A program made the position numbers and the translations under genes. 64,000 nt of DNA. Origin: Microbotryum violaceum. Its lineage: Eukaryota. The notes beneath the pieces were generated by a model, which searched no databases, had not been told where the DNA came from, and was given only the letters and a program-made list of their open reading frames with translations. This document shows, one piece after another, positions 1 to 64,000 of this stretch. Location: positions 248,001 to 312,000 of the forward strand of contig CDLV01000015.1 of the NCBI GenBank assembly GCA_001244265.2, read 5' to 3'. The stretch's first letter is position 1, and each line of letters opens with the position of its first letter.

Positions 1-664
1 AAGCGGACTCGGAGTCGTGTACAGATACATGTGATCGAAGTGGGTGGGTCCGAGTCGCTGACCGCGCCGAGGTTACGCTGAACGTTCGAGATTGACTCGG
101 CGCATCGAGTGTATACCGTTTGTCACGCTTTCAGAGGCTTCAGTACCTTCTTTTGCAGTGATTTGAATATTATCCATATAGTAAAAACGAGTGTCCCCCA
201 AAGCTTGAGGCTGTCGGTGCGAAGAACATGTGTCACAGCCGAACAGAGCGAAGCTTGCCGTTCGATGACCCGAGTCAAACTCTGCGGTCCTCGAGCGGCA
301 GAGGCAATGCAACACGACCCAGATTACGGCATCAGTTGTGCCAACATTGTTCAAGAAAGTTTGGAAATGGTCTGAATTATAATGGTCTGCTGTGTATACT
401 CAGGACGCTTGCGAGCCAGACAGCGCTCCGAGAGCACCTCGTCGGCAGGAACGCGCAGCAAAGTGCCGGCCGCGCTTTCCCTTTTTTTTCGCCTCCCTCA
501 CGCCCACATATCCTCCTCGCCGTGAGGCCATGGGAATGATAATCAATTGAGATGATTACGGTAGCAGGGTCACCTCAATCGAGCGTCACTCGTCCAATCA
601 TTGAGTTTGCGTCGTCCTCGTCGATTTCCTTCCCCGTCAAGCCGGTGATTGAACGGTTGCCTTA

Positions 665-761
665 ATGCAGTTAAGCACACTGGCTAGGCCAGTAGTGTAG
701 GACTCACTGACCCTGAATCAGAATCACTCATACCACTAAAAACCCCTTTAGGTGAATCACA
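665..761. repeat. ~96-bp dispersed repeat, copy A (copy B at 51404-51499), with internal hairpin
   Basis: ATGCAGTTAAGCACACTGGCTAGGCCAGTAGTGTAGGACTCACTGACCCTGAATCAGAATC... aligns collinearly with 51404-51499; the flanks are unrelated. Confidence 0.85.
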
Positions 762-2616
762 GGGTTTGGGCTCCTCTGACCCGAGTCGCGCTACCAAGCC
801 AAGATGAAGTTACGTTGCAAACTATCTTCAACTCGAAACTCCGCCCAGCTGAAGATCCAGCAATCAGGCTTCCATTGCTTCACACTATGTACCCCACTTC
901 AGAACCTCTCGAAGTCTGACCACGTCCAGCTCCATGTCTGAAACATCCGATCGCCCTCTCCTTTCCCCTCGCCTCTCGCCCCGAGACGGCACGATCGTTG
1001 CTGGAAAGCTCAACCACTGCATTCATTATTTTTACATTTCTTCCAGCAGGCGTCGTATCCTTCTTGATGATGATGTCTGATGTGAGACACCCAAAAAAAA
1101 GGTTGGCAATAGAAACGGAGAAGAAAGGCAGTGAAATACAGCGTCAGCACAGACATTAAACCACAATGGATCAGGATCATACACAGTCGAAAGTGGACTT
1201 GAGCGCACTGCAGCTGCAGCTGCCTAAATCCGACTCCTGCAAAGCCAGGGTCTCGCTTACTCGGTAGCCGGACTAGGGTACAGATACTTGCAATCTCGAA
1301 CGCAACGACTTAAGAGAGCAGACAGGTGAGATGAAATAAGCCATCTCAGGACAGCTGAAGACATGAACGCGGGCAATGCAGCCGCGAGAGGAGGAGTTAC
1401 TGGTTACTACGTACCGGCAGGGGGTGTTTGTAATGAAGTCTCGTCGAACGACTTCGAACCCTTCAATTTTGCCCTCAGCATTGTTGTCGGAACTGATCAT
1501 GAGCAAGGGTTAAAGGTAGGAAGAGGTCAGCAGTAGTCCATGTCGAGCGAGAAGCTATGACGGGACTCACCGCTCCATTTGGACATCGCCACGACTCGAA
1601 GCCGCCTGTGCTGAAACGCCGCCGACGACGGTCGCCGCGAGGAAGAAATGCTTGAGTTGCATCGTGGAGGAGGCCTCGAGGGATCGGTTCTCGAATCACG
1701 ACGAATGAAGTGAGATGAAGGGACCCAAGAGACAGCACACCATCTCAAAAGATTTTATAGCCCCTTCGTTCACTCATGTTCTCCCCGACGCCCGATCTCG
1801 CCCGAGTCAATCTACGCGAAAGTCGCTCCAGTGCCCAAAAAAGAACCTAGCCCCTATTCGCCCTGGGGCGCCTACGCTGCGCGTGGATTAATGGCTCACT
1901 CTGGTTTTCTTAATTCGTTCTCAAGGGATTGAAATACGCCCAGCCTCGGAAGCCGCAGTGGCCGCAGTCGACGACTTCACGCTCTCTCCCCTTGACGCCA
2001 GGAATGCGTAGGACAATGCAGGACGACACATGACTCCGATAAGGCTCGGAAGAAATCGGGAAGTAGCTTGATCGATCCGCGCTAGTCTTGCTTCACCTTG
2101 TGCAACGGTTTGCATCGGGGGATGATTTAGCCGCTGGTGATCGGGGCATCTGCAAAACCGCCCCGGTTGTGCTCATCGGCACGTTGCCAGTGTCGGACGT
2201 CGGACACCGTAGCTAATGCGTCATGCAGTGTAAATAATTCGAACTTCGTTCGTTTCAGCTCTATAGTCAACAAAGAATAATTTTATGAACAGCAGGCGGA
2301 CGGACGCCAAACCCCTCCCGCTGACGGAGTGGGAAGAGCGTCCTTCAGACAGGAGACGCTCTTCTTCGGATGAAGAGTAGGTATTGATTGCTTCGCCTGC
2401 CACCATGAACGATACAGGAGCACCAGAACAGGTGATTCTCGAGGCTTTCATCTCCCATGAACTGAATGACATCTCGAGATCGGATTACAACCACCGTACC
2501 CCCTAAGCACCGGCCTGCGCGACAGCCTCCACAACAGAAAACTCTCCTTCCAAACCTCCCAGAAGTTCCCCCAAGTTCCCGCACCGGGACCGATCTCCTC
2601 GCGACCTTCCCCATCT

Positions 2617-3884
<1,268 letters not shown>

Positions 3885-3952
3885 GTGAGCTCTTCTTCCA
3901 CACCACGTCCTCGTCGAGTCACTCTCAAGCACCGCCACCAACTGTCGTGGGC

Positions 3953-5305
3953 ATGCCCTTCACTTCAGCAGCGGACTGTGTCGATCCACCGCTCGTCGAC
4001 CGGACTTGGACTAGAGTCGAGCGACTCGAACCTCGCGAGCATCAAGTCAATGACGCCGATGATAGTGATGAGTGGGAACAAGATGAGGTATGTCCCTCTG
4101 ATGCTAATCTCGTCCTTCTGCGTTTGCTCAATCATTGTCCATTTTGCGTGTACAGGTGACGTACCTGACGCTCGACTTTGGAGCCAAGTTGGCCGTCGAG
4201 ACGCTCAACCAGGAACGAGGGCACATACAATTGCTCGTAAGACCGCACTCATTTTCGATCATGCAAGTCCCACCTGGCCACCTGGATGCTGAATTCGTTC
4301 GTGCTGCCTATTCCCGAACGATGAGCAGGGCCTCGAATCCTCAACTCCTTACGCCCGCGTCGGACCTCAGTTCTATCAAGGCCAACACGAGACTTTGATA
4401 GGCGATCAAATGCTCTTGCAACACCATCGTGGGTCCTTTGCATGTACAAAAAAAGTATCAACTAAGCGGCACTCTTGCCTAAAGCTCACTTTTCAATTTT
4501 TCACCACCACTACACCCCCCGCATAGCCGAAACCGAAACTTCCCCCTCTCACTACGTCCCCCTACCCAGCACGTCCACCTCCCGAATCTACTTCCAACCC
4601 GTTTCCATAAAGCCCAAAGAAGACCCAGTACCCGTGGTCGACCCCAAGAACCACACTACCCCCATCCCAGCTTCCCTATTGATGACCGGCAAGCTCAAAT
4701 TTAAATCTCGCATCGCGTCCCGAGCCGAAAAGGCTCTACCCAAAATTCCCAAAGTAAAGAGAAAGCCTGGACGGCCTAAAGGATCCAAGAACAAGTATAA
4801 AAAGGGACAATGGACCGATGAGGAGCATGTGGAGCATGCTAATGATGAGGAAGGGATGTTGCCGGCTTTACCGACTTTGGAGATGGACGATCCTGAAGAA
4901 TTGGAGCGACGCTCTTCGTTGCAGGGGGGAAGGACACCAACACCACCACCACCACCACCCCCGCCGAAGAGAAGGGGTCGACCACCCAAACCCAAGGATC
5001 CTAATGCACCTCCAACAGCAGCAAAGAAAGCAAAGGCGCCCGCGAAAAGGAGGGTCAAACGCATCGAATCGGACGCTACTTTGGATAGTAGTGACTTTGG
5101 GGAAGGAAGGATGGACGTCGATGAGGCGAGTGAGGAGGAGTATGTCCGTTCCAATGTGGACACTTGCTCGAATGCTGCTGCTGGAGAGAGTACACGACGA
5201 GTTCCGAGGAGGTCCGCTGCTACAGCGGCTACGGCAGCTGTGGCGATAGCTGTGTCGGGTGGGGAGCAGCTTGTCATTAGCGACGATGAAGAGAACGAGG
5301 CTTGA
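3953..5305 (+). CDS. TFIIIC subunit 6 (triple-barrel)-like protein with C-terminal AT-hooks (4 exons)
   Basis: The spliced N-terminus EQDE|VTYLTLDFG..IQLL|GLESSTPYARVGPQFYQGQHETLIG resembles the TFIIIC_sub6 domain. KRKPGRPKGSK and KRRGRPPKPK are AT-hook motifs. Confidence 0.7.
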
Positions 5306-5557
5306 TTTTCGGCGGTAACTCTCTTTCTTGATGAGTCGACTGCCATGTTGTATACCAGCTCAGTTCCAGTCAAGGACTCTTCTGTCATTGGTCATTACAA
5401 TGAGTCCTGCTTTTTCTTCTTCGACCAACACAGGACTTTTTCCCCCACGCTCCCTTTGAAATCCTTCGTCGAGATCTAATAATGTCCTTCCATCCCACAT
5501 CCCCTACTTCCCCCCACCCTCGCTACTAAACCCACCTCCGCATCCAGATCCCCACTT

Positions 5558-7095
5558 TTACTTCCTACCCTTCTTACCGGCCTTGATCGGCGTTCCCTCA
5601 CTCTCACTCCCACTCGTCACTCCTCCCTTACTCCCCTTGGCAGCCTTCCTCTGCCTCAAAATATGCTCCGGCAACCAACTCTCGTCCACGCCTTCAACTA
5701 GCTTCTCTCCCTCTTCCCTGACTTGTTCCTTCGCCTGCCTAACCTTCTCCCCGACCTTTTTCCTTTTCTTATTCTTGGCCCCAGCGGTGGAAGGTTGTAC
5801 GTAAGAACCATAAAGGAGGTAAGCTACGAATGCTCCGAAGGAGGCGAGGACGACGTAGGTGAATAAGAGGGCGGGGTCGAACCATGAACCGGGTTGTTCG
5901 ATGATGGTCACGGCACCTTGGTAACCGAGCATTTTGTGAACTTTCTTCTTCTGTTTAAGGGGGTTGGGGGGGGGGGGAAGGAGGATGAGTTAGTTGGAGG
6001 ATTGGCTTTCCCAAGCAAAGGTCGATTGGACGTACAGCATCGAGCAACTCGACAAACACTCGGAGACCGACTTCACCGATCTTGTTTTCCGAGTGGAACT
6101 GAGGGACCAAAATGTACACCAGATGAGTTGCCTCGAACTACAGTGGATGGTTCTCGCTCTTGGTGTGTTGCTCTGTGCTCACTCTGTAGACGAGAGGCCT
6201 CGACTTGGTTCCTCCGGGGACGACTTCTCTCAGCTCCAAAACGGTCGTCTATCGCAACAGAAAGCCCAGGAACGATGCACTTTAGTCCGCTTGCACATCC
6301 CTTTATGATTCCCAGATAGGGGCATTCTTCGTTGGCTCACCTTCCTGAGCACCTTTTCCCTCCCATGGGGTTCATAATACTCTCCATATACCTTACTGAG
6401 CACGACTTCGTCCATGCCGTGGTTGTGAAGGCGGACATTGAGAACGTTGTTGGACTGTTTTTTAATAGAGCAATAGTTTGTCAATTTATTTTGAATAGGT
6501 TGGGTGTAAATGTTGAGATAGGGGTACCTACGGCTCCGTTGATGACGCCTGAATCGAAGGTGGAAGGGCAATCAATCGCAGGTGAGTACAGAGAAATAGG
6601 TCAGTGCGTCACGGCCTTTCACTGATTACGGTGCAAATTTGATCCCGTGGTCCTGTCCTGCATCAATCAAGCTTGTCCTGCGTAGCACCGCTCTGCACGT
6701 TTCTAACCGCAGCTCCTCCCAGCTTGAGATTCCTTTGGGAGGAGGCGACCACGTCACACGAGCCGAAACGCCGTGGCCTTTCCCAATGCCTCGTACCCCT
6801 CTACAAACTCCCTACCCTATTCCCCATCCAAAGTAGCCGCTGGAGATTGAATGAACTCACGTCCAAAAGCGTTCGCATCCGGGAACTTGATCTGCACGTC
6901 CACATCGGGCGCAGCGGGGTTGGGTGCCGGTCGCGCCAAGACGACGGAGGACGAGGCGCCGAGGAGGAGCGTCAGCGTGGAGGCTGCGTGGGAGAAAAGT
7001 TGAAGGCGGTGGTGGTGGGGTGAGGTTAGTTTTCAGGATGGGGAGTTTCAGGCTCGGGTGTGTGTAGCCTTACCGAGGAGGTGGGTCAACTTCAT
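5558..7095 (-). CDS. Translocon-associated protein alpha (SSR1/IRC22-like), multi-exon
   Basis: Spliced product has the signal peptide MKLTHLLASTLTLLLGASSSVVLA, then FPDANAFGRVING, VTIIEQPGSWFDPALLFTY plus a TM helix, and a cytosolic DESWLPEH motif with a basic tail. Confidence 0.88.
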
Positions 7096-7311
7096 CTTGG
7101 GCTAGTTGGAGTTGAGTGTCTCTGGAGAGGCAAGACACCGGTGACGAGTTGCTACGGGCCCCGAGCCCCACGCCGTGGCCAGGGGGACAATTGCGCATTA
7201 CCAAACTCGCTTTACCGACGAAATTACGCATTAGAATCTTTGACCACCCCGTCATGTCCCGCGCGCGTCTTCCCGCGTTTCGCCTCCAATACCCATCTCA
7301 CCACCCTACTC

Positions 7312-7312
<1 letters not shown>

Positions 7313-7343
<31 letters not shown>
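7313..7343. repeat. (CA)n microsatellite just upstream of the COX13 start
   Basis: Uninterrupted AC dinucleotide run. Confidence 0.9.
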
Positions 7344-7346
<3 letters not shown>

Positions 7347-7364
7347 ATCAAGCCTGCTCTCACC

Positions 7365-8417
7365 ATGTCGGCCCTCTTCCGCACCCTGCGCGCCACCTCC
7401 CGTCGAGCGCCTTCGACGATGCGTTCGTACGCAACCGTGACGGAAGGTACTAGCGGTGCGAACGAGTTCATCAAGCACCGAGAGGCGATCCAACACCATG
7501 CCGCCAAGTCCGCGCAGCTGTGGAGGAGGATCACGTACGTTGGTTCTTGAGTTCTTTGTTGGTTTGTCTTGGGCGGGTGCGGTGCGGGGTGAGGCATTGG
7601 CGATCTGCGGAGATGGGGCGAGGGCCGGATCGGGCGCGAATCGTCCTGTGAGAGCGGATACATTGTCCAAGTCCTGCGGTCGTCATACACGAGAAGGCGC
7701 AAGTGCACTTCCCTGATCGACGAGGACGGAGTACATCCCAGGGAATCCCCTCCGCTCGATCCTAGCCGATGAACCCGATACTCTCCGCGATTGGACCCCT
7801 GCCCACAATCCCGTGACCTCTCTCTGGATCGACGTAGCTAATCCCATCCTTATCTCATTCACAGTCTCTACGTCGCTTGCCCTGCTAGTAAGTGGGCCTG
7901 ACTTGGATCGGCCGGCCTTGGGATCATGCCCGATCCGGCTGCAGGAACCAGCGGAATCAGAGAGATGGGAGGCCTACACCAGCCGAGGTGACATGGTCAT
8001 ACAACCAACCTTTAACCCGAGCATACACCGAAGGACGCGATCCCAAACCCGACATCCGAACGAGCGAACGCCCGTCCCAGTCCCTCCCGCCAACACACGA
8101 CTAACCCTTCTCCTCTCCGCCCCCCCTTCCACAGTCGTCGTCGGTTTTCTCAACACGATGAACCTGATGGCCGAGCACGAGGCGCACATCGAGCACATCA
8201 AGCACGAGAACGGCGGTGAGCTGCCCGAACGCATCGTGTACCCTTACTTCAACAAGCGCGTCAAGGATTTCCCCTGGGGCAACCACACCTTGTTCTACAA
8301 CCCCGAGGTTAGTTCTTCATCAGCGTTGGAAAATGGGGTAATTTTCTCTTTCTCTTTTTTTGGAGCCAAGACTGATCAGATCGAGATCAGCTCAACATTA
8401 ACCCCGATGAGGAGTAG
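7365..8417 (+). CDS. COX13: Cytochrome c oxidase subunit 6A (4 exons, including a 23-nt exon at 7865-7887)
   Basis: Mitochondrial presequence, HAAKSAQLWRRITLYVACPA TM segment, EHEAH, and YPYFNKRVKDFPWGNHTLFYN; canonical splice sites. Confidence 0.93.
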
Positions 8418-9049
8418 ATTTGCGCTCGCGTCTTTGGAGTTGGAGATAAGTCTAAGATTTCCTGGTGGATTCATTTCGCCTAGTCGAGTGGGAGCGGGAG
8501 CATGTGCAATATCGAGAGGGAGGATTTTTTTTGCTACAGATACATTTTAAGGGGGGCTTCTACCGAGGGGAGATATACTAGTCCCGAGGTCTGAGCGCCG
8601 AGCGTTGAGAGCGAGAGCCTAGAGATCGTGCGAGAGTCTTTGCTGGGTCACTCTACACGAAACAACGAAAGCTAGACCAACCAAGATATCGAGAAGCACC
8701 TATGACCGCTGAGAACCGGTCCGGGGAGTTGGGATCGGCGCTCGTTGGCGCTCAGATTGGCAGCCGGCCATGTGGAGCGAATCCCGCAGCGGGGCGGCAC
8801 ACGTCGCTCCTCTCGCTCTCGCTCTCGCTCTCGTCCTCTGCCTCTGCTCTGCTTCTACACGTGCAACTCCACCCAGCCATCAGCTCAACTCGGATCTTAC
8901 ATCGCCCTCACTCGCCGAGGCTTATCAAAAGCTTCCTGCATCCGTCAACTGAGCGACTCGCCGCCACCGCCACCGCCACCGCCGGCCTCAACTCACCCAC
9001 CTCTCAACCTTTCTCCCCACCCTCAACGCACATCTCTACATCCACGACC

Positions 9050-10032
9050 ATGCTCTCCGTGCTCATCTCAACCTACACCCCCTTCCCTTCAACTCTCTCC
9101 CTGACTTTGCCCGAATCAACCACCATCTCTTCCCTCCAAACGCTCCTCACGCCCTACTGTCCGCTGCGTCAACAATCGCTCTCCTCCCACTCCGTCCTCG
9201 TTCTCAAACCCACCACCACCTTATCCTCCTTAACCTCCATCTCCAGCACGAACAATGACACCTCCCCCCTCTTCCTCCGTTTATCCGTTCGCCTCCCCGG
9301 TGGGAAAGGTGGATTCGCATCCCAACTCCGTGCCCAAGGTGGTAGGATGAGTAGCAACAAGGCGACGAACAATGACAGTTGTCGAGATTTGAACGGTAGG
9401 CGATTGAGTACGATAAAGGAAGCTACAAAGTAAAGTCCCTAAACCGCTTAAAGGGCGTATAGGAGTTTCTATTTTATTTATTCAACTCTCTCAATTCTTT
9501 GTCGTGTTCAGATTGGCCGAATACATTCAAGCCGCGCCGGATCGATTGGCCCAACAAAAGAAAGAAGCTCAGGCCAAATTGAACGCTTTGAACGCCGAAA
9601 TTGAGAGGTTGGATAAAGGGATTCATTCCAAACCTTCCACTTCCGCTTCCTCATCCGCATCAGCTTCAGCTTCAGGTTCGGGATCGGGATCGGGATCGAA
9701 TGGGGTTGGTATGACGGCGGGTCAGAAGAGGAAGTTGGAGGAGAGCAAGTTCGTGAAAGAGAGTAAGGAGTTGAATGAAGGGGTGAGGGATGCGGTTAAA
9801 TTGGGTTAGTGGGTGAAGAAATTGAAGAGAAAGCCTTTTGAAGGGACCCCGTTTGCTGATGATCGGCACCAAACTTTTCCCCTTCTTTTCGACAGCCATG
9901 ATGAAGAAACGAAAAAAGAACAAGACGGTCGAGACGACCGAGGCTGTACCTGCTACGACGAGTGGATCATCAGAGGAGGAGGACCCGGGGAAGGGCAAGC
10001 AGAAGGAAGAGACAACTGTGGAGACTAAGTGA
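9050..10032 (+). CDS. SDE2: SDE2 ubiquitin-fold splicing/replication-stress regulator (3 exons)
   Basis: Ubiquitin-like N-terminus ending RLPGG|KGGFASQLRAQG, followed by NNDSCRDLNGRRL. Confidence 0.92.
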
Positions 10033-10206
10033 GCCTCGCAGACGGGAGGTCCGCCTCCTCGTGTGGAATGCCTTGCTTTTAAAAGGTGGAAGTTGGATCG
10101 TCATTGTGCGTGTTTAATTGTTTACAAGCAGTCCATTCGAGATATGTACCAAAATATATCTCCGTCGCCCGCGAGCTTCCATCGAGAGACCCTCGAAAGT
10201 TTCTTC

Positions 10207-11308
10207 TCATTCTTCGTCACTATCCTCGTCACTCTCACTTTCCGTATCCTCCTCACTTTCCGTATCCTCCTCACTTTCCGTATCCTCCTCACTTTCCGTA
10301 TCCTCCTCACTTTCCGTATCCTCCTCACTCCCACTCCCTCGCTTCCTCCTCCCTTTCTTCTCCCTACTTTTCCTCCTCCTCTGCAGCTCTTCAACCCCTT
10401 CCAAAGCCGGCGCCTCCCCCAAGCCTTTGGCCCTCTCCAAACACTCTCTCTCCTTGTCCGGATCCGTAATCGGTCTAAACTCCTTCATCTTGCTCAACCT
10501 TCTTTCCCAAACATCCTCTACGTTACCCTCCCGACTCTGTACAGCTCTCTCAACGGACAACTCATCCCTTAACCTAGCCATCAGTGCCTCTTCCTCATCG
10601 CCTCTTATCCCTCCCGAAGGTCCAGAGAGGTTCGTCGAAGGAGGAGTGAAGAATGATACTTCGATAGGGGAGACGAAATTTGGTGCTAGAGTTTCGTAGG
10701 AACTTAATGTAGCTTCGAGTCTCGTTTGCGAGGTTGAGGAGGATAACGGAGGTAGGGTAGCCGTACTGGGCAGTTGCGAGGCGGTCTTTAGGTAGTGCGT
10801 GACCTATCCAGGAAAGATCGAGTGTCAATGAGCATGATTTCTGGGGGAGAAGGGAAAGTAAGTTGGTGAGTATTATTGACTTGTTCATCAACGTTCTTGA
10901 CTTGGATAGGCACGTCAATTCCGTCGTTGAGGAAGTCGGTGTCGTCATCCGACTCGTCGTCGCCCGTGTCGTCGGGTACATCCAAAGAAGCGAGCAGTCG
11001 AGAGAGGTTCTCGTCTTCTTCTTCGTCGTTCTTCGCTAGACCGTCCCCAGTCTTGATGGTCGATAAAGTCCCCGAAGGAAACGGTGATGATCTAAAGTCG
11101 CGACGATAATGTGGGGCAAATCGACAATGGGGTGCCAGTGGGGGCCCGAGTGCAACGCGAATGATCAGATCAACAAGATCACAACACTTCACGTGCACAT
11201 CCCTAATGAACTAACGTACGAAGAAGGACTTGAAGATCGAAGTGCGGCCAACCGTTGTTGAAGAATCGCCGCAGCACTCGTACCTGTTTCGTCGCCGGCT
11301 GGCATCAT
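10207..11308 (-). CDS. Hypothetical acidic protein (about 3 exons) with a (SEEDTE)n tail
   Basis: The start exon MMPAGDETG..LQQRLAALRSS ends at a GTACGT donor and splices into the 10788-11198 ORF. The terminal frame is open from about 10803 to 10207. The second donor is uncertain. Confidence 0.6.
10235..10329. repeat. 18-bp coding tandem repeat x5 (TCACTTTCCGTATCCTCC)
   Basis: Directly visible; encodes SEEDTE on the minus strand. Confidence 0.95.
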
Positions 11309-12088
11309 GATCGTCCGTTCGTGTCCGCGGTCGTCCGGTCAAGGAGCAGCGGCGCGTGGGGCGATGTCACGCGATCGACGGTCGCCGTGAAATCTCCCAG
11401 TGTGCGACCAATATGCCGCGAATTGTGGTTCGTTTTCTTCATTGCTCCTTCGTTCTGAAAACGGTCAGCGTAAACGCGTGACACACAGCTATTCAAAACC
11501 TAATGAGACGCCCTCGGAGCCAAAACCTTGTCTCCGTTGCTCGTTTTTCACGAGTCGACCCTCGGAAATACGCGACGGACGCGTCCCGTGATTGAATGGT
11601 CGTGCACGGACACCCTTTCTTGTCCGAATTGTCCTAATCCCGCACCCCGTTCCTCTTCTCTTTCTCACTCCTCTTCTTGGTGCTGTAAACGATTCCATAT
11701 ATACCGCCGGGCCAATCATTGTGACGGCGCTTGACACCGGCTCTTTTTCTCATCGTCACACGCGCGCGAGGGGACTCCTCTCTTCTGTCGTGGGTGGTGC
11801 TGTATCATCCGGTGGGCGAAAAAGGCGCCTCCTCTCCGGTGAGAGCTCGCAAAGGGACGAACGCCGGTCGACAGAGTCTCCCCTCTTTCGACTGTGACAA
11901 CCCCAAAGCTCCGCACCGCGATTCCACATACTGCGCCGTCTTGCACACCCCCTCTCGCAGACAAATAACCTCCTCTTTCGAGGTCTTTTTTTCGACGCGT
12001 CGCGAGGTGAGTCCGTCACTCCTCATCCGCTGGTCTCCCTTTTCTCTTTCCCCACGTCCTACAATTGACCCCTTTGAACGTTCTCATC

Positions 12089-13702
12089 ATGTGCCTTTGC
12101 TACACCCACCATTCGTTCGGATGCTTGTTCTCATCTTACCCCGAAGCCGACCACAACACGAATTCCATTTCGACGCGAAGAAGTAGCCTTTCGGACGACC
12201 AAGCATCGTATTATTCAACTGCGAGGGATCGACGAAGGAGATCTTTACAAGCGCACTACCAAGTCCAAGACGATCATCGTTCTTCTTTTCCCAATACAAC
12301 CACTACAAAACGTCGATCCAAAACTCCTTCCCCAACGACGATAATGAACGGTCCTACGGGTTTGGACCCGGCTCCGCAGACCGGAGAGAGCGGACCGATC
12401 TCGCCGATGCCAAGGGGTGTTCGAGGTCCTCGTTTCTTAATGCAGCTCAAAGTCAAAATCTTGATCAGTCCCTCATCATTGTCGGGAAACGAAGGACCCA
12501 AGATTCAGCATCCACATCAGTACGAGGGGGCTGAGATGATGGCTTCTCCTCGGCCGTCGATGTCTTCTGCTCGGGTTCAATCGCCGCGACCAAAGCACGC
12601 TGCTGGCGCCGGAACTGACCAATCAGGAGACCACAGACCGGGGGTGAGGGGCAATGAGGTCCACCATCCTCTTCCTTTTCCGGGGAGGAGAGATTATTTC
12701 GACCCAAATCGGCCAGCATCACCCTCACCTGCGCAAGCTTCCCACCGTCGCTTCAGTCTGACGACCCTCGCCCGGCGTACTACCTCGACCACGACCAAGC
12801 CAACGACTATTCCGAAACCCAGCCCTCCTAAAACACCCCCATCCCCACTTTCCTCCGTCAAGCAAAACCTGAAAAAAAGCTGGACCCACCTCAATTTACT
12901 TCCTCGCGGATCTCCTAACCAAGAGACCAAATCAGGTATTTCACCTCGCCAACGCCTCTCAACCTCCTCCAGCCGCTTCGTCGAAGATCTTCGTAATCGA
13001 AAGATCAGTTCCCCCTTCGTGAGTGGTCCACGCCTCGGTGGACTTCGTGGAGTCGAAAATGCGGGTTGGAGATCTTCTTTCGACGGGGCTACAGTGGTAG
13101 GGATGAATGAATTAGGTCAATTGGAAAGGGTGAGTTCAGTTCATACCGGACGCCTAAACCCCAGCAACAACTCACTGATCCTCTACCTCGCTTGAACCAT
13201 TCTCAAGCCTTCCACCAACCCCAATTCTCGAAACGCACGACATTCCTTCCAATCCTCCCTTCGCCCCATCTCCAATTCAACCTACCCACCACCGCGTCAT
13301 TCCCTCGAAACCAACCTAGGTCCAACTCTCCAACCCAACCCTCCTTCCTCAACCCAACAAACAACTTCCCTCTCCCCACCACCACATTCTCGAACTCCAA
13401 CTCCAACTCCCTCCAACCCCAATTCACTAGGTATAAAACGTAAACCTGCCCCACCTATAACGCCTTCCTTAATTCGCCAAACGACCATGAGTGGAGGATC
13501 TCCCAACAGTTCTCAATCCGTTCTTGCGCCGGCAAAGGTCACAGCCGTTTTACAGAGGAGAAGTGTATCCGGTCCGGGACCGGATGGCGTACTTCGAAGA
13601 CCGGTTTTACAAGAAGTTCAGGCACTTACTTTGAGGTCGAGTATGGATGGGGAAGGGGATGGGGAGCGTGTAAGGACAGCAGAGGAGGGTGGGGAGGCTT
13701 GA
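12089..13702 (+). CDS. Hypothetical Ser/Pro/Arg-rich disordered protein; 5' end uncertain
   Basis: A 376-aa ORF splices (GTGAGT..AAG, about 13130-13207) into a frame that stays open through the 13487-13702 ORF. Confidence 0.55.
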
Positions 13703-14041
13703 ACACAGGATGCGCAGTGAAATGGATGGACGGGCTTGGGGGTCAGCGCGGCCGAAGGGGGCGTGTACGAACAGTTACGATTTCAAGAGGTTTGTATCAT
13801 ATCCTGTGCTTTTGACGTATTCCAACATTTCAGTTTCCGCGGTACTTTTTAGGCCATTACCATAATGCAAGATCACTTCTTGCCGAGAACGTACTTCTCG
13901 CGCGTCAAAAGACAGCAGTAATAGTGAGCACTAAATCAGATTACCCGATTACAAGACTAAAGGAAACATATACACGTAGACAAATTAAGAAAAAATGAAA
14001 GGATACACATAATCAAACCCACGAACGCCATACCCGCTAAC

Positions 14042-16282
14042 TCAAGCGATCTGGTGCACCTCGGTCTTCTCCATGCTGCTCGTGTCCTTCTCCCCCGAAG
14101 CAGAGGACGAAACGAAACTTGCCGTCTTGGACGGGATCGACAACCCGACCGAAGGGTAAGTCTCCCTCAACGAAGGACCCCAGTACATTAACGCCGGAAC
14201 GAAGAGCGAAGCGATCGTTGAAAGACCGGCAAAGATACCGAACGCTTTGATGGCTCCTTGAGAATTGACAAAGTCGACGATCGTGTACGAGACGGTGAAA
14301 CCCCCGATCACGCGGGCAAAGTTGATCCAAGCTGCAAGTTCACCAGATTCGGTAGGGTAGATATCAAGGAGGTATTGGTAGTAACCGGCGGTGGAGAGCA
14401 TGATGGAGAAGACGTAGATGCCCCAGGCGAGACTGATGAGCATGTAATGGTAGTGATGTTCGAAGGCGAAGCCGATCAGGACGAGACCCAAGAGGCAGAA
14501 TGGGTACGCCATGAGGTTGACGATCAGACGGTTCTCGGGCTTCCAGACACCGTGGTTCCTCTTGAGGGTCCACTCTTGGATACGGGGGTTGATGACGTGT
14601 GCGGCCGCTTCTCCGAGGATCGTAGCGACGACAGGGGTAAAGTAAAAGAGAGCGATTTGCTTGTCGCCGAAGCCGTACAGGGGGACGAGGAAGATGGGCA
14701 AAGTGGTGTTGATACCAACAACCCTGGGTTTGGGAGAGAAGTGGGAGAAGAAGTCAGCTAAGAGATTCCCAAGCCGTTCAGATCGCCTAGCGCCTTGAAC
14801 TCACCAAGCAAAGTTAAGACCGAACGAAATGCAGACGGCCAACACAGGAGGCTTGATCAAAGCTGCAAACATGCGGTACCAAGCCTCGTAAAGCGTGTAC
14901 CTCGTCGACGAGCCCTTGGGTCGCCCGATACCGGTCATCCTCGCGAGTCGTCCACCGGTGAGGGGTTGGTTCCGTTCGGGTATTTCGCGGTTGTACCATG
15001 TCTCGTCGACGAAGAGGACGACGCCGAGGAAGGCCAAGGCGCACAACATCGAGTAAGAGCCGAAGGACCAGTGCCAGAGCTTGATGTTCTCGGAATTCGA
15101 GGAGAGGATCGCGGCAGAGATGATGGGACCGACGTAAGGCGAAAGAATGAAGAAACCTGATTCGATGCATAGAGCGGCAGGCGTCAGTCCAGGAGTTCGG
15201 CTTCTGAATCTACGTGGAAACCGAACCACGACTCACCGGACCATATGTTGACCTTCCTGACTTGGGAGTGGAAGAAGTAGATATCCCTGACGATAATCAA
15301 ACCGGTGGCCTGGCAAGGGGCAGAGAAGAAGCCTTGCAAGATACGGGCGGCGAAGAAGGTCTTGAAATCGGGGGCGGCGGCACAGAGCACGGCGAAGATG
15401 ACTGAGAGCCCCAACATCCAGAAAGCGACGGGCAAGCGGCCGTACACGTTCGACAAGGCGACGGCAAATATACCTCCGGCACCCAACATGAAGACCTAAG
15501 GGAGCCAGAATGACGCGGATGTCGCCGGTTAGTCTCTCGAAATCTCGCCTGACGCCGGAGCTGGCGCAGCAAACTGTGCTTTTCGGGTCTGAGCACTTAC
15601 GTTACCGGCTTGCGAATGGTTGACATAGTTGGGCGAAAGGCCCCAATCGATACCCTGGGGAATCAGAGTTGTCGCACCTGTGTGTGTGCGTGAGAGAAAG
15701 AAAGAGAGAGGAAATGCGGCTCCGGTCAGTGATGTTTCCGCGATATAGGAGGCCAATGTCTTTTGGGTTCGCCGAGTCTGGCCGAACGGCCCCGAAGGGG
15801 AAGGCATCAACTAACCCGTTGCAGATCCCTGCAAGAGAGAAAGAATATGTCAGCATGGATTGTAGGCACATGCAGAGAGTCTGAGGCCGAGCGAAGCTAT
15901 CGGCAAGCCGCGGCACGAGTCCCGTCACTGAAGAGGTGCTGCGGGTTTTGTCACGCGCGAAAGCGACGACTGCCACTCGCCGCCGCTCGGAGCGCCTCAA
16001 ATCAAGTCTTGGGTTCACCAGGAGTAGAGGGAAGAAAGAACGTACGTAATCGGGCGAGGTGGCGGCAAAGGAGATGGCGATGAGCGTGGCCCACTTCTTG
16101 CCTTCGGACCAGTTCAAAGGGTTGCGAGGGTTATCGTCTGGTTGAGGGATGAGGATGTGGTGCCCGTCGGCGGAGTGCTTTAACCGATGCAGGACTTCGG
16201 CGTCGACGTGCTGCTGCTGAGCGGTCGCTTCGTCGAGCTCGTCGTCGCGCACAACCCATTGCTTGGCTGCTGAAGAAGACAT
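14042..16282 (-). CDS. Major facilitator superfamily transporter, HOL1-like
   Basis: LIPQPDDNPRNPLNWSEGKK, GNVFMLGAGG, YGRLP, AARILQG, DIYFFH, PYVGP, DETWY and WKPENRL, with many TM helices; includes a 13-nt exon (GSATG). Confidence 0.92.
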
Positions 16283-17242
16283 GGTGTTGGGTGGTGTTGG
16301 GAGTTGTCGAAGGTCCAAGAGGCAGTAGAGGTTTGGACGAATGGGCAGGACAAGGATGAGGAAAAGAAGAAGGAACAGAGAAAGGGTGTAATGGCAAAGG
16401 CTTGACTCGCCGAACGATATGATCCCATGCCTTGTAAATCGTTTCCCTAGATCTGAAGTTGCTCGGTTATGAGACCATCCCACTTCTTCTCCCCCCGTGG
16501 GCGATCTATATTTAGTGGGGCGCCGGGGCTCAAAGCACAAGCGGGCGTCGGGCGCGCAATGGTAACCGTTGTCCGCGGAGGGCCTGCGCGTTGGTAGCTT
16601 CCAATTTTGGATTTGTGTGGGGCAAGACAGAGGAAGGCGGAGTAGCGGTTCATGCGGAGGCCCGGTTCCTGGGGTAAGGGCCAAGAAGGTCAGGCTCATC
16701 CAAGCAAGTCTCGGATTTACAAATGAACAGAAGGAAGGTCAATTCGGTTAAACGTGGATCCAGTTCGAACACCGGCGATGGCCGCTGCCTTCTGCCTCCC
16801 GGCCACAGCTGATACCCTCTAAAATCTGCGTCACGTGCCGTGTGAAACCTGACTGCGGTGATTGTCCATGACCAATCGCTTGTTCAATGTGGGTTTGAGA
16901 CCTGTTCCCCTCACTTCGGGGACACCGTCGAGACGTTGAGGTCGATGGAACTTCCCCAGATCAAATTTGAAAGAGGGGCAAGCGCCCACTGCTGCTGATC
17001 TCGTGACACCGAGCTTGTAGAGCGGGTCAGGGTTCAGCCTGGTGACATGGTGTTTCGGCGTAAGAAGTCGCGGACCCCTCATTCCATTCTCTTCACTCGT
17101 TAATAAGTGATTCGGACTGTTGACCGCTCGTCAGGAGCATGGCGCTCGCCACTGGATGCCCTCGTGCTGAAAGTCTGTTCGGTGTTCGTGGGCGATCTTC
17201 CGCCCTCTAACTGTTGGCGCAACGACGAGCATTGGATTATCC

Positions 17243-17336
17243 TATATAAGCTTCCTCAAATCATACGAGCGTAGCTATATGCTTCCTCAAATCATACGAG
17301 CGTAGGTAAAAGCTTCTTTGAATCATACGAGCGTAG
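17243..17336. repeat. ~31-bp tandem repeat x3 (GCTTCCTCAAATCATACGAGCGTAG core)
   Basis: Three near-identical units abutting the stop codon of the LYR-like gene. Confidence 0.9.
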
Positions 17337-18484
17337 TCATTCGTCCCTTGCTAACCACCTCCCGGCCGGCCCCTGTGTCTTCCGACTCTCCAACGGCGCC
17401 GAGTTTTCCCCCGTCCGTCGGGGATCTATCGTCCCGTATCCCGCTCTAGCCCTGCCCGAAATCTTGGCGACTCGCGTCGCGCGGTCTTGCATCTCCTTTG
17501 GCGTCTTTATCTGTGGATGATTAGCAACAGTATGGTGTAATATTAGTTCGCTGTTTCGTCGCTCCAACTCCAGTCCGAAAGGAACGGAAGTTCTCTGGGG
17601 CTGCCCGACGGCCACTGACCTCGTTGATCATCGTCTCCTTCTGGGCCTTGCCCTTCCAAGTCTCCCACAAATCTGACCATTCCCTAGCCCAAACCTGTTC
17701 CTCACCCCTACCCTTACCCTTCACGCTCCCCTCCCCTTCACCACCCTGAAGCACGTCCCTCTCGAACCGATCCTCGTCCCTTCCATCCTCACTCCAAATC
17801 TTGACCTGCTCACTCTCCAACCATCTCTTGGCGATCTTCTTCCTCCTCTCATGAATCATAGCGCCCAACCTCCAAGGCTGGGGTTTCAAACGAGGTAAAG
17901 GAGGGTGATAAGGTTGGGCTTGAAGGATACCTCTTGTGAGACGGGGTTTAAGAGGGGGTGGTGGTGGGGTAAGGATTTTGTGGGGTTTGGAGAGGGATAT
18001 GTGCTCGATGAGAGAGTGGAGACGGGCGGAGGAATTGGGGGAGGTGGATTGTGTTTCGAGTAGGTCGAGTAGCTATGTTTTTTTTAAAAGGAAGAAACCA
18101 TAAACACAATTCCAAGAAGGATCAGTTCCCGACTAGGTAAAGTTTCCTGAACCCGAACGAATTCCCGAGCGCTGCCCGAGAGAAAGTAGCAAAGTTGATG
18201 AGTGAAAAACGTACCTCGTATCCCTTGCGCAACTTGTCCCCAATCTTGTCCCTGCCGGTCAACTTGGTCGACCTCCTGAATTCTCTCTTGACATAAGCCC
18301 TCAACACACCCGACTCGATTGCAGGATGGATCTGGACGGAGGAGAGTCGGAGGAGGGGTCGATAGAGGGACCAGAGAGTCGGGATGCGGTGTAAGGGGGA
18401 GTTGATGAGTTGATGCGTTGAGGGCGAGGGAGGGAGACGGAGACGGGGACGGGGACGGGGACGGGGACGGGGACGGGGTGGCAT
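17337..18484 (-). CDS. LYR-motif-like mitochondrial protein (3 exons)
   Basis: Arg/Pro-rich N-terminus (GGGGAC hexamer repeat), HRIPTLWSLYRPLLR...VKREFRR LYR-like motif, PPLPRLKPQP; canonical introns join the ORFs. Confidence 0.7.
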
Positions 18485-18840
18485 CGCGTAAGGGCGAGTG
18501 GTGGTGGGGGTGGAGCGAGTGAGAGGAAGAGGCTAATAAGCAGAGGAGAGTGATCGCATGTGATCGCGCGAGACTTGTGTACGAAACGCTTTGGGTTCTC
18601 GTCTGCTTCGGCTTTTGCCTTCTTGCCCTATTATTCCCTACCATTCTCTTTCTACAAGATCCTGTGTACTCTCAATAGTCCACACGAGGTCGGCCCAAGT
18701 CAAATCTCACCCGATGGACTGTGTGCGCTAAGCAGATTGATCGACTAGGCCGGAGGTCGTCTGGAAGGTCCAGTCAGGGACTCCAGTTTCAGACAACCCG
18801 CACTCTTGAATTGACTTTTCCGAACAAACCTCCCCTCAAG

Positions 18841-19946
18841 ATGGTTTCGACTACAACAAATCGTCGTTCCAACATCGGAGCGTCATCACAAGCTTCCACT
18901 CCGGCGTCGACCTCCGACTCCCCGGCAGCCAGCTCACCCGCTTCGCAGGCAACTTCAGCGGTCACCAGCCATCAGCCACGAGCTATCACAGAGGACAGGG
19001 AAAGTATCGACCAGGAGCGAGCGAGAGCCAGTGGTACAGCGTCTTCGTCGACATCACGAGCGAATGGCCGTGTCGAGCCTACCCCCACCACCACCTCGAT
19101 CTTGACCTCCACTTCCAGCGGTATCTTTCCCGCGACCCCCAACGCAACCCGCTTCGCCCCCTCGCAACAACCGCCTTCCTCCAAAGCTCTAGGCAAGCGG
19201 CGTCAAAGCTCTCCCGACGCCTCCTCCCTCCCCTCCCCAACATCCCTCTCCCTCTCCCTCGGCACCTCCACCTCCCAACCGCCCCGACCGGATCGTAAAG
19301 GCGGTCGCAAGCGCATCAAACCCTCCCGAGACCAAACCCACTCCATCAACGGGCCCAAACTAGCCCCCGGTGCAGGCATCAGATCCAAAAAGAGGAACGT
19401 CGTACTTGCGGAAGAACAAGCTTCGAAGGATGGGAGTAAACCTTCGGCGATGGTGCTTAAGGATCGGAGGAAGGAGTTTTTGAAAAAGATTAGGGAAGCG
19501 AAGGGGGTTGAGGAGGAGGAGAAGGAGGAAGAGAATTGGAGTGTTGAAAAGATGTGAGCTTGACTTGTCCTATATGGGATGGGAGGCTGTACGAGTGGGT
19601 GAATCGAAAAAAAAAAGCTGATTCTTTCATTGTTAAAATTTTAATTTTCCAGACGCTCGATCAAGGCATCTCTTTTGGAACAGATCCAAACCGAATTGGA
19701 CCAAATTCAACAAGAGTACAAGATACTCACAGACGAATTGGTCAAGGCCCAAATCGAGGAAAGCGTTTGGAACAACGTCAAAAAGGAAACGCTGGTCAGT
19801 TCTGGTGTCCTTTACCGCTTCCGACAGCGGCTCAGTGCTCTGATAACCAACCCTGGCATTCCTCTTGACAGGCCGAAAGAACTCATCTGAGGTATTTGAA
19901 CAAGGGCCAATTGATGAATCTGTTGACGAACCCGAGGCCGACCTAG
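18841..19946 (+). CDS. Hypothetical Ser/Thr-rich protein with C-terminal coiled coil (3 exons)
   Basis: ATG at 18841; GTGAGC..CAG and GTCAGT..CAG introns give a continuous frame through LEQIQTELDQIQQEYKILTDEL to TAG at 19944-19946. Confidence 0.65.
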
Positions 19947-20324
19947 AGGCTAGAGGCTAAGTGCGTTGCCGGCGCACTGGCAGTGGCCACCGTCACTTTG
20001 CCCGACCGAGATCGATTGGAGTGGTGCGCCTGGCGCACGTGCTTTTCTCTAGAGTGACGGTGGTTAAAGTCGGGCAGATGGCCTCGGGACGTCCATTCAG
20101 TTCGTGAATGTGTTGTAAAAGAAGCAGTAAAACTCAAAATTGAGATGATGCAGTACATCGCCCCTTTGAGCAACTCTTTCAAAACTCGATCGAATTTGCG
20201 CTTCGGCCGGTTTCTGACGCGTCGTCATCGACTTGCGCGCGGGCTGTCATCGTCGCGAAGTGCAGATCACTTCCTGCTCTCTCTGCACCCCGGATCCCGC
20301 CAGCGATCCGACCCTGGCCCAATC

Positions 20325-21872
20325 ATGCACCCAACACCACTCCGGCTCCTACGCCAATCGACTGTGGCCCATTTCCACCCGTCCACGCTATCGCACCTCA
20401 AACTGCTCGCCTTGCCCCTAACCCGTCTCCCGACCAAAGACCATTCCCCCTCTTTCCTCCTCCAAGCCAAACGACTTCAACCTATACCTTCCGACTCCCC
20501 CTCGGCCCAATCACCCACATCAAGGTCCTCATTGGGGGAGGGTAAGAAGGAAGTGGGCAAGAGGCAGTTGTCGTATTTGACGAGGGCGACATTATGGGCC
20601 AGTGGGACGTGGGAAGGCTTCGGCAAGGCGGACGAGGGGACTTGGAAGAGGAGAGCTTATGTAGGTTCTTCTTTTTGTGGGGTGATGAGGTGTTGAAGCT
20701 TGCTGATGGCGTGGTTTGGGTTGGGTTGGGTTGGCTGGTAGGTTATTGGAGCGAGGTTCATGGACAAGATCGAGTTCGAGGTGAGCGATCGTCAAAACGA
20801 CACATCTCACAGCACGAAGATCCTTACGGGAGACACTGCGAGAGCTTGTATTGACTTTTAATCATCTTCCACAGGAATGGGCATTGAAAGCGATCGACCC
20901 CGCCCTATCCCCTAAACCGTGGGCAGCCATCAAAGCAGGTTCCGACGGTGTCGCCGCAAGAAGACAAGAAGACAAAGTACGCCAGCGTCGCCAACTATAA
21001 ACCAAACGAGGAATTCCAACTGATTCTGCATTGCGATGGTACGCATGTCGTACAGGTCTCGGTGATCTACCCTTCGTCGATCCTCAAAGAGTCAGAGTTG
21101 AAAGAGTCGCTACGGAAGCAGTTGGACCATCGGGAACCGTTGCATAAGAAGGCCATGTACAAATGCATATTGTGAGTTTGGTGATCAGAGAGAAGAAAAG
21201 TCTGCGCTGCGTTGGGATGAGGCTGATGTAGACCGTTCGCATTCGTTGGACAGATTCGCACCCTTGACTTTTCCATTCGCGATCATTCCGGTCGTACCAA
21301 AGTGAGCTGACATTCGTGCGACTGGTTGCACCAATGAGGCATATTGCTGATTCGATTGAGCGGATCTCGTCTCTCACAGCTTCCCGTAAGCTTCGTTGAA
21401 CGCGGATGTGTTGCAGTCATATACCGTCTACTCACTCTCGAGCCTCCCTTGTCTTTCACCTCCGCGCAGTCTCTTCTACGTTCTCTGGCGAGCATGGTCG
21501 CATTACCGAGGTAAGCTCGACATCAGTATATCACGCCGAGATAACTCAGCTCACAAGAAACGTTCCCCCCTTTGTTTCAAAACAGCGTGGAAAGCCTCCC
21601 AATACCTCTCGACCCTCCTCTCCACCTCGCAGTTATCCCTAACCCCCTCCAAAGAACTTGACAAAATTTATTCCTCCCCCTCCCCAACTTCCCCAACTTC
21701 ATCGGAGAACCAAGTCGTCCTCACCATGTCCAAAGTTCCCGAAATCGTTCGAACGTTCGGTTTGTCGGGTGAGGAAGAGGGCGAGTTGAAGAGGGCTGTC
21801 GTACAGTGCGAATTGAGGCTTAAACAGTTGAATGGGGAGGGCGAGGCAAGACAAGCGGGGAAGAAGGAGTAG
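20325..21872 (+). CDS. Mitochondrial K+/H+ exchange-related protein (Mit_KHE1 / YDL183C-like)
   Basis: WEGFGKADEGTWKRRAY, MDKIEFEEWALKAID, HREPLHKK, FYVLWRAWSHYR, LKRAVVQ. Confidence 0.85.
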
Positions 21873-22034
21873 GATGGTTGAGGGAATTTGAAGGCGCGGA
21901 GTAAAGATGGGTTTTGGGATAGTCTTATTGAAGCGATATAGAGTGTTCGTTCTGAATACAAAGGTTGAGAGAGATACCACATAGCAGATCATTAGATGCC
22001 TTCCTCGAGACGGGACAGGCTCGAGTTATGTTGA

Positions 22035-22350
22035 ACAGTGTCAGAGTCAGGGAGGGAAATAACAATGAAGAGATAGAACGAAGAAGAATGGAAGATCTAC
22101 CCAACGTTGTACCACAGTGTCAGAGTCAGGGAGGGAAATAACAATGAAGAGATAGAACGAAGAAGAATGGAAGATCTACCCAACGTTGTACCACAGTGTC
22201 AGAGTCAGGGAGGGAAATAACAATGAAGAGATAGAACGAAGAAGAATGGAAGATCTACCCAACGTTGTACCACAGTGTCAGAGTCAGGGAGGGAAATAAC
22301 AATGAAGAGATAGAACGAAGAAGAATGGAAGATCTACCCAACGTTGTACC
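22035..22350. repeat. 79-bp tandem repeat x4, identical copies, formed from an LTR terminus
   Basis: Units start at 22035, 22114, 22193 and 22272. Confidence 0.97.
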
Positions 22351-22863
22351 GCACAGGATTCAGCGTCGATAGCACTTTGAGCTTTGAGTGCGCGTGCGTG
22401 GAAGATGAAGATTGGGAAGCGAAGTGCAAAGATGGAATGCTATTCGGGTCAAGGTGTGGGAACACTATGGATCTAATATTACAATTGACGAAAGAAGGAG
22501 AGAGAGAGAGAAAGGTTACGAAGAGGGACTAAATACTCCGGCCACCGGATATCGATCTTCTATTTGCCGAGCCGGCACGTACGTTGAATGGTTTGTTCGC
22601 ACATTGTTCGCATCCGGAGGGGGAGCCGCAATGTCCCGGGCAAGTAGTTCGCATCCGGAGAGGGAGCCATAATGTCGCGGATGAGGGGCTCGGATGAAAG
22701 GTGGCATCCGGAAAGGGTACCGTGATGTCTCGGATGAGAGGTGGCATCGGAAGGGGGTACCGTGATGTCTCGGGATGAGAGGTGGCATTCGGAGAGGGTA
22801 CCGTGATGTCTCAGATGAGGAGTTCGGGTGAATGATGGTTGCTTGAAGATCTTGACTATGGCA
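22039..22863 (-). mobile_element. LTR remnant, probably a 3' LTR with adjoining polypurine tract
   Basis: On the minus strand it starts TGCCA (the partner copy has TGTCA) and ends TGACA. It is immediately preceded by the purine tract AAAAGGAAGGGGAG (22877-22864). It carries ~33-bp internal subrepeats and is homologous to 23039-23538. Confidence 0.7.
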
Positions 22864-23038
22864 CTCCCCTTCCTTTTACCTCAAACGTCCTCGGTTGAGT
22901 CCTGATGGCAGACCAGTTGCTGCAAGATGCCTTGAACGCGAACCCAGGGCAGTGGGTTGAAATTCACCAAAGTGACTCACCAACCCCTCTACGCTCCATT
23001 TCATCGCTTGTGATTCAGTAATCCAGACCGAGTGGATC

Positions 23039-23538
23039 TGTCATAGTCAGGATCTTCAAGCAACCCCCTCTCACCCAAATTCCTCATCCAAGACATCACG
23101 GTACCCTCTTCCGGGTGCCACCTCGCATCCGAAGACATTACGGTACCCTCTTCCGGATGCTACCTCTCATCCGAAGACATCGCGGTTCCCTCTCCGGATG
23201 CGAGCAATGTGCGAACAAACCATTCAATGTACGTGCCGGCTCGGCAAATAGAAGATCCGGTGGCCGGAGTATTTAGTCTCTCATCGTAGCCTTTCTCTCT
23301 CTCTCCTTCTTCTTTCTTCAGTTGTAATATTCGATCCATAGTGTTCCCACACCTTGACCCGAATAGCATTCCATCTTTGCACTTCGCTTCCCAATCTTCA
23401 TCATCTCCCACGCACGCGCACTCAAAGCTCAAAATGCTATCGACGTTGAATCCTGTGCGGTACAACGTTGGGTAGATCTTCCATCCTTCGTTCTATCCCC
23501 TCATTGTTATTTCCCTCGTTTGAGTCTTGACTCTGATA
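23039..23538 (+). mobile_element. Second LTR of the same family, inverted relative to 22039-22863
   Basis: TGTCA...TGATA termini, TATTTA followed by a CT-rich tract and TTGTAAT. Its reverse complement aligns with about 22276-22863. No TSD found. Confidence 0.7.
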
Positions 23539-23739
23539 TAGACAGCGATTAGACCAGGTCAGATTCCAGTCAAAACGCACAAGAAGAACAAAGCATCTGG
23601 TGGCGGCGTTGCATGCTTCCAAGACAGAAAAGGCTCATTGTCGACTCCAAAGGTGCAACACGACCGCAAGCGAGCTAGCTCGACCCCCTGTCCTCGACCT
23701 CGGTTGAGCAATTCCGAACGTTCGACGACTTGTTTGTAC

Positions 23740-24700
23740 TCCTGCGAATCGCGGCCTCGTACAGGATGAGAATCAGAGTTAGATCGGGCACCTGTAGTGG
23801 GAAGTGGTCTTTCTGGATACAGCCCGAGGCGTATTACCGCAGCCTATGCCGGGTATGCTTCTGGCTCGAACTCGAAAGCGAATTCCCTCTCAGAGCACAA
23901 ACGTCCCCCGAAATCGATCCATGATTCGATTGACCTGCGAAAGCAACACACACGCGATCAGCTGTTGGTCCTGCGCGAAGTCTTCCATGAGGTTGAGGAT
24001 GGAAGTTGAACCTTGGAAATCGTTCAAGACCCCGTGGATTCACCTTGAGCGTTTCGAGGTGAGAGTGCGGTGAGACTCCATCGTCGTGTTCTCGATTGAG
24101 TCAATGAATGAGCGAGGCCGAGAATTGGATCAACAGACACCTTAATCCGACTACTGCTTCGCTTGGTGAGTTCCGTAGCTGCACGCTCGAAAGGAGTAAT
24201 TGAAAGAAATCGCGGAGTAAAGGGACGATCGCGTCCGTGTCTGAAGGTAGCTCTCTCGGACACGGAGTACGGCCGGGAACCGCACTCCTCCGAGCGTACC
24301 GAACCTTCCGACGTCGCCTGATGCCGAGATTAATTGGCGCGCGAACACTCGAAGGACATGTGCAGAGACTAGAGTAGAGGTCGTAGTACGTCACAGCCTT
24401 GTATCTCAGGCACTTCAGAGACACTGCGTTAGAACTGAGGCAGCGACGTTCGAAAAAATGCTCAAAGTGCTCGGATTGACTTGGGCGGGCGCAAGAGCGG
24501 AATTCCTGCGCGTCAGGCTCAGCTCCTTGACGGTCGGCATGACGAGCTGAGCCAAGAGTTGATCAGTATTTGAATGATGGGCGATGTCGAAAGCGAAGCT
24601 TGGGAAGGAAGAGCAGAATTTCGACGTCAGACGGGTTGAGAGCGCGAGTCCTGCAGTGGAGGCATCAAGTTCCAAGGTTGACAAGCTCTGCAATGACGAG
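23740..24700 (-). pseudogene. Degenerate coding relic of unknown family
   Basis: Protein-like fragments (LSTLELD..LVMPTVKELSL; IHGVLNDFQGSTSILNLMEDF) broken by stops and frame changes. Confidence 0.3.
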
Positions 24701-26379
24701 GGTCGGCTCTTACTCGGAGAAGCGGTCAGCCAAATAATCCGAGCTCCTTATTGGAATCGGATGGTTGATCGCACGTTACCGTTTCTGTCATATGAGTGAT
24801 GCAGGCGGAAGCTAGGCGCGCGGGTGCTTAGGCTGGAGTGTGGGCGCACAGCTGAGGGTTGGCTGAGGCCAGGTGGATGGCTGGATTAGGAAGGAGGTTC
24901 GCTTAGCGACAGAGGCTTTTCTTAGTTGCATCTTGGGGCTACTCTCTTGTTCTTTTTCGCATCACTTGATCTGACAACTTCGTGGTCCTGACTTTGGCGT
25001 GTTATCACAACGCATCTCTGCGCCACTTAGGAGCGCGAGACTATCAAATTCACAACAGTTTCCACTTTGGAGATTCTTGATCGCGATCTCGTCAAAGACG
25101 ACGTTGCCTGCGCGCTGAGTAAGCTGGTGGAAGCGGCGTTTGAGAATTGACCACGATGTCCCCTATGTCAGGGAACGAGGTGTATTCATAGCCCTACATG
25201 ATAGCTGCTACGACGATTTGCCGAGATACCTGCCTGCCATTTCCTTCCGTCGTACAAAAAGTTGAGTGCTTGTCTGGCGATCAACTATAAACTCGCTGAC
25301 AACCGTCGTGCAGGGTGTCCCTCCACGCTTGACAGACCAGTGCGCCGGCTTCAAGTTTGAGCGAATGATGGTACAATGATCGCGCGGTGCCGACACCGGA
25401 CCGTAGGGATTTATCCACTTCTCTTGATAAACTGCGAAGTAGGCATCGAAGCGACATGTTCGGCGATAGTGACAGATCTTCCGGAGGGAGGGTCCGCCAT
25501 GCGGAGACCGTCGAAGGGCCCATGATCGCTGATCGAGGTGTTGACGGACTTTGACCGTGGAGCGAGCCATCAAGGTGTATTGAGGACGATGGTTGACTTG
25601 CTCTGGGTTCTCTCTATTGGAAACACCGTGGGTCCGGTCTTTTTGTCGACATGGGAACGGAGTCGCATGGTGTGACGTTGCGAGACGTTGAAGGGGCGTC
25701 GGCTGCGCGCAAGCGGACGCGTGCCCCACAGCAACGTTTCAAAGCGATGAATTTTCGGACAACTTTTTGCTTCAATCTCAACCGTGAAGGGTGGCTCTAC
25801 AGCGGCTAGCGAAGCGCTTTGAAGCACATAAGGGACAAGGGAAGCATAAGCCTGGTGTAGCTGGTCCCAACTCCTCTGTACAGTCAGCGCTTGAGTCTGG
25901 ATGTTGAACCCATTCGCCGAGCCCGGTTTGCCGAGGAGAACCGCCGAGTCCGCCAGCGGACTAGACCTGCTAGGCTTTTGAACCGAAGCCAGAGAGAATA
26001 CCTCCGAAACATAACTTTTATCTCGAAAGACGCAATTTTCCAGACAATCAAACTTTTGACAGCATACTCGATGGCCCTTACTTGGCCCGACTCTGGACTC
26101 GCCACTGCTGATGGCGCGCCTCCCGGCCTCTCGTGGCCAGCCTGTCTCGGCAGTCGTGTGCACGCGCGGCGCTCGTCACTGGTTGTCGACCGCCATCGTT
26201 GCCGTCAGCGCTCGCCTACCGGCCAGGCTACACGCGTCCGCTGCTTGGCCTTCCTGAAGCTGATCGCCAAGCACGTTCACTTCCTACCTGCCCCGTTGGA
26301 AAGAAACGACAGGGCGTAGGACGAGGCCGATCAATAGCGTGGAGTGCTCAGCAGAGCTGACCAACGAACGACCAGCCGA

Positions 26380-29300
26380 ATGAGCTCGCATTCGTCGCTG
26401 CACAAGGACAACTTTGGCTTCCCAAACGCGCCAACAACTTCCGCATCTGTTAGTGCTACTCCTGCATTACTCTTTGGATGCGCACCGTCGAACTGATCCG
26501 CGGCGATTGTCATTCTTCGTCGCCTCGCAGGCTGCCGGAGCATCGTCGTCCGTGCTGACTCCGGCACAAGCGGACACCACGGCTTCGACTTCTTCGCATC
26601 AACTCTTGGACCTCACGCTACTCGATCACGAGGAGGAATCACCACCTTTCGTAACTCGGACTTCAAGAGGACCCCCACGCATCGACCGCAACGAGCTGCG
26701 TCCCATCCAACAGCAAGGCCCCTTGCCGAATCGTCAAGTCTTAGCTGCCTCGTTCTATTCTGCAGCTTCGACCCCAGCTCCCCTCACCCATCGCATCGCG
26801 TCCAACAGAATTACAACCTACGGTAATTCGAGAAGGAACGCGGATCGAGCTTGGGACGTGCATTACAGCGTAGAGTGAGTCAGACTCTTTCCACCCGACG
26901 CCTGCACTCTTCCCGGAGGACTTTTGGGTCGATATGATCATCGTCATCCTTTCGTGCGTCGGACATGTTTACTGATCGGTTTTCTCTTATCCTTCCATCC
27001 CATGTTCGACCTGTACCTACAGTTCCGACAATCGATCGACCTCGTTGGACATGTCTCATGGCCACAAGTCGGGCGTGCCGTTCGCACCCCAAGATCCGAC
27101 GATGAAGGGGAAGAGTCGTCAGTTTTGCGGTTACACAGCCGGCAATGGGGGTTGGTCAAACTCGGGTTCTTCGTCGCATAGCTACCCGCAACCTCAGCAC
27201 CAGAATTCTGGAACGAGACGCAGAATGTCGGGGCCAAGCGGTATCCTCGGTGAGGTCAAGATCTTCCACCAGGCCATGCAAAGCGCCGTCCCAAGGGCGA
27301 AGCCAGCTTCCCGGCGAAATCCCACCCAAACGCTTCCCCTGGATAGGGAACCCAAGCCGGACCAAGTCGCAAGCATGAAGAGGATTGGCAGGATCTCACA
27401 AGGCGCACCCGTCGATTGTCCGTCAAATTTATCTCCGGCGTGCTCATTCTGGTCCTCTCGGCTGTCGTTGATGCTGACATCCAATTTCGTTCGGCCCATA
27501 GCCGAGTCCCGAAGGCTCTCGCCCGATACTGAACTCACATCAAAGCGAACTTTGTCGCAAGCTGCTGGAGCCGCAATCGAACGAAGAGCCAATTCGGGAG
27601 TCCAGGTCAAAGGCACCGCGGACGCGACGAGCAAAGCTCCGCAAATCGACGTCAAGGGCAAGGGCAAAGCCATAGAAAAACCTCCGGAACCTCCGGAGCC
27701 ATTGAAAACCCATCTAGAAATATCATCCGATGAAGAGGAGCCTAATCAGGACTTGGAAGACGACATTGAAGGGTTTGACGACGAGAAGCCGAGACAGAAC
27801 TCTCATCGTCACGGACAGCGCAGGGCGTCGACTTCGGCTGCTGCCTCGAACGATTCAAGATTGAACAATAAGGAGAGCTCACCGGATGCGCTAGCGATGC
27901 CCGACAAAGCCGAACCTGCGGTCTTCCACCGCGACCGTGATCAGAGCACTCCCATCGTTGGGCCGTTCACTCGTGGACACGCCGGGGTCGGGGAAGGTGC
28001 TCGACACGCGCAAGAGGTGATTGGCGGACAGAACGTTGACGTTAAGAAACAGGCGTCAGTGATCAATAGGATGCAACCCCGAAATGGTTCCAAACCAGCC
28101 TCGTCGACACCGTTGGCGGCGTCGGTACGGAGCGTCAACGGGGACGGGAACCCCAGCAACGACTTGATCCTTGGACCGTCCAAAAAGTTCATACCTCGTC
28201 GAGCCAACAAACCCAAGGAGGACATCACCTCGGTAGCGACGATGGTCTTCGTCATCGAAGCCCTCGGCATTCCTTATCGAATCGCCAGCACGGGAGATTG
28301 CAGGATCATGCACAACAGCAAAGGAGTCGCGGGATTGCAGCAGTTGACCCTTCGCTGCGGCGCCGATGATGTCTGTTACCTGAGGTCCAGCGATATGTCA
28401 GGATTCGAAAAACTCGACGACAATAAAAACTTACCCATGCTTGCCATCAAGCTGTCCACGAGTGCAACGGAGGCCGCCACAAAGCTAGCGCACGCCTGCA
28501 AGTTTCGACGAGGTGAGTTTACAAACTGTAGCCCTTGTGGACTTTCACTTGTCAGTGAGGGCACGACTGACGTGAGACTGGACGGTTCTCATCATCTCTC
28601 TCCACAGAGGGTACGCCAAATAATCAAATTGTCGTGTGGCTACGTTTCATCTGCGAGCCACTCGGAAATTTGCCCGAAGACCATGCCGTCCGCCGAATTT
28701 TTGATCTTGTGGCGCGCGATTGGCCCAAGCACTTATACAATAAGCATCAAATCAGGGTCGACTCCGCCCTCACCACGTAAGTCCATACGACTCGCCAACT
28801 CGGTTATCTCGAAGACGGCAGCTCACCTCGAGCTTCGGATCACCCGTGCTCATGCCTTGCGCGCAGCTCATCTTCGGCGATGGCCACCCGAATAGAGATG
28901 TTCGACGCGGCCGTCTCTAGTGGTCGTCCCATGTCGACGCGTAGGCAAAGTGCAGGATCCGTCAACGTTGACTCGGCTACGTCCACGCTGGCAAATTCAC
29001 CGAGAACGAGGCAAACATTGGATCGAGATGGGGCGGGCTCGGGCCTGAAGCGGGGCGAGTCTCCGCAAGAATTGGAGAATGGGATGACTTCGATTGGCCA
29101 AAGGACGAAGCGCGTACCTCGTAAATCGGCCGAAGCTGCAAGAGGAAGGTTCGCGGAAGCAACGGCCGACACAGTCGATGAGCGGTACGCTTGGCAGATT
29201 GAAGAGGACGGCACACCGTTCGAGAGGACCGTTCTCGTGTACCCTTTGCAGGGGGACAAGACCGTCGTTTCCGTCACCCATGGCGACACGAAGCGACTCG

Positions 29301-32300
29301 TGGATGGCAAATACTTGAACGACACCTTGATCGAGTACGGTCTCAAGCGCGCATTCCTCAACCTCGTCGAGCGAGATACCAAACTCGTCGAGGGGAGCAA
29401 GCCGTTGGCGCCTTTGGTGCATATGTTTAACTCGTTCTTTTACAAGAAGCTTGATCGGAGGGGATTGGGCAAACAGTGAGTTTGCGCGCAACCCGCGATG
29501 CGTTACTTCCTCGGTGCTGATGGTAGTCTCTTCCTCGTAGGCAAACCTACGATTCCGTCGCCAAATGGACGGCCAAGTTTGATTTGTTCGAGAAACGGAT
29601 CGTCATTGTTCCGATCAACGAAAAGTAAGCCACTACAAGCGTTCGAGCGCCATGCAGCGTGGCTCAAACCTGTTTCTTCTCTCTGCAGGAATCACTGGTA
29701 CCTCGCGATCGTGTACAACCCTGGTGCGATCCTCAAAGGCGATCTCACCGTGCCAAAGCAGACGCGCCAGACCCGTCACAGTCTACTCGAGAAGGCCGAC
29801 GCCATGGCGACCGAATCGGGCGTGAGCAGCTCCGCTGGCTCGGCCACCGATACGACTATCGAACAGCCCGACGTGCCTCCTCCCGATCTCCAAGAACCTG
29901 TAGAAACGAGTCGGTTCTTCCAAAACCCGCGATCGTCCAAGAAAGCCGCCAAGCCTACGGCCTTCAAAACCGACAAGAGCGAGGTGGACGTTGACGCCGC
30001 GCTTGTCGAGGAGACACCCGAGGACCCGAGTGCGATGGAGATTGATGAACTTGCAGACGATGCAAATCTCTACAACGGTGAAGGTCTGGCAGCCAAGATA
30101 GAAATCGGGAAGGATGAAGACGGGACGGCAACAACCACTGAAACCGTTTTGACCGATGGCGAGGTCACCCTGGCGTCTGTGCCGAACCGCGGAACTGCAG
30201 CCGAGACAGCCCAGCTTTCCCGCAATGAGGTCTTGGCAAGCTCGAGTGACACCGACGCCGAATCTTCTAGCGCTGTCGAGAAGGCTCTCGTCGGTCCTAC
30301 GGCCAAGGTCAACCTCTCGGCCCCCACGTCCGCACAATCAGGCAAGCCACTCAAGCGCACCCCTACGCCGATCTCGCCGTCGACTCGACCACCTGGCACG
30401 AGGTCACCTCCACCACCACCGCAGCCACCACGACAAGCGAAGAACGATGCGGCTGAGCTGACGATCGGTGACAGTGACAATGAAGCTACTCCACTTCCTC
30501 CTATGGATGTGACGACGCAATGCTACATCATGACGTTCGACTCGCTCGGCGATGCGCACCGACCTGTGGGCAAAAATCTCAAGGACTACCTCCGGCGCGA
30601 AGCTCTGGCGAAGAAAGGCCTCGACATTTCCGAAAGCTGGGTGGAATCTAATGCCGAGGCTTTTGCCGTCGATGTGAGTATTCATTTAAAGCATTCTGAC
30701 GGTCAGAGTAGTGCCTGTTGACTCAACCCTTTTCGCTTGTTTCAGGTGCCACAACAAGACAACTGCAGTGATTGTGGACTGTACCTCATCCACTTCGTCG
30801 AGCAGTTCCTCGTCGATCCGGATGATCGACTCCGGTACATCCTCGTAAGTTGACAGCAGCGTCACTCTCGCAACATGAGGCGAAAGCCTGACCCGGAACC
30901 ATTCAATCACATTGTTCAGCGATACCGGGACGAGAAAACCCGTGCAGAGAAAGCCAAGGACTCGTCAAAAGAGGACAAAGCAGCCCAATTGCAGGAACTG
31001 CTTCGACAGCGAGATTCGATCTGGAAGGGTGCCGCCGCGAAATCTAAGCGTGGCGAGCTGCGGGAAGAGGTCAAGGTGCTCGCCGAACAATGGGCTGAGA
31101 TGCGTCGACCGCTCGAGGAGGAAGAGGCGCGCAAACGTCTGGAGCGGGCGGCCCGGAAAGCCGAGGAGAAGGAGGCTCGCTTGGCCGCTGAACTCGCTCA
31201 GACTCGAGCAGAACATGGCGACGATATGGCCGACCTCCCTGACGAGGCCAAGGCGACGAACCCGTCTCCATCGACCCGTGTAAAGCGGACTTTGGGTGAT
31301 GACGCTCCTCTCGCCGCGACGCGCGTGGAAGAGGTCGAGAAAGAGAAGACGCCTAAGGCCACCTCCGAGATACCAGACGTGGCAGCCGATGGGCCCTCTG
31401 GTGGTGAGAACGGCAAACCGGTCACGACCTACGGGAAGAAGGGCAAAGCCGCTGCGGGCAAAAGCGGCAAAGGGAAGAAGAAGGAGGCCCAAGAGATCAT
31501 TCTTTCGAGCGGGGACGAGTCCAACGAGCCGAGCGTGTCGCCCCCCAAACGCATGAGGCCTCTCGATGACAAGCTTTCCGTCCCAATCGCTCATATCGTC
31601 CCTCCGCCCCGTGCTCCTCGACATACTTCCACTCGACTAACAGCGCGCGAAGCAGCGCTGCGAGCCCCCATGGTGACCCCTGTGTCCGCCGAAGCGAGTA
31701 CTTCCGCCTTCAAGAGGCCATTGGCTCTGTTCCCGCCTGCTCCCCCGACGGTCGCCCCAGTCAATGCAAACCGTTCAATTCCGGCCACGATCGATTCCTC
31801 GCGAGATATCAATGTCGACGAGGCGTACCAGATGATCACTGAAGTTGGGCAAGCTGCTCCTGCTCCTGACTCGTCTCCGCTCGAAGTTGCCTCGATAGGC
31901 ACAACCAATGCGATTCAGCATCACCAATCCGTCCTCCCGCCACCCTCTGCGCCTTACCATCCCTCGCGTTCAACCCGCTCTCGCGATGAAGTCGAGTCGG
32001 AGTTGCCACCTAACAAGCGTCAGGCCGTGTCGTCGGAGGTGGGCTCGACGTCTGCGCTGCCTGCCAATGGATCAGCAGTCGTATCTGGGGGCGATTCAAG
32101 CACACCCATCGCGAAGAAGAGCGGGCATCGACGTCAGATCAGCCAGTCATCGGATTCGTCAGAGCTTGCGGACCTTCCGGATCATTCGCGCGATGAGATG
32201 GAGATGCCTCCGAGTGCGCAAACTCCTCGAGCTGTCGTACCAGCGGTATCGAAACGCGTTCCTCGGGCTTCCCTCCGTCATTCCGATAAAGCCCAGAGCA

Positions 32301-32362
32301 CCGCCTCCCCCAGCAACAACAAGAGCAACCGCCGCGAACCCGATGTTGTCGTCATCGAATGA
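26380..32362 (+). CDS. ULP2: Ulp2/SENP6-7-like SUMO protease (peptidase C48), multi-exon
   Basis: YLNDTLIEYG, HMFNSFFYKKL, KWTAKFDLFEK..IVPINE, HWYLAIV (His), TFDSLG (Asp), PQQDNCSDCGLY (Gln/Cys), with long disordered flanks. The start codon is tentative. Confidence 0.9.
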
Positions 32363-33311
32363 GGCCTTCGCTCGCTTCTCCCCTATCTCCCTCCCAGCTA
32401 CCTAGTTAGATCGTTTATCACTCCGTCTCGTCGTTTTCGTTTGTCTCTGTTCCATTCACTACTGCAGCTTTGTATTTTTGTACTTTGCCCAATTCGAAAG
32501 GATTGTCTCTGACGCGTTCCAAGACCAGGGGAGAGGTGACTTTGGCGCTCCGCGAGCTACGCCACGACCGTAGAAACAGCATTGCACACCACTGCGATCT
32601 GCAGACATGGCATTTGTACCACGCGCGCGCTTGTATGTGCTGTGGCCGCCCGTTAAAGAATCGCTCTCCCACTAAAGATTCTGAAGGAAGTGAAGTTAAT
32701 AAGTTACCGTCTAGGCCTTTAATTTCGAGGTCCGGAACAGACGCGCACGACAGCGAAGCCGAAACCCTAACTGGAGAGCGAGGACAATAAAGTTGGGGGT
32801 CGCTACATCAGAGTTAGCTCGAGATCACCGCCGGTGGAATGAATATGAATAATCTTGTGAGGCCTGACGAGCGATGGCAAGCTGCTTGGGAACTTGCGGT
32901 TCAAGATTCAAGATGACGGGTGGTAATTTTTGATCGTGATTTGAGGCGGAAATTTGCCGACTGAATCGAGCCCGTCGTCGCAGAAAGATAGGCGAGACGA
33001 ACAAATACATAGTTGTTGAGTCGGGAAGGAGGAAAGAACAAAGGAGCGCGTTATGTCGCGTCCTTGCTGTCGCCTGTAGCGTCCGCCCAAGAGCAGATAG
33101 CGCTTCCGGCAAGCCGAAAGGAGCGTCGCGTCGAAACGCGCTTAAGGTACGCGAGCGAAGGAACCTCCGAGGAGGCCGCAGGCGCCGCGTGTCGCGTGTC
33201 ACAATTGGAGAGCTTACCCTTTCTCCTCGTTGCAAACCCCAAGCTTTGCCGCAAAACGACGCTGTCGCTTTCCCGCAACCTCACCTAGATAGACCATCTC
33301 ACGGATCGGTC

Positions 33312-36123
33312 ATGTCGTCGATAGCAATGAGCCGTGGTGGCTCAGGGGAGCCTTTGCTCGGTGCTCAGGCCCGCAGGGCGTCGCTGCCGACAACCTTCTC
33401 CCCGCCTGGCTCGCCGACCATTTCGGATGGTCGCTCGGTCGGGTCGCTCGCGTCGTCGATCAAAATGGCTTTCCCGACGCGACGCCAACTCGTGATCGTT
33501 TTCCCCATGTTGATGTTGGGCATTTTTGCCTACACAAGCGAGCGATCTCTGTCGAACCACGCCTCAACCCTAATTCAATCGACGCAATCGACCGCTTCCA
33601 AATATTGGCGCGCTGGTCGACTGTCCTGGCCCGCGTTAGCGGACAACAGGGGCGGCCGCACGAACGGGAGGCGCGTGCTGAACACCCAAGAAGCGAATAT
33701 CCAATGGACCGAAGAGGAACAGTGGCTGAGAAATTGGAAGTGGAATTCGCCTGCCGTTCACGAGAGTTTGCAGGTCCGGCTGGATCAGATGACCCCTGTA
33801 AGTTGGCGCGTCGCGGTGTTGGTGGAAGCGACACCTTCCGATCCGGGTTGTGTTTCAAGCTGACCATATATGCTCGTCGATTCACATCGCTTCTCAACGA
33901 TCTGGTTCGTGTCTATCAGAGCGAAGAAAACCTCCGAGACTGGACCAGGACCTTGCGGCTGAAAACCAGATCAGGGACAGGGATTGGACTCGGCGCCGAT
34001 GATCCGCCGCGGCCAATTTCATCGGGGGATGAGGATGAGGAGTGGCGCACGCAGTGGACGTCGCAGAACGGCATCAAATACTACGGGGGATCTTGGCCAA
34101 AGTAAGTAATGACCACATACAAGATTGAGCTTGTGATGCCTTCATGTTCGGGACTGAAAAGCTGAATCACATGTGTTGTGCTCGCCCGAAGATTCTCGCA
34201 GTTGCTCGAGGAGGCCATGACGGGGCAATCCTACGGGTCTTGTCCCAAGTTCGACTGGGAGGAAGAGTACGCACAATTGCACGAAGAGGTGCGTCTCGTC
34301 ATTTACAGGCCTCCTGTCCCGGAAAATTCTTCTTTTTTGGGCTCACATTCTGCGGCATTCCCACCAGATTATGACGGGACAGCGCGACACCCGAATCATG
34401 GAAATCGCTTGCTCAGCTGGAAATGTCTGCGGTGGGCTGGCGGATCGGTAGGTCATACTCTGGGCTCTGGAGTTGGTTTAAACACACTGATGCCGATTTG
34501 CTCTCGACTGCAGTTTGATCGGGTTGTCTTCAACGTTCCTGTTCGCGGTCTTGACCAAACGTGCTTTCGTCCTCGGCTGGGAGCATCCGATTCCACCCGA
34601 CATCATCTTCGACTCGCCGCGCATCGACTGGTCCACTCGCTTCCGCGCCCACTCGACCGCACCCCGAGCGCTCTACAATGCGGACAACTTGCCGGTGCCT
34701 GCCGTGATCGAGGGCCACAACATGAGGGGCCCCAGTATAGATGGCTTTTGGTCAAACTTTCATGAAACTTACGCCAACGAGTCGTGGATCAAGGTGAGCG
34801 ATGCACGATGTTCCCTTTTCGAACACATCAGAGCCATTGATACTCGGACTGTTCCCCTTCAGATGGAGGGTTTGAACCGAGGCGTCTTGTTCCGATCGTT
34901 CAGGTACGATCACGCGGGTCTCAGTCTGCTGGACATGGGCCTCAAGGAAGAAACGATTTACCGCTGCCTGCTCAACTACATCGTTCGACCGAAACCGAGC
35001 TCGCTCGAGTTCATTACGCGATACACATCGTACTTTTCCCTCCCGTCTGTCTTCAGCATCGGACTCCAGATCCGAACCGGAGATCGAGCCATGGTAAGTT
35101 GATCTTGATCAACGTTAGAACCGTGGACACGCTGCTGACGCGGCGCTGCTTCCTGTCTTCTTACAGACCAACTTAACTACCGATGCGGCGATCAACACGA
35201 TGAATTACCACTCGCAGTTTTTCCAATGTGCGCGCGAGGTCGCAGAGACCTACTCTCAACCGGGCCAACGCGTCTTGTTCTACCTCATCACCGACTCAGG
35301 CGCACTGCGCCAGCAAGCTCTGCAGGAATTCCCCGGCACCGTCGTCACCGGGTTCTTGCCGGTTCATGGGGAACACGGTGGAAGTGGTCCTGTGCAGAGA
35401 GAGTACGAGAAGATGCAGCAGCTCGGGGACAAGCTTTTCGATCCCGACCAGGCTGAAAAGGATTTGACCGACATGTATAATAGCGTGGCGGAAGCATGGT
35501 AAGCTCGTAAACCGCGTCTTTACGCTGTGGAACGGTCTCTCGGGTGACTGCTGACTTGGTTCGATTTCTCTCTACCCTGTTTGCATAGGATATTTGCATG
35601 TTCGTCTGCGCATCGCTGGCTACTCGGGCTGCTTCACACATGCGCGTGACGTGCTGACATTTGCCGCTCTACCATTTTCCCCTACAGCCACTGATTTCCA
35701 AATCCTTACCTCAAGATCCGGTTTTGGCAAAATTCGTGAGCACGCCCCAGTACACCCAGTACACCCAGCAAGCGAGCGAGCCAGCGCTGACCCGTCCCAA
35801 AACCTTTACGGAACCCCTCAGCGACATGGATGAGAGGACATCGAGGTGCGACGATCAATCTTCCCCGGAGCGAAATGGACGAGCGGGGCAGGAAACTGAG
35901 ACTACCGCGGATAGATTGCGCTCGAGAGAAAGAGTGGGTCGCCACGCTTAGCTCGTGCTCACGAATGTCTTGGGACTGACTATGATCATCATGTGACCGT
36001 GCAGGCTAGCAACCTTTAGCTCTATCGCGCAAGAATGGTGAGCCCGCTATTGGCTCGGAAGTCGCTGCCGGAACACGCTTACTGACGAGCTCTATAATCT
36101 TCCCCTACAGGTCTCTCGGATAA
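33312..36123 (+). CDS. Type II membrane fucosyltransferase-like glycosyltransferase (GT11/23/37-type motifs)
   Basis: One N-terminal TM helix (LVIVFPMLMLGIFAY) and CGGLADRLIGLSSTFLFAVLTKRAF. Motif I SIGLQIRTGD, motif II LFYLITDS, motif III EAWIFASTDFQILTSRSGFGK. The spliced frame is intact and includes an 11-nt exon; it ends QEWSLG*. Confidence 0.8.
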
Positions 36124-37061
36124 ACCCGCGACTTGGTCCATCGTAGTCATCTTTTTCCGTACTTAGACCGTAGAGGTCACGCCAGCCGGACTTCACCTTT
36201 GTCTCATTGTATCCTTCCTGCTATCACCCGCCCAACCCATATGCATCGGTGGATAGGCTTAGAGCCTTGTTGCCTCGTTCGGTTCTGTTTGCGTGTTTTT
36301 GTGTGTGTTCCTTGTTACCCAGGTGGAAGGTATAATCGCAAAGCCATCATTCTGTGCATGACGCTTTGATCGCGTTCGGCGTCGAATGAAGAATACTGCT
36401 GCTGGGTGAGAATGAGAAAGGATGAACGGGCGCCAGGCTGGGCCGGCGGGTGGATTTGATGGCCGGGTCTTGGGACGGTGATGCTTAAGCTGTCAACCAT
36501 CACCCCTCTAATAAGCATATTCTGTTTCAGTTCTTTCTTACCTTTTGTGACGTCGTGCAAAATTCTTGCAAGCATATGACAACACGATAGTAATGAGCCT
36601 TAGTACCTGCAGTGCCCCCCTCCCGCGCTTGATAGAGGGCCTCGGCCTGGCCGTCAGCCCAGCCATTTGCTTCCTCGCCCGCCTGCCACCGCTGTGAGCC
36701 AGTGTGAGCCGCTGTGCCGCCTCTCGTTGTCCCGTCCGTGTCTAATTCGCCCTCGTTCCCGTTCACGTCCTCGTCTCTCGACGCCGCGCGTATCGTCCAC
36801 GGACCTTATCCGCACCCAGCATTGTTCACTGGGTCGATCCGTTCACTCGTCCTCCGTAAGCGCTTGGCCTTCCTCATCCACTCAGTTGTCTCCTCCAGAC
36901 CCGACTCACACGACAGACACGTGTTCCGTTCGGCTCGCTCCGTCGTTCGGGCATCCCAATAGGTTGTTCGCGCGTGCTTCCCTTGGATCATCCGAAAGAA
37001 ACGCTCGCAACCGCGACGGCTTCAGACCACTAGGCCAAAGAGTTCGAACAGGGTCGTCGAT

Positions 37062-39266
37062 ATGGGACGACGTTTCACTTCGGTGCGAGGGTTGGATGCG
37101 TTCGGCAAGGTAAGTCTTACAAAGTCGGCCTGTCGCGCCTTTGTTCGTTCGCAGTTGTTGCTGGTGCATGAGCTGACACGAACTGCTCCCCATACAGACG
37201 ATGGAAGATGTCAAGATCAAGACCGGATTCGGTGGAGCTTGTGCGTTGGAACCACTCCACACTGTCAGGCTCAAGACACACCAAGTCGCCCCCGTAACTG
37301 AACCTCCCTTCTCCTTGGCCGACACGCCGGATTGCAGTAACCCTCATTTCGCTAAGCATCATCCTCGCTCTGACAATATACGAATTCGTCGATTATCGGA
37401 GGGTACACTGGGTAAGCGATCGAAGCTTGCTCGAAATTCGACGCGTCTGGTATCCCGTTCGAGAACGCTTTCCTCCCGAACGAGGAGCTGACGGTCGCAC
37501 CCGTCCCCGATGTTCTAGGAACCATCGATCGTGGTCGACAAGTCCCGAGGAGAAAAGTTGGTCGTCAATCTTGATATTGACTTCCCCAGGGTGCCTTGCT
37601 ACCGTACGTTGCCTCACGAGAGCGCGGGCGAGTTCAATGTCCAAATCAATCGACCTACGTGCTGACGAGTTCTTCCTGGTCATGACCGCAGTTTTGAGTG
37701 TGGATATCATGGATATCTCAGGAGAGCATCAAAATGGTGATCAAGCTGCTTCATGCCTCTAAAAGCGCGCGTCATCCAAAGCCCGGAAACGCTGACCTCG
37801 TCCCGTTTGGCCCACACCGCGCGCAGACATTCACCACGACATGACCAAGACCCGTCTGTCAAAGGAAGGCAAAGTGATCGATGCACCGAAAGGAACAGGC
37901 TTGACGGGTGATGTCGAGCGACAGGCGAAGACAAAGGATCCCAACTACTGTGAGTCAGAGCCTGAGCACCATCTCCTTCGAAACTGCTCCGCGCACTAGC
38001 TCAATTTTTGGGGATATCGCGCAGGCGGAAACTGCTACGGAGGTGTACCGCCGACTGAAGGCGAACGACCTGGGTGCTGCAACACTTGCGATGACGTCAG
38101 GGAGTCGTATGTCAAGCGAGGGTGGTCGTTCGTGAACCCGGACAAGGTTGAACAGGTCAGTAGTTCAAGATCTCACCGTCGGCACTGGGCGAGCACGAGC
38201 TGACGCTACGTACCCTACTCGCAGTGCGTATCGGAAGGATGGACCGATCGCATCAAGGAACAGTCCGAAGAAGGCTGCAACGTCGCCGGCAAAGTGCGCG
38301 TTAACAAGGTCATCGGCAACTTCCACCTCTCGCCCGGACGGTCGTTCCAAGCCAACGCGATGCACGTCCACGACCTCGTCCCTTACCTCCAAGACGGGAA
38401 GCGACACGATTTCGGTCATCATATTCGACATTTCTCTTTCGCTTCTGAGCATGAGGAGGAGTTCGTCAGTGTCGGTGGTAGGAGCTTGGAACAAACCAAG
38501 AAGGACTTGGGTATCGTGAATCCACTGGATGGAGTCAAGGTTCACATCGAGGAGTCGAACTATATGATTCAGTACTTCCTCAGTACGTACCGCCTCTTCA
38601 ATAAAGGAGCACTCGGTTGAAGCCTGGGAACTGACAAGCATATGGGTTGTAACTCCGCAGAGGTCGTCTCGACCAAGTTCATTTTCCTTGATGGTCGCGA
38701 GCTGAGGACTCATCAATACTCGGTCACCGAGTATGAGCGAGACTGTGAGTATATCGGGTGAATTGGAGATCGCTGAAGCTTGACAATCATTCTGACCCGT
38801 CGGATTGACACGGCAGTGAGTGATAAGAGCGGCAAGGACTCTTCGGGGCATCAGACGACCCATGGCTACGCTGGTGTGCCAGGTGAGTGAAGAAAACACG
38901 CAGATGGTGACTAAACCGACACGAGCTCATCTACTGCATTACATGCTACATTTTCACAGGCCTGTTTTTCAACTACGACGTCTCGCCGATGCTCGTCATC
39001 CACCGCGAGGAGCGACAATCGTTCGCGCACTTCCTTACGTCGACATGTGCGATCGTTGGTGGTGTGTTGACCGTTGCCAGTCTCATCGATTCCTTTGTCG
39101 TACGTCATCAGCTTCATCTTCGAGAGGGTATTTTTCGGGAGTTTCAGCCCAACTAACAGCGATCTTCTTCCCCCACGTCTAACAGTACGCGGGGAGGAAC
39201 CGACTGAAGACGGGGACGACCAAATCGGGGCTCGGGTATGCCAGACCGGAAGGCAAATACATGTAG
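37062..39266 (+). CDS. ERV46: ER-Golgi COPII vesicle cycling protein Erv46/ERGIC3
   Basis: LDAFGKT, LSVDIMDISGEHQ, CCNTCDDVR, VNKVIGNFHLSPG, QYSVTEYER, PGLFFNYDVSPM, CAIVGGV. Confidence 0.95.
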
Positions 39267-39824
39267 AGAGGTGGTAGTGGTACCGGGGTACTCCACGCAA
39301 AAAGAGCTGTTTGTTTGATTATTGGTGCGCAAGAAAGAACCGTCTTCTGTCGCTTCGTAATCGCATGAGGTAGGGGGGGGGGGGAGCGGTCTGTTGTCTC
39401 GCCGCGCGGGCTACCTATATTTGTCTCTGGCAGTAGCAGCAGCTCGGTGACCACGTGGGGGACGAGCGGCACGCCGGCAGCTGAGCATGGTGTTGGATGG
39501 GTCTTGCATTTTGATAAAACACTGAATTCTCGAACATACTCGCTTCGAAAATATGAGCAACTCAAGACTTTGACTACTCGGTGTCAAAAGCTACGAAAGA
39601 AGGCGAGACGATGGACGGGGATCGGGCGCCGATGATCGCGGAACCGGGAAGTCGGGCATTGCGCCGGGCCGATTTGCGATCGACCGACTCAGTGCTCCCG
39701 TCCCTCCGGCCATCGAGTTCGGGCTTCCCCCACCACCTTACGTCGAGGCTTGGAATTGATCCCCAGCCTCGCCTTCTTGACTTCCTGCCGTCTCGGATAC
39801 CCACCCCCAACTCTGAATCAAATT

Positions 39825-42185
39825 ATGGCGTCGTCGTACCTCTCGACCAGAAATTACCGCGAGCAAGGCAAGCTCGTATCCCTCGCCGATCGGTTCGTCA
39901 ACGGCGGCAAGGACATGTTGCTCAGCAAGAGTTGGACCCCGCTCGTCGTCATCGCTAGGACCACGATCATCAGCATGATGGAACGTATTGAGAGAGGTTA
40001 GTTGGTTCGATTTTGAAGAGCTGGGATCGAGTCGTTGGGAGGCTAGCTCGTTATAGCACCCGCACCCGCCCGCGCTTGCCCCACTTCGGGTTCGTTGCCG
40101 ATCGCAATCGACCGAGAAGGCTCAGGGGCGCGAAAATCGACCTCCTATACGTCGGCCCGGCATCCAGTCGGGTACTTTGGACCAACGTGGAAGACGGAAC
40201 CGGATCTTTCTGACCTCTCGCATCCGTTACCTACCCCTACCAGGTCAATTGCGAGTCATCACCAAGGAAGACGGCATCTTCACCTTCGGCACGCCCGCGA
40301 TCTTCAACGACGAGCACCCGAACCCGAACAAGCAGCAGGAACCCAACCCAGCAAGGGACGAGATTCGGGCTGAGATCACGGTGCTCAACGATGCGTTCTG
40401 GGTCAGGATGTTGCTCTTGGCCGATTTGGGCTTCTCCGAGGCTTACATGAACGGCGATATCGAGGTTGATGATTTGGACGCTCTGTTCAAGGTTGGTAGT
40501 AACCCACACCTCAGTCACTTTTGCTTCTCAATCGCTAACTGTAACTTGATTGAAAACCCACAGCTCTTCATCATCAACCGATCGAGCTTGAATGAACTCT
40601 CGACTGGCTTTGCGGGCAAGATCTTCTCAACCTTCAACGCGATCGTCAATTCTCGTTTCGCCAACTCTCTTAGCAATGCCATTTCCAACATCTCTGCTCA
40701 CTACGATGTCAGTATTGCATTCAGAGTGCCTCCCAGTTTGGACCTAGCTGCTAACATCGGCCCTCGTTTCGGCAGATCTCGAACCGGATGTTTGAATCCT
40801 TCTTGTCCGCCGACATGACCTATTCCTGCGCCATTTGGGGTCCCAAGGAAGGCGGTGTCGAAGGTGATCTGATTCACGTCGGTGACCGCGAGTTCCCACC
40901 AAGGGAAGACGTCGACGAGCTCGAGGTGGCCCAGATGCGCAAGCTGCGAACCGTCATCGCACGTGCGAGGATCAGCAAGGGTGATCGAGTCTTGGAGATT
41001 GGAAGTGGATGGGGAAGCTTTGCTATCGAGGTAAGCACGAGAGCGTTCATTTCATCGAGGAGTCTGCGCTGAACCAATTTGCACCTTCTTCACAGGCCGT
41101 CAGGACGACCGGATGCACCGTTGACACGTTGACGTTGTCAATCGAGCAAAAGCAACTCGCAGAAGCCAGGATTGCTCGAGCAGGCCTCTCCGAGATGATT
41201 ACCGTTCATTTGCTCGACTACCGTGCCCTCCCGGAATCATTCGAGTGAGTTAAGCAAGATCTTGCTGGTCGGCAGCGATCGCTGATGTGGCCCACTACCC
41301 TGACTTCCAGCAACGCTTTCGACCGAGTCGTCTCTATCGAGATGATCGAAGCCGTGGGCCGCGAGTTCCTGCCGGCCTACTTTGAAGTCGTCAACCGAGT
41401 ACTGAGGGAAGATCGAGGATTGGCCGTCGTGCAAGTTATCACGATGCCCGAGGCCCGCTTCGAGGACTACGGAAAGTGAGTGAAGGACTCGGACTCGGTG
41501 GACTCTTCACCTGCATTATGTTGATTAACTCCTTCGGTTCAACCGTTCTTGAACAGGTCTGTTGATTTCATCCAGAAGCACATCTTCCCCGGTGGCTTCT
41601 TGCCGTCCGTGACTTGTCTCGTCGACTCGTTGCTACAAGGCACAAAGGGCAAGCTCGTCGTCGAGCAGATCGAGAACATTGGACCTCGTAAGTCATTCGT
41701 GGGCCGGCCCCCTCCTACTAGTCGTGTTTGACTAGATCTGACGCAAGAATCCTTCCGATGACTAGACTACGCACGTACCCTTCGCGAATGGCGAAGACGA
41801 TTCGAGGCGACCTTCGAGGACGAGATCGTGCCCGCCTTACACGAGGCCTACCCCGAGCTCAAGAGTCGCAAGGGCATCGACACGTTCAAGCGAAAATGGA
41901 TCTGTGAGTCATGGTCGTTGCTGCATCGCCTCCTAGCGGTTGAGAGAAACCGGTGACATGAGATGCTGACCGGTGAGATGTTCCGCTGCGTATTGCGTCA
42001 GACTACTTTGTGTACTGCGAGACCGGCTTCTCTATGCGCGCTCTTGGCGATCACATCCTCACCTTCACTCGCGAGGTCAGTTTGTTCGCCCGTTCAGCTA
42101 CGAGGTTCTCGCCACCTACCTGAGCGGCCCGGGCACTAACAGCAACCCTTACAACGACGTGCAGGGCAATCTTTCTATTCCATAA
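39825..42185 (+). CDS. Cyclopropane-fatty-acyl-phospholipid synthase family SAM methyltransferase
   Basis: DLGFSEAYM, NISAHYD, FLSADMTYSCA, VLEIGSGWG, FDRVVSIEMIEAVG, DFIQKHIFPGG, YARTLREW. Confidence 0.93.
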
Positions 42186-44107
42186 ATATGATATCGTGCT
42201 GCGTAGGGTATCTATACCATATAGACATATACGGAGGGCTCTGTTCTTGTTGACCGTCCTCTCGAAGTAGAATGCTTCTCATACCTATCCGAGGGTTCTA
42301 GAAAGGGGATCCTTTGCTAGCTGCGTATAAAATGCTCTTGCCCTTGGGATTGTTCCACATCACCACTAGGAACTCTCGCAGCAGTCCCTGCACGCTACGG
42401 AACTGTGCTGATGGGGCGTTCGGCTGGACACGCTTTTTGGCGACGTCACTCGTCCCAAGCCCGAAGCGCTTTTGAAAGGCTTTCTGCAGCGCCGACCGTG
42501 CGGCGGTCCTGGAGTCCGCAGGCGGATGCTGCAGCAATGGTTGTTTGAGCTAGGGGAGTCGGCAGCAGCGGTGTGAAAGGCAAAAGAGTTCCGTCAATAA
42601 TTCCTTTGACAAAAGAGACAACTGCCAAGTTCTTTTTCGCTTGTTGCTAGCAGATTCTTGAAAGCGCACGACCTTCCGATTGGTCAGCCCGGCTCACGCG
42701 CTCACGGGCCACAGCCAGCGGGAGAAGAGATCCAACTTTTGCAGCGCAGCCAGGAGAGCGCAACGGCTCATCGACCTTGCTCCAATCCTCGAGGGTGTAT
42801 CAAACCTTGTGATTTGTCAGACTAAAGCTACGATCACAAAGTGCTGTGTGCGCGTTTGCGCAGTCGGGGTGGAAATTGGCGAAGCGCGATTGTCGGACGA
42901 CGTAGAGGGAGCCAGAGGGTTGAAAATGCTTGGCGTTTTCGGCCGCGCGGCTTGCTGACGAGGTTCTTGTGCTCGCAAGGCTTCAGGGCCTGATCGGCTG
43001 AGTTGGGCCCCAGCCGATCGTCCGGCCGCAGGATCTGCCCTACATATGCAGCATACCAGCGTTTTAGCACAGGTTATGGGAGTTAAACAACATAAGAAAT
43101 CCATGGAAATGGGGTGTGCCCATAACAGGAAGGCCGCACGGTGTCCGAAGACCCCTCAGGCACTCATGAGAGCAACTCACAGTTCTATGAGTTCTTACCC
43201 AGGTAGATAGTTAGCAAGGTACGTATGCCTAGTGGTACTTAGCAGCAGCGTCACTTCTTCTTTGCCTGTTGAATACTGCAGATATAAGACGGATCTCGAG
43301 TCAACCACCTCAATACGATCTTCGAGAAAGCCAAAAACTTTCATGCACGCGTCAAACTTTGATAGTCTGTTCGGGGTGGTTCTGGCAGCGTCTGTTGTAC
43401 GACGAGTGTAGTAGGTACTTCCGTAGGCTAACATAAGGTCGATTAGACTTGAATACTGCCAATAATAAAGCAGGTCGGTCACTATCACTGGAGATTTGCC
43501 ATGTGGAGTAGAAAGCTCCCGTGCCAAAGAAGGCTTCCTATTAAGGATTGAACATTCTGCATCGCGAGCCGCCGCCGACATCCTTGCTTTCCTTGATCTA
43601 GGAGTAGGTTGCATAGCCGGATTGGAAGTAAATCTCTTTCAATGTCATCAGAGCAGAACTGGGAGAAGAAACCCAGACAAAAGAGAAAGACAAGTCCCTA
43701 ATTATATAAGACGAAAGACGACTACGCAAGCTCAAGGCCCTGTCCGGCATCGGCCCAAGAATGCGACACTCGGCGATATTGGCGGCGAGCCCGCGCGCGT
43801 TGACGAGAGGTCGTTGGGTTTGCCCAGAGCGCGCGCTGCGCAGTAATTCGGGGTTGGGCTACGGACGTCACGTCAACGCGTCGTCGACAGAACGCTCGGC
43901 TGATTTAGGCCTTGCCCTGCCTGTAACGAAGTCCTCTGCTTTTGAACACTTGCCATCGTCGTCAACACAACTCAAATATCGCTCCGTCTGTACCTGGCCT
44001 GATTTGATTCCTACATTGGTCTCAACCACACTCCCACAACTTCGACGACTTTGTTTGGAGCCCCTCAGCCAAGGCGACCTCCAGGCTCCACCTCCACCTG
44101 TGCCCAC

Positions 44108-47100
44108 ATGGCTATCTCAGCAGGGCGCGTGTCTTTGCTCTTGCATGGAGCAGGGCTGATCTTTGTCTACTCTTTGTATGGGGTACTCCAGGTAGGTGTT
44201 GTTTTCGAGATGTATCTGGCTCGTTCTAATCCGAAGCGCCCGGTCGCCGCGGCAGTCACGCGTCGGCACTCGCGTCAGGAGCTTCGCTTGAGCATGGGTC
44301 TCTCAGGCTAGAAGGGCTTGGATTTGGACTCAATACCGGAGTACTTGGGCTGACACTCTCCTCCAATCTTGTATGTTTTCTCCCAACAGGAAAAGATCAT
44401 GAAGTCGACTTACGGTGAGCCCATTTCTGGCTACTGCGCGGTCGCTCTGCCTACTATATTTCCTGTTCTGACAATCATCACACCATGCCTCCCGGTCTCT
44501 CAAACGATGGGCAGGCCCGAACGGAGAACGCTTCACTTCACCCTCACTGCTCATTGTCGCCAACCGTGTCATCAGTGTTTCGGTCGGTCTGGGTATCCTC
44601 TTCTTCAAATCTCGCCAAACGCCCGAGGCCAGCAGCTTTTCCGCTCGACTGCGGCCAGCTTCATCGATGGTCGCCTACGCGAGTGTCGCCGTATTTAACT
44701 TCCTTAGTACAACCTCCCAGTACGAGGCGTTGAAGTATGTCTCGTACACGACCCAGTCGCTTGCCAAGACGAGCAAGATGATCCCTGTTCTCGTCGTCGG
44801 TGCCGTCGTCTGGAAGAAGCAACACAAACACAGGGAGTGGGTCGCCGGCGCTGTCATCTTGATGGGGTACGTACACCTTTTTTTTGGCTTCAGGTTTTTG
44901 CATTCCGCATTCGGTCGCACTGACCTTGCGCCTTGCCCAACCTTACTGCGTGCGCAGCTGCGCGACGTACCTTTTCTCGCAGCCGCCCAACCCCAAGCAC
45001 CTCTCGACCTCGACTGACCAGCCTTCGGCGTGGAACGGCTTGATTGGGGCACTCTTCTTGATTGCGTACCTCTGCTTCGACGGAATGGTCTCTACGACGC
45101 AAGATAAAGTGTTCGGGCGCAACCCATCCTCGTCTGATCCTTTCGGGCCCGAGTCCCCCGTGCTCGACCAGATGGTGAGCTCGGACCCCTCCGCGCGGAA
45201 GAGAAGTTAGACCGTCGTCGCTAATTGTGCTTTCACTTGCTCCAAGATCTGGACCAACGTTTTTGCTGGCGGCATTGCCCTTTTTGTGGCTCTCTTGTCG
45301 AGCACCACCGGCTCCCTACTGCCCAACTTGGTTTTGCTCATGACGAGCCCTGCGCTCGTTCGGGACATCCTCACCTTTTCCGCCGCGAGTGCGTTCGGAT
45401 TGATCATTCTTCTCAACACTATCGCTTCCTTCGTAAGTCCACCGCAGCACACGACACTAGTCCCTTGAAATGACTGTACCATAGTTGTGTTCGACTGTGC
45501 TGATGCGACTGAATTGTACTTGTAGGGCGCTTTGACAAGCTCATTGATCATGACGATCCGCCAATTTTTGTCAATCCTCATCAACGCCGGCTTGTTCGGC
45601 AACTTTGGCGCCGTCAGCATCGAGGGATGGTGCGGTGTCGGCTGGGTCGCGAGCGGTATCTGGATCAAAATCAACAAGTCTTTCGACCCGCCCAAGCAAG
45701 AAAAGGCTCTGCCCAGAGTTATCGTCTTCTCCGAAGACTCTGACGAAGACGAAGAATCGGATAACCTTATCCACGAGAAGGAGGCCCTCAAGGACGATGC
45801 TGAGGAACCTCTTCACGACTTTCAGAAGAAGTCGCCGTCACACATCAAGACCTGTGAGTTGCACTCGACGTTTTTAGCCTAAAGCAATTCCAACTGGGAC
45901 TGACGCACCGACTGGGGACTGGATCATCCCCAAAGTCACTTTGCAATATCTTATTCCCGTACTCGTCCCTCTCGCCCTTGCCATCGTCATCGCTCCCTTT
46001 GCCCTTTCGAGCGGAAGCTTGCAATCGAGTGGTGCGCTTTCAAAGGCGCAGGAATGGCCGACGAAATGGGTTGAGCATGCGCCTACGTGGCTCATGGGCT
46101 CCACGGCCCAAGACAGCACCGCCAGCTCGGCCACGGATAAGTATGATGCCAGCGCCGCCGAGTCCTTTGCCGAAGCCGAGGCCGAGGCTCAGATCGAGCA
46201 GCAGGAAGCCCAGTCGACCGATTCCGAAGCCGACAGAGCTTACCTTCCCAACCAAGAGACCACTGATTTGTTCGACGGCACCGCGGCTGACGACTCGCCG
46301 GACGCTTCGGCCCCCGCGGAGGAAGTAGCGGACAACACTGAAAACGCGCACGAGGAAGAGATGCTCGCCAAGGTGAATGCAGCCGAGTCGGCCGAAATGG
46401 TCGAGCTGCAAGGGGGTCGATGGGCGCAGCAGCTCCACGACGCTGTCAAGCCCAAGTGCGGGCACATCGACACGGTCCCGTACTCGACGGACACGCGCAC
46501 AGGCTTCGTCTCGTTCCCTCGCTCGGGTAACTCGTTCATGAGGTCGCTAGTGGAGAGGGCCACGGGCTACCAGACGTCGTCGGTGTGTAAGTCGCGACTG
46601 TTGGGGCCGTCGGCCGGTATCCTTTGCTACGGAATGCTGATTTCTACGTGAACGTCTTTTACACTTTCTCCATCGACAGACTGCGATGAAAAGCTCAGTC
46701 AAACGTTCACGGGCGAATGCGACCACCAGACCAACTTCTTTGTCAAAGTGAGGCTGGCGGAAGACCACCTTGTATGCGGATTTCTGTGCTTGTCGCTGAA
46801 CACTTTTCTCCTCCCTCTCGTTGCGACACACAGACTCATTTCCCTGCTCTTCCCAAGGGGGCCATCCAAAACAATCTGGACTATTTCGAGACCTTCGATC
46901 AGACGTTCTTGCTCGGTAAGTCGCTTTATTCCAATGCCCGATCGTTTCGGAACTCAACAACTGATGAATATATCTGTTTGTGGTGCTATCTCAGTTCGCA
47001 ATCCCATCGACGCCATGGCATCGTGGTGGCAGCTCCAGCACAGTGGGCGCACCCCGAAGGCTACCTGCAACACAACGCAAAGACCGCGATCGAAGGTGGC

Positions 47101-47654
47101 AAGTTCGGGGAGGTACATGGCAAACGTATGCTCGACATGGCACAGCGATGGGCCGAACACTCCATGTACTGGCTCGATGTGCCCATCTTGACGCACACCA
47201 TGCGTTACGAGGACCTCAAGGCCTCGCCGATCCCCCACATGATGGGCTTGCTCGCGTTCCTGCTGCCGGAAGAAGACCTTCCCTCACTCGAGAGTTTGGC
47301 GTGCATGGTCGAGCACGACGAATCCCACGAAGCGTAATTCCTTTGCCGTTCTTGGATTCCTCACCTGACCGCCACACCTGTACTGAGCCGTAGCCGTCTT
47401 GCCCTATGTGTTCCAGGTACCACTCTCGACGTGTGAGCGAATTCGCTGCGTGGGATATGTTCGAGCCTGATCTCCGAATGGAGATCCTCCTCACGGTCAA
47501 GAGGCCCTTTTGCATGTTTGGCTACGAAAAGGTTTTGGAGCGAGCCAAAGGGACTCTCCCGGAGATGGAGGGCTTCTGTGCGGACATTGTGGTTGACCGC
47601 GCCGCCCAGCAGGGCAAGCGAGCCTCGCTGCGGAGCCGACGGGCGAGGAGTTGA
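44108..47654 (+). CDS. Fusion of an SLC35B2/PAPST1-like PAPS transporter with a WSCD-like sulfotransferase domain (one apparent 1-nt frameshift at about 47052)
   Basis: Transporter motifs: YGVLQEKIM, GERFT..NR, QYEALKYVS..LAKTSKMIPV, IMTIRQ. Intron 45854-45935 joins KT-F-TLQYL in frame. Sulfotransferase motifs: SFPRSGNSFMRSLVERATG, FVKTHFP, VRNPIDAMASW, RYEDL. Confidence 0.82.
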
Positions 47655-48265
47655 AAGAACATATTGAGAGGATGGTTTTCTCGCGGAGTGGACGTGGAGA
47701 GAGTGGAACTCATTCTGGACCAAGTCGTTGGTCGACTTTATGTATCTACAGCCACATCTCCCTCAATTGTTATACTATGTTACATCACTCGCTTCTGCAA
47801 CCCCAGCCTCTTTCCCGGATTTGATTTCTACTCAGCCCCGGGCGTCCATCGCCGGCAAGACGGAACTGTACATTTCTTGTGATTGCTGTTCGGAAGCAAA
47901 CAACACAAATCATAGGCAGTAACAGTACTGTGTGAACTTCGTGCTCGAGCCTGGTCGCATGTATTCTGCGATACCTCGCTGCGTACTTGTCCGCAATCCT
48001 AGTTCCTTACGCTCGTCGCGACAGGGACAGGAGGCAATCTCATAACCTCTTAAAACACGATTGGACGCAACGCAGCAGAAGATTCTATGCATCCATTCCA
48101 CCTATCAAGAAGAGACTTCAGAGACTTCATTCTCACCAATCCGGACGTTGAACGATTCAATTATCAAATTCGATTGCAGCTTGGTTCAGTTCGTCAAACA
48201 AAGTACTCGGGCCTCGGCACAGGAAGCACGAGGATGGTAGAATCGGACAATACAATGCGAATTGC

Positions 48266-49167
48266 TTAGTGCTTGGCAGTCTCCTTGTGAGCGTCAGCCT
48301 GTGTAAGATGTAATGACATAACAGTAAGCCATCAAGAACTGTCATCGAACTGCTCAGTACCCGAGCTCACCTTGGCGGAGTGGCCGGACTCCTCAATCTT
48401 GTCCGAAGCGGCCGACAAACCGCTATGGGTGGCGGGATAAGGGATCTGCATTAATACCCGGAATGTATATCGCGCGTCATGAGGTGTTTATACTGCTCAC
48501 GCCGAGGCACGATCACCGAGGGACTCGTTGGAGTTCTTCCTGCGGTCGACAAGATAGGGGCCGTTTGTTAGCGGCTGGAGTATGCGCTCTATCGCCAAGA
48601 CTAAGAAAGAAACACGCACATCTGCTGCTTGTTGGCCTCCTTGGAGGATGCACTGTAGAGGTAGAAATAATGTCAGTTCCACGCGATGTTGTGATGGGGT
48701 GATGTCCCCACGAAAGAAGACCGGGACGGGGAACGCACGAGGTGTACTCTGTGGGTAGGTGCAATGCGTTAGCATTTGCTTCGAAGTTCAAACAAATGAA
48801 TATGATTTTGAACTGACCTTGGACGGTCTCCTTGACGTAGTTGGCGGCGTTGGAGACGGTGTCTGTGCACGGAAGCGCAAGGAAGGCATCGAGCAAGAGG
48901 AGCAGGCGGCGATGAGTGACGAGGAATGGTTTGCACCCAACGCAACGGGAAGACACTGACCAGCGATGCTGCCGGAGGTGGTGTTGTTGGTGGCGGAAGA
49001 CCTGAATAAAGAGTCGGGGTAGGATGCCCAGGTACAGCAAAAAAAGCCGTAGACGACGTGGAGCCCGCCCGAGTCAGCAAAGCACATGGTGGGCAAGAGA
49101 CGGGGGGGGGGGGGGGACTTCGTCGGCACGACGTTGTCGTCAAAGGCGTAGCACAGTGTACTCACAT
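48266..49167 (-). CDS. Grg1/Ccg-1 family glucose-repressible small protein (84 aa, 8 coding exons)
   Basis: Spliced product MSSATNNTTSGSIADTVSNAANYVKETVQEYTSASSKEANKQQMKNSNESLGDRASAGLSAASDKIEESGHSAKADAHKETAKH*. Exon lengths 2+41+45+10+33+39+52+33 sum to 255 nt, and all introns are GT..AG. Confidence 0.9.
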
Positions 49168-50944
49168 GATAGTAGTGGTTATTTGGTTTGGTTTGGTGTA
49201 CCAACTTGGGCTTCTTAGATGTGGTGGGAAGGAAAGAGAGAGATAAAAGAGAGGGCCGGCGACGGAAACATCTCTTTCGACCCGGATTCGATAGATGAGG
49301 GAAGCGAGCTCACAGCGAGCCCAAGACGGGGGAGCCATAGCTCGGCTACGTCATGCACTGACGATGGGATCGAGACTGAAGACTGATGCGGGCTCCACTT
49401 TCATGAGAAAACGCCGTCCGGCACCAAACCGCCTCGTACGCGGTTTTGGCCGAACATCCAGGACTTCATTTATCTCCTTAGGGTATATAGAGTTTTCTGC
49501 AAGGCGTAGACCGAGAGAATGGTGGAGGAAAATTTCGAACGAGATTCCGAAAGTGAACTTGGCGGGCGCCGGCGCGGCACAGCAGCGCGCCGGCACATGG
49601 CGCTTCGAGGGAGCGCTTCGAGGGAGCGCTTCGATCATAGAGCCTAGCCTTCAACACCGGGGGCCATGACGCACGAGTCTGAGCCAACACCTTCGTGGCT
49701 CTCGTATTTCACGAGCAAGACTCGCAGGGGGTTTTCCAAAAAGTTAGGGCCTATGCAAGCACTGTTCTGCTCGAGTGAATCCGACTCGCCCGATGCCGCT
49801 CGGCGTCCAGTGTCGGCCAAGGTCATAGCACTACGACTTGAATGCGCAGATTGCCTCCCCGACGCCGACTTTTCTGTGGCTTTGCCGTCGATAAACACTG
49901 CTTACAATGTATCTATGTAAACCGATAATTTGCTCGCACCATCTTTGTCGCGTGTGTGCACGCACCTGGTTGTTGTGCACAGGCCCTCCGAGTCGGTGAC
50001 GACGCCCCGGCGAGAACTCGATCTAAGCTGCGTACATGCACGACGCGAAGCAACGCCCAAGTCCCTGATGAGGAATGTCCGTCTTCTAAGTTTACGGTCG
50101 TGACATTCTCAGGTGAAGTATATGTGGATGTAAAAAAGGCATCGCGCTCGGGGGTTTGTTCTCTGAAATGGAAGAGGAAGGCACTGAAGACCTGACTGCT
50201 CCGTCGGGCCTAGTTGGTGATCAAGCAAAGCGGTGGCACGAGAAGCCGTTCGACTACTTTTCCAGCCCACTTTAGTCGTGTATGATTGTTTCGATGGGCC
50301 GCAGCTCACGAGGTGCGCCGACGGAGTCGGGGCTCACAGTTGCACCAGGTTGCACCTACCGAGGGTCCGAGCGTTTCTTCCTGCCTCAAATTGGCCAGCT
50401 CTTCTTCTTTCGCTCTCCTTTCTTAGACGCGTAACCCCCTCGCACAATCTTCGCCGCAATCAAATTCTCGTACAGACAACCTACAGCACTCACACTCACA
50501 CCCGCACACCTTTAATGTCAGTACGCTGGCCGATCGACGTAGGCGGTGTTCCTGTGGTCTAGATGACTGTAAGGGTTTGATCCCTCAAAGGTCGCGAGAA
50601 CTGCTACAATAGACTGTTGACGTAGTCTGGTCGTTTGAGGTTGTTCCAAATCGTCTAAGTCGTCTTCGTCTAAAGGAAAGAGAGACTATCCAAAGGTACT
50701 GTGACAAATCTATTCAAACGAGAGAGCAAGTTGTCTCAGTTGGGGGTAAGGCCCGTGGGAGGGGCGCACCCCTCACAGTGGCAGTCACAAGTGCTTCAGC
50801 AATGCGGACGTCATTGCCGGTACCAATAGGGTCGAAACGAGTGTAGAGGCAGTGAGCACTGCCGTTCGAGCGAAACGAATAATGGTGCAGGAGGGAAATA
50901 GGCATTTCTCTCGCCTACTTCACTCTAAGGGCATGTGCGCCATC

Positions 50945-52170
50945 CCCACGAGGACCCCCGAAAACCCAGCCATAGGCGGCCCTCTAAAAACGGCCTTTTT
51001 CGAGGCAAAATGTCCAACATTTTTCCCGGATTCTGACTGAAAATGTCCAAATATGAGGGCCGCCTAGTGTTGAATCGTTGAATAATTTCTCAAAATTACT
51101 CTACAAGCTGTACAATGCCCAGAGTCTTTCTGCGCTACGCGCAGACTTCATTAGCTTCATTCCCGCCGCGGAAAGGTTGCGCGCCGCACCAAGCACCAAG
51201 AGCGCCGCCAGCGCGACCGCCAACGAGCCTTTTTCCTGATGAAATGGACTCGAATAGGATCTCAGGTTTGTTTATTCATTTGTCATTGGTGGATTTAGAT
51301 GACACTTTCATCTACATCTATCTAAAATAATGCACGACAAAATAAGGTTCACAGCCGCGCGCTATATCCTAATACCTAGAAATCTCTGGAGAAGTCGGAG
51401 GATATGCAGTTGAGCACACTGGCTAGGCCAGTAGTGTGGGACTCATCGAGCCTGAATCAGAAACAATCATACCCACCAAATCCCCTTGGGTGATTTACAA
51501 AAACACAAGGCGGGCCTTGGACTCCTGGATTAACGCCCGAGCCCTTCGAGTGCCATTTCGCGATCGGTGATCGGTTCCAAAGAATCCGACGAGAATCGGC
51601 GCCGGCGAACCCTGTGAATCTATCGACCGACTAGGAAAAGAACGATATTTCTCGGCGAGAGAGCTTCCAGATCGACAGGAAGGAGAGGAGACGTAGCTCG
51701 ACAAGTCGCGTTCCGAGCGAGACTCGGAGACGATCAACAAACGATAAACGTTCGCAATTGTAAGGGGATGCCTTACAGGAACAGCCCCATAAGTAGCATC
51801 TGAGTAGCTAGAACTATCGAGTACTAGTTGCGACTTGCTTTTAGCCTAGCGGTCAAGAACGACAAATTGTATTTTATGCACATCAGAGGCGCATACCGTA
51901 CAGCAAATGCAGACACTAACGCGCTCCAAATGCAAACAGCGCGCCGCTGGGCTGGCTATAAAGCCCTGCGCCTGGGCCAGCCTCCCGCTACCCTTGTCTG
52001 CGCTTCAAAGTTCGACCGGAGGGAAGAAAATGTCCAAAAATGAGGTGAGCCTCGACCCATTTTGAGCCAAAAACGTCCAAATTTGCGGGCTGCCTAGCCG
52101 CTTTTCCGGTCCCCAGAATGTCCAGAATTGCGGGCCGCCTCTGGCTAGGCTTTCGGGGGTCCTCACTGGG
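50945..52170. mobile_element. Non-autonomous TIR DNA transposon (CACTA/CMC-like architecture)
   Basis: ~38-bp imperfect TIRs (CCCACGAGGACCCCCGAAAACCCAGCCATAGGCGGCCC and GGGCCGCCTCTGGCTAGGCTTTCGGGGGTCCTCACTGGG). Subterminal AAATGTCCAA and GGGCCGCCT motifs recur at both ends. No transposase and no clear TSD. Confidence 0.7.
51404..51499. repeat. ~96-bp dispersed repeat, copy B (copy A at 665-761)
   Basis: Collinear match to 665-761, including an identical hairpin core CACACTGGCTAGGCCAGTAGTG. Confidence 0.85.
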
Positions 52171-52496
52171 CTGCTGGAGCGCGGCCGACACGTGACGTGT
52201 GCTTAAGCTAGCCTGGCCAAAAGATTGCGCGGTTGAGATGTCCCGAATCACCATTGTTCCACGTCATTTTAATATTGGGAAACATCAGGCTTTTGAGTAC
52301 TGGAGCTTGATCAACGAAGTGAAGTCATGTCCGTCCGTATTATGCATCTGCCGCTGTTAACCGCCCCGGGATGATAGGGAGTCCTGGCTATCCGGGTATT
52401 GGGCGACCAACCCCAGTGTAAAACCCGCTGAGGATCGAGATTTTTGGCGCGCGCGCGAGCGCGCGGACTAGACTGTAACTTTGAAGGTACGCCTAA

Positions 52497-52563
52497 GGTC
52501 GGCAGGTCATGGCCGCTCACGCGCGTGGGTAGTGAGCGCGTGAGCGGCCATGACCTGCCGACC
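52497..52563. repeat. Perfect 28-bp inverted repeat with an 11-nt loop
   Basis: GGTCGGCAGGTCATGGCCGCTCACGCGC (52497-52524) and its exact reverse complement (52536-52563). Confidence 0.97.
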
Positions 52564-52617
52564 GAACTCTCGCTGACTGACGCGGAAAGGCGCGCAGCCT
52601 CTCGCTACCTCTCGTCG

Positions 52618-53263
52618 TGCGCGCGCGAAACTCATGGAGCCGATATGGAAAAACGCCGTATGTCTGCAAAGACCAAATTTACCTTGCACCGTGAATGGTG
52701 TGAGATTCGCAAAGTACTTTACTCCTATTTCCTTCTAGCATCATGGCCCCTGTGCCTCTACCTTTATTCTCCTTTAGACCCGGCCTTTGCCGTCTATCTT
52801 CCGCCTTCTGGCCAGACGCGCGCACTTGCCCCCAACTAGCGGGTCCCGCGTGCTTCTCTCTCTCCTGCTCAAGCAACTTCTTGGTCTGGTCTCCCTTGGT
52901 CCGTCGATCAGAGACTTACCACTGCTTGAGCAGGTCTGTGCGTTGCTTCAACATCACAAATGGCTCCCTTCTGATTTCAATCAGCATCGATTGGAAGTGT
53001 TGTTATTCTTGCCAGCCCCTTCACAACTAACTACACGCAAAGCTACCTTGCGCCTTAAATGCCTCCCTTCTGATTCCGCATCGCTTGAAATTGCTGGCTT
53101 TTTTGGCTGTGTAGTCCAGTTGTGAAGGGGCTGGCAAAAGAAATAACAATTTCAATCGATGCCGATTGAAATCAGAAGGGAGCCGTTCACGGTGCAAGGT
53201 AACTTTGGTCTTTGCAGACATACGGCGTTTTTCCATGTGGGCTCCATGAGTTTCGCGCGCGCA
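52618..53263. mobile_element. MITE/foldback-like element with ~155-bp inverted arms; left arm interrupted by a solo LTR
   Basis: 52618-52698 plus 52964-53036 is the reverse complement of 53109-53263. Confidence 0.8.
52699..52958. mobile_element. 260-bp solo LTR with perfect 5-bp target-site duplication
   Basis: TGTGA...TCACA termini flanked by AATGG at 52694-52698 and 52959-52963; the empty site is preserved in the opposite MITE arm. Confidence 0.9.
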
Positions 53264-53902
53264 TGTGTAAGCCCTCCCAAACGGAGGGGCGTCGAGCTTA
53301 CTCTCGTCGCAAGTCGCAAGCTCGCGCAACTGCACACACTGCCAAGGGCACTCCACTGTGCCCAAGGAGGCTCAACTTTTCAGCGGCGAGGGTACTCCGT
53401 AACAAATAAAGGGATTCGATCTCTAGACAGGACTATCGTAGCAGCTTTGACGACGAAATCTTGTGAGACTCTAAGCTTTCATCGCATAGAGAGGCCAACA
53501 ATCCGAATTAGGAGTAGAGAAGGCTCACATTCTCAATCAAGAGTAAGGAATAATTCAATCAGCGGGAAAGAATAATACAGACATTACTGCAGCGTCATCG
53601 TCTCCCGGCAACGACCAAGAATACCCTCGTGATCCGATCGATACATATCACGAAGGGCGAAGGACAAGGGCAAGCATATGACCTCTTACGAGAATCGAGT
53701 TGCAGAAAGAAAAGAGGGGAGCAAGCCCTGAAACTGGGGAGCTTGGTCAGGGGAGGCGGCGCTTGAGTGGGCGGTGCTCGATCTGCCGAATGTAGCAATA
53801 GCAGACGGTCGAGCTCGAGAGCGAAAGTCTCGGAGTCGAGACCATAGCGAAGGAGACGAAAGGTGAATTGGGCACAGCGCGACGCGAGAAGCGTGGTGAT
53901 GG

Positions 53903-56174
53903 TTACGCGGGAAAGGCAGACGCGCGCGGAGTCCAAAGTCGAGACACCACTTCCAGTATCTCCCGCAATTTCGCCTGGACGGCGGCCATCTTTTGCTTGT
54001 TTGCGACCGTGACCTCGGCCTCGCTTGCCCCTCGAGGACCAAGATCGAACGGAAGGGTGCACATCATACGCTCCACAAAGCCGTGCATCTCCGGGCCGAG
54101 CTTTTCAAAATCTTTAAGGAACAGTTTGTGCAAGATGGGGTACTCGCCGTTCCCCCATAGCTGAGTGCGGGCGAGATCCATCGGCAACACCGGACGCCGC
54201 CGTCGACCGCGGCCACGGGGGCGAAGGTCCAGTTCTATCCATAAGTCGGCAGAGAAGCAGCTGCCGACGAACTCGTCCAGAACGAACAAGAACCAATAGA
54301 CCGCTGACTCGAAGTCGTGGTGCAGGGCATGCGAAGGGAGCTTGCTGTACTGCGCACCACCCAGCAAGAGCCAGGAGCGAACCTCCCAGGATACGGTCGC
54401 GCGCGTGAATCGGATCGAACCGGCGTCTTCGGCAGCGACAGGAACCTGTTCACCCGGCTGGGAAACGATGCCTGTCTCCCAGTCGACCAGAACAAGGTGT
54501 CCTTGGTATTGGAGGATGTTGCCGATCGACAAATAGCGATGGTGGATGCCGAGATCGAAGAGCGCAGGCAGAAGGGTGAGAAGCTGGTCGAAAACTTGGC
54601 AAAACTGGGAGTGTGCGCTGCTGAGCGCGGACATCGTCGAGGGGCGCAGGTAAAGGAGTAGGATTGCGCACGACGACCACATCAAGTGTGTGCCGAGGCG
54701 AGTCTCGCAGTCGTTGTTTGGAGTCTTCCGAGTCCAGGAGTATGGGCAGGGCGCTGTCCTCCATTTGCGATCGATGACGACCGAGCGACTTGGCCTTCTC
54801 GAGGAGCGCGACATGTCTTTCGATGAGCTGCGCCGATGCCGACGGAGCCTCGGCTGCGCAGCGCTCGACGATCCTGTTCAGCACATCCGCTTCGTGTCCG
54901 ACAAAATTCGGCGTCGTGAGCTGGATCTTGACCACGAACGAGGGCTCTAGGTAGTCCGTCGATACCGCTGGGGAGCAGGTTACCAAGCTCGGGCGCGTGA
55001 GCTGAAATGTGACCGTAGACCGCCCAAAGACGGAGCTGCCGTTGGCGACTGTGGAGTCAACGAGCCTGACGGGTTCCTCGGCGATGAACTCGACGGTGCG
55101 ACCGACCAGGGGGGCGTGTGCTTCGAGCTCGGACGGTCGAAGATATCTCGTACACAATGCGACGGGGGCAATGCCGGTCTCGAGGCCGCATGCATAGCGA
55201 AACAGAGGTGACAGTCCGGCCGAGTAGACGTCCAGCCCGAGTAGAACGGAAAGCACCGAAGCGAGCTCGCCAAAGCCCTCGCCCCAGCAGTCCGAGATGA
55301 TGGCGATTCGGCACCCCTCGTGATCGAGGACGACGAGGTAGGCTGTGCCATCATTATGGATGGCGAAGCGAGGCGCATACATGCGTGCCGGTTGCGTGAG
55401 CACATCCCGTGCCAGGTCGAGCACGACATTGACGAGAGGGTGTGGGGTTTCACGCGAATCATCTTCCGAGTCGCAGGCTTCAAAAGCCAACGGGACGAGC
55501 GTAGCCCGCGCGGTCGATCCCCCCTTCGCCGAGGTCAGCCCGTTGCAGCACGTCAAAAAATGGTGGTGTTCGATCAGATCAGGGCTGCCGGGGTGGCATA
55601 GGTTGGATAAACGAGCACACCGTTTTGCATGTGCGAGCGTCAGATGTGGCTGCCGACCACGCGCACCGGATGCCTGTGCCGTCAATGAGTCGCGAACCGA
55701 GTTCTTTGAATCAACGTCCTCGCATACGACCTCTGGAATGACTAATACTGGGGATATGGCACTCACAAATTGCGCAAGTGGTAAGACCCAGTCTGCCATC
55801 CTTTGCTCGATCGGTCGCCTGCAGTCCACGTCGAACATGGCTCGAAGCGCTGATCGGCCAACTTGAGCGAGAGCTTCTTGCGCCTGTTCACTGAATTGGG
55901 TTGGCTCAATCCCAAACTCCGAGTGCACCAAGCCGGACGTGCTGCATATCACGATGCGTGGGATGATCTCAGACTCGATGAAGGCCTGATCGACGTCTTC
56001 ATTCAGCTCGGGCAACAGAAGCCTCTCGATCATACCATCGTAGGCTCGGTTGCGAGGGGGTGCGTATTGACTTTGGGACGAGGGGCGGTCAGAGTACTGC
56101 GATATCTGCAGCAATGAATCCAACGACGTGTCCGAGGGCGCGGGTGAAGGCGGGGTCCATGAAGTTGGCTTCAC
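53903..56174 (-). pseudogene. Fungal-type (FunK1 / Pkinase_fungal) kinase pseudogene or pseudokinase
   Basis: VFGRSTVTF, FVVKI, IHHRYLSIGNIL (HRD changed to HRY), LVDWETG, HALHHDFESAVYW. The 574-aa and 303-aa ORFs are offset by a frame change at about 54600-54635. Confidence 0.75.
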
Positions 56175-56806
56175 AGGCGAGGGGGGCTGTGCGGGCTGTG
56201 GCGTGTCAGAAGCGGCGCAGCGAGCCGTGCGAGCCGTAGATTAGCAAGTCTGCAACTCGAACCGAGTCTGGCGGCAGTAATGGTATCTGTACGAATTTCC
56301 TCTCTAGCCGGCTCGTCGAATACATTGAGTGGGGATGCGACACTCAGCGCGAAGCAAGCCGGTGAAGGTGACTCAATCTCGTGCTCCATGTTCAATGATG
56401 CGCACTTAGCACTGCTTCGAGTCTGGCGTTTGCTGGCCAGTGGGCGGTCATCAACCAGAGGACGAGGCCGAAGGCATTTTTTGTTGACCATGCTTGCACG
56501 ATAAGCCGGGGTATGCAGGCGATGCAGGCGATGCAGGGCTGTGTGGGTTGAGAGGAGGAACTGCGCGGCTCGGCGGCGGCACGCGGCCGATGACAGGTTG
56601 CTCTATGCGCGCGACGGGACCGAACCAGACCGAACCCCGCCAGTCACCAGCTGCCGGGCTGCCAGCTGGATGAATGACCTCGCGGGACCGCGCACTGCCG
56701 GGCGCACAGTGGCTACACCGAGCTCTAAGACCAACTTTTGGAGACGATATACGAATCGCACTACTGTAATGCCCTTGAAAGAGGATTTGCAATCAGGCCG
56801 ACCACT

Positions 56807-57112
56807 GGGTCCGCATCAGATCTGATCTGATCTGATCTGAAACTGATCTGACAGGGGTCAGATCAAGTCCAGATCACTCAGGCCTCGAGGAAAAAAATCC
56901 AGAAGTAGGCGGTACCTAGATGGTGTCATTGTGATTTGGATCATGCCATCTGCCATCGAGACATGTAGACGTCTCTCTGCGCCAAATAGAGCAATCTCAT
57001 GTCAGATCAAATTGATCTGTTCAGATCAGATCATGGTCAGATCAAGGCAGAATCAGAAAAATTCAAATCAAATCTGATCTGATCTGGCGGTGATCTGATC
57101 TAATGCGGACCC
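56807..57112. mobile_element. MITE with GGGTCCGCAT termini and GATCT/GATCA subterminal pentamers
   Basis: GGGTCCGCATCAGATC... and ...GATCTAATGCGGACCC, with many pentamer repeats on both sides; no TSD seen. Confidence 0.75.
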
Positions 57113-57463
57113 TTGTGAGGCATCCGAGGAACAACCTACCACGAAAAGTTCGGGCACAGTGAACATGGTCGCGAGGGTATTCTATTGAACCGTCCAAGAA
57201 GTCTGGTACAGCAGTACCTTCTTTCTCCCACCCAGTCTGACCGAGTGCAAAACGTCAAGACGAACCTTGGTCTCGGGCATTTCGAGGCTGAAAGTCGGGA
57301 AACACTACAACGAAAAGTTCGGGAACACATAATGTGGTCATGAAACTCTTGTAATAGACTTCATCGAACCGTTCAAGAGGGTTGGAACAGCAGTACATGT
57401 TTTCTATCTCCCACTCAGCCCGACCGAGGACCGAGGGTACAAACGTCGAGACGGACCTTGGTC

Positions 57464-58094
<631 letters not shown>

Positions 58095-59479
58095 TGATCT
58101 CGGAAGTTTCGACAGTGAAAGTCGGGCAACACTACAACAAAAATTTCGGGCACCGTATACATGGTCACGCAGCTACCTGGATATATTTTATTGAACCCTC
58201 CAAGAAGTTTGGAACAGCACTACATGTTTTCTATCTCCCTCCCAGCCCGACTGAGGGTTCGTGCGAGGATGCCGAGTCGGGAGGTCGAGTCGGAAAGTCT
58301 TTTGCCCCCCCCCCCCCAAAGTCAAACACGGGGTTCCGCAAGGGTTCAGTTGACACCATGACGGAAGCCGGGTCAGGGGAGAATACTCGACGGATGCATC
58401 TCGATGAACGAGCTGCCTCGAGTCAAGCCCTCAAATACCATCTCATACCTTGGGTAGGGGCGGTAGGCGCAGCGTGCCGTTGAGTTCACCCGATGCTCTT
58501 ATTTTGAGTCAATCGAAAGTGTCTTTGAAGGCCGGCATGAGGCTCAACTTGATTGTTAAGCACGCTGGGGACAATAAAATTAAGATTAATCGAGTTAGCA
58601 TCCAATGTACTATGAGACTGGAGGGTGGATTATGAACACTGAGGTCGCTAGCCCGATAAAGGGGCGATTGTCCCGATTGCGCGTACTTCAGTCCGCAATG
58701 TCATGTGCTAGACTTTCTGAGGTGCATCTGGTACAGCTCAGTGATACCTGAAGTTGGGCACAATCGCCGATCGGCGATGCCCCAACCTCATCGTGCATAC
58801 AAGCCCGAGCTAGACGCGTCTTGAAGAGTGAAGCATTATAGGAGCGCATTCGAGTGGCGTTGTCCCTTTTCAAGCGGCGTGCCTCTTCCGTATGCACTTA
58901 TTTTCTCAGTCACGCAGTTTCGTATGCCAAAACCAAAATAAGTCACACTTATAGCGCAAGAATATATTCTCACCGGTCACCGGAAGGTTCCACTGATACA
59001 TGATTACTTCGAGAGCGCTCGGCGATTCCGCACTGGCGTCCTTCACAGTGTTTTTTTCAGAACACAGACACAGAAGGCGAGGTAGGCAGAATAAGACAGA
59101 ATGAAGTCGTTAGGTAGTAGTATTGGCAGCAGCTACAATTCTCGCTCTGGTGTTTCTGATTACTTGCCTTCTGTGCGAGACGGTCCGCCGGTCTCGAACG
59201 ATCCCTCCCGAGTGGAGTGCGTTGCAGATGCTTGTGACTGATCAGACCAAGAGATGACTTCTTCGCGTTGAGTGTATGGTATAGCTACATTGCATTCGGT
59301 TAGAAATAACGAGTGTAATACATTTCTGATGCGCCAAAACATTCTTGAACTACATTTTTCACAACGATGGTCGGCTACTAGATTCGTCTTGGGCGAGCCA
59401 GTCAGAGAGCGGAAATCGCCAAGGTGCAAACCCCCCGTTAACATAGACAATCATCTTGTATTGAGAAAGAAGTTTCGGC

Positions 59480-60150
59480 CTGTTGAGCCAAGTCTTCGGG
59501 TTGCTTGACATACCGACGCCTTCTTGGTCCCGTTTTGTTTGGAGTGCACCGGCTAGTCGAGATAGTCGAGAGAAGGGCAGAAAGGGAGAAGGGTCAAGAG
59601 TCCAGATCGACCGGAATCGGTCCGACATTTGACGGGACGCGACGCGACAAACAGCACTCACCAAATGCTTGCTGCACCAATTGACGGTACCAGATGCTGA
59701 GATCTCGAAATTTCAATTTCTTGTCGTAAACGTCGCCGGCCCAGACTGCAGTGGAGTAGATGGCCCGCAAGGGTCAGCAAGAACGAAGAGGGCGGTGAGC
59801 ATAGTCGAAGCGCGTGGTCAAGTTGGAATCTCCACCGCGAAACTACTAGTAGCTGCATCGGTCCATTGACTCCTCGAATGCCTCATGGCTAGTGACGACT
59901 TTGGTGAAGCGCTTGACTATATCAAGTTCTTGGTCAGGTGCAAACCAGCCCATGCGTTCAGAGAAAGCCTCTGGGAATGCGTCGCACGAGTGGCTTCAAC
60001 GACTGACCGCGCATGCCCTCACTTCGTGTCCTGTCGCACAGGCCTAGGCCAATTTGTCTACATCATGGCTCGAGTCTGTTTGTCATATTTTCAGACCTCA
60101 TTCTCCCACTTGAGCACTCATATTAATCCTCTTCTCCAACAGATCGTGAC
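59480..60150 (+). pseudogene. Possible degenerate coding relic
   Basis: ORFs 59669-59869 and 59885 onward share a frame separated by a single TGA; no family recognised. Confidence 0.2.
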
Positions 60151-60704
60151 CCTGGAGTTCCTTCGATCGGTTGTACGACCGTGGTCTCTGCTCTCTGGCA
60201 TCGGCTTTTCTCACCAGTTCGTTCTCGATCTCGTTCTCGCATCCGTCAGTGTTCCCAATTGCAATCAAAAAGGTCCACATTCGTTTCTGTGTACCACTTC
60301 ACTGCAAGCCGTTAACCTTTCTCGTAGCCGAGAGTCCACTTTAAGGACCACAACGATTTTTACACAAGTGCTGACACCCCATTCCTCAATCAAGTTTTGC
60401 GAATACGAAATCATCAAGATTGCACATTCTTTCAAACGAGAGGTCACATACAATCAAGAAAGAGAAAGAAAAGGGGTAAAAGCCAAAGGAGCTGAATGCT
60501 ACAGCAAGGGAGCGGGTTCAACACGATGTACCAGAGCAAAGAGGGGGAGGAAGAAGAAATGACAAAACGTTCTGTTGCGCGGAAGAGGGGGGAAGATTGT
60601 CTAGCCGATACCAAGAGCCAACAAAGGGGGTAAAGGTGGTAAACAAAGAACAAGGGAAGAAAAAGCAAAGATAAGATCGAAAGGAGGAGGGTACCCTTCG
60701 TCTT

Positions 60705-62587
<1,883 letters not shown>

Positions 62588-62787
62588 AGTTCGTTCGTGG
62601 GCTGAGAGGAAGGAGGAGAACGGATGGAAAGGGGCTGAGAGATGAGAATCAGGGATGAGGGGGAAAAGATGAAAAGAAAATATGGGACGCGACGCGCGTT
62701 TGGCCGGGCCGGATAAATGGCGCTGGCTGGTGCTGGGCCACGGCGGCGGGCCGGCAGGCTTTGACGCGTCGAAAACGATTGCTGCCG

Positions 62788-62842
62788 GGTTCCGACGCGC
62801 TTTTTGGTTCCGACGCGCTTTTTGGTTCCGACGCGCTTTTTG
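62788..62842. repeat. 18-bp tandem repeat x3 (GGTTCCGACGCGCTTTTT) upstream of GMD
   Basis: Directly visible; each unit contains an ACGCG core. Confidence 0.92.
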
Positions 62843-63351
62843 TTCTGTCGATGCGATCGGGGTGTACTTACAAAGCCAACTTACCCCGGATTGTACCACC
62901 GATCGAGCCTAGCAGATGGCGATCGGGAGCAGGCCACACACTACTAGCAGTCTTTTCGCCCGCCACTCTTTTGGACTAGTATTGGGCCATACGACCGGCA
63001 TGCTCGCTCTCCGAATTTCGATCGAGAGGTCCAACCGGCAACCCCGCCCCCCTGGGCATCTCACTCGACCAGGTATTATTCAGTCGACATGTAATTGCTC
63101 ATTCATTTAGAAAACAATCCTCTACGACCTAGATCGTGGGTTATTGCTTCTGGAAAACCTAGGTAATAGGTCAAATCCAAAATCCAAAAGAGCTGACCCT
63201 GGCTGATCGGTCCAAGAGGTCCAAGCGGTAGTGCGCTGTGGTGGAACCTTCCATGCCTCGCACCGACCGCTCTCGCTCGCTCGCCCCCTATGCCCCCCGC
63301 CCCGGCGCCGCCCCCTACCACCACCGCGCTCCCTCAATCGAACACCAAAAA

Positions 63352-63908
63352 ATGGCCATCTTCCCACCACGCCAACCCCCACCACGCATCAAGCTTCCCC
63401 CCGTCCCCGTCTCCGCACTCCCTCAAACAGTCCTCCCAACGCCCTTGTCGAGGGGGCTTCAGTTGGGCGCGTTCGCTTTCACTACCGGTACGTTAGGTAT
63501 TGAAGTGTAGTTGCACTATGGGGATCTTTGAAGTTCGAGTACTGATGCTTTAGTTGTTGGATGCTGGGTTGTGATAGGTATCACCTTTTACGCGGTGCTG
63601 ATCTATGATTTCGGCGAGAAGGAGCATTGCTTCATGCCCGTAAGCTCTCTAGCATCCCACCCACCCCACAATCAAAGCACCATCCACCCCGCCCTACAAC
63701 ACTCATCCCTTTCTTCTCCCACCAGATCCGCCGATGGTTCGACGCCCAAACCTCGGGTCTCTTCACGCTCAGTGATCGAGAAAGAGCGGCAGTCGATCCG
63801 AGGGTTAGGGCCACACCGCTTCCTGGAGCGGTCGAACGGGACAATATGGTCAAGCCTGATCAAAGGACACCGATCGAGTACTTCAAGGAGAGGGAGAATG
63901 AGCGTTGA
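63352..63908 (+). CDS. Small single-pass membrane protein, function unknown (3 exons; alternative start at 63253)
   Basis: Spliced LQLGAFAFTTGITFYAVLIYDFGEKEHCFMPIRRWF: a TM helix followed by a DFGxxEH motif, with canonical introns. Confidence 0.7.
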
Positions 63909-64000
63909 GGAAAGGTTGTGTGATTGTTCGTAAAGCATTGTCCCCGTTCTCGTGTTGTAATCTCAGGCTTTAGTCTCAACTCCCCCAATCTATGAAGCTT

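What the first reader, a model, noticed from the sequence alone, without database searches (positions are those of the whole stretch)
44108..47654. PAPS transporter fused to a Golgi-type sulfotransferase in one polypeptide
Seen in sequence: the SLC35B-type transporter frame has no stop before a GTGAGT donor at 45854. An 82-nt intron with a CTGAC branch point and an AAG acceptor at 45935 splices it in frame into an extra TM helix (YLIPVLVPLALAIVIAPFAL) and an acidic stem. A sulfotransferase domain follows, with 5'-PSB (SFPRSGNSF) and 3'-PB (VRNPIDAMAS) motifs. There is no ATG ahead of that TM helix to support a separate gene. Established: QYEALKYVS and IMTIRQ resemble SLC35B2/PAPST1 rather than SLC35B1/HUT1, SLC35 C-termini are cytosolic, and WSCD-type enzymes sulfate glycans in the Golgi lumen. 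Inference: the extra helix would place the catalytic domain in the lumen beside its own PAPS importer, a self-contained import-and-sulfate module. Golgi glycan sulfation is poorly described in fungi.
Basis: partly seen in the sequence, partly recalled or inferred. Interest (0 to 1): 0.9.

Follow-up and report, generated by a model that had tools for sequence, protein, structure and literature searches.

The report
PAPS transporter–sulfotransferase fusion gene
One fungal gene joins a membrane transporter, which probably imports the sulfate donor PAPS, to a sulfate-adding enzyme; many basidiomycete yeasts keep this design, which points to a sulfation pathway inside the secretory system that has not been studied in fungi.

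Summary
Window 44108-47654 (+) is an 11-exon gene. Its spliced translation is identical to GenBank MVLG_02524 of Microbotryum lychnidis-dioicae (856 aa), apart from one missing base between 47055 and 47056.

The 82-nt intron 45854-45935 joins a 10-helix SLC35B/UAA transporter in frame to an eleventh helix, a disordered acidic stem and a sulfotransferase domain. That domain has a PAPS-sulfotransferase fold and intact PAPS-binding motifs.

Support for the fusion:
- Two spliced contigs of a close relative (one study) cross every intron, this one included.
- 17 full-length fused proteins were found in Microbotryomycetes.
- Further fused forms occur in Mixia, Atractiella and Kwoniella.
- In a tree of the enzyme domain, the fused forms fall in one cluster.

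It is probably an assembly error.

Two parts of the interpretation are weaker:
- The transporter is a divergent SLC35B, only modestly nearer PAPST1 than SLC35B1.
- "WSCD-type" has no support. There is no WSC domain, and the fold is nearest cytosolic SULT enzymes.

PAPS import, lumenal topology, Golgi location and the acceptor are all inferred.

The protein is in databases as uncharacterised. Five literature searches found no paper on it. I rate it a new variant of known kinds, with interest about 0.65.

The parts
44108..47654 (+). Whole coding region of the fused gene (856 codons once the missing base is allowed for). It is identical to MVLG_02524 of Microbotryum lychnidis-dioicae.
   Evidence: Gene model. 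Identity to P0018.
44108..45853 (+). Exons 1-6: 44108-44191, 44390-44414, 44515-44866, 44958-45174, 45247-45432, 45526-45853. They encode the 10-helix SLC35B/UAA transporter (residues 1-338, ending at 45675) and the start of the cytosolic acidic linker.
   Evidence: Pfam UAA over residues 15-338, E 1.4e-33. VIA Z 33.5, rmsd 2.6 over 292 residues, to human SLC35B1. All five introns are removed in the X19/X20 contigs.
45854..45935 (+). Junction intron, 82 nt, GTGAGT...AAG. It holds an in-frame TAG at 45880-45882 that would end a transporter-only product if the intron were kept.
   Evidence: The joint 45848>45936, with 5 letters between the two sides, appears in the contigs of X19 and X20.
45947..46006 (+). 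Eleventh transmembrane helix (Y402-L421).
   Evidence: Kyte-Doolittle score 2.65, the highest in the protein. The AF2 model has a helix at 394-422 with pLDDT 85-92. A hydrophobic segment stands at the same place in 34 of 38 two-domain proteins printed.
46007..46453 (+). Disordered acidic stem, about residues 422-570.
   Evidence: 9 basic against 33 acidic residues in 422-585. pLDDT is under 50 for 426-560.
46454..47651 (+). Sulfotransferase domain, spread over the end of exon 7 and exons 8-11 (46680-46747, 46834-46915, 46995-47333, 47417-47654). Motifs: PRSGNS at 46517-46534; K637-T-H639 at 46745-46747 plus 46834-46839; RNPIDAMAS at 46997-47023; RYEDL at residues 735-739.
   Evidence: Domain model has pLDDT 91.1 and pTM 0.88. 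The top 22 of 48,161 PDB chains are all sulfotransferases; best is mSULT3A1, Z 14.7. Motif positions. Invariant G595, N596, R600, K637, H639, R666, N667, P668, S674 and E737 in 34 sequences.
47055..47056 (+). Site of one missing base (third letter of Pro685, in a CCCC/G run). It shifts the frame in this window only.
   Evidence: The relative's contigs carry 'G put in behind 47055'. An independent DNA contig of the same organism (X3) has one letter more than the window over 45236-47800, with no substitutions. P0018 is in frame.

Best explanation
This is one gene for an 11-helix membrane protein.

Shown by computation:
- Residues 1-338 form an SLC35B-type antiporter of the nucleotide-sugar-transporter (DMT) fold.
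- A disordered cytosolic linker of about 60 residues leads to an eleventh helix.
- A disordered acidic stem of about 140 residues follows, then a PAPS-dependent sulfotransferase domain of the SULT fold.

Inferred:
- SLC35 carriers end in the cytosol, so the odd eleventh helix puts the enzyme in the lumen of the Golgi or ER.
- The carrier imports PAPS made in the cytosol.
- The tethered enzyme passes the sulfate to a lumenal acceptor that is still unknown.
- The PAP released (or AMP made from it) is then at hand as the counter-substrate for the next import cycle. Supply and use of the donor would be coupled one to one within a single polypeptide.

The one-base gap at 47055/47056 in this window is most likely an assembly error, not a dead gene.
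For: Gene structure:
- Eleven exons with GT..AG introns give a translation identical to MVLG_02524 (P0018) over residues 1-684 and 686-856.

Transcript:
- In runs X19 and X20 (one study, one close relative, 90-95% alike), single contigs of 2849 and 2800 nt span 44003-47749 with all ten introns removed.
- These include the joint at 45853|45936, which keeps the frame (HIKIFTLQY, as in P0001/P0002).

Conservation of the fusion:
- All 17 hits to exon 7 among proteins of 379-2000 aa were Microbotryomycete proteins of 589-930 aa carrying PF08449. 13 of them also carry PF00685.
- 15 of 138 further 50%-identity representatives carry both halves.
- Ten of these were looked up. The names given include Mixia osmundae (2), Atractiella rhizophila (2), Pseudohyphozyma, Phenoliferia, Meredithblackwellia and Kwoniella bestiolae.
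- In a tree of 73 enzyme domains, the 28 fused ones lie in one cluster of 30 rows (SH-aLRT 93). The two 'unfused' rows in it are fragments.

Topology:
- TM11 has the highest hydropathy score (2.65). Three Lys lie in the 15 residues before it and one after.
- The KQY..P..VP helix is kept even in Mixia and Atractiella.

Transporter half:
- Pfam UAA scores 116.8 bits. Human SLC35B1 gives Z 33.5.
- The phosphate-binding K117, K120 and R276 of SLC35B1 (PMC12267056, passages read) align with K121, K124 and R300 here. K277 is Gln here, as in oyster PAPST1.
- 18 of the 99 short relatives are named PAPS transporter 1 or B2. None is named SLC35B1 or HUT1.

Enzyme half:
- The fold search is as given under parts.
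- In 28 fused proteins, PRSGN[ST] is kept in 27, K[TS]HxP in 25, RNPxDxxx[ST] in 27 and RYEDL in 23.
Against: - As written, the window does not encode the whole protein. One base is missing at 47055/47056. The place of the extra letter in the independent DNA contig was not shown.
- Pfam Sulfotransfer_1 scores 21.2 bits on this protein, just under its cut-off of 22. Orthologues score 25-32 bits.
- The N-half sits only modestly closer to PAPST1 than to SLC35B1 (116 against 80 bits, while PAPST1 and B1 score 150 to each other).
- The language-model Atlas names SLC35B1 clusters first.
- The enzyme fold is nearest cytosolic small-molecule sulfotransferases, not known Golgi enzymes.
- Rhodotorula sphaerocarpa, R. 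dairenensis and R. taiwanensis (433-441 aa) and one Meredithblackwellia protein (406 aa) are annotated as transporter plus TM11 with no enzyme domain.
- The RNA evidence comes from a relative, from one study, and from contigs whose RNA label is the tool's guess. Only the absence of all introns shows they derive from spliced RNA.
- No transport, topology, location or acceptor data exist.
Confidence: 0.7

Rival explanations
1. The copy in this genome is a pseudogene. The missing base at 47055/47056 is real and cuts off the last third of the sulfotransferase domain. That would leave a transporter with a crippled enzyme.
For: The window reads ACCCCGAAGG where an intact frame needs one more letter. 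Read literally, the frame stops at 47189-47191. In one search the row '47055 put in behind G' shows depth 0 for the same-organism DNA run X3 and for X18.
Against: - The GenBank protein of the same species (P0018) is in frame and otherwise identical.
- The X3 contig covering 45236-47800 has 2566 letters for 2565 places with no substitutions. So it holds exactly one extra letter somewhere in that range. Ten indel rows were hidden. A gap inside a GG or CCCC run can be placed one position away on the other strand.
- The site is a homopolymer run, a typical place for consensus errors.
- There are no other defects in 856 codons.
Confidence: 0.12
2. The protein is a fusion, but the carrier half does not import PAPS. 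It moves ATP/ADP (like SLC35B1) or a UDP-sugar (like HUT1 or plant UTR proteins). The enzyme half would then get its donor by another route or have another role.
For: - The only solved relative is the ATP/ADP exchanger SLC35B1 (Z 33.5, 26-29% identity).
- Atlas feature search names SLC35B1 clusters first.
- Three plant hits are named UDP-galactose/UDP-glucose transporter.
- Animal PAPST1 is closer to SLC35B1 than to this protein.
Against: - 18 of 99 relatives are named PAPS transporter and none is named B1 or HUT1.
- The scores are higher to PAPST1 than to B1 (116-130 against 80 bits).
- The motifs QYEALK[YF]VS and IMTIRQ, and the Lys-to-Gln change at SLC35B1 position 277, are shared with PAPST1.
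- A permanent fusion to a PAPS-using enzyme, kept across several fungal classes, is hard to explain otherwise.
Confidence: 0.12
3. These are two adjacent genes wrongly merged by gene predictors. The transporter would end in the intron at TAG 45880-45882, and a type II sulfotransferase would start downstream.
For: - Some annotations are split or truncated. Sporobolomyces ruberrimus has neighbouring locus tags 004448 (transporter, 321 aa) and 004449 (enzyme, 280 aa, partial).
- Four proteins end just after TM11.
- Stand-alone type II relatives exist, such as P0032 and P0028.
Against: - The spliced contigs join 45853 to 45936 with at least 255 letters on the shorter side.
- No Met lies ahead of TM11 in the exon-7 frame.
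- The S. ruberrimus pair lacks TM10, the linker and TM11 in both pieces, as a broken prediction would.
- Several unnamed proteins predicted from Logan or ENA assemblies (P0056, P0057, P0088, P0094, P0099, P0111, P0144, P0146) hold transporter helices, TM11 and the PRSGN motif in one product.
Confidence: 0.02

Closest known systems
SLC35B2 / PAPST1 (Golgi PAPS transporter of animals; Drosophila slalom)
   Same: UAA family with a 10-helix DMT fold. 31% identity over 338 residues to oyster PAPST1, with the motifs QYEALK[YF]VS and IMTIRQ shared. It gives the most frequent name among distant relatives (18 of 99).
   Different: This protein carries an eleventh helix, a stem and an enzyme on its C-terminus. 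It lacks the long N-terminal extension of animal PAPST1. It is so divergent that animal PAPST1 scores higher to SLC35B1 (150 bits) than to it (116 bits). Its substrate has not been measured.
SLC35B1 / AXER (ER ATP/ADP exchanger)
   Same: It is the best structural match (Z 33.5, rmsd 2.6 over 292 of 295 residues). The equivalents of K117, K120, R276, D183 and Q190 are kept (residue roles from PMC12267056, passages read).
   Different: K277 is Gln here. The motifs in TM4 and TM9 differ. SLC35B1 stands alone.
Cytosolic SULT enzymes and the glycopeptide sulfotransferases Teg12/StaL
   Same: Nearest folds: mSULT3A1 Z 14.7, SULT7A1 14.5, SULT1B1 14.3, StaL 12.9. The motifs KTHxP, RNPxD...S and YEDL are of SULT type; what these motifs do is recalled, not taken from a call.
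   Different: Those enzymes are soluble, cytosolic, and act on small molecules. This domain is tethered behind a membrane helix and a long stem, and it has Arg in place of the usual Lys in the 5'-PSB loop.
WSCD1/WSCD2 (Golgi sialate O-sulfotransferases)
   Same: They are membrane-anchored enzymes with 5'-PSB and 3'-PB motifs and a lumenal catalytic domain (PMC9304399, passages read).
   Different: No WSC domain is present here or in 78 scanned relatives. Their anchor is a single N-terminal helix, not a transporter. No direct sequence comparison was possible: the motif sequences are in that paper's supplement, which is closed.
Non-covalent complexes of nucleotide-sugar transporters with glycosyltransferases (SLC35A2-UGT8, SLC35A2/A3-MGATs, SLC35A2-B4GALT1)
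   Same: The proposed logic is the same: donor import is coupled to its use (PMC9368800, section 4.7 passages read).
   Different: Those are separate proteins that associate. Here the coupling is written into a single reading frame.

Membership tests
UAA / SLC35B nucleotide(-sugar) transporter family (PF08449) | Profile match above Pfam's curated cut-off | tested here: met
   116.8 bits against a cut-off of 26.2, residues 15-338 covering profile positions 7-309 of 311.
UAA / SLC35B nucleotide(-sugar) transporter family (PF08449) | Ten-helix DMT fold | tested here: met
   The AF2 model has pLDDT about 90 over the helices. VIA Z 33.5, rmsd 2.6, 292 of 295 residues of human SLC35B1 aligned.
SLC35B2 / PAPST1 subfamily | Groups with PAPST1 rather than with SLC35B1, B3, B4 or HUT1 | tested here: inconclusive
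   Bit scores to PAPST1-named proteins are higher (97-130) than to human B1 (80), and two motifs plus Gln at B1 position 277 are shared. But PAPST1 and B1 are closer to each other (150 bits). No B3, B4 or HUT1 references were available for a tree.
SLC35B2 / PAPST1 subfamily | PAPS transport activity | not testable with these tools
   This needs proteoliposome or vesicle assays.
PAPS-dependent sulfotransferases (Sulfotransfer_1, PF00685) | Profile match above Pfam's curated cut-off | tested here: inconclusive
   This protein scores 21.2 bits against a cut-off of 22. Orthologues score 24.9, 27.3 and 32.3 bits. 55 of 68 relatives match PF00685.
PAPS-dependent sulfotransferases (Sulfotransfer_1, PF00685) | Sulfotransferase fold | tested here: met
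   The domain model has pLDDT 91.1. Ranks 1-22 of 48,161 chains are all sulfotransferases, Z 14.7 to 8.2, with unrelated P-loop kinases below them.
PAPS-dependent sulfotransferases (Sulfotransfer_1, PF00685) | 5'-PSB loop, 3'-PB Arg and Ser eight residues apart, catalytic base (definitions recalled, not from a call) | tested here: met
   PRSGNS at 592-597, K637-T-H639, and R666...S674 are present. They are invariant or nearly so in 34 and in 68 aligned relatives.
WSCD-type sulfotransferases | WSC domains ahead of the catalytic domain | tested here: not met
   P0018 has no PF01822 match at E up to 0.1. None was found in 78 of the 138 nearest representatives scanned.
WSCD-type sulfotransferases | Catalytic domain groups with WSCD1/2 | not tested
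Type II-like Golgi enzyme layout (anchor helix, stem, lumenal catalytic domain) | One membrane helix followed by a flexible stem and the catalytic domain | tested here: met
   TM11, then a stem with pLDDT under 50, then the folded domain. The anchor follows a 10-helix carrier instead of a short cytosolic tail. Lumenal orientation and Golgi residence were not tested.

The most novel reading that the evidence does not exclude
This may be an old, natural, covalent 'import-and-use' machine. A donor antiporter and the transferase that consumes the donor sit in one chain, so each PAPS imported is paid for by the PAP the tethered enzyme releases. The design arose once, before the classes of Pucciniomycotina split, and reached or persisted in Tremellomycetes. 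It would mean that many basidiomycete yeasts and smuts sulfate something inside their secretory pathway. As far as my searches and recall go, no such modification is described for fungi. Keeping the junction intron, which carries an in-frame stop, could also yield a transporter-only isoform.
Probability: 0.4. Interest if true: 0.8.

Novelty: new variant of a known kind. Interest (0 to 1): 0.65.

Why it matters
- Work on animal cells argues that donor transporters and transferases associate so that supply and use are coupled. Here evolution has fixed that coupling in one reading frame, which gives a clean system to test it.
- The gene also predicts lumenal sulfation in basidiomycete fungi. These include the oil yeast Rhodotorula toruloides, which can be engineered, and the anther-smut model Microbotryum. 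No substrate, pathway or phenotype is known there.
- A deletion combined with 35S labelling could show whether a class of sulfated fungal surface or secreted molecules exists.

Tried and rejected
- RNA runs of the window's own organism: no RNA holder was listed. The only spliced material came from a relative.
- Whole-genome search of the window's assembly: no genome is held. So I could not look for a second SLC35B gene, a lumenal PAP phosphatase, or other sulfotransferases.
- Earlier findings of this scan: nothing by place or by words.
- Pfam on single exons of the enzyme half gave nothing. Only full-length proteins matched.
- PDB by sequence found nothing for the enzyme half (Teg14, E 0.54).
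- The Atlas gave only coarse labels: ciliate hypothetical proteins and bacterial sulfotransferases for the C-half, SLC35B1 clusters for the N-half.
- Eight long ORFs in 38165-56237 around the gene gave no Pfam match, so the neighbourhood added nothing.
- Five literature searches found no paper on a transporter-sulfotransferase fusion. None held MVLG_02524 or U5H5F0. None showed sulfated products of red yeasts among the rows listed.
- In the fold search restricted to Foldseek's best matches, no Golgi-type sulfotransferase stood among the 50 rows shown. The wide search did list them, at lower Z.
- I considered a complex prediction for docking of the enzyme on the carrier but did not run it, because the 140-residue stem is disordered.
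- The script stopped with an error after 38 of 40 rows. I used the printed rows.
Full report
**What is in the window.**
The + strand between 44108 and 47654 holds a gene of eleven exons with ten GT..AG introns of 72-198 nt. The exons are 44108-44191, 44390-44414, 44515-44866, 44958-45174, 45247-45432, 45526-45853, 45936-46586, 46680-46747, 46834-46915, 46995-47333 and 47417-47654.

- Exon 6 stays open up to the GTGAGT at 45854.
- The intron is 82 nt, holds CTGAC and ends in AAG.
- Splicing joins T|TC into Phe398 and runs on into YLIPVLVPLALAIVIAPFAL.
- No Met lies ahead of that helix in its frame.
- If the intron stays, the transporter frame ends at TAG 45880-45882.

After WWQLQHSGRTP the frame fails. 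A look-up of the cluster of the best database hit returned MVLG_02524 of Microbotryum lychnidis-dioicae (P0018, 856 aa).

The window's spliced translation equals P0018 for residues 1-684 and 686-856. Only the third letter of the Pro685 codon, between 47055 and 47056, is absent. Three results bear on this:
- The relative's transcript contigs carry a G there.
- An independent DNA contig of the same organism (run X3) covers 45236-47800 with no substitutions and exactly one letter more than the window.
- The table did not show where that letter sits, and the row at 47055 shows none for X3.

I read the gap as a consensus error in a homopolymer run (about 85%). A real strain-specific frameshift remains possible.

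**Is the fusion real?**
Three lines of evidence agree.

1. Transcript. Runs X19 and X20 come from one study and one organism 90-95% like the window. The RNA label is the tool's guess.
   - Each holds one contig (2849 and 2800 nt, depth 268 and 415) lying on 44003-47749 with all ten introns cut out at the predicted borders.
   - These include 45853|45936. There the five letters 'between' are simply the relative's version of the exon-6 end and keep the frame.
   - A splice can only join two exons of one pre-mRNA, so both halves are on one transcript in that relative.
2. Orthologues.
   - All 17 hits to exon 7 among proteins of 379-2000 aa are Microbotryomycete proteins of 589-930 aa (Microbotryum, Rhodotorula toruloides, Sporobolomyces, Rhodosporidiobolus, Phenoliferia and unnamed strains). 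All carry PF08449, and 13 also carry PF00685.
   - I built a profile of the enzyme domain alone and searched 1.84 billion representatives. It found 4999 relatives at E up to 0.001, 1308 at up to 1e-10 and 56 at up to 1e-30.
   - Of the 138 new ones listed, 15 also match my transporter profile.
   - Ten of these were looked up. The names given include Mixia osmundae (760 and 765 aa), Atractiella rhizophila (751 and 784 aa), Pseudohyphozyma, Phenoliferia, Meredithblackwellia (750 aa) and Kwoniella bestiolae (675 aa, a tremellomycete).
3. Tree. In a tree of 73 enzyme domains, the 28 fused ones fall in one cluster of 30 rows (SH-aLRT 93, below the star threshold). The two unfused rows inside it are fragments. 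That fits a single origin of the fusion.

Against this, some annotations are split or short:
- The Sporobolomyces ruberrimus pair with neighbouring locus tags lacks TM10, the linker and TM11 in both pieces. It looks like a broken prediction.
- Four proteins of 406-441 aa (three Rhodotorula species and Meredithblackwellia) end just after TM11. I could not examine their genomes.

**Anatomy.**
- *Pfam.* UAA is placed on residues 15-338 (116.8 bits). Sulfotransfer_1 is placed on 663-754 at 21.2 bits, just under the cut-off of 22; orthologues score 25-32 bits.
- *Full-length model.* The AlphaFold model (56-row alignment, mean pLDDT 76) shows:
  - ten confident helices;
  - a disordered linker at 347-388;
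  - a confident helix at 394-422;
  - a disordered stem at 426-560;
  - a confident globular domain at 570-845.
- *TM11.*
  - It is the most hydrophobic stretch (2.65). Three Lys lie before it, and a stem with 9 basic and 33 acidic residues lies after it.
  - A hydrophobic segment stands between the carrier and the PRSGN motif in 34 of 38 two-domain proteins printed.
  - The two that fell below the threshold (Mixia and one Atractiella form) still show the KQY..P..VP helix.
- *Carrier.* It superposes on human SLC35B1 at Z 33.5, rmsd 2.6 over 292 residues.
- *Enzyme domain.*
  - Folded alone, it has pLDDT 91.1 and pTM 0.88.
  - I searched it against 48,161 PDB representatives without a prefilter. 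Ranks 1-22 are all sulfotransferases.
  - Cytosolic SULTs lead (Z 14.7, 14.5, 14.3), then an olefin-synthase sulfotransferase domain (13.7) and StaL (12.9).
  - TPST1/2 score 11.1-11.2, heparan-sulfate 3-OST and NDST 10.2-11.1, and Stf0 9.1.
- *Motifs.*
  - The PAPS-binding and catalytic motifs are PRSGNS 592-597, K637-T-H639 and R666...S674. They are invariant or nearly so across 34 and 68 relatives.
  - In the 28 fused proteins they are kept in 27, 25 and 27.
  - What these motifs do is recalled knowledge.

**Which carrier?**
- Among 99 short relatives of the N-half, 18 are named PAPS transporter 1 or B2, 3 are plant UDP-Gal/Glc transporter-like, and none is named SLC35B1 or HUT1.
- Oyster PAPST1 shares QYEALKFVS and IMTIRQ. 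Human SLC35B1 has NSALQFVN and ITTTRK.
- The SLC35B1 structure paper (PMC12267056, passages read) names K117, K120, R276 and K277 as the phosphate ligands and calls SLC35B2 the closest isoform. Here the first three are kept and the fourth is Gln, as in PAPST1.
- Yet the scores show a divergent lineage: 116 bits to oyster PAPST1 and 80 to human B1, while those two score 150 to each other. The Atlas names B1 clusters first.

PAPS specificity is therefore an inference. Its main support is the permanent partnership with a PAPS-using enzyme.

**Mechanism proposed.**
Shown by computation: one transcript, eleven helices, a stem, and an intact sulfotransferase fold.

Inferred:
- The carrier's C-terminus is cytosolic, as in other SLC35 proteins.
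- TM11 therefore carries the chain into the lumen.
- PAPS is imported and used by the tethered enzyme.
- The PAP released serves as counter-substrate.

Golgi residence, the acceptor (glycan, protein, lipid or small molecule) and any release of the enzyme by cleavage in the stem are unknown.

**Comparison with known systems.**
- Each half belongs to a known superfamily.
- 'WSCD-type' is not supported. P0018 has no WSC domain, and none was found in 78 of the 138 nearest representatives scanned. The WSCD motif sequences are in a closed supplement of PMC9304399, so no direct comparison was made.
- Non-covalent transporter-transferase complexes are described for animal cells (PMC9368800, section 4.7 passages). 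This gene is their covalent counterpart.
- Five literature searches found no description of such a fusion, and no paper holds the locus tag or the UniProt accession.
- The protein is in public databases under generic names.

**Verdict.**
This is a real, conserved and expressed fusion whose biochemical role is untested. I rate it a new variant of known kinds, with interest 0.65.

Noticed in passing
window 45742 (acidic linker, exon 6): Six bases present in the window are absent in the contigs of X18, X19 and X20. This matches a two-residue (Asp-Glu) length difference between P0018 (SEDSDEDEESDN) and P0001/P0002 (SEDSDEESDN). It is an indel polymorphism in the low-complexity cytosolic linker.
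   Followed up: partly
window 45184-45282 (intron 4 and start of exon 5): In DNA run X3 this short stretch has depth about 607 against about 233-244 around it. Several extra contigs end here with unrelated loose ends. A piece of about 80-100 bp seems to be repeated elsewhere in that genome.
   Followed up: no
P0045, P0046, P0047 (Rhodotorula sphaerocarpa, R. dairenensis, R. taiwanensis) and P0048 (Meredithblackwellia eburnea): These proteins of 406-441 aa hold the carrier, the linker and TM11 and then stop, with no enzyme domain. Either the domain was lost while the eleventh helix stayed, or the downstream exons were not annotated. Meredithblackwellia also has a full fusion (P0153, 750 aa). 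It further has a separate 496-aa sulfotransferase (P0162) whose longest-contig length equals that given for P0048.
   Followed up: partly
P0262 (891 aa) and P0204 (820 aa), unnamed relatives of the enzyme domain: Other fusions of the same sulfotransferase family exist. One has a sulfatase plus an SGSH_C domain, so sulfate-adding and sulfate-removing domains share one chain. The other has a PA domain and a GDP-fucose protein O-fucosyltransferase domain.
   Followed up: no
P0032, P0028, P0157, P0160, P0161, P0163, P0164 (Adineta vaga): Stand-alone relatives of 320-425 aa are the nearest unfused clade in the tree. Where I read them (P0032, P0028), they have an N-terminal hydrophobic helix. Most are unnamed; one is from a bdelloid rotifer, and the Atlas points to ciliates.
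   Followed up: partly
window 38165-56237: Eight long stop-to-stop ORFs on both strands around the gene gave no Pfam match at E up to 0.001. The neighbouring genes remain unidentified.
   Followed up: partly
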